Shown: positions 1 through 64,000, counted from the first letter of the stretch. The stretch is DNA of 64,000 nt from Dicyema japonicum (GCA_011109175.1 RDEW01000024.1:62001-126000), one strand, 5' to 3'. Made by a program: numbers and translations. Notes: generated by a model not told the origin, from the sequence alone.

Positions 1-651
1 TATCAAATGAATCGATGCAAACGATAACACTATATTATTATATTAAAAAAACTCATTTAAATAAACAAATTGGAATAACTTTAAAAATTTGAATAACATA
101 TTCCTCTAGGAAAATCTAGATTAATTACAAAAAAACTACATTTCGAAAAGCATTGATAAATTTTCCGCAAATTCGATCGATATAAATTGAGGGAATCACA
201 TTCATAAAATATCTATAAATTTAAAAAATATATATAACATTCCTTAATGGTGGGTGGGAACGTTTGGTTGTCTACAGATTTTAAACTTTCATCATAAAAC
301 CACATCGACTATGAATATTTAATAATAATTACAAAGCATCTAACTCCATTCCTATTAATGAAAAGTTGACATCAGGTTCAAATTTAATATTTTCAACGAA
401 TAATGCAACTACTTTAAAATCAGGTAGGCCAGTTATCGAATATGTACAATTAATCCAATATCTTAATAAATTATATTTAATACAGAGTTCTACTTACTGT
501 TAATTCGTTTTTTCATATATTCTGTGATGTTAATATATCGAATGACAAGTTTAACACAAGAAAAGTGAACATCTATGAGATTAAATACCAAAATAATGAA
601 TATACGATAACCACAAGAAATAAAAATTACTACATGAAATACAGTCGTCAT
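1..651 (-). pseudogene. Unknown gene with hydrophobic N-terminus and tiny introns (paralog starts at 25193, minus strand)
   Basis: ATG at 651 after an AT-rich leader gives MTTVFHVVIFISCGYRIFIILVFNLIDV; candidate intron gtattaaatataatttattaag is conserved in both copies; frames are disrupted. Confidence 0.4.
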
Positions 652-747
652 AATTAATTATAATTTTATTAAATAAAGAGTTGGATTAAATAAATAAAAT
701 TAAAAAATAATTTAATTAAATTCACACAATTTACATGGTTTTCCGAT

Positions 748-890
748 TTGTTTAATAATTTTACCATAAAATTTAATAAATTTGTCAAAAATGTCTAATA
801 ACTTTGCCTTAATGTTTAGTAACCTTATCAAAAAGTTTAAAAATTGTGTCAAAATGTTTAATACCTTTTGAATAATGTTTAATTACAGGT
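748..890 (+). repeat. Degenerate 21-bp tandem repeat (~6-7 units); second copy at ~25288-25425
   Basis: Units resemble aatgtttaataactttgtcaa, a heptad like MFNNFVK. Confidence 0.7.
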
Positions 891-977
891 TAATTTGCGC
901 AAAAATTAAATTTTAAGTGAATCTGAAGAGAGGCTACACACATTGACACTTCAGAAGTTGACTCACAATAACCAATC

Positions 978-1075
978 CTTTGTTGTCTATCTGGAAGCTG
1001 CTCTTCGTAATTGAGAGCTAAATTGTCCTACTTCTATCTAGGAATTATGATATGCGGATGACCTGGATTTTGGTT
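978..1075 (+). mobile_element. Internal RTE reverse transcriptase fragment
   Basis: FVVYLEAALR and YADDLDF motifs match the 5184-6575 RT. Confidence 0.75.
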
Positions 1076-1774
1076 TTGAAGTATGATATCTATTCTTTTT
1101 CTAACAAGAGTACTGCAGGGTAAATGAAATTATTTTTTTCAGACAAGAGTACTGCAAGTTAATTAAATTGGTCTAATTCTGAAGAATTAGACGTGAAGTC
1201 ATCACAAAGCAGTCTGAAGTAGTTAGCCTGAGAATGATAAGAGAATCTTTTGCCTTCTTTATAATCAAGTAACGAATGACCAACATTCGCTCTTTCGATT
1301 TGATTTTATGTGAAATATTAAAAAATCGAATAAGGTAATCGTTTGATGACAAAATAACTTTTTTGTGCGATTTTGGCAAATTTGTGCGATCAGGACTAAA
1401 AGCTTTTCAACCTCCGATGTTCTTTTCTACTTGATAGTAAAAAATAGGTCATATTTCTCATTGACAGTAAAATTAGGTCAACCGTTAAAGTAATTTTAAA
1501 TATACATTTGATGACAATAGATGCTATTAGTACTCTTACTATTATTCGCAACCAAATGTGGATGCAATTGTTTATTCTGACCTTGCACCCTTTTCTTATT
1601 TCTTGATTCGTGGACTTATAGGAGGACATTCTCTTAATCATCTAAATGACCAAATTAATTTGAAATCACATTAAGATATGTTTTTGAAAATTTGAAAAAG
1701 AAAGAGTTCCTTTAACGCAATATGATGCTAGAAAATCAGCTTCAAGACGACTAGAAATTATTCAACAATTGTTT

Positions 1775-2200
1775 GGTTGAATGTTTATCCATGTGGTAAA
1801 ATTGGCAACTTTCTGACGACGAGGCAATGAGAATAGCTGTCTCGCTCCGTCTTGACCTTAATTTTGTGTTAAATGAAAATGCACTTGTGGATGCTGGATC
1901 GATGGTTATCATCCTTTAAGCTGATTTATTGCTGTTCCCCGACATGAAGTCACTACTTGACATTAAAAAATGCACTTTCTCTGCTGGCCACACTAGTTTT
2001 TTTGCGATGGCAACGCCCCGAAGGGGTAACAATAATCCCATTCGCTAATGGTCGAACCATGGCTTGGGGCGAACACGTGTTAAAAATATTCTCCAACAAA
2101 TATGGCTGATATTTAGTTTATGACGATGAGGATCATTAATATAGCCTAGGATCTAGCGGGACTGATTATCTTGTATGGTAAAATACCTGGCCATTAAAGT
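1775..2200 (+). mobile_element. CRE-like non-LTR element, RLE-region relic (also ~26320-26750)
   Basis: DEAMRIAVSLRL, CTCG, RH, DGxRPEGVTIIPFANGRTMAW; homologous to 45899-46348. Confidence 0.75.
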
Positions 2201-2719
2201 CGCTCAATCTTTTATCTCGTAAACTTGATGCTTTCAGTTAATCTATACGTACAGGGAAAAAACTGAGGAATGTGACCTATTCTATGGACAGCTTTTTTGG
2301 CCGAATTTCATCCAAGATTGCTGTCAACTTGTGATCGAAAACATTCAACCAATTTGTATCCTTCACAGTTGAGTTTCGGTCAATCGCGACTGTTGCAGGG
2401 AAACATGTTAAAGATAATTTTCAAGCTGCATCGTTTTCGAAAATTAGGACGGACTCAACTTTTTTGATTTACACAATGCCTTTAATTTGTTCAGAAATAA
2501 TAATTTTTTTGAATCTAGTATTTGTACCCAACTCAGATCGTCAAAACGTAAATTCAATAGTGACTCGACTCTTTGCCTTAGCGTCTGATCCAAGCATAGT
2601 AGAAAATCTCGATGTCCAATGCACGGGGAAACTCCGCAGAGCGTATAGCAATTTCGGTTATCATAAGCTTCTATTAATATTTTATGTCACAGTCTTTTTA
2701 ATTAATCAGCTGATTATTA

Positions 2720-3610
2720 TTATTCATTAACCCGAGACCACAGAGAAAGAAAGACAAAAGAATTGTCAACTATTTAGGTGATCCCAGATCCCGGATGCAA
2801 ACGTGCCATCCAAAGCGTATGCGTCTCCATTGTTCCCACTGCAAACAGAAGAGTCTTCATTGATTATTGCAGAGGAACCGATTGGCGACGGAAATTTCTT
2901 TGCCAACCGATTTTCTTTTGCATGAAACAGTGAGAAACCGAGTAGGTGTTCATCTTCCTCGCAAATGCAGAGAAATCCGGATCCACATGGATGAGTTGTA
3001 GATTCCGTCAGCATTGGAGGTATTTTTGTTCAACATTGTGGTCCCAGCATACGTATAGTTTTTCTCTGCTCTAAGTTTAGTTATTGGATAGTGGCCTCTG
3101 ATATCGCTATTTCCATGCAACAGAGACATATCCATTGCCGGTGCGATTATTATTATAAGCAACATGCGTAAAATCATAATAGTAATAATTTCACTCGTGC
3201 AGCATTCGAAACAATCTTCCGAACCAAGTTCTTCCAAACTCTTCGATCGCAAAACATTTTCTTCAACTCGTCCCACTTATAGACTTTTTTTCACAAGCTT
3301 TAGATCTACATCGAGTTTTTCTGTAAGTGTACGGAAACACGGTCCCTGTGTGATTGAATGACGATATATAATTCCGATTGCTTTATTTATATTTACTGGA
3401 GTCTCTAGATAAGATCCCGTGTGACATTTATTTTCTCCACTCCATTGGTGAGGACTTGTTTAGCATAGTAGGTAAGCTCCTGTCAAAGTCATTTCCATGA
3501 TAAAGAGTTTTTCTTTGACAGGTATCCGAGTATGTCTGGTGAAATTCTGGTCTTTTTTTGGACCGACGGTCGGAGGTGAATAGAGTGCATGTTGATTTTG
3601 GAGCCGATAC
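2720..3610 (-). mobile_element. APE-RT-CCHC LINE 3' part with a nested RTE 3' end (~3140-3330)
   Basis: APKSTCTLFTSDRR thumb region, C-terminal CICEEDEH, family 3' UTR and (TAA)n tail at 2712-2735; the RTE piece has its own tail ttgcttataataataat. Confidence 0.8.
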
Positions 3611-3799
3611 CGAGTGATGGTTAGCTATCAACCTATCATGGACACAATCCACTTTCTTCCGTGCGAGTGAGACTGCTTCTGACGTCGAACTACTTCTTGT
3701 TGCAATGATAAAAAACAAATTATTATTTTTACTATCTTAAAAGATTAATTCTAATTAAAATGTTCTCTATCCAATTCGATTTCTCTTCGAGCAACTATG

Positions 3800-4460
3800 G
3801 GAGTAAACCCAATTGTCACAGTCTTTTTCCATTTCCTCAATATTTATAGACATCACTTCGCTCATACTCTTTCTTGAATTTCTTAATAACTAGACCGAGA
3901 GTAATATCCTTTACCCCTTCATTTAGTTATCATAACGCCGTGAAACGTCGACTTCGTCCATATATGATACAATCATGCTCTCCAAAGTCTTCTTGATTAC
4001 CAGCGATTCAACATGCATACTTTCATTCACTTATATTCAAAGATCTGGCATACTTTCTAGAATGTGAAGTCACTAGGCCATCCCAAGCGAGTACAATCGG
4101 GACAATCTTGACCTCTGGGTGATGTATCAACTCAAGCACTTAGGAAAGAACGTCATACTTCCTCAGCTTTTTGCATTCCACCTGCTGTAGATTTTGGAAT
4201 GATGTTATTCTCTACTTCGACCAAGATAATATGTTTCTCTTTTATCATAAATGAATAGGTCTGGCATGTTATGCTCAATAATTATATCCGATTTGATAAA
4301 GTGTCAACTGAGTCAATCATTTCAATGGATTGCACTGAATGAGTCTTCAGTTTCTAATCGTTTTTAAGACCAAACTCACTGCAAAAGTGGAAATGTGAAC
4401 ACCTCACGACTTCGTTATGTCTTCCAACATAATTACCATGCAACATCTTTTTACAAATAT
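3800..4460 (-). mobile_element. R2/NeSL-group (RLE) non-LTR retrotransposon, 3' relic
   Basis: MLHGNYVGRHNEVVRC, HNMPDLFIYDK, KKLRKYD, IVPIVLAWDGLVT. Confidence 0.85.
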
Positions 4461-4619
4461 AAATTTAATTTATAAAAAAATAATGTATTGCATGGAATAA
4501 CGTGATAGTTTGGTTTTCCCAGTGGTCCTGGGTTGTAAAATAAATAATAAATAACCATGATAAAGGCCTAGTTGTGTTGTGTTCTAAAATGTATCTATTT
4601 GATAAAAAATTTTTCCCAT

Positions 4620-6610
4620 TTCTAGTGGCAGACCCACCTTACTCAAAAGGTTCTATATTTTCATAATACCAGGAGAGGATAAATGTACTTAGATATGGGT
4701 TACGGCACGTGTCTGGACTACGGAATTAGCTAGTTTTGCTATATTCTCATCTTTGGAGGCATAAAGGAGACCAAACAAAAATCAGACGTCTAAGAAAGAT
4801 AAAATCAGAAACCAGGAATACAGACTAGTTATATGAGGAACTTCGGCAACAACGAAACCGAACATTATTAAAAATCAAGCAAACTCAGAAATCCCTATCG
4901 GCTAAAGAAATAGAAAAACAAATTGAAGACATTGAAAAATATAAAGATGGAGTTAAAATGTTCAAAGCTATTCAATTAATAAGAAAAAGAGTGCAAGCCC
5001 CATAATAATCAATGACATCCTTGGCAGAATAATTATCAATGAAAAGGACAAAGCAGCTACTATATCTGCTTATTACTATCATATGCTCAACTGGGACAAC
5101 GAAATAGGCTATAAATTTGGTGCACAAGTCAAGCATGGTTTGGACATCCCAATTAATACACAAGAAACACTGGGTATGCCCCAGTGAAGTTGGTAACAAT
5201 CATTACCAATATACTCAACAAAATATTTGAAGAAAACACTACGTTAGACATTGGCAAGGGTTGGTTAATTCCACTGCAAAAACCGGGAAAACCCAAAGGG
5301 CCCCTTTCCAACCTAAGACCAATCATCCTACTAACTACGCTGCGAAAAATCTTGTCAATCATTACATTGGAAAGAATCAAAGACAAGGTGGAGTATTTTC
5401 TGTCACCAGGACAAAGTGGTTTCCGGTCAGGCAGATCCACTGCCGATGTCATTTGGACACACAGATGGTCAAGTGCTCTATGCCAAAAATATAAAAAGTG
5501 CATAGATGTTCTCGGAATAGACATGTCCAGAGCGTTTGACTCAGTTCATAGAGGCAAACTTCTTGAAGTACTCACAAGCTTCCTAACAACGGATGATGTC
5601 AAAATTATACAAAAACTACTGCAGAATACGCAACTAGCAACCAAACTCGGAAAAACTACTTCAGAATTCTTTTATACTTCACGTGGAATTCCGCAAGGAG
5701 ACTCTTTGTCACCAGTTCTATTCATAATCTACCTGGAGGCTGCACTGAGAGATTTCAGGCCTTTAATTGAGAACAACAAAATAATCGAGTTAATATATGC
5801 AGACGATCTTGACTTTGTTTCTGAAGATGTTGAAATTCTTCATCACGTTCTCAAGAACTTACCAAATGCCTTTTCTAAATGGTTCTTAGTTGTCAACCAA
5901 GACAAAACTGAATATACAAAACTTGTACGAGTTGTACGCACTTACGATGAATCATGGAGAAGGCATAAAAAAGTTGGTTCACTACTTGGAGACTCAGAAG
6001 ATGTTACCCACAGAAAAATCCTTTCCACTGCTGCATATAAAAAATTCTTAACTATCTGGCGTTCTAAGAAGAGCATAACTACGAATACAAAGCTAAAATT
6101 GTATAAAACATTCGTGGTTCCAGTCCTGACATACAACTGTGGGACATGGGGGATTACGAAACGGGAAATGGACAATCTGGATCAATTTCATAGAAATCAA
6201 CTAAGAAACATCTTGAAAATACATTTCCCGAAAAAGATATCAAATTCAGCACTGTACAAAAGATGTGGCTTAGAGCCATTATCAGAGGAGATTCTCAAGG
6301 CTAAGTGGAGACTTTTTGTTCACATCTTACGAATGGATATGTTGACTCCACCAAACATTGCAATGGAGAACTATTTCGCACAACTGAAGGGATTATTCCG
6401 TGGCAGACCTAGAGTGACTTTGCGTTCAGTACTAAATGATGACCTAATCCGAATAAACAAAACTCTACGAAATTGTGAAGATCTTGACTCACTACGAGCA
6501 ATGGCCCGGAACAGGAGAACATGGAAGAGAATGTGTGGGAGGATGCTGGACGTGGCACAAGGGGAACTTAATTAATATAATTAATTTTTGATTTCCCGGG
6601 AGTGCTTAAA
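4620..6610 (+). mobile_element. RTE-clade LINE, internally deleted (APE mostly absent)
   Basis: Linker remnants followed by an intact RT ORF. Confidence 0.85.
5184..6575 (+). CDS. RTE-type reverse transcriptase (463-aa open frame)
   Basis: LRPIILL, QSGFRSGRST, IDMSRAFDSV, GIPQGDSLSP, YADD, RGRPR..W C-terminus typical of RTE. Confidence 0.95.
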   Translation: MKLVTIITNILNKIFEENTTLDIGKGWLIPLQKPGKPKGPLSNLRPIILLTTLRKILSIITLERIKDKVEYFLSPGQSGFRSGRSTADVIWTHRWSSALCQKYKKCIDVLGIDMSRAFDSVHRGKLLEVLTSFLTTDDVKIIQKLLQNTQLATKLGKTTSEFFYTSRGIPQGDSLSPVLFIIYLEAALRDFRPLIENNKIIELIYADDLDFVSEDVEILHHVLKNLPNAFSKWFLVVNQDKTEYTKLVRVVRTYDESWRRHKKVGSLLGDSEDVTHRKILSTAAYKKFLTIWRSKKSITTNTKLKLYKTFVVPVLTYNCGTWGITKREMDNLDQFHRNQLRNILKIHFPKKISNSALYKRCGLEPLSEEILKAKWRLFVHILRMDMLTPPNIAMENYFAQLKGLFRGRPRVTLRSVLNDDLIRINKTLRNCEDLDSLRAMARNRRTWKRMCGRMLDVAQGELN

Positions 6611-7984
6611 AAAAATTTGTCGTCCATGATTCTTTTCAAGGCTCACATTACGAAAAGAAACTTTAGGGTAAATATGAGTTAGTGAATTATTATTTAGTAT
6701 CGTGGTGTTTTCAAAAACCTGTTTTGCTCCTCGTTTCATTCCTCCGTCTACATTAATTGAAATTCGTTGGGATTTGAATCTAATGGCGATCTTCTCAAGT
6801 CAAGAAACTACACTAAGTTAAACATGATCCCAAGGTGGCTCATCATGAATGGAACCCCATAAAAGGCGACCTACGCGTTTGAATACGATGTCGCTTAAAC
6901 TGGATGAAAACTAACAACCTACACTTCAGGTCATAATCTCATCTCTCTAGTCTTCCACCAGAGAATATATAACATCATCCAACATCTTGTTGTCCTGAAT
7001 GATCTCATGTACGATCTCATTAAAATAAAAATACCATTTAATTTGGAGACCTACTAGTTAGACATCATTTGCATTTACGTATCAATTTAAAAAAATCCTC
7101 TCTCAGAATTCTATTAAGGTATGACAGCAGCTGGGAAGGCCAAGATATTGAAGTATCTAGTCTGCAAAGCAGCTGGGAAGGCTACTTTAAAAATGTGTAG
7201 TTTATTCCTCTCTTTATAAAAACTCTACACCTCTTTGAGTTTTAAAAGCTCAGAAGTCTAAAATCAGCTATTTCGTTGCGGCAATCACCGTGGCAGTCAT
7301 CAGAGGGAGTAGACACAGTTCGACTGCTATTATACAACTTTAATGTTTTGTCATAGCTTATGAAATTATTATTATTTAAGCCAAAGAAACACTGTCTTAA
7401 CAACTAACTAATGTTCAGATGATCCCGGCATTTCTCAATAATCTTTTCTCGATTCTCCGACCGTGACCACACACAAATCACATAATTTATTGTTCTTGTC
7501 AGTTTTTAAAATGTCTAATAAGAGTCTTCAAAAAATCTCTATTCATGTTTATTACCGAACCAGTCAATTTTCCGGCTTCCTAGCTTAGTGACCTCTGAAG
7601 AGATCAATGCCTCAGTATTTCACTATAAATCATGTCAGATGAAAGTTTGAATATTAGTCTATTAGGAAAATTTATAATCGATTATTGTTACCACATTCTG
7701 GAATCATGATGAAATTATTTTTTTCTGATTTGATACTCAAAATGTCATTTAGATTTTATTTAAGTGTCGACTTCGATCCCTTTCTTTGTGGTTCATATCA
7801 TTATTTTAATGGCAAAAAAAATGATTTATGCCTAAATAATGAGATCGAAAATCATTTTTGTGCTTTTCCTGTTGATCGCATGGAATTCTTCGCTCTGAAG
7901 CCACCTATTAGTCGAATCTGCGAATTTATGAAAAGATCACGAAGGATTATTATTCTAAAATCATATACTGGACTCAGCACTTCA

Positions 7985-9340
7985 ATAATTTACTAATTTA
8001 TAATACAGGCTAGCTTTACAGTCCACCTTGTTCAAAGAATATTACCTATGGGAGGGGGGGGGAATTATACTTTTAAATAAATTTATCAAACTGAGTTGTA
8101 TCAGCAATGTTAATTATCTGCCTTATTTTTTGTCCGTTTAGGATATAGAGGGGATTATGTCGAAAATGCCAGCATTTCTGTGTCTAGCAAAACTTGATTC
8201 GAAGGAGATGTTTATCGTTCAAATAATGTTATAATTATTCTACGATGTGAAGGATTGTATTTTTCGCAAGATGGAGACAATAATAAACTTTCTCGATAAG
8301 ACGAGGAGGATGGACCATCGTAAATGAATTAAAGAAACACTGGAAATTAGAAATCGCTGACCAACTTACTAAGGAGTGCCGTAGTTGGACGGATCAAGGG
8401 GTTCTTCTAGGAACCAGAGTGAATGGCATTCCATTCAGACGAGAATTTGGATCTAGAGGTGGTAAAATTTAGAAAGCATCCAGGCTTCACGGCAGAACGT
8501 AATACCCATTAATTAAACGTAATCCCCATAATTTCAATACGACCTGGTCACTTATTAAAATGTTTTGTTATATGTTAGTAGCAAGCCTAAAAAAATATTA
8601 AGAATTAATACTCTAAACAGTAATTTCCATATTTTACCTTATCATATTATCAAAGTTCTGATATTTTTGTGACAGACTAAATTATCCTACGTGTCCTAGT
8701 TCTTTTTATATTTCTATGCCTTTTGAGTCTGGCATATCGACCATCCACACGAAATGCAAAAAGTTAAAAATTTATCTTAATTAAAGTAGCATTTATTTAT
8801 TTAATAACGTCAAATATGCCAGTAACATAGCAACGGATCAAAAAAAAGAAAGGCGATGTTAATTAGATTGTTAACTTTCATGTTGCACATGCTTTGTCAT
8901 GATCTTGGCATCGCGTTAGTGTCCTAATAATAATAATGCCAGTAAGCATGAGACACAATTTCTTTAAGCGCATACCCATTACCTATTGTAGGAATCCTTT
9001 AACTGAAGCAAGGAGGAATTCTTTTTGGATGTCGTTGATACATCTCTTGAGTTAAGTGGATCCCATGATGTCTTTATGAATTTAAGAAAGCCTAGAGCAG
9101 AAAGCTATATGTTAACTTAATAATGTGAACCACAAAATCTTGTACGATTATGAATAGCAATTATTATTAATCCAAGACCGCTGTAAAGACCTAGAACTAT
9201 TTGAACCTAACAAGTTGAAACATGCCATCAGCTTGGCACGATGTCCCCCTCTTGAACCCATACGAACACGTAGTGGACTGAGAACTAAGTATTGCAGACT
9301 CCAAAACGCCGTGCTAGGTATTGGAAATCAACAGAACATT
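7985..9340 (+). repeat. Dispersed repeat family of unknown nature, copy 1 (others ~33890-34680 and ~42240-42700)
   Basis: Shared blocks ctttacagtccacc, aatttatcaaactga, gtccgttt, gatgtgaagga, gaactatttgaacc. Confidence 0.85.
8826..8935 (+). mobile_element. 110-bp 5'-truncated RTE insertion with 10-bp TSD
   Basis: Matches RTE 3' end at 17890-17995; TSD atgccagtaa at 8816-8825 and 8936-8945; empty site visible in the paralog at ~34500-34525. Confidence 0.9.
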
Positions 9341-9456
9341 TTCAGGAAGTGAACAAGATCCTGTAGCTTCAGTTGCAAGTTGTTCATTCTTTGATAAGCT
9401 TCACGACATACTGGAATTTAAACAGGCAAAGGGATTATCCAGACTTGACTTCCTTA

Positions 9457-9630
9457 TCATCGGAACATGACTTTGGTGCCAGTTTCAAAATCTTCACTAA
9501 GAGTAATATTTCGGTATCTGACCTCACTATAGTGGATGACATCATCTGGTAGATTAGTTTGAGACCCAAATATTAGCTTATTGTTGTTTGTTGATCTCCT
9601 GCTTCCAATATAGACTATCCCGTTTTCAGA
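9457..9630 (-). pseudogene. Possible cadherin-repeat fragment
   Basis: ENGIVYI...YRNITLSEDFETGTKVMF resembles the cadherin YxxxVxEdxxxGTxV motif. Confidence 0.3.
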
Positions 9631-9870
9631 AATGACCTTCCCGCCATTGACCGCGATGATATTTCGGTGGAAAAATTTAGACTCGTCAATATCCACGACT
9701 TTTGCTTATTATTTCTTACTGTGGAATTATGGTTTTTCTAGCAGCTCGCACCATGTTATTCAAATTTATTCAAATATAAAAACGAAAGTTTGTTGGGACA
9801 AATTTATAAAAAAAAGAATTTCTCGAGACAATTTTGCATCTATCTTCGATTAGGAAATCATTTCCATCCA
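9630..9870 (-). mobile_element. Merlin/IS1016 (ISXO2-like) transposase fragment
   Basis: VDIDESKFFHR, then frameshifted YHRGQWREGH. Confidence 0.85.
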
Positions 9871-9992
9871 TTTTTAAAATCAAATTAGGATCCACCACCA
9901 AAATATAAATTTCGAAATATTTTAATTTATTTAAATAAATTAATAATTTTTAAAATTATCGTGAATATTTTTTTTTTTTTTTGATAATTTAG

Positions 9993-10061
9993 CGTGCGTC
10001 ATGTTGTTCAACGTTTATGGTGCCGTCGGATATAGTCCTAAACTATATCTAAAAAGAACCA
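9993..10061 (+). ncRNA. Pseudoknot motif copy A in LINE 5' leader (degenerate)
   Basis: Aligns to 40128-40188; hairpin GATATAG/CTATATC followed by TAAAAAGAACCA. Confidence 0.5.
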
Positions 10062-10126
10062 TTTGCTCTCTACCAACCAGAGGACTTCCCACTGGACGGC
10101 ATTCTCTCACTGTTGGAACATTCCAT

Positions 10127-10173
10127 CGATTGAGACTGTTGACCTCAGGAGACGTGGAATAAAATCAGGCCCA
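10127..10173 (+). other. 2A/StopGo-like peptide relic upstream of the APE domain
   Basis: RLRLLTSGDVE*N[P]GP-KKLTIQSFN; needs one stop and one 1-nt deletion repaired; matches D(V/I)ExNPGP. Confidence 0.75.
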
Positions 10174-12569
10174 AAGAAGTTAACAATCCAAAGCTTTAAC
10201 ATAAACGGGATCAGAGGAAAGATTGCCGAACTTTCCTTATTCTTGGAGAGGAACAGAGCGGACATCTGCCTTCTCCAGGAAACGAAGCTTACAAATAACA
10301 TTTCTACTCCTTTCTTTAACGGATACAACACAGTAAGATCCGACCGCCTATCTGGCCAAGGAGAGGGTCTACTGACTTTAGTGAGAAAAGGAATAAAATA
10401 CCTCGAGAACCCTTCTCTGTTATAACTTCCATTGGAAAAATTGAAATTGCGAATGTTTATGTTCCTCCTCCTGGCTCCTGCAAGAAAAATTTCTCCTTTG
10501 ACCTATCTACCTTGGACAAACTGGAGAACTTGCTTTTATGTGGAGACCTGAATGCGAAGCACCCTTCTTGGTTCCGCTACCAGTCCGCTGATAACAGAGG
10601 AAACCTGCTATTATCCCAAATGCAATATTTAATAATCATAAACAACCCGAAAAAGAACACTAGGACACCATACAACACGAAGGACATGGTGACATCTCCG
10701 GACTTATCCGTATGCTCACCTCGTCTTTCCCCGATCATTAATTGGACGGTCCGTTATGACCTATGGAGCGACCACCATACAATGATAATGAAGCTGAACT
10801 GAGAAAAAGACCCCCCCGTCCGTATAGAAAATGCGTGGGATCACGGTCGGAGCATCGAGAAAAAATGGCCCGATTATTGAGAGATGCCTGGATCACCTGA
10901 ATATTAGTTATTAATTAAGACATTGTTTCTTTGGCATAAATAATAAAAATGCTGATGATCTACTCATTATTTCACGTGATCAAAACTTCACGATTGCTTT
11001 AAAAATAGTACAAGAACTTCTGATACAAATTCAAACTTGGCTACCTCAAAAACGGATAAACATATCTTCCGGAACATTTTCCACCACTCTTTTTACCTGG
11101 ACAAAAAGCTCGGAAGATGTACCGTGGATCTATTCCTGGACAACGAAAAAAATCCCTTTTACAAATAACCCTAAAATCTGGGGGTCACTTTTGATATTTC
11201 TCAGTGGACGAAGAGGACGTGTCTGTTTGGAAAACTCCGTTTAATTCCAAATGGAATACGTCAAGAAGTTTTTCTGTCCCCTATACTCTTCAACTTTTTC
11301 TTGAATGATATCCTGACTTCGGAGCAAGTGTTTGAACTATTACTGGCTTATGCAGATGATACTGTTATTACATCCAGGGAGCAAGACGTTCAGGTCGTTT
11401 TGGAAATATTAAAATTAATTGTAAACTACTTAATCTACTGGTTAAATGAAAACAGTCTGTCGATCAGCCCGGAAAAATAGGTTAATTCTTCCTTACCTCT
11501 GATAACAGAATATCCAACAGGACATTGGAGATAGAAGCATATGGAAGCAAGTTGCGATTCCAAAAATGGCAGAAAATCTTGGGAGTAGTATTCGACACCC
11601 ATATGACTTATTCGCGCCATGTGGGAAATGCTTCAAACAAATGTGAAAAGAAATTAACCTCTAGAATGGGATTTCTGGATTATGGATATCGGAAGTCATC
11701 CCTTTCTGAAATCATTATACAGCCAGTATCGGTATCATATACATGTGCATCATGGGGCCCCACAATTTCTTGGACGAATGCCCAGAGAATTGCGGCAACC
11801 CAAAAAGAGCGTTTTCCGTGATAGAAAACTAGATCAAAGGCGATCTAAATTCTACACATACCCCCTTGGAAGAACTAATAAGAAGAAAAGGAGGCCAAAC
11901 TCAGCGAAACCAGAGGATCACTCGTCCACTGCGTTCTTGTGCTGGATTGAGGGAAGACCACCGTCCAAGCTGAGAGCCCTATTGGAATTGGCGGGATCAC
12001 ATAATTTGTGTTTTTGTTTTTAACTCTTTGTAGTCTTTGGAAATAAATTTCAACATCAATTGGTGTTTTGGGTTAATAATAATAATTTTTTAATTAATTA
12101 CAAATAATATCTCATGCAATGGTTGTAGGAATTAGTTACTCTTCTCTTCAGAAACTATATTTTACTGGGAAGAATACTACTTTCCGGTTACGGACCCTTT
12201 GTGTAAGTTGATGGTCGCATTCTGGTCTGGGAGTTTTGGAGATCTTCGGTTGCAGAATTCTCCAGCCTTAGATACTCTCAAACAGTATAAGGATTTATTA
12301 TACAGCAGTGGGGGCAGTTGATTCTATGATTTTGAATGTTTGTAGAAACGAAAAAACTTTGAAAACCAACACCATATAATAAAAAAAGCATTTTTCTTTT
12401 TACACGCCCACGTGGGATTTCGTCGTTATGGGTGTAAAATGTGATTTTCCTTTTTAATTCGCTTTTGAGTCAAGAAAGGCAATGATCAAGAGTTTTGTTT
12501 GGAAGAGACTGGAGGAGGTTGTTAATAAATGAAAAGGGAAGCTTAATAAGCTCTATATGAGAGGTAGTT

Positions 12570-12890
12570 GAGATAACCGTTTTGTTACCCCTTGCCTAGT
12601 TGGGAGCGGAGCGTGGCTGGATGCATTCCCGTATTCTTCCCTAGAAATCCTTTTGGACGATGACTTTATTCGGATTTGGATCGCACAAGGGCGGGAGTTT
12701 ATGTTTGCGTCTAACACCAATGTCGTTGTGAAGGGATCGTCGATGCCAAAGGGCTTCACCCGCACTCGTGCCAAAAAAGTGCGGGCAGAGCACCCCGCCA
12801 TGCTGCTATAAACAACATTGTCATGCGAGCTCTTGAAGCGGCAGGCTTCCCGGAAGTACTGGAACCTGTGGGATTGGACCGGCAGTACTG
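12570..12890 (+). mobile_element. CRE-like element C-terminal relic
   Basis: SGAWLDAFPYSSLEILLDD, CRC, KSAGRAPRHAAINNIVMRALEAAG..LEPVGLDR. Confidence 0.85.
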
Positions 12891-12982
12891 GAGTTTATAC
12901 AGCGTTATATTTGCAGATAAAAAAAACTTCTGCTGGGTCAATTGTAAAACAATCTGTAGTAGAGTTTTATTATTTAAAGTTT

Positions 12983-13265
12983 CCGATGGCGCAGTGTAAC
13001 GCGTGCCGGGACAGAATGAGGAATTTAGTTCGAATTTAGCTGATGTACATTCCCGCTGAAAGTTCCACTCATCCACGATGCTTTGGCTTGACGAGTAACG
13101 CTGTCATCAGTGAACATTTCACTGCGGAACCGGTTCGTCTTTTAAGGACTCACACACAACAAAAAGAAGAGAACAGCATTCCTTGGTTCTCTCTACGATT
13201 AGTTATCATAACTGTTTCTTACGTAAAAAAGTATGTCTTGCTTGGGTTTTTAAGCTCCCAATTGT
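12983..13265 (+). mobile_element. tRNA-headed SINE family, copy 1
   Basis: A-box-like tggcgcagtgt, B-box-like gttcgaatt; body gtcatcagtgaacatttcactgcggaacc shared with 56060-56095. Confidence 0.7.
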
Positions 13266-13562
13266 TGACTGTCATGCACAAAACCTACATTATGAAGACT
13301 TTCTTGAATATCCTCGCTAACAGTTGATATAAGATTTGAGCCAACTTCCCATTGTTTTTTTTCCCTTTAATTATCTGTACCATTGTGTGAGCAAGAATTT
13401 TCATGAGGAAAAATTATTTAGTTTCTTAGCAAATTCCTCCTGAATCAATTATTCTTTCGTTTAGAAAACATATTTTGTTTATTTCTACAATCACTTCTCA
13501 CCACCTACCGTTAATTGAACAGAACACACCGATTTTTTATTTTATCGATGTAATTAATGATC

Positions 13563-13720
13563 ATATAGCTCAGTGTAATAAGTTCCGGGCCAAATCAGGA
13601 AGTACCGGGTTATAATCTCACTGCTTCAATTTGGTTGAAGGTTCCACACATTTACGATCTCCTGTGTTGACGAGTGACCTCGTCATCAGTGTTTTATTAT
13701 TGCGTGACTATTCCCAAAAA
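13563..13720 (+). mobile_element. tRNA-headed SINE, copy 2
   Basis: tagctcagtgt ... gggttataatctc ... ttgaaggttcca ... cgtcatcagtg. Confidence 0.6.
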
Positions 13721-14139
13721 ATCAATGCCTGTGCACAAATCTTTTAGATGAACATCAGCCAGTCGACTAAAGTTACCTAACTCCAACCAAGATAATCTTT
13801 GACTATTCTTTGCGTCTCCATTTTATAACTCCAATAAAAATAAAACGAAAAATATCTTCAAAGTTCAATTTAGAGGTCTCTAACGATGTACCTACGATGT
13901 AGCCACGAAATAGGAGGTCATATCCCAAAATTGATCCTGCATGTTCTCTTCCAACAACAGTACCCTGATGAATTAAGGGTCATTGTGTGTTCTTTGTGCA
14001 ATATTATTTTTTTATATCCTTTATCGTAGAAATTTAATAGAATCTTAGTTTTTAGAGGTTGACTAGACGAATTAAGGTGTTACCGAATTAACAGTATCAC
14101 AAAGTGGAATATTCTTAGACAATAATTTTTTTACTAATT

Positions 14140-14300
14140 TTTATTAACCCGGGGCTTACAATCTTTGGTTAGTCCAGCACAAACAGTCACAAATTATTAA
14201 TCCAAAGAAGGATGCTCATTATAGAACGCCTGCTTGTGGCGACTAAATCCAACCTCCAATTGTCCATTACGAGCCTCTGCTATAAAAGGTGTGGAGAAGT
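14140..14300 (-). mobile_element. Second short repeat family sharing the LINE 3' tail (also ~18690-18858 + and ~55060-55216 +)
   Basis: Shared accaaagattgt(a/g)ag..gggttaataa end and gtcgacacaa core. Confidence 0.6.
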
Positions 14301-14968
14301 AGTTTCGCCTTCTTCCTTTTTCACCGCACGTTTACCGTTTTGGTCGTCACTTTATTTTTCGACGTAAGGGTTTTCATAATGAATAATCTTCTCAATATAA
14401 AGTTATATCCTTCCAGATGATCTGGTCTGTTAGATTCCTTTACGCTCTTCTTGAGATTGCGATTTTTGGAGGCTGTCTAGGTCATCTGCGTCTTCTAATG
14501 CCATTTAACATGTTTTAGGTCGATTTTCATTATTGAGGGCTAAGATAGTCGTGAGTTTCTTCGAAAAGCCCCTGAGCAAAAGAAGTGTTATTCCATAATA
14601 TCGTATGGAGGAACGTCATGATTCATCCGTAATATGTGTCAAATTAATCCGCGTAAGGTGTTAGTAATAATTGTATTCAAGTGCTTTGATTTAAAAAGCG
14701 TGCATAGGTCTTGGTTTTGACATGTACGATTTCTACATGTTGTGTTTTAGACATACGTGCAATTGAGGTCGTCACCACTTCAGGCAAAAGTATTTGGTCA
14801 CGGAAATTCAAAAAAATTAATAATTAAAAATAAATTAATTTAAATCAGTATGAATTAATAAAATGTTCAAGTAATTAAAAAGGAGAAAATTGGTCATTTA
14901 ATAGATTTTTTGATTAAAATACTAATTCACGCGTCACGTGATTAGTTAGTTTGTGTAAACTTGGTCTC

Positions 14969-15040
14969 TGTGTTATTATGTGGTTCGCCATTTCTGGTGG
15001 CGCAAGTTGTGGATTTTACTTCACAATCAAAAAGACCCAC
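14969..15040 (+). ncRNA. Pseudoknot motif copy B, downstream of a cacgcgtcacgtg element
   Basis: GTGGTTC/GACCCAC, GCCA/TGGT and TTGTGGA/TTCACAA helices with joiner CAAAAA. Confidence 0.55.
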
Positions 15041-15779
15041 TACCCTTTCAATCCAAAAGATTGTCCTTCCTGGACGGCCCCACTATTGTCCTGCCTCACC
15101 CAACTTAGTCGAACACCTGCTGATGTTCTCCGAGATATAAAACCCAAATCCAAACATTAACGGAATAAGATGGAAGCTCCCGGAACTCAGGCGTTAACCC
15201 TAAATGAGAAAACAATCCCCTCCACAAATTCAACCAAATACTCGGGGTCACATATGACCCACTAATGACCTTCATCAAACACGTGAGCAACATAATCTTT
15301 TTTTCCAGCGAAAACGCCTGGTCTTCTGATGACCCAAACGCATTCCTGAAGCGCCTTCTCTTCCTTCTGAATAGGAATTCAATCGGAGTGCACTTTTTAT
15401 AACCGATCGAAATTCACCTTTTCCTTGAATGGGTTTCCCAGTTCCTTGCAAAAAACTTAGGAAGCCCAGGCCATTTTTCACCATTATCTCCTCAGAAACG
15501 TTCCTATTTGAATCAATCTTAGTACTGTAAGACTCTCATGATTAAAAGCAAACCCCCTGATCTGCATATATTCTGTCATCGAAAAACTCAGTCTTACTTC
15601 TTTCAATTTTATTCAGCTTTCTTTACTTCTTCATTATTTTAAATTGCTATTTTGTTTTCAAATGTTAGACTACGTGCCTGGAAGCTGAGAAAGTACAGTT
15701 TATCCGAATCATTAACGATTACTTTAATAAAAATTTCAGGACGACTCCTCATTGGGCCAATACACTCCCCTCTGGAAGA

Positions 15780-16330
15780 CTTTTCTGTCGTGGTACTTTG
15801 CAGCTATTTTAGTTTATAGTTTTAAATCTGACTGTATTAATGTTTGTAAAGCTTTATTGAAGTGGGAATGAAACTCTACGAGATGATGAAGCCTTGAGGA
15901 TGGGTTTGACAGGTAGGAGTAATGTGATTATTGTAGATAAGATTTTTAATTTACATGATGACAAATCGGTCAGATTAGAGGTCATCAACTCTGTCAGAAT
16001 TATCGTTAAACAATCATTGGATGACCCTAACTCTCAATTACTCGAAATGATTATCCTATAATCCAGAGACAAGAAAGTTATTTATTGTTAATTCTTCCAG
16101 ATTTCTGTGAAAAATATAGCAATATGGACTCACTAGACTTTTATTACATGAAATGTGTGAAAAGTAAACCATTGTATGAATGTAAATTGCAAAAACAATG
16201 GAACATATTATATTCATTTATGTCAACTAATATTGAAGACAAGTATTTGTTTTCTGTTTAAACTTAACAAGAGACTTGCTGATGAATGCCTAATGTTCCT
16301 GAGAACATTGCTAGACTGTTATATGAGATT
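15780..16330 (+). pseudogene. PDS5: PDS5 (cohesin regulator) internal fragment with tiny introns
   Basis: Spliced LHDDKSVRLEVINSV..NSQLLEMIIL*SRDKK|ISVKNIAI..STNIEDK|RLADECL matches PDS5 HDxxxxIRxxVI..DQLL..RTLDKRWRVRKEA..NSIDDKLLVE; introns of 24, 24 and 29 nt; stops and frameshifts present. Confidence 0.7.
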
Positions 16331-16759
16331 TCAAGGGGAAATCAGAATTAGAAAAACGTATGTTTTTACTAGTGTCATAACTGAGATTGTGAGACGGACT
16401 CGAAGGATTATAAATATATGTTTGATGATTCTTGAAGATATTGCGGATTCTGAAGGATCCTCTGACTCTATAAATTACAAAATATAAACTCTTACTAGTT
16501 TTATTATTTTTAACTAAGAATATCTTTTAATTGGATCTCCGAATACTTTAAATTTGCTTCATCCATGCTTTACAGCCATCCTCGCACACGCAATCTTGTT
16601 TCTGCCCTTCATTCGAATATTATCCAAGTCGTCTGCTGTCACCAATTTAAGACCGATTGTTTCGTTAGACATTTTCATTTATTTATATATGTATATAACT
16701 ATTAAATTATTTATTTATTTGATTAAGCTTTTAGCTATTTTTAATTCTTTAGTTATTTA

Positions 16760-18000
16760 GTGTTTCCGGGTTTGTATAGATTTGAAGATTCTAGCCGATA
16801 TTACGCTTCAAAGAATGGAGGACGCCTAGTACCTGTCGGCTTATCAAAGTGGCTTCCGCAAAGGGAAATCTACGTCAGATTTTATATGGAGTCACAAATG
16901 GAGAAGTGCGACTGTTCAAAAATTTAAATAACGACGACCATTCTGTGGATTGATGTGTAAAAGGCCTTTGATTCAACAGGAACAAGGTGCTGCAAATACT
17001 GGAGCACTTTTTGGAGAGCTCACGACTAGGATGGTCAGGACACTTTCGACGGACACGAGGTTATTGTCAAGACTGGGAAAGCTTTATCGAAGAAATTTGA
17101 ATCGACAATTGGTACCCCTCAAGGAAATATATTATTTCCGATTTTGTTCATATTTATCTGGAGACATATCCGAGAAGGAACAAGCATAATAGCATATGCG
17201 AATGACGTGAACTTTATTGCAAATAACAAAAAGAATTAATTGCACTTTTGGAGAAAATGCCTGATAAATGGCTGAATGGTCATTAAAAGTTAAACATAAA
17301 CAAAACCAAAATCACGGAGCTAAAAAGAAGTGTGGAATGTACCGGGGAGCACTGGTGTAGATCAAAAAAACTATGATCATTTCTCGGTGACACTGAAGAT
17401 ATAACACGAAGGAAGACACTAAATAATGTCGCTTTCAACAAAATGAAAAAAACCTGGCTTCTGCACAAAGGGCTTGACCCTAAAACTCGAATGAGACTAT
17501 ACAATGCCCTAGTGAGACAATCCTTTTTATATAATGCCAGTACATGGGCATGCACAGGGTAGGTACTCGAAAAGTTGAATTCTTTTCACAAATCATCTCC
17601 GAGCAATACGATTTTTTCGAAGCTTTTTCAAAATATTGTCTGAAATATTATACAAGAAAACAGGAACTGAGCCAATATCATGTGATATTACTGATTCAAG
17701 ATGAGGCTGTTTGGACACATACTCCGCCACATATTGGACACCTGCGAACATAGCAATGGAGGAGAATTTTGTCTTAGAGGTTTCGTGTTTTGGCGGCCGG
17801 CCGATGGCAACACTGCCGGTAATCCTAGATAAAGATCTCAGGAGATTGGAAAGTGTCTTATGTTGGGGATGATCTAGATTTGCTACGGAACATGGCAACG
17901 GATCGAAAAAGATGGGCGACGTTAATTAGATTGTTAACTTTTCGTGTTGCACATGATTTGTCATGATCTTGGCATCGCGTACGTTCCTATAATAATGTTA
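16760..18000 (+). mobile_element. Degenerate RTE LINE (RT to 3' tail)
   Basis: QSGFRKGKSTSD, RLYNALVRQSFLYNASTW, RWRLFGHILR. Confidence 0.9.
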
Positions 18001-18094
18001 TTTAGGTGTAGCCGTTGTTTTTGCTATTTTCTGATTATCTTTCACTTTAGAAATTAGAAGTAAAATTTATTTGTAAGCAAAAAAAGGAGAAAAC

Positions 18095-18400
18095 ATTAGT
18101 TAGCTGCCGCCTCAGTGCGTTGGTTGTTTCCTCTCAGAATAGCAAGCGAAATTCGCTCAAACAGCAGAGGCGTTCGCGGAGATCTACAGTGCATGATGTA
18201 TTCCGGTTTCCAAAACGTCCGAAAAACTCTCATGTAATGGGGGAGTAAGATCCGGAAGTCTCCATAGCAAGGGAACAAATTGGACAGTATCGTGAAAGTC
18301 GTCGCATTTTTCGAGTTTGGCTTTCTCGGCCTTGACGGCTGCAGATTAGGTTCTTGAAGCTCACTCGTGAAGATTGTTCGGGGCGAACGTGTCTGTACAA
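18095..18400 (-). mobile_element. CRE-like element 3' relic
   Basis: TDTFAPNNL, LFERISLAILRGN. Confidence 0.75.
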
Positions 18401-19011
18401 TCCTCGGTCAATAATTTTGCAAATTTAAAAGCAAAACTTACTTAAGATTCACTAAAAAGCTAACCGTGACATCGAACAGACTATAGAATCAAAAAGTTTT
18501 TATTTCAAAAAATAATAAAACTAAAGTATTTCTTAATTCGAAAATCAGAGGCATTTATTTTTTAATAACTTCATTCATCTTTCTTTCTCAATGTTCCCTT
18601 TTCGGAGTTATTAAATAAATAAATTCATCCAGAGAAAATCCTCTTGTGAAGATTGACATTAAAAAAACTCTTCTGCCGAAAAATGATGTGATTTCCGCAA
18701 CATAATGTTTCTCTCTTCAGAAGCAGAAGTCAGTAATGGTGCACTATTTAGGATGGATTTAGTCGACACAAACAAATCTCGGGTTCCATCTTAGACTAAC
18801 TAGTGGGACTACTTATGCTGATTTCACCAAAGATTGTGAGCCTGGGATAATAAATAAATCGCTAAACTCTATTTATCGGATCACTATAGAATAATAATTA
18901 GATGTGAATAATAAAACTTAAAAAAAGTAGTAAATGACAAACTTATCTGTTAAAATTACAGATATCCAATAAAATCAAATAATTTATGATAAACTCAATT
19001 TTAGAAAAAAA

Positions 19012-19680
19012 CTAATCATTTACAGTTTTAAAGCATAAAGCGGAAATAGACCTCTCAACAAATTCATTGACTTCAGATCGAAGTCTTTATCCTCAGAGGT
19101 CACACTCTACAATACATACACATTTCTACCTTTGAGATAACATTCATATAAGTCTTCACATAATCCACACCCACCACAACTACGCTACAGTTAGTGAGTG
19201 ATACACACATCTGAACCAAACATAACACACAAAGACTTAACAAGAAAGCTCTTCAACTTATTCTTTTCGGTCTCCTCGCTAACAAATTCAGGGTACGACA
19301 AATCATCTACAGAGCTATCTTCCACCTTCAAAATAATAGCCTGAACGGCATCAACGTACATATCCGAAGCAGGACTCGAAGTCCACTTCGAATAAAGACA
19401 ATTGTAAACTCAAGACCACGTAATCATCCTTAAAAGTAATCTCAATTGTTTTCGCTACAAAAATCTTCAAGGATTCGACATCCTCGGAGACCAAAACAGT
19501 CATCTGCATCAAAAAAATTCTAACCAAATCCCGAGATCCCTTAAAGGGGATTGATTGCCTTTAACTATCAAACTCTAATCAGTTTTGTGTAATCTAAAGA
19601 ATCAAAATCCTTAACAAAACCAATGACTTTCATAGACTCCGTGGCAGTATTTGCTGGTGCCTCGAAATCCATTCTTAGAA
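19012..19680 (-). pseudogene. CPSF3: CPSF73/CPSF3 C-terminal fragment with tiny introns
   Basis: QSIPFKG..VVL(E)|WTSSPASDMYVDAVQAIILKVE..MFGSD matches CPSF73 [33 protein letters not shown]..IFGED; nuclease domain absent; frameshifts present. Confidence 0.85.
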
Positions 19681-19849
19681 TGTGTCTGAATAGTCTCCAC
19701 CTGCATGCATTATTTCTAGTTAGATTGGTTTGCTTGATGTCCTGGTATAGACTATTTAGCTTCTGAGCCTGAATGCAATGTCGAGGCTTTACTACGTCAA
19801 AGCTGATCTATATAAAACAAGTTAGATTGTGTGATTGTCCATATAAGAA

Positions 19850-20880
19850 AGTCCAATGTTCAGGCATTGTAGAGGAAAATTGGCTTCATCAGTTAATTGT
19901 AAGAAACCACTCCCCAAGGTCTGCAGAGGCAACGTAGCGTAACCGCTTCAAGACTGCTTTATCTTTACATACGAAATCTACATCATAGCGTATACAATAT
20001 CGGTAATTTGGCCATTATAAAAGCTTCTAAGACCACGCAGTGCTGCTCCAGGTATACCAAAAACTGCAAAGGGGAATGGGAGTCCCCCTGGGGTACCACA
20101 GTCGTCGAAAAATTTCTGAACGACTTACTTTCAACTCGTACTGACAATTCTGTGTTCAACATAAAACTTTTATCATCCTGACCAAATCCCTATTAAGGAA
20201 TCTCTGCAAAACATCACTTAGTTTTCCTCGGCTATTTGTGTCGGAAGCTCTCGTCATGTCGATCCCCAAATTGTATCGAACTCTCAAATCTTTGGTAATA
20301 GGAACAACGCCACCTAAGCCCCCAGACCACATCAGCGGTAGATCTCCCTGTCCTGAATCCACTGTGGCTGGATACAAAAATTCATACACAGGCTCTTGCA
20401 CACGATCCTGCAACACATGAGCATGTGACCTTTCTTAGCGTATTGAGTAAGATGACTGGGCGAAGGTTTTCCACAGGCCTGCCCTTTTTATTCGGTTTTT
20501 GAATCAGCACCAGAATTCCTTTTCTCAACGGAACAAGGTCGTTTGTTCAAACATTTCTTTTAATACTTCGGCCACGATTTTCACCAGGGTTTTGAGAACG
20601 TACATTAGTAACTGAGCACTTATGCCATCCGGTCCTGACAAGCGATTGCACTTTAGTCTCTCTAATGCTTTCATAACTTCTCCCACCGTGATTTCATTTA
20701 CAAGATTTCCTGAATTACCATTGATTAGGTCTACCTTTTCCCCGTCAACGTCAAAAAATCGTTCAAAATGAGAAGCAATAAGTTCGGCTCGTCTGTAGCG
20801 TCAAAAATCATATAACTTTGTTATCCTGAATTATATTTTGCCCTTTCAGTTCCTCCTCTTAAGTAGGCGCATTGCCAATT
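19850..20880 (-). mobile_element. Degenerate RTE LINE
   Basis: SGPDGISA, GILVLIQKPNKKG, LGIDMTRASD, VPQGxxxSP, YAMM (decayed YADD). Confidence 0.85.
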
Positions 20881-23800
20881 GGGTGGCCCTGCTCGGTACC
20901 ACGTGCGGCAGCCTCCAATGTGTTCGTCTGCAGCCATGTTTTATAGTTCTATTGGTGAGAAGTGATGTCCCTGATCTTTTACAGTAGCGTTTTTAGTAGT
21001 TTAATACTCCAGGCGGACAATCATAGGTGAGTTAATATACTGATTAAACATACTGAGTATATTAATATGTAGAGTCGAAGTGAAATATCTTTTTTGATGT
21101 ATTTTTTTAAATACTTTTCGAAAAAAACTCATCGAATAGATGATATCACATTATATTTGTGTAGCTTTCCAGATAACACAATGATAAAGAGATATGATAT
21201 CATCGTTAATTGTTGATTAGAAAATTTCTCCAATCTCTGTTTGCTTTGTTCTTTTTTTCGTAGTTTCCCGACAAATTTCAAAAATTAATTTGAATTTATT
21301 ATGGATAAGAATTTTATAACGAACCTTTTTAAATCCAGAAAATTTATAGTTTGAGTAACACAATAAAATATTAATTTAAATGCCGATTTACCATTTTTTA
21401 TAACAAGATGTTAAAAGAAGAAATATTAAACGATTAGGTGATCTAATTAGAGTGAATTAAATAATCGTTTATCGGCCACTTGAAGTCATAAAAATAATAT
21501 TGAGCGAAAAAAATGAAAAACTTAATGAATTATTTCAATTGAAGACTGATTTAGTAATTAAAAAATCAAATAATGTTTCCTAAAACATAAAGAAGAGTTA
21601 TTTCAGTTGTTTCCTGTAATTCGCATATTTATGTTCATTAAACAACTGCTAGAATGATATTTCATTGAAAAGGAAAATTACAATCAAAAAAAAACAAATG
21701 TCACACTCCTATTAATTTATCCTCGATAATTTAATATTTGCAATTTGCTTATTTCATAAGTCTAGTTTCATAATAAAAAAATAAATATATTTTTTAATAA
21801 TAATCAATAAATTATTAATTAAAATTTAATTAAAAATTTACAAGTTAACAAATGTGTCTAGTCGATTAACTCTTGAAAATTAAAGAAATTAAAGGATATA
21901 AGCAATAATCTTGACGTAGGAGGAGACATTTTCTACTTGACAGAATTCATCTTAAGAAACTCTCTTAAATTAAATTTCGACAAGGAAATGCCTATATTTT
22001 AACGGTAATAAAAAGCTTCCGTTTTTTGTGAAGAATTTGTGCAAAAATAATACAGGTATACCTTAAAGTAACAAATTAATAGTCAGAACACAATTATAAT
22101 CACTTCTTTAGAGACTGAATATTTTTAAATTGAGACCAGAAGTATTACGGGATTGTTAAGGATTTGATTGGATACTTATCGAAAATTGTATATTTGTCAA
22201 GTATTATTTACTTTTTATTTCACATGCAAAGAGATTACTGCTGTACAAAACTTCCTATAACACCGGATCTTAGCAAGAAAGCTAAGGGATCGCTATATTG
22301 CTGAACTTTATAGACCTAAAGGGATACTTAGAAATTAATATTGGATATCCATGCTTATGATTTTGTTGGTAAAATTACATACAGACAATGTTAAGGATGC
22401 TTGTAAGCTCGGGACATCCAGAAGCCCACAGAAAGATTACAAGTTAACATGGAATGACTTAAAGCCTGGTTAACATAAAACCTGATTATGATGATGGCTG
22501 AGAAGTCTTCTACTTACCTTTTTATTTCTGACAAATTGGAAGGAAAAGTCACCTTGAAGTTAAACAAGGTCGATATCCCTATATGAAAGAGTGGTACTCA
22601 ACCGGGGGCACTAAAAAGGCACAAGGCACTAAAGAAAATGCAATAAAGACAATTAATTATTATTTAGATAATATTTTGTTTCATCAATCGACTAGAAATT
22701 TTTATGGTATATTACAACACGTTATTATAACGAATCTGTAACGACTATGATTTCTGATGCGACAAGCAGGCCAAACACGAATTAAACCCCTTATTTAACT
22801 GCAAATCAAAATTTGATAAATGACAATCTTTTTATTCTTAAAGAGAAACTGAAAATTAAAAATGGCGAAATATCTTGAATTACAATGTAAACGGTTTCTA
22901 TGTTTAATCTGACTTCAGAACGCCACCCACGAGAATGTAAACTTGATTTCTACCTTAATACAGAAAACAGACTTCAAATTACAATCATGCATATTGTCAA
23001 TAGTTGAGAAGTCCCAGTAAAGTGAGAAAATATAGAATTAACCCTCCAAGCCCATGAAGTAATGTCAATATAGGAATATTATGAATTCTTTCATAGTTTT
23101 TTCATCCTAGTTATTTTAGTGAGTGTATTCTGCCTTATGAAGTCGAGGATTACACACTTGAAAACTTTAGTGATGCAAAAGTTGCTAGAAAACATGTTTA
23201 TTCTGACTTATGCTTTCTGACGGGATTGTTTTGAGGCTAATTGTCTATCCTGTAATTGTACTTGTTTCCGTAGAATGGAAGGAAGAAGCTTTTTGCTTCT
23301 GTGTGTTGATTCTACAAGTGGTCTCCGGAATCATTTACGTAAGAATTCAGATTTTATTGCAAACTTACATTGTTTGATAAAGTCGAAATGAAAATATATC
23401 TGAGGCTCGTACTGATGAGTTGTAGTCAATAAAGTTTCGTGGATATATTATTTTCTGTAGTTTGCATTGAATGGAAAGTGATGATTCATATTTAACGACA
23501 CTATTACAAGCAAAGTAGTTTTCTGTCCCCCTCTTATTACCAAAAATACAATGTTCTAAGAGAGGAGATGAATATTTATTCTAAATAATTTTCTTAAATC
23601 TGATGGAAGATGTCATCGGTCTGTAAGTGGAAATTTAGGTGATCTAATAGGAATCAGAAACATGAATCTATTTTAAACATAGAGAGCACCAAAGGCTCAC
23701 GAGCCAACTTTTGCCGACCCGGGTTATAGTGCATAGCCATTGCGAATATGTGGATAATACATAGCCCATCACAATATCACTCAAAAAAGGAATTGCCTGT

Positions 23801-24589
23801 TTCGACTGGAGATTCGCCATTCCTACTTCCTAAGTCGGGGGAAGAAAAGATTATATAAAATAAACCAGAGGGTGGTATATGCATGACCAAGAAAACACCT
23901 TCGATATTCAGAGATCAGCTCAAAAAATTAAGGGTGTTGATCCGTGGAGTTTGACACCTGATGACAAAAAAGTTGTGTGCCAATTCATTTAAATACTCCG
24001 ACGAGTATTATTCTCAAGAAATTTGGACGCCTGACTCTATCAGAAGCAATTCTGTTCATATAATTGATCTCTTTGAATATCTTGAGAAAGAACTCAGCGA
24101 CAATTATGTCGACAGGGATCAAAACTAAATAATTTAATTGGGATAAGGCTCACGTCATTCTTAAATCTAAGGAAACATATCCGTTCTTAAACCAATCATA
24201 TCGATTCATTTCCTTATCGTTTTTTTAAATAAAATTATTCTTTCCGAGTCAAGATTAGAGATGTGTGATTCAGTTGGCCAACCAGGATATTATTTAAATC
24301 ATAATAAATTTGAATTAATTAACACCAAATTTTTTTTCCGAAAAAGAACCAATTAAGTTAGTAAAATGTTAGTAACTCCGCAAAAGCCCATTACATTGTA
24401 CTTGTTCGCAATGGCACTGCAGTCTGAAATAACATTATTAATTACATGTTTCACTTGTCTGCTTGCTGTATTGTCTAAATTATTACTTTCGAACATATAC
24501 ATGTAATTATTCGAGAATCATGATTATTATAGCTTTATACCTATGATAAATATAATATTATACGCCTCTGCATCACCGAATGAATCCCT

Positions 24590-26870
24590 GCACACAATCA
24601 AACTACATTATAATTAAAAATACATATTTAATCACATGGAACAATTCTAAATTCTTGAATAACCTCTATTCCCTGTGGAAAGACTACATAAATTAAAAAA
24701 ATTTACATAAGAAGTATGATAAATCTTCTGCAAAATCAATTGCGATGTATAGAGGGAATTGCATCGTTTAAATACCTATTAATTAAATAATATATATAAC
24801 AAGTTTAATAGTAGATGGAAAAATATTTTGTTTATATATTTTAAACTTCCCAACAGTAACTATAATAAGTAATATTTAATACAAATTCGTCACTTTCGAT
24901 TGCATAATAGAAAAATTGAAACCATGTTCAAATGTAATGTATTGAGTTAGTAAAGTTAATACTTTAGAATAAATTTGTAGGCCAGAAAATGTACAATTAA
25001 TCAAATATCTTAATAATTAATATATAATACAGAAATTGCTCCTGATTTATTTCTTGACAATTTTTCTGTGTCAAAATGCCAAATTGAAGGTATAAGATGA
25101 TGAAATTAAACATCTATAGGATTAAATACCAAAATGATGAATATACTAGTAACCACAAGAAATTAAAATTATTACATGATTTACAGTCGTCATAATTAAT
25201 TATAATTTTATTAAATAAACTGATGGATTAAATAAATAAAAAAAAAATAATTTAATTAAATTCACACAATTAACATGGTTTTCCGATTTGTTTAATAATT
25301 TTACCATAAAATTTAATAAATTTGTCAAAAATGTCTAATAACTTTGCCACAATGTTTAATAGCTTTATCAAAATGTCTAGAAATTGTGTCAAAAGTTTAA
25401 TACCTTTTGAATAATGTTTAATTACAGGTCAATTTACGCAAAAATAAAATTTTAAGTGAATCTGAAAAGAGGCTACACACATTGACACTTCAGAAGTGAC
25501 TCACAATAACCAATTTTGTTGTCTATCTGGAAGCTGCTCTTCGTAATCTGAGAGCTAAAAATTGTCCTACTTCTATATAAGAATTAAATATGCAGATGAC
25601 CTGGATTTTGGTTTAGAAGTATGATGATATCTAATTCTTTTTCCACAAGAGTACTGCAGGGCAAATGAAATTATTTGTCAGACAAGAGTACTGCAAGGTA
25701 ATTTAATTGGTCTAATTTTGGAGAATTATAGGTGAAGTTAACACAAAGCAGTATGAAGTAATTAGCCTGAGTATGATGGGAGAATCTTTTACTTCTTTAG
25801 AATCAAATAGATGATATTGTTCTAAGTAACGAATGACTAACATTCGCTCTCGAATTGATTTTATGTGAAATATTAAAAGTGATCGCTTGATGACAAAATT
25901 ATTTTTCTGTGCGATTTTGGCTACAGATTGATCTATCAGGACCAAAAGATTTTCAACATCCTAAGTTCTTTTCTATTTGAAAGTAAAAATAGATCATATT
26001 TCTCCTTGACAGTAAAATTAGGTCAACCGTTAAAGTAATTTTAACTATATTTGATGACTATATATGCGATTAGTATCCTTATATTATTCGCAACCAAAAG
26101 TAGATGCCATGGTTTATACTGACTTTACCTCTCACTCTTCTTTTTGGATCTGTGGACGCTAAAAAGGATATTTCCTTAATGATCTAAATGACCGAATTAA
26201 TTTGAAATTGCATTACGATATGTTTTTGAAAAAGAGAGAGTTTCTTGAGAGCAATATGTTGCTAGAAGGTCTGCTTCAAGATGACTAGAAATTATTCAAC
26301 AAATGCTTGTTTGAATGTATATTTATGTGATAAAATTAGCAAATTTCTGACGAAGCAGTGAGAATAGCTGCCTCGCTCTGTCTTAACCTAAACTTTGTGT
26401 TAAATGAAAATTTCCTCGAGGACGTTAGATCGATGGTTATCATCTTTTAAGCGGATTTATGGCTGTTCCCCAACATGATGTCACAACCTGACATTGAAAA
26501 TGCACTTTAGATGCTGGCCACAACTAGTTTCTTTTTTGCGATGGCGACACCCCGAAGCGATAGCTATATTCCCATTCGAAAATGGTGGAAACATGGTTTG
26601 GTGCGTTACACGTGTTAAAAACATTCTTTAACAAATTTGGCTGATATTCAGTTTATGACGACGAAGATCATTAATATCGCCTAGGATCTCGTGGGACTGA
26701 TTGTTTCGAGATCGTATTTTGTAAGGTAAAATACCTGGCTATTGAAGTCGCTCAATATAATAATTAATTTTACTAATTGAAGTTATGATTTGCTAAAATG
26801 CCGACAATTAAAAATTCATGGGACCATACTGCAGGGAGAATCCTTTATCTCGTAAACTTGATGCGTTCGG
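24590..26870 (+). repeat. Segmental duplication copy B
   Basis: Colinear with 1-2240; the first ~550 bp are much more diverged than the rest. Confidence 0.95.
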
Positions 26871-27379
26871 TTAACTCATGATTCTACTAATGAACATGAA
26901 ATCTATGTTGATTTTTGTCATATTTCTATCAGCCTTGAAGTTGGGTTCGCTAGATTCCTCATGGGAGTTGTTCAGATTCAATACTGTCTGAAAAGTAAAT
27001 AGAGGGGAAGGAATTCTGTCTTATCTGTATTTTTTATTTAAAATTTGACTCCAGTAAAGAAAAAACAAAATAATAAATTTGGCATCGTCAGGTTTTCTGT
27101 CTGATAATGATTAGGCTCATACTTTGGAATATATCTTAGATATATTATAGTTGAAAGCAATTCATGTAAAAATGGACCGACGAAACTGCCGTTTGACATT
27201 TTTTGCCTTTTTGTCAATTTTATCAACATCTTAGGTGGCATTGAAGTGATCTGCTCTGTCTCATTCAATTACGACTGTTTAAACAGTCTCCATTATGACC
27301 TATCAGGCAATGAGCTTGGCCATTTCTGCACGGCAACAAATTGTTCTTGTGCAACACTGCATTCTCTCGTCGTGCATGC

Positions 27380-27990
27380 CACATAACCACTTGGATGCGC
27401 GAACGAAGAAACCCAGAAATCTAGTCCTTATATACAACCAATATTAACGACAAACGCTCTCTTATAAACGCACGCTCATTTGAAGGTTCAACAACTGTCA
27501 GCGATCACAGGATGGTTATTGTAACACAAACAATAATAATGAGAATACAAGAAATGGATACGCAACGGAATAACTGATGTCTCATCCAGATACAGTCATA
27601 AATTACCAAAAATATATCTGCTCTCATCTAAAGGACCTAACAGTAGGAGTTCGTGGGATCGCACAAATAATATAATAAACGAAGCTGCAAGCCAGTACCT
27701 CGGCACGTGGGAGATGGACAGTAAGGATTGGACGATACATACAGAACTGCAAAAGAGTTAATAGAAATACATACAAAAATCTAAACGAAAAAAGACTATA
27801 ACAAGAGAAAAGCCCTTCAGGGCAGGACCAAATCCGTAAAAAATCAGGATTTTGAACAAGAAACTCCACCAAGCAGACCTGCTTTGCAAAATCAATGAAG
27901 TATCCAAACTAAGAGATAATTCACAATTGTATATGGCCGCTCGCTTGCTACGCCACACAAACCGGAAAAAAACGAAAACAAAAATGGCAA
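27380..27990 (+). mobile_element. RTE LINE APE end and linker relic
   Basis: SDHRMVIV; linker similar to 4800-5000. Confidence 0.6.
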
Positions 27991-28039
27991 GATACAACTG
28001 ATTGCTGAATAGCAAAAGGAGTAATTGCAACACATAATG

Positions 28040-28470
28040 CACTCCATTCACCTCCGACCGTCGGTGCAAAGAAGGACCATAAATCTTCATCGGACATACT
28101 CGAATACCTGTCAAAGGAAAACTCTCAATCCTAAAAATGACTTACGACAGGCAGCTTAATTTTACCTACCATGCCAAAAAAGTTCTCGCCAAAAGACTGC
28201 AGAAGATAAATGTCACACGGGCTCTTAGCCAGAAGACCCCAGTGAATATAAATGAAACAATCGGAATTATATATCGTCAACAATGCAAAGAACTGAGTTT
28301 CCGCGTCACGACATATTACACTTCCGAAACACTTTGTAGTTTTAAATCTTATGAAAAAAGTATAAAAAGTGGAAACGATTTGGACAATTTAAGAAAACTC
28401 TCTTACGATCGAGGAAATTGGAAGATGTTAGATCGGAAGATTGTCTTGAGTGCTGCACGAGTGCACTTTC
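28040..28470 (+). mobile_element. Chimeric CCHC-LINE thumb / RTE 3'-end fragment (inverted homolog of 3190-3590)
   Basis: ataaatgtcacacggg, caatcggaattatatatcgtca and tgctgcacgagtg are shared across the same junction. Confidence 0.8.
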
Positions 28471-29269
28471 ATGCCATAGAGTTGCAACCTGACAAATAAA
28501 CAGCAGCGTATCGTCTTTACTGTCCCTGTTGCAACAAACTCTGATAGTCCATCTAATCGTCTCCCCTCTAAGACAACTCAAAATCTATGTCTCCGTTGAA
28601 TGTTCAACCGTTGTCAGGGAAATCGATAAAAAACTTAACTACTGGACTAAAAATCAACGAATTTACATATGAAAGCAAATCTAACAAAAACACCAGAAAC
28701 TAATCGTCATTCAACAAAAACTCCAGTTTCTCAATACAATTTTCAAGGTCCATATCTTATCCCTTAGTTCAAGACAACCTGGTGACCACAAAGACAACCT
28801 GAGAGGCTACTTCCACCACCTCATTTAATTTAGTGTCAGAAGGGTGGCATTCTGTAGTATACATGTCGCCTTGTTTATCACACGGAGGGCCATGTGGTTG
28901 GGGATCGTAAAATTGATGTAATTGAGTACTTAGGCGAGACAGAATTGTACAAATTATAGAAACATGAAGTCGTTCCTAGGCTCAATAGATTTGTTGTAGG
29001 CATTTTCGATAAAGTAGTCCAGTCCTTCTCGGAGATGGTCTTATTCCGTTACTTTGATTAAGTACCTCTTTTCTAAAGAGGAGTAAGTTATTTTTCTGGT
29101 TATCGAGTTCTTCTATCGTTATTTGAACCACTATTAGGTAAGAATTCGAATTTACCTCCTTCCATGAGATCTATGGGGATAAATCCAAAGAACTTATGTT
29201 TATATATATTAAAGTTGTCATAAAATTTCGATTAATGAAAAGACAACAAAAGACTATAATTTATTTTTA

Positions 29270-29680
29270 TTTTAATAACCCCGGGAACACAGAGAAAGAC
29301 AAAAGAGTCAAACATTTAGGTGATCCCAGTCCTCGCTATCAATTGTGCCATTGGACGTCTGTGATCTTTTATTGTCCCCACTGCTTTCCGGAAGAGCCTT
29401 CTCTCCGTCTTGCAGAGGAATCCGATCGGGGAGGAGAATTTCTTATCCAATCGGTTTTCTCTTGCCATGGAAAGGATCAGGCGAAGCGGGTTTCCATCTT
29501 CCTCACAGATGCGAAGAAATCCGGAGCCACGACTACGGATCTTAGCTTCCATGAGTAGTGGTCGACTGTTGATCTATTACGTGGGCAAAACACACTGAGT
29601 GTTTTCTGGTGTATTGAGTTGACTCTTTGGACCATAGAATCCGATAGCGCGAATCTCCATGTAACAGAGGCATACTTAAC
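29270..29680 (-). mobile_element. APE-RT-CCHC LINE 3' end
   Basis: GSGFLRICEED..ENRLDKKFSSPIG; homologous to 2720-3135. Confidence 0.85.
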
Positions 29681-30091
29681 GGCTGTTCAAAATTTGCGTC
29701 ACTTAAATTTTCATATTTCATCTTTAATAAATAATAATGTGATTACATTATTATTTATTTTATACAATAATATATTTTTGTTCTAGTGGTGGTGTGTATG
29801 TTTGTTTTCACTAGTTTGCAAACAAATCCTTAGGGCCGTCTTACAGAGAATATTGAAGATAGAAACAATTTAGAAGTGAGAAATATATCTTCAGGAATAC
29901 ATGATGCCAATGGAACTAGCATAAGATCTACTGTGGGAAATGTTCCTGCACATCTGCTGTCCTTCAAAGCATTAATCACTGAGATTCGATCAGGTGACAG
30001 GATCAAGTGGATCTCAATGGTTGTCAACTCTGCGAAAAGGATATTCGGGAGTTCTTTTTGTTTGAGATGGTGACATGCCTCTTTTGCACAT

Positions 30092-30450
30092 ATGTCTGCA
30101 AAGGATTCAGAACAATTTAATGACCTGACTATCCTAACCTTCAATGTCAGTGTGAATAACGTGGCTAAGAGGCAGCTTCTATTTTCCGATGTTGAGAATT
30201 ACTGGGATCCTGTATGCTGGCTGCAGGAGACTAAAATAAAAAATGGACTCGATGAATCACATGCAAATTACAGGTTACTATTGCTTCTTTTGAAATCGAG
30301 GCATTATGGACAAGGCTTTGTCATACAAAAGGACTATATTCCCAGAGTACATCGTTACTGGCAATGAGAGAATCATGTCTTACAAATACGTACAAGATCA
30401 AGCAGAAATTCGAGGAGACTAATCACAATTGTCAACGTTTACGCACCACT
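30092..30450 (+). mobile_element. RTE LINE APE N-terminal fragment
   Basis: ILTFNV, CWLQETKI, HYGQGF, IVNVYAP. Confidence 0.85.
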
Positions 30451-31329
30451 GTATTGTCTAAAAGGACACACACCTAGAAAAATAAAACAAAAATTGAAGA
30501 GCATTTCTTGGTTCTCCCTCTACGATTAGTTATGATAACTGTTCTTTGCTTAAAATAAAGTGTGTGTTCTGCTGTGGAGATGTTAATTCTATGAAAAATG
30601 AATTTTTGTCAGTTTAAGCATGGTTTGCGTGTTCTGGATCAAACGTCGTCGTGTTGAAAATCGTGGACATAATTTTCGAAAAGTTGCTAACAGATTCAGA
30701 TATATCTCAGAATTGACACCGAATTTCTGTCTCAAGCTCTCTAATAAGGAGAAAATCGCTATTGAAGTATGTATTCTATATCTCTTAAGATTGTTTTGAA
30801 ATAAAGGACTTTCACAAAGAATCGTCTTTAGTCTGAATTTTAACATTTTTATGGTGGATTCTCTTCACTGAAATTGAGAAAAGGGAGCTTTCGTAAAAAA
30901 ATACTTCAAAATTCATTAGCTTTATTGACGGTTGTGAAACAACAATTTTATCCGCGTAGGACCGTAATGTGTCGTCAACCTGTTGAATTTTAAATCATTC
31001 GTAATTAGATTGCATAAAACTGGAGATAATGGGGAACCCTAAGGAACCTCGTTTGGTAATAATAGTCTGCATGAGGAACATCGATTACCCTGGCGGATCA
31101 GGTAAATGAGTTTATCAGGTTAATCGGGCAGCTGTAAAGAAGAAGGGTGAACCTAGAATGACGCGATAGCTTTTCCAGAACATTGTGCTCGAGATTATAA
31201 AAGGTATCTCCCATCGCGTGTTCAATATTTCCAGGTCATAATGGAGACCTCATAACAACTTTTATTTTAACTTACTTTTTAATAAAATATCCTATTTTCA
31301 CTTACTATTAGCACTTTGATGATTTTGTT

Positions 31330-31870
31330 AACCAATCGCTTCCGCCCCCTTTATTGGACTCCAAATATTTCACTAGGATTAAAGTTGGATACTCTCTTTG
31401 CATTCGGCGAACACTTCAATGACATTATAACCAGCATATTGAAAATTATGTCCCGATCACCAATTGGGCACAACACCTTCTTACTACTGAAAATTTACAG
31501 ACGATACATACTGCCAGCAATCGATTACGCATGTCCTTTCTGAAGCTGATACCTGAATCGACGTCTCAAAAATCTCAAAAATTAGAAGCCGCACAACCAG
31601 CTGCCTTGAAAATAATTAATAAGAAAACTGTGAAAAACGTAATGACTCTTAAAGAACATCTAAGGTAAAGAATGAGTCATTTCTACAGTAGCTATGAAAA
31701 ACGGCTGTCCGCTTTCACTCTATATTTGACTATCTTGAAAATGCGGGGAATCTATGGAGAATGAGACCGTCCCCGTTTTTATCAATTCTGTAGGATCTTC
31801 GAGGACCCGAACGAGAGCCAGAACCCGGAAAACCGGGATTACTTAGTTAGTAGTTAACTTTTAACTTTTT
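31330..31870 (+). mobile_element. APE-RT-CCHC LINE 3' relic
   Basis: LGLKLD, IYRRYILPAIDYACPF, family terminus gggattacttag. Confidence 0.7.
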
Positions 31871-32091
31871 CTAATTCGTTGATTTTGCGTTAAAAAAGTT
31901 TACAGAAATAGAATTTTAGTATTGTGAACCTGTATTTTCAAATTGACACTAGCGTCATTTGCAGTGTATAGGTATTGTTTAACAATGGAGCAAAAGACAC
32001 TAAATAAAAAAATTGTCTATGTAATATTCAATATTTAAAATATGTTTTCATCGCATCTACTAATGATGGAAATAACCTTTTGTGTTTATTA

Positions 32092-33486
32092 TGTCGCGAG
32101 CGCTACTTGCAACTATGCGCTACCTGCAATATCGATTTTTTGAATTTTTTGAATTTTTTTGAATCTATAAAAATTGTTCTTTTGGATTAAAATTCTAATT
32201 TTTAGTAATATAAAATATTAATTTTATTGTATAAAATTATTAATAAACTATTAATACTAATTATATAGAAGATGCGGTTCCGACCTCTGAGCACCATGAT
32301 CATGAAGGCTCGCTGGAGATTGTTTGGCCATATTCTCAGATTGGAACAAGACACGCAGCAAACGTCGTCATGGAAGAATACTTCGATACGTCAGGGGAGA
32401 AGTTCAGAGGTCGTCCAAGAATAACTCTTCCGGAAGTCCTTAATGGTGACCTGAGATCAGTAACCAGACTACTAAAGGACGGTGAAGACCTTAGTAGTCT
32501 GCGGCACTTGGCATAGGACAGGAGGGGATGGGAAAGGCTAATTAAGAGGATTGTTCAGACGCGGCACGAATAGAATTATAGTTTATATGATTCTATGTAG
32601 TTGCTTATAATAATAATAATAATTTGAATTGTTATGTCACGCTTGTTTGTTAAGACATCTGTTGAATATGATAATCTCAAAATTATTCTGGAAGGAGGCT
32701 TACCTACTGATGTGCCTGCATGTGCTATGTGCAGGATCCGAAAAAAGTCCAAGAGCTTCGTTCTTAAAGAAGGAAGAATGTATCTAAAAGACCCAGAAGG
32801 CGATAAATTGGTTATTGATTCGGACAACGTTGAGGAAATGAAGTTTGTCGCTACTCAAATTCATGATTTAACACATTGTGGCCAAAACAACCTAGAAACA
32901 TATTGTAAAGAAACGATATTTTTTTGTGAAAAGAGATGTTATTCGCGATGTTGTTTCCAATTGTGAGACATGTCTTTTTTGCCAAAAGTCTTAAGGAATA
33001 TGATGAAGAAAATCATATATTAGCAACAATCTTTCGCTAAGTTAGGGAAATTTGAATTTCCCTACAGTGAAAAAGTGAAAGTCGTAGATATATTGTCTAA
33101 CAAGCGAATGTCACTTCAATCAAATGGGACATACCGAGATCGTCCACATGAGTCGCGTTAAAAAAGCTTAAAAAGAAGTGACTTATCCTTTCTTATAAAT
33201 AAAATATTTTTTTTGAATTTTTTGTCTTAATTGAAACTTAAATGAATACAATCGTCTAACCTGGGATTTTAAATTGTTTAAAATATTGGATTTAAAAAAT
33301 AAATTCAATTTTATAATTTTTAAAGCATAACATAAATCTTTATATTATTTTAGTTTCATGTTTTTTGAGAAAACTGGTTTCTTTTACTGAGTTTCGACTT
33401 GTGAGTGTCATAAGACTATTCGTTTAATTTCGAGGAAAAAAATCGATATTGCAAGTAGCGCGTAGTTGCAGGTAGCTCTCGCGACA
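32092..33486 (+). mobile_element. Ginger2-like DNA transposon, internally deleted
   Basis: ~50-bp TIRs beginning TGTCGCGAG, 5-bp TSD TATTA (32087-32091 and 33487-33491), integrase HHCC remnant at 32634-32975. Confidence 0.85.
32268..32620 (+). mobile_element. 5'-truncated RTE nested in the Ginger element
   Basis: ARWRLFGHILRL, FRGRPR, (TAA)n tail. Confidence 0.9.
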
Positions 33487-33889
33487 TATTATGCTCAAAG
33501 TCATTTTTTAACGAGGCTATGAAGCTTTCTAGATTAAGTCAGCATTTACGAAGGGTTCTTATATTTTATTAAAATATAGGTCCATCCAAATAATCCAACG
33601 AGCCGCTGACGTTTTTCCAAAAGTTTCGGGGGAACAAAAAAATCAACGGAGCCTAGATTGGTACTCCGCAAGGGGACTCGCTTTCGCCAGTTCTCTTTGC
33701 AATCAATTGTTCTTTACTTAAATAATGTGTGTGTCCTGCCTATGCGTAGCTATAGACATTTTGGCTCTCCTGAAAAGGCTGTTAAAAAAATCATTTGTTG
33801 TCCCTTTCCATGTTGAACGTATGGAATCCTTGGCTGCTCAATTATGAAAAAGGTCACCAAACATTATGATTCTCATTAGCACAGACAAT

Positions 33890-34680
33890 AAAATACTAAT
33901 TTATAATATAAGCTGGCTTTACAGTCCACCACGCTCAAAGCATGTTACCTATGGGGGGTCTTATACTTTTTACCTCAATTTATCAAACTGAATGGGATAA
34001 GCAATGTTAATTATCTGCCTTAATTTGGTGTCCGTTTTGGATACAGAAAGGATTATGTCAAAATGGGAACATATTGTGTCAATCTAGACTTGATTTAAAA
34101 GAGACTTTTATCTTTATTTTTGAAAGAATTATTCTGTTCTCTCTCATCTAGGATGTGAAGGATGATATTTTTTCGACAGAGGGAACAATAATCAACTTTC
34201 TGGATAAGGCGAGGAGGATAACGTTCAAGCTGGACCGTCGTAAATGAAATAAAGAAACACTAGGAAAATAGAAGGAAATGCTGAACAACTAAGTAAGGAC
34301 TGTTTTAATTAAACGGATAAGGAGTTCTTCTAACTACTAGAGTGTAAGATAGGACAATCAGACAAAAATTTGAAGCTAGGGTGGTAAAACTGAGAAAGTA
34401 TCCGAGCCTCACGGCAGGATTTTTAATAAAATGTAATCCCACATAACACTCGATACGATTTAAAAATGTCTCTTTATTAAAGTAGCAATTATTTTTTGAT
34501 AACGTCATGTATACCACTAAGCATGACTGAACTATTTGAACCCAACACGTTAAAACATGACACTACTTGGCTCAATGATCGTCTCTAATCTACACAAAAA
34601 CATACTAGACAGAACTGTCGTTTTACGTATTACTGACTCCGAAGGAGTCGGTGCTGGGTATTTCATTTCGGAAATCGACT
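33890..34680 (+). repeat. Dispersed repeat family, copy 2
   Basis: Colinear with 7985-9340. Confidence 0.85.
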
Positions 34681-34859
34681 CTTCCGTAACTCTGTATGCT
34701 ATTTTCGCCTTAACTGAGATCTTCTCTAAACTGTTTAACAGATAAATGGGTCCTAGGAAGAATGACATAAGTATTAAAGACTGGTAGGTTCCAGACCTCC
34801 ATAATCATGAGTCTCTCTTTGACTTGATTATACAGTCTTTAATACCTATGAATTATTAG

Positions 34860-36860
34860 TATTATTATTACCCCCAGGATCACTGGGTTAAAGAAAAGAA
34901 ATAAAAGTTCTCATCTAACTAAGTGATCCTAGACCGACAAAGGAGAGGACGAGTCCAGTTGGGTCGAGAATCTTCTCATTGGACATGGCATCGGCTCAAA
35001 ACTTCTGATGATCGTAGATAATTCGATAGTGTATGGAATAGAGGGCAGCTCGGTGAAATAGCCTCCTTTAAGAGTTTCCGTTGTAATTCGACTAAGAAAT
35101 TTTCAATAGGCTAGATTTTGTGTTCTGATCCAATTAACTTTATTCAGTCCCCTAGATTGCAGATAGTTTCAATGAGGACGATCTTGAAATCTTCATTGCC
35201 CATGAAGGATTGCATACGTCATCGTTGGTCGGATAAATTGTTCATAAATCTTGGTAAGGCCACTAGTTGGTTTCTAAGTGTTTTTGAGAGCACTTTTAAA
35301 ATTCACATTTTTTTCAGAGCAGAAGTTACTTTGTTTTCAACATGTCGGATAAAGGTGAGTCCCTGATCAAAGGTTACTCCCAGAATATTCTGTTTTGTTA
35401 ATAGGAATAGCTTCGTTCTTCATAAAGAATTTGGTTACCTGTTTTTGTAGGTGGTAAACAGTGTGACAAAAGACCGCTTCGAGGATCATATTTAGCTTGT
35501 CGAGCATTTGTTGAACGGACTGAGTATCCTTGAGGGATCCCATTTGGGAAATAGCGAGATCTTGATTTGATGTTGTTGATGAGTACTTGTGGTCGTCTTC
35601 CATTTAGGAAGTTTCCAAGCCAAATTTTCAGGTTCGGATGGATGTTGGTTTCAAATATTTTCTTTGTTAGGAGTTTCCTAGGGACTGAGTCGAACGCTTT
35701 TGTAATGTCCACGGATATAAGTGCTGTCCTCTGATGGAGTTTGGGGGAGTTAAATCCTTCCGCAATGAATTGTGTGAAGGTTTTAAGGTGTGTTGTCAAA
35801 TGGTTATCCGGGAATCCGTGCTGGGTCAGAGGTATTGAGATTGAGTCTTGTATTTTTTTCCAAAACAAGCCTTTCAAGGATCCTTGAGACCGGACTTAGA
35901 ATATATATTAGGCGATAAAAAGATGGTTCATTTATTGGTTTGTTGGGTTTTCGGATAGGTCTGATTAGAGACTTCTTCCATCTTTCAGGGATTGTATTTG
36001 TGCTAATGGATAGGTTGAATATATAGGCTAATAGATCCAGAGTTCGATGGCCCTGGTGCTTCAGTTCATATGTGGTTATGTTGTCTGGTCATTTGGCCTC
36101 TGATCTGTTGGCTTTGAATATGGCTCTGCGAACATTTTGACTAGTAAATAGGATCAAGTCATCGGAGCGTTTCGTTTCAATCTTATTCAGGAATACTTAG
36201 TGTTCTTTTGAAAACTTCTTGTAGGAGATAGACGTGTAATATTTTATCAGAGTGTCTGGTTTTATGTAGACTTTGACAATTCTCTCTGGAGAGAATCTTT
36301 TGATGTTCTTGATCCACTTCCACACTCTCTACATTGGGTGGTTCTTGCAGAAAGCCTTCGATAACCTCGTCCATCTATTTGCATTTTCTGTCTTTCTGTT
36401 GTTGTCGATCTTTCTGTTCAATTCTTGAATTTTTCTGATGTTCTCTTCTGTTGGCGATTTTACCATCTTTAGATTATTTCGTCCTCTAATCAGATGTTTC
36501 GTCGTTGTGTTGAAACGTTTTGATGACGTAGTTGTTTCCCCATAGACAGCGTTTATGGTGGAGTTGAACCATTTCACTAATTGTTCGACGGAGGAAGGAT
36601 TGGGGAAATTTAATAGTCCAATACAATTATCGACGGAATCCTCTCCAATTCGCAAGGCAGTAGTTAGTTATCGTTGGGCATTGTCCCTTTATCCGTGACC
36701 TTGTTTTGACCTCAAAAAATATTGGATTGTAGTCACTCCTGGAGTCACACTTCACTGAGCAGTCAATAAAGTTGCCAAGGACGGTGATGACAATGAGATG
36801 TCGATAGAAATAGGTTTATCGTTACGTCGAGTAGGTGTCACACAAGAGATTATTAGTGGA
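34860..36860 (-). mobile_element. APE-RT-CCHC LINE, long degenerate copy
   Basis: VDITKAFDSV, WLGNFLNGR, GIPQG, C-terminal cysteine motif, 3' tail at 34860-34875. Confidence 0.9.
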
Positions 36861-36899
36861 CTCTCGTTCGTATGGAAGATCATTGGCAAATAGCGATCA

Positions 36900-37470
36900 C
36901 TAGATCGTAGTCTGTAGGTTGAATCTTAGCAGGCATTATGGAATATTATATGCGAATCATGCACGTCCCAGAAAAACACAGATAGCGGGAGAAGAATTAG
37001 TTAATAATCCTGTACTTCTCACGAGATACCAGCAGCGAATGGACCATCATCTATCCAATATTTCTATAGATGGCCTACCCCATATCGTGTGGGAAAGAAT
37101 CTCTAAAACCATAATGACGGCTGCCGAAGAAACAGTGGGATTCGCGAAAATACTATGAAAGGAAGATATAAAGGAGCACATAACTCGACAGTCAATGAAT
37201 TGTCTATCCGTCAACGAGATATAAGACTTTAGATTGAAGCTTGTGATCATGAACAAAAATCCGAATTAAAAAAAATTGCGAAATACAATCCAACACGAAA
37301 TTAAGAAGAATGTGCTCCGATCATGGTCGGTCTTTTTGGTCCAACGAGTATTGGAAGTGGAAAGATTACAATCTGGTGCAAAAATGTTTATCCCTGTGCG
37401 TTTACTTAACTGCGGGTCAGCTAAAACCAATTTAAAGATTGAAATGAATTCGGTAACTTTGTATTGGACG
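36900..37470 (+). mobile_element. RTE LINE linker relic
   Basis: AAEETVGF, VERLQSGAKMF. Confidence 0.7.
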
Positions 37471-39219
37471 CCAACAGCTTTCTATTTCCTTTTTTATATA
37501 AAGAATGAATGAAAAACTTAGTGAAACCCATTCGAAGGCTGTCTTTTTGTGCAATTAGATCCCTCATTTATTCACAGGTAAATTAGACCTTGGATACTCC
37601 AGAGTTAAGTAAAGAAAGATGACTTTGTTGCTAGTTTCTCGTTTTGCACATATTCCAGAATTACTTAAACGAGTTGAAAAGAATTATGATATTCCTCCAA
37701 GTTCCTACGGCGTTATTTTACCCTCATTATTCCTCTTTATGAAGTCATAAATGTGTGAACCTAGTGTTGTAGTTCTTATACTCCACTTTTTATTAGAAAA
37801 GATAACAATAATAAATTGTAGGAAGGGGACAAGCAATTAAGAAATATCAAAAAAGTCTTTTTTTCATTTTGGTTAGATGCAACTTTCAGTAGACAATTCA
37901 TCCGCAGTTGGTAATCAATGCTGAAAGGGTCACTCGTCATCCCAGGAGCATTATTGATCCATCGAACTTTCAATCGGAATGGGCAGCTGTGATATTCGGA
38001 CTAAATTTTATTGACGCATTTTAAAACAATGACTTTTGCTAGCTGATGATCAACCATCTTAACTCTCGAAAGTCTCAATGCGATTTAGAAAAACTCTTAC
38101 GATATTCTATTAGCTAAATTGAAAGGTTTCGAAGACGTTTGGAAAAAACGGAAGCAGTCTCTCAGGCTCGAGTATCAGGTGCAAAATGAAAAATACTAAG
38201 CTTCTATTATGATCAGCCATTTCACTTTTCTCTTCATAAAGCCTCACTATATTTATGACTCGATTTATACCACTTAGACATACTTATCTTAGTTTTTGAA
38301 TTTAAAACTCAGTATTTGGATAAAAGTTTATGCGGGAATAAATATTTTATTAATAAGTTCGGAGAGTTGAATAGCTGCGGCTATGACTGTTCTTTACCTC
38401 CTTTGAGGGATACGAGGAAGATACTTACACATAGCCATTCTCGCAGTTAGCAGGGTCGAGATAAGAAAAAATGAAAATATCGAGGATTAAAAAATATAAG
38501 TATAGATTACTTCATCCAATAAAAAATCCATTTTAGATATTATCGTTCAAAAAGTTTTTTTGTAATAATAGGTCAAAGTTTAGTTACATCTTTTAGTTTG
38601 GTTTTGTGACGATGATTTGGACGGCTGAACTTGCGTAGAATATTCTCATTATTTTTGGAGATGAGAGCTTTTCTTAAACAAATTTAGAATATACGTATAT
38701 TTGAATTTATTATTTTCCTTGAACCATCTATGGGTGTATGTTGAGTTTAGTGGATCAAATAACGTCAAAAAAGAGAAATCTTCAATAAAGTAGTCACACA
38801 CTACCAGATGGTGTCACGTGGCCAAGTTCAAATCTTTTATAAACTAACAAAACCACTCTTATTTTAACGTTCGAATTTATTTTCTTTATTTAAGTGTGAA
38901 TGTAAATTTGGTGAACTTCCTTATACAATCGTAGCTGTAAATACCCAAACTGCTCGGCTAAAAATCCTCGAATGGATCCTCAAATAGGTAAGTCGTAAAA
39001 CGCTGAAATTAATTAATATGGGCGAATGAATTGATAGCCGTTATAGATACATCAACGTAGTCAAATGAATAGAACGGTTTTATAGCAGCTTCGGATTATG
39101 ATGACTTTGGTTCCCTACTGATTTGTACTGAGGCTGATAAGAGTATCTATGATCAAGGATGATTTATAGGCAATGGTAGCTTAGTGAATTAATATTTGAA
39201 TAAAAATATCCGTAAATTT

Positions 39220-39932
39220 TTAAAAATTATCACTAGGATCCCCGTATTTAAAATATGTGAAAGTTCCCTTATTATCAGCAAAACTCAGATTCCAAACTAA
39301 AATCAGAGAAATCGGAACATTTCAGAGATAATTCGAAGGGAGGTATTAATTTGATTAGAAATTTGATGATCCACATTTTAGCCTGTCTGACGTCTTTGAT
39401 GTTAGCGGTGAAAAACTAAATCTAAGGTCATAGTTACAAGTGTTTTAATGCGGGGTACAATAAATCTTTGTGATCTCCAATACAGCATATCTCATCAACT
39501 TGATAAATGGCACTTTGGTGGATTTGCTTGACATTTTCGTTGTTTTGGCCCTCTCCCAGAACGATAGCTTCCTGAAATTATTTAGGGGGAGATACAGCAG
39601 TACAAGTATATCTATGAATATATCGCGCTAATAGATTTACTACGTCTTGTATAAAAATATGTCTGTCACTGTTCAGCCAGCGATCACTTCATCGTTAAAT
39701 TGATTGGTACCGGCAGTAACTGTTTATAAAGTGCTTGACTAATAGGAGATCGTAGGCTGATCCAGTTAACCCAATTACAATTTTATCAGCAATTTCCACA
39801 AATGAAGTATTACATTGATGCGCCACTAAACATTACTTGTGTTAGGATTTGATCTATCAGAGAATAACTACCGAGAAGTACTCCTGTCCCGTATTGGAAG
39901 CCGATTATAGTCCTCTCCAATGTAATTTTCAT
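39220..39932 (-). CDS. Divergent proteasome beta-subunit-like gene 1 (5 predicted introns, one unresolved frameshift)
   Basis: Spliced TIIGFQYGTGVLLVAH..IADKIVIGLTGSAYD..VVNLLARYIH..EAIVLG..CIG; introns of 46, 24, 24, 22 and 22 nt. Confidence 0.65.
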
Positions 39933-40037
39933 TTATTATATATTAATTACGCAATTTTATATTTTATTATTTTTGACAAATAATTAAATATTAATTTGAA
40001 TTACTCAGAGCATTTGACAACCCACATGTCGACCTTA

Positions 40038-40358
40038 TAACCTCGTGGCGCCATGTGGTGCTGCGTGGTTAATTGGTTGAATTTTTTTGCTTGCTTGTCT
40101 GTTCCTCCTCTCTCTTCCTATTAGAGTGGCGTCATGTGATCCACCTGTCTAGGTGACGCCCAGTGCCAGGCCGGCACGAAAAGGATCATTTGCTTTTCCC
40201 CACTCCACTGGAGGGGTTCCCACAACTGCATGTAATGGACGTCTTACCTTTTATGCTGATTCCGGATGGACTCTTTTTCTGTAGAAGTGGAAACTGGATA
40301 CACTCCATTAGTTGTTTATTTTAACTTCTTACTCGGTGTATCCGGGGTTAATAAATAA
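40038..40358 (+). mobile_element. 321-bp non-autonomous retroelement (LINE 5' leader fused to LINE 3' UTR)
   Basis: Perfect 12-bp TSD atgtcgacctta (40026-40037 and 40359-40370); excision restores the RLE frame FDNPHVDLKSSTIWLKYG; tail ccggggttaataaataa. Confidence 0.9.
40128..40188 (+). ncRNA. Pseudoknot motif copy C (HDV-ribozyme-like topology)
   Basis: GGCGTCA/TGACGCC crossed with TGATCC/GGATCA; CCT/AGG; GTGCC/GGCAC. Confidence 0.65.
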
Positions 40359-41413
40359 ATGTCGACCTTAAGTCGTCGACAATATGGCTAAAATACGGTG
40401 ACAACTCACCTCGATCGGAGGCGCTGTACACGTATATGCAAGACCGCAATATTTTTTGCGGTCGATCAACAAACATATGTCACCATTGTATCTCAAGGAG
40501 CATGACGGTTGATCATTTAGCCACTCGATGTGGATCTATGCTCTGCCACGACTATTCGTGGAGGCATAACGAGGTAGCAAGGAGTCTTCATCTTTACTAT
40601 GCAATAAGTATGGTATTTGCCACATCAGAAAGTTGCGGATTCATAAGGTGCAATATGTAGTAGAACATCAGGGTCCAAATTAAGGTAGACAGTGTTATCC
40701 GTACCTCGTAGCTAGTCAAGCACAATAAACCGGACATTTTGGTACACGATAAGGAGTCTGGCCAAGTCCTTATCATAGAGGTTGGCAGTACGTCTCAAGA
40801 CCGTTTGCAGACTGTGGAGGTGGAGCAAAAAAAAGTATGACTTGCTCGCAAACGAGATGGGGCAGATGTTTGGTTTCAATGTTAAATAAAGTTGGAAGTT
40901 TAATTTGAATTACAGTTTAATTACGTGACACCTAGTGTGACTATAAAAAAACTATTATTTGGACATTCTAAATTGAATAACTAATAATTTCCTTGTTCCT
41001 CCACAACGCAGTTCTTTCAAGTTCATTTATTTTAGTCAAGCAGGATTTGAACCGAGACAATGGTGGATTTGATGCTCACCTGTTTTAAAACTATGGTTCC
41101 TTATGTATTGCTCGCCTCGAGAAGAGTGACGGGAGGTTATACCCATCTGTGGAAGATGAAACAATATACTGGTCCAGAGCCTCATCATCAGCCCTATCTT
41201 CTGTCTAGCTTCAGACAGACGATCCATAGTTCTTCAAGAACTTCGAGTTTATGATCTCTTTAGAGTCCATGCTCATGGTGGATTTGGTTTATGTGAACCT
41301 TCGGATCTCCTATTTTTTACTTTCAAAAAGTGGAGGTTGTACTGTATTTATTGCCACAACACTAATAAATATCGAGAGAAGCATTATTAGAATAAAAACT
41401 ATCATAAAAAGCT

Positions 41414-42047
41414 CTATCTTAGTAACTTCATAAATTTCCCTTTATAGTCGTATTCGTTTAAATCCCAAACTACAATAAACACGAATAGACCCTGACATGT
41501 TTTTTCATCCAAATAACGATTCCCAGTTGTAGCCGTAATTGTATCCATGGATAGTCGAAAGGCCTCAAATGAGTTTTTAGGAGGATCAAGTAACGCTCTT
41601 TAAGTACAAAATCGTAATTACAGGGTGCTGAAAAATCCCAGCATGTCTAGACAGCCATTTCCTATGCATTCAAAGTTATTTGTGTAAGCATATCCGTTTT
41701 TGTCGAACTTGATGACTGCAAAGCCGTAGTAGTCGGCTCCTAGAATGATCGTTTCCTAAATATATGGAACACACATTACTGTATATCTTACTCGATTCAT
41801 TATGTAATCTTGGAACAAAGCGACATATGTTTTCAAATTCGTATATTGACCCTGCAAGCCCCAGTGCGATAGTTTCGGTGATTTGTGCTATCATAAAACT
41901 GTTGTTTGGACCGACTGAAATAATTAAACCACTACGGCAGGAATCAAGATTAAAGCCAATCGAATCCGAAGCAATCATTACCCCGGTTTTGTATCGAAAG
42001 GCGAACATTTTGTGTGATAGAATGATAGGTGAATATTGGGAATTCAT
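41414..42047 (-). CDS. Divergent proteasome beta-subunit-like gene 2
   Basis: FAFRYKTGVMIASDS..IALGLAGS..ETIILG..FECIGNG; three intron positions shared with 39220-39932; no catalytic TTT. Confidence 0.7.
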
Positions 42048-42239
42048 AGAGTAAAATTATTTAATATATTATTTAATAAAAAAATAATTTGATTTCAAAA
42101 TATTAACAATTTAAAAAAAATATAATAATTAATTTTCTAAAATAAATTATTTAATAAAAAGTAAGACTATTTTTAACAACAACAAGTCAGACATCAACTA
42201 CCAAGAGAGACTGTGTATTGAACGATGGCAATTTGTGGA

Positions 42240-42700
42240 TCAATTGCGTTATTTGGGTGTCCGTTTTCGATGTAGAGGAGATTATGTTGAAGGTGCCAAA
42301 ATGAAGAAAAAAGCTTATTCTACGAAAACTCGATTTGAAAAAGGAGATGTTTATTTTTATTTTTTTTAATTATTCTGGCCTTTCTCATCTACGGAAGTGA
42401 AGGATAGTATTTTTCCTCCAAGAAGAGACAGAATAACCAACCTTTTTGATAAGACTAAGAAGATGGCGATCAAGCTGGCCCTTCGTAATAAATTTAAAGA
42501 AGCACTGACCGTATACCAACCCATTAAGGATCGTAGCAGTAGAACGGATAAGGTTTTTCTTCTAAGGAAGAGGGTCAATGACACGTACTTTCAGACGAGA
42601 CTTTAAAGGTAAAGGGGGAAAACTACGAAAGAATCTAGGGGCATCGTGGCAGGAATTTTAATGAAATGTAATTTAGAGTAATGAGGAATTATATGAAAAT
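42240..42700 (+). repeat. Dispersed repeat family, copy 3 (more diverged)
   Basis: ggtgtccgtttt, gtgaaggat and tcaagctgg..cgtaa blocks. Confidence 0.7.
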
Positions 42701-43519
42701 ATTTATTTTCAAATTGACATTTAGGGTAATTGCAGCTTACTTTCCTTCAAATTTCGTCGTTCGAAAGCTTGAAGAACCGTGATTTCGAAGGGGGATACTC
42801 TATTTTTCATATGGTGGGTAATATTTTTTTGTGCTAGAAAGCACTCGATTCCAAATACCTCCTGATTCCACATACATCGTCCTTGTAGTGCAATTCCTGA
42901 ATGTGTTCAACAGCGTCTTCTATTGTGAAAAAAAGGTTTCTTCTGGCTTCTTTATTGACTCACATATACAGTCATATTGACATAATATTGCTGGTAAATT
43001 TGTACAATTATCTGACAATTATCTCGAGTTAGCCTGAGAAGACAGTGGGCACCATGATACTGAAACTATTTTATTGAGTTCAGAAATTCTTCCTATAAGA
43101 GCATTGACATATTTCTGTCTCCGAATATCAGTTTCGTCAAAAAATTCAGTTGTATTATAAATGCAAATAAAACCTCAGTCACTGGCATAAATTTTCTACA
43201 CTTTTTCGGGAAGCATAAGTGGAAAGAAAATGATATCAAACAAGTCTCATAAGTTTTACAGTTCAACTTATGCAAGGAAATATTAGATTTGACAAAAGCC
43301 TTAGTTACCTTATCGTCCCACGAATTTCAATATAGATTTCCTTGAGTTGATAGAAAATTCATCAGGACATTTAATAACAACAGACTTAAATTTTTGGTGT
43401 CACGCGGTATTACTGTAAATAAGGATAATTGATCGCACGCTAGTATTTTATTTAAAAACTCACCAAAGTAACTCTTTGATCCTGACTCGTTCCAGATTCC
43501 AGAACTTGTCTCCAGGTAG

Positions 43520-43680
43520 CGAAATTGTCCCCCGGGCAAAGAATAGTTAAATCCTCATGATGCCGGCCAGGCATTGGGCGTCTCCTCACTAAGGTGGATT
43601 CAATGACGCCATCGAAAGGAAGGAAAATAATTTTGGACTAACTAGCCACATAGTACCACATGGCTTCACGCGGCCATATT
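43520..43680 (-). mobile_element. 5' leader of the same LINE family, including pseudoknot copy D (43549-43610)
   Basis: Reverse complement aligns to 40040-40200 with compensatory changes. Confidence 0.75.
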
Positions 43681-43837
43681 AAAATTAAAAAATAAAAATC
43701 ATTAAATTTTTTGACTTTTAATTGACAAATATTGCCCCAATCATCACTTAAGGTATACTATTGGTGTGGACAGTCTTCCACTCAAGGAAGAGTCCTCAGT
43801 GAATCTGGAATTGTGACCTTACCGACAAAGAAAGAAG

Positions 43838-44400
43838 GTTATCCGTACCTCGGTGCTAGTCAAGCACAATAAACCGGACATTGTGAGAACACCAGGGTCC
43901 AAATTAAGGTAGACAGTGTTATCCGTACCTCGGTGCTAGTCAAGCACAATAAACCGGACATTGTGGTACACGATAAGGAGTCTGGCCAAATCTTTATCAT
44001 AAAGGCTGGCATCACGTCTCAAGACTGTTTGTAGACTGTAGAGGAGAAGAAAAAAAGGAAATATAACTTGCTTGCAAACGAGATGGGGCAGATGTTTGGT
44101 TGCAAGGTCCTTGTTATTCCTATAGTAATGACGTGGGAAGGAATTGCAACAAAGTACCGGGTTATCTGAAGCAGTTGGGGGTAGATAATAAGCTCCAGGC
44201 CTATCTACAGTCCACTGTATTAAAGAGATCTCTGAGATGCCACATGGGCAGAGGGTTCAATTGGACAAACCGCTTTCGGAGTTGTTTCAGCAACCAGAAT
44301 CGAACCTGCCTGTGGAGGCTGGCGAACAGGCAGGCGAGGAAGGTGTTGATTATTAAATATTAACTTTTTATTGTTTGTTAAATAAAGTGGGATTTAAATT
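43838..44400 (+). mobile_element. 5'-truncated RLE LINE, closely related to 40660-40880
   Basis: High visible identity; HNKPDIVVHDK, KYNLLANEMG, IPIVMTWEG. Confidence 0.9.
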
Positions 44401-45097
44401 AAATTCATTATTTTATAAGCCAGTTGAATGTTTGTGGGAATTCATTGAAGCCAACCAAATTACCGAGATTTGGTATCAACAAGATACAGGGACGTTTTGT
44501 CAACAATGAATGGAAGAAGTTTTCGTCAAATTGGTGGCCTTCCACTGCAGTCACCTTACGGCTTTACAAGACCATGTGAAAGAATCGGAAGTTCGGCTTT
44601 GTCGCAGTCCCATTCTCTTCTCAGTCTAGATTTGCTTTAGAGTTCTGCTTCACACTAGATATGCCTGATTGGTTGTGTGGACTAAGCTTTTTATTGTTTT
44701 TTTTGTAAGATGATGGTGTATTTACATGAAAGGACTGGGGGTTCTGAAATAAAATGATTATACCATTAACGCATCGAGTGGACACGGTGCCTCGAGGACC
44801 CGAAAGATAGGAATTCTAATTGCTTTTCACATTCTCCTGTATCTTCGATCCATTCGTTAGAACTATTCATTATGGATGCATCGATTACGTTGTGCGGAAA
44901 AGATGTTATTGGGATGTTATTATGCTCCAAACTGGAGAACTTTGGGAAACTTTATTTGGAGACAACTCTTCAAGTATTTATCGAGGAACTGGATGACATT
45001 TCTCAATGTCTTTGATATTCTTTGAATAAATTAACATTACTGTTCTTACTTCTCAAAATCAAGAATAAGACTATGCTTTGAATTCGCATGTAGACAA

Positions 45098-45400
45098 GAA
45101 TAGCTTTTGTACAACATGAAATGAAAAAGAATCTCAAATGGACTCAAGTAATATCGAGAGACTCTGTAATGCACACCATTTTTCCAAGTAGTGTAGAATA
45201 ACTTTTGTAAATCATGAAGTGATCAAGAATCTCAAATGGAATCCAATAAGAAGGTGTATACTTCAAAATTCGCAAGTGTCGAATAACTTTTGTACATCAT
45301 GAAGTGATCATGAATCTCAAATGGACTCCAGTAATATGGATAGGTGTATGCTTCGAATTTGAAATTACTGTAGAATACCCTTTGTACAGCATGAAATAAT
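45098..45400. repeat. Tandem repeat, ~85-98-bp period, ~3.3 units
   Basis: gaataacttttgtacatcatgaa-like starts at 45098, 45196, 45281 and 45373. Confidence 0.85.
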
Positions 45401-45898
45401 CTATAACAGGTTTAAAGTGGGTTTTACCAAAAGCAAAGTGGAATATAAAATAATTTTTGTTTTGTGTGAGCCGTGTGCAAAAAATGAAAAATTTCGAGAT
45501 CAATCGCAAAAGTAACTAAGCAAAAACCTATATATTCGCATGTCTGCGCAAATAAAAAAGTCTGAAGTTGCAATTAAGAAAAATCTTATTATCGGGGACA
45601 ATGAGGGAGATGGTGACTGGAGGGAACTTGCAAATTCTCTCGATGTTCCAAAACTACTGTTTCTGTAGAAGTGGAAACTGGATACACTTAATTAGTTGTT
45701 TACTTTAACTTCTTTCTTAGTGTATTTGGGCTTAATAAATAAACAGTGACGATTTATCAGACTGTGACATAATATTCAACAACTTCCCAGTTTGGTCGTA
45801 ACTATTTTAGGTAGAATTCAATAAATTTTTCTTTTTTTGTCTAAGAAATAAAAAGATCAACGTCTTAAAAATATCCTCTGATTTTTGGATAAGAGTTG

Positions 45899-47420
45899 TT
45901 AAGCTTTGTAAACTTTAATGTTCAATTTATGCAAGGTCGGAGGGAGAGAGGCTATCGACACAGGTGGTGTTCCAGGCAAGGTATTTACCATTTTCCATGA
46001 GAAGAGTGGTTCCGTCCGGTCTTCGGATGGCTTGAGCAAGTCCAAGCGGCTCCAATTGGACAGGCAATCCAGCAGCCTCAAGTTCCCAAGCATTAACTCC
46101 GTTGATTCGCGGCGTGTCTTGAACTCCTTCCAGCACTCCTCCGGCAGGAAAGAGCGTAACACCATTCGCGTCGACCATTCTTCACATCTACACCGATATT
46201 TGTGCAAAAATCTTCTGAGGCGGACGGAAATCCCAATCCTCGTCGCGTCGTCATCCAATAGTGTCCCAAGTGAAGTGCATGGTAATCCTCTGAGCCAGGC
46301 TCCACTCACGTTCGTCGATGCAGAATCCTGACGATGCTGATCAAGCACAGGTTTTATCTTTTCTATGCTCTTTGAGCATAAAAGCTTGTCTCATTCTCGT
46401 TGTTTATTAGCGTTCTTCGGGAATCCAGTACCCAGTCGCGTCCAGACTTCCCTAGTCATGCATACTACTGGTTAAGCGTCCGATCCGTTAATGTATCGTA
46501 GGATCTGGCGTGTGAGAACACTGGAAGCATATTTAGGATAGGAAAGCTTGTAGAGCGAGTTCTAGTTGTGAGCGTATTCCGATTCCGCCGTGGCGAAGAG
46601 GTAGTTTGTACTGGATCCAACCAGTTTTATCAAAAGAAATGTTGAGCGTTTTTTTAACGGCAGTCTTCAGCTTCTTGTCAATGGCTCTCAAAAAATTCAT
46701 GTCTGTAAAACATAGGGCTGTCCGTAGAAGAAAAGGAAGTTGAAATTTCTTGAGGAAGAATAAAGACACTTTGGAGTCCAGGGTTTGTAGATTTGATGTA
46801 AAATTATTTTTGCCTCCAGGAAAGCTGACACGTTATTACAATATAGAGGAGAGCCAAGAAAAATTGCATTTTCGAGTTGGGTAACTGAAATATACGCGGA
46901 AATAAGTAGAAATAGCAGCCACTGCACTGCAAAGTATTCCTCTACGCAAGCGACGTTTATAATTTCACATTTATACGGGTTCGGTTTCTAACCCAAGTGC
47001 AGAGATGGCGGACTCGACTTTTGCCACCACAAGTTCCCAATTACCTCCAACGGTCGCGTCGTTTAAGTACATAGGTTCAATAGAGTTCGCATCGTCGATG
47101 CTGCATAATCGATACCCAAGGCGAAGAGCAGGGGGACACCTTGTTAAACTCCAATCTTGGATTTGATGATGTGTTGGCCGAATATCAGCGTACATGGGGA
47201 GCCATATGCAAGTTTCACCATCCTCTGATTTCCGGGATCCTGAGATGCTAGCTTCAATGATTCTGTCTCTGCGAATGCTATTGAAAACATTGCGGATGTC
47301 CAGTTTGACTATTATAGCATTCGTAGTGTCTGGCGGAACTGGTAGCAAAGTTCCTGAATTGAGTGATTAGTTGGGGACTTAGAGTCTTGCTCGCTGCTCT
47401 GACGGCAATCTTCGCTGTCA
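45899..47420 (-). mobile_element. CRE-like non-LTR retrotransposon (RT + RLE), degenerate
   Basis: VKLDIRNVFNSIRR, YLNDATVGG, FLGSPL, LPLRHGGIGIR, SGAWLRGLP, RPDG. Confidence 0.9.
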
Positions 47421-49009
47421 GTTGATTTTATATATAGAATTTATTTTAATGTTTTGCTTGGAAGCACTTGAAACCTATTCTATAAGATAATTATGAATAT
47501 TCCATCCATTGTTGGAAAATTCCATAACGATAAAATTTGCCAACCAAAAAATGGATGGTCGAGTGACTGTTTGCAGAGATTTGAATCTTGTTCTAGTTGT
47601 CTGCGATCGGATTCCGGTGATGTGTGGTTTTTTGATGTCTTTAGGTCGCAAGAAGGGATATTTTTGTATGCCGACTGATCCAAAGTGCATTGTCCGGGAA
47701 GCGGAGGTCGAAAATGAACTCGCTAGGGAGGAATTATTATAGAAAGTAATATTTCCTATTTTTTGGATTTCTCAAATGTTGAAAATCATCATCACAATTA
47801 ATTAACATATTTAATATTGTATGCTCATTTTCCACTTATGAGAAATTTTGTATTAATGATAGCAGACGATTCGCAGAAATCAAGAGACGAGTACGCAACG
47901 AAAGGGATGGAGAAGGCTAGCGTAAAGGATAGTCGAAAAACATGGAACAAGCGAAACCATAAACAGAGTTCATTGCTAACGCGTATGTACTTTGACTAAC
48001 TAACTAGTTGTATTCATTTGACTTCTTTTTCGGTGTATCCAGGATTAATAATTATAAAATTCAAGGATATGAGTCACTTAATGCAAGCTACAAATCTGAG
48101 GACTTATCTATTTTCGATTAACATAATATTATTTACGCATATTATTTTTTTCATTGATGACGTTTCATGGAGTGCTACGACTTGATCGACAACCATGGAG
48201 TGAAAATCAACAAAATAATCGAAAAATTAAGTAATCATTGATCTTAACAAAATAGAAAGTTTTAATGACGAAAGATTTAATATAATTTTGTAAGCTGACT
48301 CCATTCTGATAACTCTGTTCAAAAATATAAAGAAAACGTTTTGAGTATTCACAACGCGATGCTCGAGTATGATGCTTGCCTTTGGATTCATAATATCCCC
48401 ACCACTGTTGAGATTCAAAAATATTTTTATCATAACTCTGTTGCAGGATCGATAACATATTTCGATGACTAACACCTGGCTACATCCGCGACGGCCTAAA
48501 TAACACAAATGTGCAACCTTTCAATTAACGAGAATAAGATTCCGTCAATATGGAAAAAATCTCTGATACACCCTATTCTGAAGAAAAACAATCGAAGATA
48601 CATTGCAGAAGAAGAAATGGTGGAAAAATCATTAGTTGTTGGAGATTCAGTTATTATACGGATGGATTCCGATTTGAAAACATCGAGGTGAAAAAACTCA
48701 CTGTAGTAACATTCTTTTAGCAATAATGATAATTTCTTGGAAAATCTTCAAAATAACATGGAAAAAATTGACAATAAGTATCGAAAAATCAAACAGTAGA
48801 GAATAATCCATATTTATAGGTTACCGAAATATATATTAGACATTTGATAACAGCCTTCAACACTATTTGATTATCCGATAATTCATATAATATATAACAA
48901 AATATATTGCAATACAACAGAAAAAGACGATAAGAAAAAAAGGAAACGACCTCAACAGCATGGAAATCACACGCCGAATAATGTACTATTCTATTGAAAG
49001 TTTTATTAT

Positions 49010-49415
49010 ATATTATTATTACCCCCAGGATCACTGGGTCAAAGAGAAAGAAATAAAAGTTCTCATCTAACTAAGTGATCCCAGACCGACAAAGGTGAGG
49101 ACGAGTCCGGCGGGGTCGAGAATCCTGAACAGCTCTTCTCATAGGACATGGCATCGGCTCACAATTTCTGTATGATTGTAGATAATTCGATAGTATTTGG
49201 GATAGAGGGCAGCTCGGTAGAACAGCCTCCTTTAATAGTTTTCGTTGTATTTCAATTAAAAATTTTCAATAGGTTGGATGTTGTGATCTGGTCCAATTAA
49301 CCTCATTGCAGTCTCCTCGATTGCAGATAACTTCAATGTGGAAGATCGTGACATTTGCATTGCCCATGAAGGACTTGCATACATTTGCATTGCCTATAAT
49401 GTGGAAGATCGTGAC
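49010..49415 (-). mobile_element. 5'-truncated CCHC-LINE, close relative of 34860-35220
   Basis: Near-identical cccccaggatcactgggt..aaataaaagttctcatctaactaagtgatcc. Confidence 0.9.
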
Positions 49416-49539
49416 TATTGAAAGTTTGCTATATTGTAAAACAATTTTTAAACAAATAAAATAAATTAATTAATAATTTATCTATAATTTAAGTCGCCTA
49501 TTATTTATTTATTTATTAACCCCGGATAAGACGATCAAA

Positions 49540-50226
49540 AGAGAAGACGATATTACTCATGAAAGATGGAGACGTACTAATAAGCTCGGCTCTCTACTAG
49601 GAGACTCTGAAGATGTACTAAGGAGGAAAACACTGGCAAATGCGGCAATGGCTAAACTGAAGAAAGGATGGCTAAGGGCCAAAGGACTTGGAATTGACAT
49701 CAGATGCAGGCTCTACAACGCGTTTGTAAAACCGATCCTACTGTATAACGCTGGGACATGGGGAAGTTCCTTCAAAGAACTATCAAAACTGGATTCGTTC
49801 CATAGAAGGCAACTAAAAAGCTTACTCGGAATGGAGTGGCCACGTAGAATATCAACCACTGGTATCTACAACAAGTGTATGTGTTCTTACATCAGCAAGG
49901 ATGTGATAGATGCCCGGTGGAGGCTATTTGGGCATGTACTAAGAATGAACCCGGACGCACCCGCTAACAAAGCGATGGAAGATTACTTTGACAGATGCGA
50001 AAACCCCTTCGCGGACGACCTAGATCGACACTTCCGACAGCCCTAAACAAAGACTTAAATCGTGTGAGAAAAAATCTAAAGACGGGAGACGACCTGGACG
50101 AATTGAGATCACTCGCATTCGACAGAGGAAGATAGAAAAGACTAACTATAAATATTGTTTATTTGAGTGTTGCACATGCGGGGCTATAATCATTATGGCT
50201 TTCGTGAAAGTGCTTTAATAATAATA
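49540..50226 (+). mobile_element. 5'-truncated RTE
   Basis: KLGSLLGDSEDV, RLYNAFVKPILLYNAGTW, (TAA)n tail. Confidence 0.9.
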
Positions 50227-51399
50227 AAAAGATGGGAGTGCATCGATCAAAATATAAATTTAATATTGGAGATAGTGTATTCAGCTTTCAATTACTTAAA
50301 AAGTTCGTATTCAGAAAGACTATGGAACTAATCCTTCACTACGTCTGCAAAGATTTGAGCATCCCTACGGAGATGCTGTCACCATTGCTGCAAAATTGTT
50401 AACAATTTTGTAAATGCTAAAGATAGTGATGTAGTTGTGAAGAAAATGCATTCTAAACGCCTTAAAAAGTAATTATCAATGATTATTTAGTGTTTGCTTA
50501 GAAATAATTGATTTTTTTTATTTTTTGACATGATTGACATTGATTAGCTATCAAGGTAACGTCTGTGGCTCGGTAATTGTTGTGGCTCGCGACAAAGAAA
50601 TTAATTCCCCAAATAGAGGTGCAATTTTGAATAATTTTTCATACTTTTGGTAGAAAAATTTATAGAGCACTCCCAAAACGTTGTTTTACCCAAAAATAGA
50701 GATACTGTATCTCGGAGATGTGCTTCAAATAGAGGCCGGACTGTATCCTATTCATTGAAAATCATTTTTTCCAGTTAACTGTAAACTGATTTTTATTCCC
50801 GCACTCCTAACGCAAATCAGTCACTTCTCCTACCACAACCAGTGTAGTGTCCTCATAATAATCACACCAGTTCCACAAATTTATTGAAAGTAGTAATGAA
50901 TCCATCACCAGGGACCGTAATCCAATACCTATGCTCGTTGATCATACTTTCGATAGTTTTGACTGGATGTACTGTATTATTATCTAACACCGAAGAGGCA
51001 ACACGAAAAAAGGAATTAAATCAACTAATTAAGTGATCCCGGTAGACTCAACAGGATCGAGAACTTTTTGCTGAGCTTCTACATACAACCCACAGCTTTT
51101 CTGAACTCACGACGATCCTCATTGATGAGAATTTGGAGGCGTGGGTTTTTCGCCAATTTACGTGTCTTTCGCTGATTGTTGAAGCGATCGGACTACTACC
51201 CACGAGAGTGATGAAGTCGAAACCATTATTCCGGATTGCCGCGTTGTCGAGTAATGAGAGAAATAATTGAGCAGATATAATTTTTTAAACATTTTGAGAC
51301 AATTCCTTGTCGCATTAATATTTTTTAAACGATAAAACGATTTTATGATTAATTTTAAATAAAATAAAAAATAAAAAAAATTTAAATAAATTATTTATA

Positions 51400-52700
51400 C
51401 ACGCTGTAGTTACCTCTTGTGGTGTGTTAGTTTTGCTTATTTCTATTTGTATTGATATTTCTTCATTATTGAAAGTGCAAGATTTATCAAATTTTTATCT
51501 AATAAATATTTGATTCATCAATTCATCATGTTCTTTTTAATTATGAAGAAATAATTCTTTATTGATATATTTTCCAAATTTCCTCTATTATTTATTGTTT
51601 GTTGAATATCATCTCTATTGAAGTCGCATGCCATTACAGTTTCACTAAAATCAGTGTTACAGTACTTGACCTTGATGTACAGATACTATGTCTATACTTG
51701 AATATGCTTGACTGAATCTATGAATCACACGTAAAAGTAATTGATTTATAACAACAATCTAGATCTCCTTTTATTGGGGAAGATAGACCCTTCTAACAAT
51801 TTGATCACCGATGTTAAAATAGAAATATCATTCTTCCACATTCTTTTTGTTAGCATTTTTCTTTCTGCATTGTTTAAAATAAAAATTGCTTTTGTTCTCA
51901 AAGTTTCATTTGATGACCAAAACCATGCAAGATATTCAGTTGCTTCAGTTTGTGTTTTTTCATTCCTTGAATCAATTTGCTTGAATATTTCATTCATTTC
52001 TTCTTCTGAGTAATGATTATTTATGCTTTCATTGACAGAATAAGGAGCGTGCAAAGTTGTTGAATGCTGGACAAAATTATAGGAACTTGTAATTTCTTCA
52101 ATTATGTCTATCCATTTGAAATTCAAATTTTTCGAAAGGCAGGTTGAAGAAATCATAAATTTCAATGTCTGATTCGGACGCTCGACTTGTCTCTGCACCC
52201 AAGGACACCTAGGACGTCCCCTGACGTGTTTTATACCATATGTTGAGCATAACTAACATTTTTTCATTTACAAATTCCTTGCCATTGTCCGTGTGCAAAA
52301 TAGTTGGTTTTCCAAACAATAAAATTATGCTCTTTATTGCACACCTCCGTAGCCGATTTACTCTTTAGAGGTCTTACAGCAAAATTTGGAAAAGGAATCC
52401 AACCCAACCAAAAGCCAGAAAAAACATTCATTGAAATTTGAATAGTGTCGTAGATCAACTAAATCAAAAAATACCTGATATTAGAAGAGGTAACTAGTAC
52501 CTTTCTCTCACTGTATATGCTCTGATAGGTGTTCATAAGCCGTCTTGCCAGACATTGTGAACAAGACCTGAGAACAACCATAACTTCATCTCTGCAAGAT
52601 CCATAGACTAGATTCTTTAGAAAGAAAAAAGTCTATCACGACCAGATGTCTATTTTTGAGGTGAAAATTGTCAATAAAAATCCTCTTCTGTTCATTTTCT
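51400..52700 (-). mobile_element. Ginger/KRBA2-type integrase-like transposase relic
   Basis: DSFSKF, PLKSKSATEV, ILHTDNGKEF, HVRGRPRCPWVQRQVERPNQTLK; a TGTCGCGAG-type end lies at ~50560-50594. Confidence 0.85.
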
Positions 52701-53040
52701 TTTACAGCGAACACGTGCAATAAGATTCCAATGGACGAGTGATTCTCTGGTATCGTTTGGTTTGTCCTCTTTTTCTTCTTGTTAGGTCTGTCAAGGGGGT
52801 AGCTGTAGAATTTAGATCGCCTTTGATCCAGTTTTCTATCACGGAAAACGCTCTTTTTTTGGTTACCGAATTTCTCTGGGCATTCGATAAAGAAATTAAG
52901 GTGTCCTATGATACACATGCATATGACATGCATGGTTCGACGTACTGGCTGTATAGTGATATCAGAACGTGATGATTTCCGATTTTCCATAAACAATAGA
53001 TCTCCTTAAAATGGGAATGCGTCAACTGTTGTCGACTTTT
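52700..53040 (-). mobile_element. CCHC-LINE fragment homologous to 11640-11950
   Basis: Shared KKSVFRDRKLDQRRSKFY. Confidence 0.85.
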
Positions 53041-53739
53041 TTCGAATTTATTGAAGTACCATAAAAATTCTTATATAAATTGTGTAGATTTCTTGAAATT
53101 ATAATATTCTGGTTATTAACTTAATGTTCACACCTCCCATTTAAGAACCAAAATTTATATCTTTTTACCACAAAACTTCAAAAGGCATGTCGAAGTTCCA
53201 GAATTCTCTTCTCACCTTGGCGTTATCATTAATGCATTTTCGTTATGTTATAGCAAATCAAGTGAAAACTGATATACCTACGCATCAAGATTCTTTGCCT
53301 TGTGTTGAATGCATACATGATGTGTTGCAGATAAATTATTTAGTCAGTTCTTTCTCCATCATCATTGCATAAATGTATTTCCGAAAATCTCAAGTACCCA
53401 TTTGGCATTCAGATCATAAAAATTAATAAGGAATATTAAGTCGTCATCAAACAGAGTAATAAAATTCTTGTTACAAAAAATGAGATACTTCACCATGTAA
53501 AGTTTAAATAGAAGCATAAATATGCTGCGTTCAATTAGTAGTTAATTAAAATCAACAGTATTAGAAATACTGGAGTTATCTAAGGAAAAAAGGATAAAGT
53601 CATTTTTGGATTATCAAGAATTTATTTAATGAATTATAATCTATCAAACCTTAAGAAGAAATCGTGAATTTAAAAATGATATATTGTGTTCTTAAGACAT
53701 GTTATATCCTGCAATTATTATGTGAGCTGTGTAGGTCAA

Positions 53740-54350
53740 TGTCTATTTAGCACCATTTAAAATTGCTGGGAATCTCTTTTCGTTGGCATCTCCCTTGATC
53801 TTCTGCACAGTCGGATTATGATCACATGTTGTTTAATAGAAGACTGAGGAGTAATTTTCGATGAAAGTGATGAGGACTGTTACGTAGGGAGATGGGTTGA
53901 TCCGTCTCTCTGAGTGATGTCCTCGTATTTCTCGATATTCAATATCGTTGGGGAGTCAGTAATCGATAGCAATAGTTTCCCTCTCACGTGGACTAGTTGA
54001 GCTGAACCATAAAGGAGCTTTGCATTCAGATCTCCGCAGATCTTATCGAAGGTAGCCAGCCTTAATAAGCTTGGCATAACATAGCTTTTCAGGCAGGAAC
54101 CAAGGGACAGTCGTAGGTTTCTCGAAGTTGGAAGACTGAAGAAATTCTTATAAGATAAGCCTTTTCAACAAAGATTCAAACCCACTTGCAAAGATTTACC
54201 AACTTTATTTGAGATGAATAGTCAAATAAGCGGAGGAATTTGAGAACATTGCTCTTTTCATTTGACCCACAAGGGGTTCCACTCTGTTCAAGGAAGATTA
54301 TTAAAGGGCCAAGATGAGGTCTCTAATGGAACGCATCGGGGTCACGTGAT
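53740..54350 (-). mobile_element. LINE APE fragment
   Basis: CGDLNAK, RGKLLL. Confidence 0.6.
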
Positions 54351-55329
54351 AAATAGTTTGGTCTTAATGTGGTCTTTAAATGTTTATTTAATTTCTTGGA
54401 TGTTAAATGAATAATCATAAACACCAGATACACGATCCGCTAATATTTTATTTAAAAAATCAAATATTTATTATTTTTTTCGAAATTTTATTACTAAAAA
54501 TTAACAGTGCTTTGAAGCATTATGGTAATGGGCAGCTTTTTTGATATGCATAGTCTAACATGTTTTCAGACATTATTTTCGATAAAAAAACACGTAATCA
54601 TTTGGGAATGCCTATCCACGATATCTTCACTTCAAGGGTTATGATACCTGGTTTTCTGAGGTTTTAACACCCTAACACTATAAATATGAAATTTTATGTT
54701 TTCTCCTTAAATGGTATTATGTCGCGTCCCACATTGGTTACATGTCACCTGTCAATCACTGTCAAGCCACATACCAGATGTGCTACTTAATGTGGCTTTG
54801 ATCATTTTAATTGTGTCGGACATATATAAAATCTTTTGCCTTTATTCATAAATATTCAACATGTGCTCTATAAAATGTTTATCTTTTTATATGATAATAG
54901 GCTTTTTTTATTTCGAATCTGAAAGATGGACTTTGGATGCGTAGGTCATTCCACATCAAATAGATTCCACCAGTGAAGTGAAGCGTACTTCTAAGAATAA
55001 AGTAATGTCCATGACGGTATGACCTACGATGAAAATAGAAAGGAGCTAACCTACTTCTACTTCTCTTCTCTGAAGTGGATGCTTGTAAGGTCTATTGGGA
55101 AATAAAATTGGTCGACACAAGCATATGTTCTCTTTTGTGTTTCTTCTTTAGATTAACAAATTAGAACTGTTACTACTGGGCTTACCAAAGATTGTAAGGT
55201 GTAAGTTAATTATTAAACTAGAATGAGTCACCGATGAGTTAATTATAGTCAATATTATGGAAATTATTCTAATATAAAAAATTGTTTGAAAAAACATGTA
55301 TTGTATGTATAATTGTGTTATGTTATCCA

Positions 55330-55720
55330 AATAAAGTCGTGTCCGACCATTAGAGATCCCATGAGCCAATTTACTCCACTCTTCCGATCCTTGCAATTTG
55401 AGTAGCCTTGATATAGGCATTCCTTTTCTTCTACAATGGATAGTCACTGAGTCTTCGGTCGACCAGGTCTTCTCTTCCCAGTAATATTGCTCAGAATAAT
55501 GGTTCTTTCCAGGAAATCAGAGCGGACAACATCCCCAAAGAACGCCAATCTGTGTTTTACGATTCATCGGTAATTGTTATTTTGAAGTCCAAGGGATTCT
55601 TAGTAAACTCCTACACCACCAAAGTTCATAAGCATAAATTTTTCGTTAATCCGCCTTTTTCAGTATTCATGATTCTGCGCCGTATAAAAAAACCGAGAAC
55701 ACGATTGCATTAACCAGCAT
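55330..55720 (-). mobile_element. RTE/BovB-like 3' relic
   Basis: LVNAIVFSVF.YGAES, IPWTSK. Confidence 0.65.
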
Positions 55721-55947
55721 GTATGCATAATTACTATTATCAATATTAAAACCATTTTTTTATCAAAGTATTGAAGATAATGTAATATAAAACAAACGTA
55801 GATATATTATTAACCATTGTTTATAAAAACGTTCTTTTACGTCGACTTGGATAATAACCCATATAATGCCATTTTCAATATTTTTGTTCGCAATTATCGA
55901 TAGCAATTCCTCGCTTAAAAAACCTTTAAACACCCCTTAAATACTAA

Positions 55948-56275
55948 TCGCATGGGACAGTGTAACAAGTGCCGAAAAAAATCTTGATTGCCACCGGTTG
56001 TAATCTCGCTGCTGTACATTTAGATTGAATGTCCCATGCATCTACAATGCTTTGAATTGACGCCGTCATCAGTGAATACTTCACTGCGGAACCATATTGT
56101 CTACTAGGACTAACACCAAGCAAAATAGATGTAAAGAACATTCGTTGGTTTCTTTCTACGATTGATTACCAAAACTATGCTTTACTTTAATAAAGATTGT
56201 GTCCTGCCTGTGCTAAGCTATCTGTTTATGGCTCTCGCAAAAAGTGCTGTTTTTTAAGAAATTCTATTTGCCCTG
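55948..56275 (+). mobile_element. tRNA-headed SINE, copy 3
   Basis: Colinear with 12983-13265; partial copies at ~30450-30580 and ~33720-33800. Confidence 0.7.
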
Positions 56276-56569
56276 TCTCTTTGAAGCTAGTGTCTCGATT
56301 TGTTTCAGTGTTTAATAATTATGTTTAATGGAAGAAAATTAACACCTATTTTAGAAAAAAAGATTTTCTCTGTTAATTTTGACTTATACAAATTTAATTT
56401 TTTACCGTAAATATGCCAAGTAAATAACATCTAAATAAATATATCAAAAACTGAGATATTACAACATTACACGAGTCCAATACTAACATCAATATAAAGA
56501 GCCAGTTAGATGTGTATGAATTTATAAATCCTACTTACAAGTGACATGGCTAGAAATTAAGTTGAGTTT

Positions 56570-56720
56570 GGCATGATAACTCAATGAAATAAAGTCCGGA
56601 ACAAAATGACGAGGTTTCGGTTCGAATCCCGTTGCTGTCCATTCGTTTGAAGGTTCCAGCATGAGTGACGCCGACATCAGTGTTTCAACACTGAGAATTA
56701 GACCGCATTTCCTTTGACGA
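56570..56720 (+). mobile_element. tRNA-headed SINE, copy 4
   Basis: taactcaatg A-box-like, ggttcgaatccc B box, then ttgaaggttcca..catcagtg body. Confidence 0.7.
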
Positions 56721-57119
56721 TTTACAAGGAAATGTGTTCTCGATGAGCCAATGCCTTTCTCTCCGATCATTATTTTTTTCGCGATGAACGAACCGATCCT
56801 GTTTAGAAGGATAAGAGATCTGCTTCCAATAATTCCTTACGTTTCACTGCCACTGATTCTGAAAAAACTGTCACCAAGACATGCATATTTCTTCAACTTT
56901 AGGGTCTCAGCCTTCCCTGTAGCAGAACCTGGGTTAGTTGCAGTCATGATGTTAATATAATATTATTGAAAATTGTTAGCAAACAAAAAAATTTCTGATA
57001 GTTAATAAAGTTAGTAATTTTAATTATTTTGTCGTATTGTTATGTTGTATTTGTTTTTACTGGAAATTAAATTTTTGTATAATATATATTTATTGACCTG
57101 AATAAAAAAATTTGATTTA

Positions 57120-57803
57120 GTTAAAGGTAAATTCCGATTGTCATTTTCTAAGAGAAACTCTTCAGTGTTTGTTTGATACAATTTGCCCCTTGGCACGACG
57201 ATACTGCTTCATTAGTCTCCCTTAGGCAGTGAGTTTTCTGAATCGTCCAAGGAATAATTCCATATTTGGGCTCTATACGCATACTCTCCGAAGTTTTCTT
57301 GATGACGGTTGATAGATATATGCACGAGTTGACTACTCTGAGAGGAGACAAAATTGAACGTTAAGACAGTTCATTGACAACTTTATTCGACTTACGTAAT
57401 GTATGATTCTTCCTTATTCATGGATTAAATTCATGTTGATCAATGTCTGAAGATGAGATCTATTATTATAATGCCTGATGACCGATTTACTTCAGTTCCG
57501 TGGTAGAGGTGGAGTAAAAACTAAGGACAAGTTTTAAAAAACCACGGCTTGGAAAACTCTACTTATGCTTACGGCTCCATTAAACCTCGAGTCTTTGTCA
57601 GGAACGACGTAGAGCTTATTTCGCGGAAAGAAAAGTGTGAGATCCCAAAAGGAACATATTTGGAAGATGAAGATGCACAGAACGGATTCAAAAAATTAAG
57701 AAAAGACAATTTTTCTAATATCGTCAATTGTAAGCTTATTAATCCTCTTCTTCTCACAAACAGAAAGCACTTCCTCGGAAATCGCCCGCTTAGTCTGCTG
57801 TAG
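57120..57803 (+). other. Possible unknown gene with tiny introns, convergent with the SNF2 gene
   Basis: GT-AG segments gtgagttttctgaatcgtccaag and gtagaggtggagtaaaaactaag (23 nt); open frame to 57803. Confidence 0.3.
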
Positions 57804-59853
57804 TCTAATAATTCCCTCCTCCACAGTATCAGCACATATCAATCTATGAGCTATCACAAGGTCACTACCTATGTATGGTAACAGCTTTAGTCTGCCCCAA
57901 TCTGTGGACCCGATCACACATTTGGTCCACCACGGCAGGATTCCTACCAATTACCCAAACCATAACCAATGAGAGTCCATTAGAAATATATTATTAGCCG
58001 AGACTAAATTGAGTCCCACACAGCCGGCCTTCATCGATAGAAGCATAATCTACTAATGAACCACCATTACCCTGACGTCATCGCCACGTGTAAAGTCTTG
58101 TATAACATTCTGCCGTGAGTGACTAGATAGTTGTCCATGGAAGTAGCAAAACGGAATATTAAGTGATTTAATTCTTTCTGCGACAAAGTGAAGCAGCTTA
58201 ACCCACTGAGAGACCACAATACTAGAATGACCTCATAAACAACCATTTATCACAACTCCCAGTTAGAGTTTTCTTTAATAGTGTGACGAGCACCCCCAAC
58301 TAATCCTAGCCCTACAATCATACCTTACTACTGCTCACTGACTCTTTATCCTACAATAGTTAACATTGACTACATCAAATAGTCCCACGTGGCAACAACA
58401 TTGTTGGAGACGAAGGAAGGAGAGGAATAAATGGGAGTTATCAACGTTAGTTCTAACACATTACAGCAAATATACTTAAATTTTTCATAAAAGTCGTTCT
58501 TGCGGGGACAAGTAGATAAAATGATCACAGAATACTTTAGAAGGGAGACTGATGACTTTGTCCTTAAGCCTCCTCAGGACAAACTTACTAACAAGCAAGT
58601 CAAGCAACGGTTTAGCAGTGTCAGAGGGCCTACTAACATACTTACTCCAAAATTAGTGGTTATTGTCAGGAGCAATCCTTAAGAATGACACGAGGGAGTA
58701 AAGGTCATCCAGTCTGTTCTGTATCGGAGTGCCAGTGATCGCCCACTGTGAGTGAGAGGAGAGCGACAGTACAGCCTTAGTAACCGCAGAACGTCTATTC
58801 TTAATAATGTGTGCTTCATCAATGATAACATTATCCCAGTTAATATCAAGCGTGTCAGTCCTAATGATCCCATAGGTAGTCAACACTATGACGTTTCCAC
58901 CAACCCCACTAAATATATATCATTATTACTCTAATAGTCCTCTTCTATTACCTCCATGGTATAGTATCACTCTAATATTACTAAATCTAGCAATCTCCCG
59001 CTGCCATTGGTTCAATATTGACAAAGGGCATATTATCAGATTTTTGCCCCCCTTTAGTAACAAATAGGCTATTATAGTCACTGTCTTCCCCAATCCCATC
59101 TCATCACCTACCATATCTACCACTCTAACCAAGGATTCCACCACTCTTCCGCCATTTCATCCAACCCAACGACACTTTTTGGTGCTCCATCAGCTCTCCA
59201 TTAAACTCCCCCACACTTTGTACTACACTATAATCAAAATCATCCTCACTACTACTTACTCCCATTATTACTTTATTATTGCCTCTAGTCCCAATAATAA
59301 ATCTTCCTCTACTATTTCTTTCTTCCAATTTATTTTCCCTTTTTCTATTTTATTATTTTCTTTTGTATATTCTTTATAATCACTTGGCAGTTTATTTATT
59401 AATTTTGTTTTACTTTGGTTAACCTATATTTTAATAAAATGCCGCCAAATAATACATTATTGTTTATTTGAGAAGATTTGTCCTCGTTTCCGAAGTAATC
59501 TAAGTAAACGATCATTTAATACCATCAGGTACAAGTTTGAGTTTATTAAACTCCTTTTCCAACTCGAATCCATATTTTTCTAATTTAGCACCAGAATCAC
59601 TTAGTCTTTGATCATTGATAGTTTGTTTGCATTTCTGTATATTAATCGTAAATATAAACTATAAAATTTGTTAATTTAGTGTTAAGAACAGTCTTAGCTT
59701 CCATTAATTGTTGATTTGTCTTAATAATAGTAGTGTTATTTCCAATTCTATATATAATGGGTTTATTAACTGTCGTTAATAATAAAAGATACATTGTTTG
59801 TCCTCTATTTTTAATGCATCAAAGCATTCTATCATATCACCCACGTCGCCCAT
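57696..59853 (-). CDS. TTF2: SNF2-family ATPase, TTF2/Lodestar-like, 14 tiny introns; one in-frame TAA and one frameshift
   Basis: Spliced [82 protein letters not shown]; no RING; N-terminal LSDSGAKL resembles TTF2 LPDKGxKL. Confidence 0.85.
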
Positions 59854-59934
59854 TATTATTTAATTTTATTATTATTAATTAATTATTAATTGAAAATAAA
59901 TATTAAATAAAAATATGCTTTAGTGGAATAACTA

Positions 59935-60230
59935 TTTGTAATCCTGACATGTCTTTTCTTCACGATTTTCACACAACAACCTACTTGGTTTAAGATTTCC
60001 GTTCTGTTTTTTCCTTCTTTTATTCCTAGACTTTTTATTTGATACACTTTACTCGGGAGGCGCTTTGTTCCTTGTCGGTTCCAGAAAAGATCCCTTTTTA
60101 TCTTACTCCAGTAAAGAAGTTGTCACAATGGCTAATATATAGAAAGGACGTGACTGGAATAGAATACATGCAACTTTTTACGGGGGAAAGTATAAAATAA
60201 TTTTCTGGTATATCCGGGGTTATTAATAAA
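59935..60230 (+). mobile_element. Degenerate copy of the ~300-bp non-autonomous element
   Basis: Pyrimidine tract, gaaaagatcc, tail tatccggggttattaataaa. Confidence 0.5.
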
Positions 60231-60367
60231 CTGTTGATTGATAAGTATTCAATTTATTAACTACTCAAGACCTTTGATGTAGATTTCCTAAGTGCTTTGA
60301 GTGTTCGGATTAAATAAGGTCAAATTCTTATGGACATATCTATAATGCAGACTAACGTCACAATTAG

Positions 60368-60818
60368 ATGATACTCGAGAATGTTGTGTTATTTTTTACT
60401 ATTAAATCGGGTAATTTTAATATTTTGATTAATAGATATAGAAGAACTAGTATTAAACAAAGTATAAGCATTAAAGACTGACAGGTATAGATTGATGACT
60501 TCCCTAGCTTCTCACACGACATTGAAGACGACGGTATAATTGGTAATTTATGCTAGATACATCAGAAGAATTCGAAGAAGGTAAAATAACTACTCATTAC
60601 GGTAGATAATCCATATGAATTGGAGGGCGGTATAATATCTGGTCATTTGTATAGTTACTGAGGATGAATTCATGGAAGGTAGTGACTTATTTTTTCGCTA
60701 GCTTCCACTAATCAACTGGAGCCAAGTATAACGAGACAAAATTTCGGCAAGCTTATACTACAGGAGGTATAATGACTGGTCATTTCTAGAATATACCAAA
60801 CGACATGCAGAGTTATAA
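60368..60818 (+). CDS. Micro-exon gene 3' part encoding an acidic tail ending HAEL (ER-retention-like)
   Basis: Introns 60411-435, 60485-507, 60534-556, 60581-605, 60630-654, 60679-701, 60726-751 and 60767-789, all GT..AG; phase-1 exons of 24, 24, 24, 24 and 15 nt; one in-frame TAA at 60465; true start uncertain. Confidence 0.8.
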
Positions 60819-60949
60819 GGACAGTTTATTTAACACTTTAACGACTATTTAGTTCAACTAATATTAACTCCCATTAAGTCATTGCATCACACAAGGCTTG
60901 ATATATTCTCAAGTACCCACTCGTTTTTTGTTGCTTCATACAAAGCTCC

Positions 60950-61600
60950 ATTTAAAGTAAAATCAATAATTAGACTAAACCAGGGATTCCACACATCACC
61001 GAATAAGATGCAAGATCGCCTTGCCGGGTACATCAACCACTAGACGATATATTGCCCACAAATTGGAGGAAGAAATCAGTCATCGCGTATGAACTGAGCG
61101 ACTACCAGATTATACTTAAAACAGAACAACGCGGATGATATAGTCCTAGTATCTAGGGATGTGAGCATTATCGACTCGAATATTACAGGACAACCTGAAT
61201 AATCTGAGTTTGTGGCTTTACAAAAATCAATTGAGACCAACTCCACAGAAGTCAGTATTGACTCTTTTCACATCAAACAGAAGACTGGAAAAACTATTAA
61301 TCGACGTCAAATTAAACGGAAAAACTATCCCGCAAATCCTAGAAGATCCTCGGAGTTACCTTCGACACCTTAACCTTTTCGTCAATGTTGAAAAGGTAGT
61401 AAAGGATTATAAAAAAAGATTAACTTCATGAAGGTTTTCTGGGAAATTTAAAAACTCTAGAGGCCAAATTGGATACCCTCTAAAGGCAGTACATTGAACC
61501 TACAATTTATTATGCATGTGCTGCCTGGGGGACAAAACTTTCACCAACGAACTTGACCAAGATCTATAATATTCAATCAATGTCGACGAAACTATTGAGG
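60950..61600 (+). mobile_element. CCHC-family LINE RT/thumb relic
   Basis: ADDIVLVS, PQKSVLTLFTSNRR, YACAAWG. Confidence 0.8.
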
Positions 61601-62409
61601 AAGTCTTCTTGCAAGGAAATCCTGTCAGAAGCTTTGAACAGGATTAATGTGACTGTGAAATTTTCGTGCGTTGAACGCCGCGCCCTTATCGTAAATGTAC
61701 CGGAAAACTGTCTGAACACACGGAAAAGATGCGGAGACTGCTGAGGTAGATCAGGATAATTTTTTATTCGGCTTAGCAGTTTTTTTATTAATATAACAAT
61801 TAAACAAATGTCAGTTTCAGGAAGCCTGCTGCGTGGATTGCGAACGGGTTCCCTCGGAGTATGGCTATTCCAATCTTTTGTCTTAGCCATAACCCTTCTC
61901 GTTGATCCCTTTTCTTTCTTAGCAGTTAAAAATTTTTTTTTGAAATTTGCAATTTTCTTGTTACCTTAAAATTATGTTAACGCGATATGCTCTGGTGATA
62001 TCTTTTTTGGATATTATATGAACACTATTCCGCCGAAGACCTAGCACATTAATTCCTCTTAGAAAAGGGAATTCGTCTATGATGCAGCATCACTTGTCCA
62101 GAATGCTCTGAAACCTACCATGGATTCGTCTAATTTAAATCTGTGGTCGCCTGTGTTATTATTCACAAACATTACTCACCTCTAAGACACGACTGCTATC
62201 TTTATGGAAAAAGTAATCAAATATCAAAGATACAGTCAGTATATAAATATATTTTAATTTTAAATGTCTACGTTTATATTAGCATTATTAAATAAGGATC
62301 GACAGAGTTTTTCGATCTCCTCAATCTGTGCAGGTAGAAAGTACGTCCTTGCTGCAGGAAAATAGAAATCATAATCACCATTGATCTTTATTAAATTATT
62401 TGTAAATAC

Positions 62410-62839
62410 CTGCATTGTGCTATATATTGGGTCTATTACCCATGGAATCTCATTTACAAATGTTGTTTCTCCTGTTATGAAATAATACATCAACATCTCT
62501 TATATGCTCACATGACATTGGAATATTCTTTAATAGCTTCAACACTGCATGAGAAATAAGATACCTCAATACACTAATTTTTTACTTATACTTTATACCC
62601 GAAATATACACAATTGTCTTGTTTGTGTTTTAGTGAACTCATATCTCAATGATCTCTAATTATTTAACGAATGTGTTGTGCTAGCATCTTCCCTTTCTGG
62701 ATTTTTTAACTAACAAACTGTTTACTTTTTTCATATTTCTTTGACTGCATTTAATGCCATTTGCGAGCTACAATAACTATTATTAGATACATTTTAACCC
62801 GACACTTCTTCATTTTGTTTAAAACTCCATATATCCCAT
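62410..62839 (-). pseudogene. PRP8: PRP8 N-terminal fragment with tiny introns
   Basis: ARKWH*MQSKKY, IIRDH*DM, HAVLKLLKNIPM, ITGETTFVNEIPWVIDPIY match the Prp8 PRO8NT region; introns of 23 and 25 nt; multiple stops; truncated after ~120 aa. Confidence 0.9.
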
Positions 62840-62949
62840 TATTTGATTACTCGTGCAACAAACACTATTACAGTTAGTATTTTATATTTAATTTGTATTT
62901 TTTAATTATAATAAATTTTAACATTATTAATTAACATTTGTATTTCTTT

Positions 62950-64000
62950 ATGTCACAGAATGATACAAAGTCTGAAGTCGCTGAGATAATATGAATGTGT
63001 ATTTTTTGTCAACAAAACCACCGATTATCGCTATAATCGCAAGTGGTCATAGAGATCGCTAATTAAAGTGAGAACTCATGCAAACTCTTTATCTGAATTG
63101 AATCAACTTTTAATGATATGTGTTGTAGAAATCCTCGTTTCTGACTGTTTTGACGTTTATTTTAGTTCCCTAAAATATTTTATGGTCCTCCTTAATTGAT
63201 TGATCTGTTGATATTTTTTTTCGAGTTCGATTCAACTTCCTTAAATTAATGCCCCACTTTTGTAGGCAACTGAGAATGATAAATCCTCAAACTATCTGTT
63301 CTGGATAATATTTTTATTCCCATCAAAATGTAGGTGTATGGTCGTTGTAGAAAACCACTTGTTTGTGATGAAAATTTTGTAAATTCTGTTAATGATTTGA
63401 TCGCCTCACTAGAAAACGAAAGCTATAATATGACTTTGTTGCTCTCTACCATTTCGAAATTTTACATGAGAATGTTCTATAATGATAAAGTCACTAACTT
63501 TACCGTATGTTCGTCAAATGACTTTTTTCTAACCAACCTGCTACTAAGTCATTTTTGTACGACATACTAGCGACAGTCAAAATTTTATCATATTTTATAA
63601 AGTTTACGTTAAAGATGTAATAAGCTATTATTACTTCCTGATGAGATTATCTGTGTTGGAATCGGTTTGATGACGTAATTTCATTCTTTCTTAATTGTGA
63701 AATTGGTTTTATTGCATTTGCTGATCAATTGACTGATAGTATTTTTAAAATATCAAACTTTCTGAAAAAAAGTATTTTTGGATTTACTTTGTTTGCTGGA
63801 AAGGTTAAGAATGCTAGAATTCTATTCAGGGAGAAAGATGCTCTTTCTCTAGAAATGTTGATTATGAACTGAAATTGTCTTCTCATATGTTATTGTAATT
63901 TTTATTTGTTTAGATAATCTGTCCAGCCCAGTTGGGTTGGTTTATTGTTTAAATTATCTGTCGTTAACCAGTCATTGGATGATTTATTGAGAATGTGGCA
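62950..64000 (+). pseudogene. Unidentified decayed gene head-to-head with the PRP8 fragment
   Basis: ATG at 62950; tiny introns gttaagaatgctagaattctattcag and gttattgtaatttttatttgtttag; many stops. Confidence 0.35.

Follow-up and report, generated by a model that had tools for sequence, protein, structure and literature searches.

In a 64,000-nt stretch of the genome of Dicyema japonicum, a dicyemid that parasitizes octopuses (GCA_011109175.1 RDEW01000024.1:62001-126000; hereafter the window), positions 60368-60818 on the plus strand look like a small nuclear gene with nine exons and eight introns, for which homology to paralogs predicts a product of 83 amino acids. Comparison across the genome identifies the ladder of tiny exons and introns at this locus as a diverged, 3′-truncated member of a predicted lineage-specific family of 'spliced satellite' mucin-like genes. 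We hold the predicted gene architecture and the membership of the window copy in this family with high confidence. The best explanation overall, which we favor with fair but limited confidence, is that the locus is a truncated acidic member of the family that would be spliced and still coding.

A ladder of short exons and introns in the window

The ladder consists of seven consecutive GT..AG segments located at 60485-60507, 60534-60556, 60581-60605, 60630-60654, 60679-60701, 60726-60751 and 60767-60789. These segments measure 23, 23, 25, 25, 23, 26 and 23 nt, respectively, and separate pieces of 26, 24, 24, 24, 24 and 15 nt; a terminal piece then extends to the TAA at 60816-60818. The sequence agrees with an earlier note on this DNA, which had described the seven segments and the lengths of the exons between them, and the ladder is not a product of chance. 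After removal of the segments, the phase-1 frame reads FSHDIEDD / DTSEEFEE / DNPYELEG / VTEDEFME / ASTNQLEP / TYTTG / EYTKRHAEL*. Of the other two spliced frames of the ladder, one contains eight stops and the other is likewise stop-free.

A 49-nt period is visible in the window ladder, in which three copies are spaced 49 nt apart. The intron resemblance pointed out in the earlier note is found in these three copies and in the pair 60626-60651 and 60763-60788, which are 85% identical. Its suggestion that the array grew by duplication of an exon-plus-intron unit is likewise borne out by the period of ~49 nt and by paralogs with 13-39 near-identical units. The window ladder was not detected by Tandem Repeats Finder, and a search of the window against Rfam gave no match. 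Only one of 200 Markov-simulated 64-kb windows, with both strands counted, contained a chain of six such introns separated by exons with lengths in multiples of 3. Given this simulation and the paralogous ladders at 11 or more other loci, chance is excluded as the origin of the ladder.

Intron size and intron recognition in D. japonicum

The published assembly of D. japonicum comprises 67.5 Mb in 377 scaffolds, with a GC content of 36.7%, a repeat content of 49% and a mean intron length of 38 nt (PMC6736024). Among animals, introns shorter than 30 nt have been reported only from D. japonicum and the myxobolids in a 2026 study, in which the splice signals are reduced to a 5′ GTa and a 3′ AG and the introns span 20-27 nt (PMC13644364). 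All eight introns of the window gene fit the ultra-short introns of D. japonicum and the myxobolid myxozoans, as they are 23-29 nt long and have GTA..AG ends. The published work on ultra-short introns concerns genome-wide sizes and contains no description of arrays that interleave such introns with equally short exons. In our literature search, no paper was found that connects dicyemids with micro-exons or mucins.

Since introns of 23-26 nt are the rule in D. japonicum, the unusual feature of the ladder is the size of the exons, not that of the introns. The same consideration weakens the argument that the ladder is too tight for standard exon definition, which the earlier note had put forward, because introns of this species are normally shorter than 30 nt and carry GTa...AG signals. 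Each intron of ~25 nt would be recognized as a unit by intron definition, presumably the normal mode in D. japonicum, and under intron definition a splice site every 24 nt would pose no special problem. The footprints of the spliceosome and of the exon-junction complex make it unlikely that introns lying 24 nt apart are processed simultaneously. From the size of these footprints relative to the 24-nt spacing, an ordered removal is expected, in which neighboring introns would probably be excised one after another.

The micro-exon family across the genome

Genome-wide searches covered the D. japonicum assembly of 67,542,437 bases in 377 contigs. The scan for paralogous arrays proposed in the earlier note uncovered ladder arrays at 11 other loci, and the family thus has at least 12 array loci including the window. 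Seven loci (the window, C321, C338, C339, C1, C135 and C246) carry a promoter motif, a 43-nt signal-peptide-like exon and a 25-nt first intron. Upstream of the ladder, ~135 nt of the window (60301-60436) are 84-90% identical to C321, C338 and C339, and the same 5′ block is recognizable in C1, C135 and C246 when the seven loci are aligned. The 18-nt motif AAATMAGGTCRAATTCTT within this block has exactly seven occurrences in the 67.5-Mb genome, all of which are at family loci.

The arrays differ in the number of units and in the make-up of the unit. In C321, a 24-nt exon and a 25-nt intron form a unit that is present at least 13 times; C338 has ~31 units, and C246 has ~39 units arranged in a 102-nt super-unit of 27+26+24+25 nt. 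Further arrays are located in C324, C345, C157 (at 868.7 kb; also designated C157b), C365 and C150. Those of C157b, C345 and C324 contain stops, which indicates that decaying copies are present in the genome. The module of the complete members is a 24- or 27-nt phase-1 exon with a 25- or 26-nt GTA..TAG intron, of which the paralogs hold 13-39 near-identical copies. In the phase-1 frame, the units read ASTTPSTA, ASTTPSTTT or ASTTNLTN, namely Ser/Thr/Pro-rich repeats of 8-9 residues. The fraction of S+T in the paralogs is 0.36-0.55 (~0.5), and that of D+E is 0.12 at most. In C321, C338 and C339, the phase-1 frame extends into an exon for a hydrophobic transmembrane helix, which is followed by a short basic tail. 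When the transmembrane exon of C321 was compared with 1.84 billion representative proteins, one spurious repeat protein and no relative were retrieved.

Gene model of the window copy

Gene models were guided by the paralogs, an approach that replaced a search for the splice path with the longest ORF. The latter search yielded from thousands to 1e14 paths, the longest of which retain introns, and was uninformative because GT and AG are so frequent. In the resulting model of the window gene, all features of which lie on the plus strand, nine exons of 15-43 nt, none of which codes for more than 14 residues, are joined into an ORF of 252 nt (83 residues) from the ATG at 60368 to the TAA ending at 60818. 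The introns are 23-29 nt long; all eight start with GTA, while seven end with TAG and one with AAG.

The 5′ part of the model follows the conserved block. In the seven-locus alignment, the conserved upstream block (60301-60347) contains, at 60312-60329, the 18-nt motif and, at ~60335-60346, a TATA-like element. Exon 1 (60368-60410, 43 nt, ending in phase 1) begins with the ATG and a hydrophobic start, MILENVVLFFTIKS, which by eye resembles a signal peptide; the ATG and the 43-nt length of this exon are kept in 7/7 loci with the promoter block. Intron 1 (60411-60435, 25 nt, GTA..TAG) is identical at 24-25 of its 25 nt in C321, C338 and C339. Among the family loci, intron 1 is more conserved than exon 1.

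Exon 2 (60436-60461, 26 nt, phase 1 to phase 0) was placed by enumeration of stop-free paths and has its counterpart in the 32-nt exon 2 of C338 and C339. Intron 2 (60462-60490, 29 nt, GTA..TAG) aligns with the 26-nt intron 2 of the same two paralogs, which likewise starts with GTATAAGCA, and is among the few paths by which the ladder frame is entered without a stop. Exon 3 (60491-60533, 43 nt, phase 0 to phase 1) is open in frame and corresponds in length and position to exon 3 of C338 and C339, and the following intron 3 (60534-60556, 23 nt, GTA..TAG) aligns with the 24-nt intron that follows exon 3 in these paralogs. This part of the model departs from the earlier note, which took 60485-60507 as the first intron of the ladder; the paralogs favor the intron at 60462-60490 and the 43-nt exon at 60491-60533. 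The segment 60485-60507 straddles the end of intron 2 with its first 6 nt and the start of exon 3 with the remainder (60491-60507), and the downstream frame is the same under both assignments. An 8-nt exon at 60477-60484, flanked by introns of 27 and 23 nt, is also open but was rejected, as the 43-nt exon 3 fits the paralogs.

The ladder proper continues with four exons of 24 nt, each of phase 1-1, which were read from the sequence and its spliced translation: DTSEEFEE (60557-60580), DNPYELEG (60606-60629), VTEDEFME (60655-60678) and ASTNQLEP (60702-60725). The last of these is the most family-like exon of the window and is comparable to ASTTQLTN in C1. The introns after these exons, likewise read from the sequence, are intron 4 (60581-60605, 25 nt), intron 5 (60630-60654, 25 nt), which also emerges from the analysis of the 49-nt period, and intron 6 (60679-60701, 23 nt), all with GTA..TAG ends, and intron 7 (60726-60751, 26 nt), with GTA..AAG ends. 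The exon TYTTG (60752-60766, 15 nt, phase 1-1) corresponds to a 24-nt family exon minus 9 nt in frame, and its local alignment to C339 scores 67, against a maximum of 46 for shuffled sequences. Intron 8 (60767-60789, 23 nt, GTA..TAG) is identical at 23/26 positions to a ladder intron of C338. In the last exon with the stop codon (60790-60818, 29 nt, TAA at 60816-60818), the part at 60790-60810 shares homology with the final ladder exon of C339.

Path enumeration gave 10 stop-free routes that connect exon 1 with the ladder, and when the sequence is shuffled exon by exon, the frame used is free of stops in only 2.5% of the shuffles. As there are as many as 10 such routes, the existence of an open path is only moderately improbable; and as a second frame of the ladder is stop-free too, the openness of the used frame weighs little on its own.

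Truncation of the window copy by a retroelement

The sequence at 60811-60830 aligns with the C339 intron that follows the last ladder exon, the donor of which is changed from GCAG/GTAT to GCAG/AGTTAT in the window. The frame enters the former intron for 5 nt and then reaches the TAA at 60816-60818. Directly downstream lies a retroelement fragment on the plus strand (60831 to approximately 61560), which was recognized by copies at L002, L003 and L007 that are 77-87% identical and whose homology starts at 60831; one translated path of this region contains a reverse-transcriptase-like ADDIVLV stretch. The 3′ exons of the family, including the transmembrane exon, were not matched, at the DNA level or by tblastn, in 60819-64000 and the 10 kb beyond, that is, within ~13 kb downstream, and the window copy has no transmembrane helix and basic tail of the kind encoded in C321, C338 and C339. 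Judging from these alignments, the retroelement replaces the rest of the window gene from ~60831.

The truncation also bears on the C terminus of the predicted product, HAEL, which the earlier note had related to KDEL/HDEL-like ends that retain proteins in the ER. With the donor of the last intron lost, the frame would run on to the TAA, leaving HAEL as a by-product. About the last two sense codons (EL) and the stop lie in the former intron beside the retroelement, and HAEL is probably an accident of truncation and not an ER signal. It has A at the second position (-3) and falls outside the KDEL-type pattern, [KRHQSA]-[DENQ]-E-L (PROSITE PS00014). No paper treating HAEL as an ER signal was found in a literature search.

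Comparative evidence for the predicted splicing and translation of the arrays

The lengths of exons and introns in the family arrays vary in different ways. Among the segments between introns, 166/182 are multiples of 3 (84 of 24 nt and 66 of 27 nt, besides others of 30 and 33 nt), and the ladder introns range from 22 to 29 nt with single-base differences (117 of 25 nt and 56 of 26 nt). Several of the segments that are not multiples of 3 are parsing errors. The unit counts are not independent because the units were copied by duplication; the independent exon indels behind the multiple-of-3 pattern number ~5-6, and none of them breaks the frame. Across 90 distinct intron variants, GT and AG never change.

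The phase-1 frame is free of stops in C246, compared with 9 and 15 stops in the other two frames, and in C135, compared with 2 and 13. The reading frame that the earlier note had chosen for the window is this phase-1 frame of the family, the only stop-free one in the large arrays. Among 138 substitutions between related exons, the number that touches a stop is zero in the phase-1 frame and 12 and 19 in the remaining two. Reading of the sequences indicates that the phase-1 frame is reachable from the conserved ATG through small introns; if a 49-nt unit is left unspliced, the frame shifts and a stop is met within the next unit.

No synonymous excess was observed in any frame when synonymous and non-synonymous changes were compared in the family exons, and the entropy by codon position in the family arrays has no third-position peak in the coding frame. 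Since there is no synonymous excess, the coding case depends on the avoidance of stops, the length classes and the connectivity of the frame. The repeats would then be constrained in composition and openness and not in exact sequence, which fits a mucin-like domain and constitutes weaker evidence than usual. From the comparison of loci, we predict that the family arrays are spliced and translated.

Acidic composition and divergence of the window copy

The predicted translation indicates that the ladder exons of the window have shifted from Ser/Thr-rich to strongly acidic. Counted after the first 14 residues, D+E make up 24/69 residues (0.35) of the window product, an enrichment with P ~1e-10 to 1e-13 relative to base composition. 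S+T amount to 11/69 residues, below the ~0.5 of the Ser/Thr/Pro-rich family. GA-rich exons could also represent splicing-enhancer-like sequence instead of selection for acidic residues.

With the family, the window copy shares the 5′ block and a phase-1 ladder of multiple-of-3 exons with GT..AG introns of 23-27 nt. Its 5′ part is intact, with the motif at 18/18 positions, the first three exons and intron 1, and five ladder exons remain. The interiors of its units have shuffle-level identity to the family units, except for the intron at 60767-60789, yet intron lengths (23-26 nt) have been kept along with the exon lengths and the boundaries. Identity to the nearest unit was unusable as a test of selection, as it is at shuffle level save in that one intron.

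Alternative explanations for the window locus

The near-identical 49- or 102-nt units give the arrays the look of a satellite, and the loci could in principle be a non-coding 49-52-nt satellite, neither spliced nor translated, whose unit contains GT and AG by coincidence and of which the window locus is a degenerate copy. The lack of a synonymous excess and of any protein related to the C321 transmembrane exon among the 1.84 billion representatives would be expected of such a satellite. Length changes in multiples of 3 are, however, confined to the 'exon' part (21, 24, 27, 30 and 33 nt, and 15 nt in the window), whereas the 'intron' varies by 1-2 nt and retains GT and AG in all of its 90 variants. 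One frame also stays stop-free through hundreds of codons, although every unspliced unit would shift it into a stop within the next one, and the arrays are flanked by the conserved TATA element, ATG and signal-peptide exon and, at three loci, by the in-frame transmembrane exon. We consider a non-coding satellite highly improbable. Somewhat less remote, though still improbable, is the proposal of the earlier note that the locus generates isoforms combinatorially, with symmetric 24-nt exons skipped in combinations and the products held in the ER via the KDEL-like HAEL. Five consecutive exons (24, 24, 24, 24 and 15 nt) are of phase 1-1, so that the loss of any of them from the transcript would leave the frame unchanged; exon skipping of this kind is used by the micro-exon genes and polymorphic mucins of schistosomes, and exon 1 is signal-peptide-like. 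A single skip, however, needs an intron of 72-76 nt in a species whose introns cluster near 25 nt. The ER part of the proposal conflicts with the origin of the final 'EL' and stop in a former intron exposed by donor loss and retroelement insertion, with the mismatch of HAEL to the PROSITE pattern and the lack of literature support for it as an ER signal, and with the paralogs, which end in a transmembrane tail and not in an ER signal. A combinatorial isoform generator is therefore possible but unsupported.

The more serious question is whether the window copy, having the same origin, is dead or alive. It may be a pseudogene relic from which the retroelement removed the 3′ exons and the anchor, with a frame that merely stays open and an acidic peptide without function. 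The 3′ and transmembrane exons absent from the 13 kb downstream, the lost donor of the last intron with the stop inside it, the retroelement abutting the stop region at 60831 and unit interiors as unlike the family as shuffled sequence all agree with such a relic. Arrays with stops in C157b, C345 and C324 attest that decay occurs in this genome, and an open path is not very rare, given the 10 stop-free routes and the second stop-free frame. Neutral decay in an AT-rich genome, on the other hand, would not yield an acidic enrichment so far above base composition. It would also have to leave 16/16 splice dinucleotides of the eight introns intact while the intron interiors reached noise level, and to spare an ORF over nine exons that persists in 2.5% of shuffles. 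The exon indels are in frame (one deletion of 9 nt, with 24 nt otherwise kept while the introns drifted to 23-26 nt), and the promoter motif (18/18), exon 1 and intron 1 are conserved. Weighing these observations, we regard a dead relic as rather unlikely. By a narrow preference, we consider the window gene to be still expressed and maintained, with a small acidic product of 83 predicted residues that would be secreted and would lack a membrane anchor. A more far-reaching proposal is that the gene is alive with a new function, in which the retroelement removed the anchor of a mucin-type coat gene, whose product then became an acidic secreted peptide encoded throughout in exons of at most 43 nt, and that the whole family is spliced per 49-52-nt module. 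This would entail the removal of up to ~39 introns at sites 24-27 nt apart, a spacing below the footprint of a single spliceosome or exon-junction complex, which would force ordered removal of one intron at a time, and occasional in-frame exon skipping would lead to variable repeat numbers. We view this extended proposal as tentative and doubt that it holds in full.

Comparison with schistosome genes and implications

We know of no animal exon-intron architecture that is more compact than that of the Dicyema family, if it is spliced as the sequence implies. In that case, exon and intron would both be ~25 nt long and repeated up to ~39 times, a coding gene would pass for a satellite, and the family would escape both ORF callers and repeat maskers; it is probably absent from the D. 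japonicum annotation of 5,012 genes. The arrays would also offer a natural test of the limit of splice-site packing, of ordered micro-intron removal and of exon-junction complexes at junctions 24 nt apart. The window copy would be a snapshot of a module array diverging from Ser/Thr-rich to acidic, and would illustrate how a retroelement can convert a coat protein with a membrane anchor into a small peptide that is secreted, or can leave a pseudogene behind.

If the predictions hold, a parasite other than a fluke has reached a tandem-micro-exon mucin design like that of two schistosome systems. The comparison with schistosome micro-exon genes made in the earlier note is apt, and one with the polymorphic mucins is equally so. 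The polymorphic mucins of Schistosoma mansoni (SmPoMuc) form a multigene family of the parasite, in which a 5′ signal peptide is followed by 0-20 tandem 27-bp exons that encode a mucin-like repeat (PMC4015677). The Dicyema family is similar in having tandem 24/27-nt exons for Ser/Thr/Pro-rich repeats, a likeness of architecture for which we claim no homology. Unlike SmPoMuc, it has introns as short as its exons (25/26 nt), which makes for a module of 49-52 nt and a satellite-like array, and the window copy differs further in being acidic and truncated and not mucin-like.

In the micro-exon genes (MEGs) of schistosomes, symmetric micro-exons form most of the coding sequence, and a signal peptide and exon skipping are combined in genes for small secreted proteins (PMC4015677). 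SmPoMuc transcripts are documented to undergo both alternative splicing and trans-splicing, and exon-skipping isoforms have been shown for the MEGs; in the Dicyema family and the window gene, splicing is predicted from the DNA sequence. The introns of MEGs are of ordinary, much larger size, and their micro-exons are not known to be tandem duplicates of one module. The Dicyema exons differ in both respects, as they are copies of one unit and are separated by introns of 23-29 nt. The window gene is like the MEGs in that none of its nine exons exceeds 43 nt and five of them are symmetric; these five carry 111/252 coding nt downstream of the putative signal peptide, which was judged by eye.

A conserved 5′ block in the ladder gene family

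The window gene, a predicted ladder of micro-exons separated by very short introns, is preceded by the 18 nt motif AAATMAGGTCRAATTCTT (60312-60329), which lies ~40 nt 5′ of the ATG. A search of the whole 67.5-Mb genome returned exactly seven occurrences of this motif, each preceding a ladder gene; the other six are located on contigs C1 (886531), C135 (161372), C246 (405671), C321 (121442), C338 (13283) and C339 (155). The motif is a candidate for a family-specific promoter element.

We compared the 5′ block of the window gene with those of the C321, C338 and C339 paralogs. The 25 nt intron 1 (window 60411-60435) is identical at 24-25 of 25 positions across the four loci and is better conserved than the exon 1 that it follows, which suggests that the intron has a regulatory role or that the 5′ block has undergone gene conversion. 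Between C338 and C339, the block is almost identical, and these contigs may represent haplotigs or a recent duplicate of which one copy is decaying. The transmembrane exon is intact in C338 (L013, reverse strand 2503-2622), whereas it is divided between two frames in C339 (L014:1065-1209).

Probably decaying arrays and possibly damaged units

The ladder arrays on C157 (868.7-869.4 kb), C345 and C324 lack the shared 5′ block and carry one to four stops in the family frame. They probably represent either copies in decay or a subfamily using a different promoter.

Individual units may also be damaged in arrays of paralogs that share the 5′ block. Towards its end, the C321 array has a unit (L012:1348-1396) that has lost its acceptor by a change of actag to actat; the exon of this unit would have to be skipped via a 74 nt intron, or else the frame would be broken. 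In C135 (L041, reverse strand 2023-2240), two units contain a 25 nt 'exon', and the frame is kept only with a GTT donor, giving a 9 nt exon and a 40 nt intron. The C135 units may exemplify splicing around a damaged unit.

Retroelement-related sequences in the window

Two open frames with a reverse-transcriptase domain (PF00078), at 5184-6575 on the forward strand (E 5e-33) and at 35398-35877 on the reverse strand (E 1e-8), fit a repeat-rich genome. A forward-strand retroelement fragment with an RT-like ADDIVLV stretch extends from 60831, 13 nt past the stop codon of the window gene, to ~61560, and is 77-87% identical to related copies at three other loci (L002:1500-1790, L003:1500-1790 and L007).
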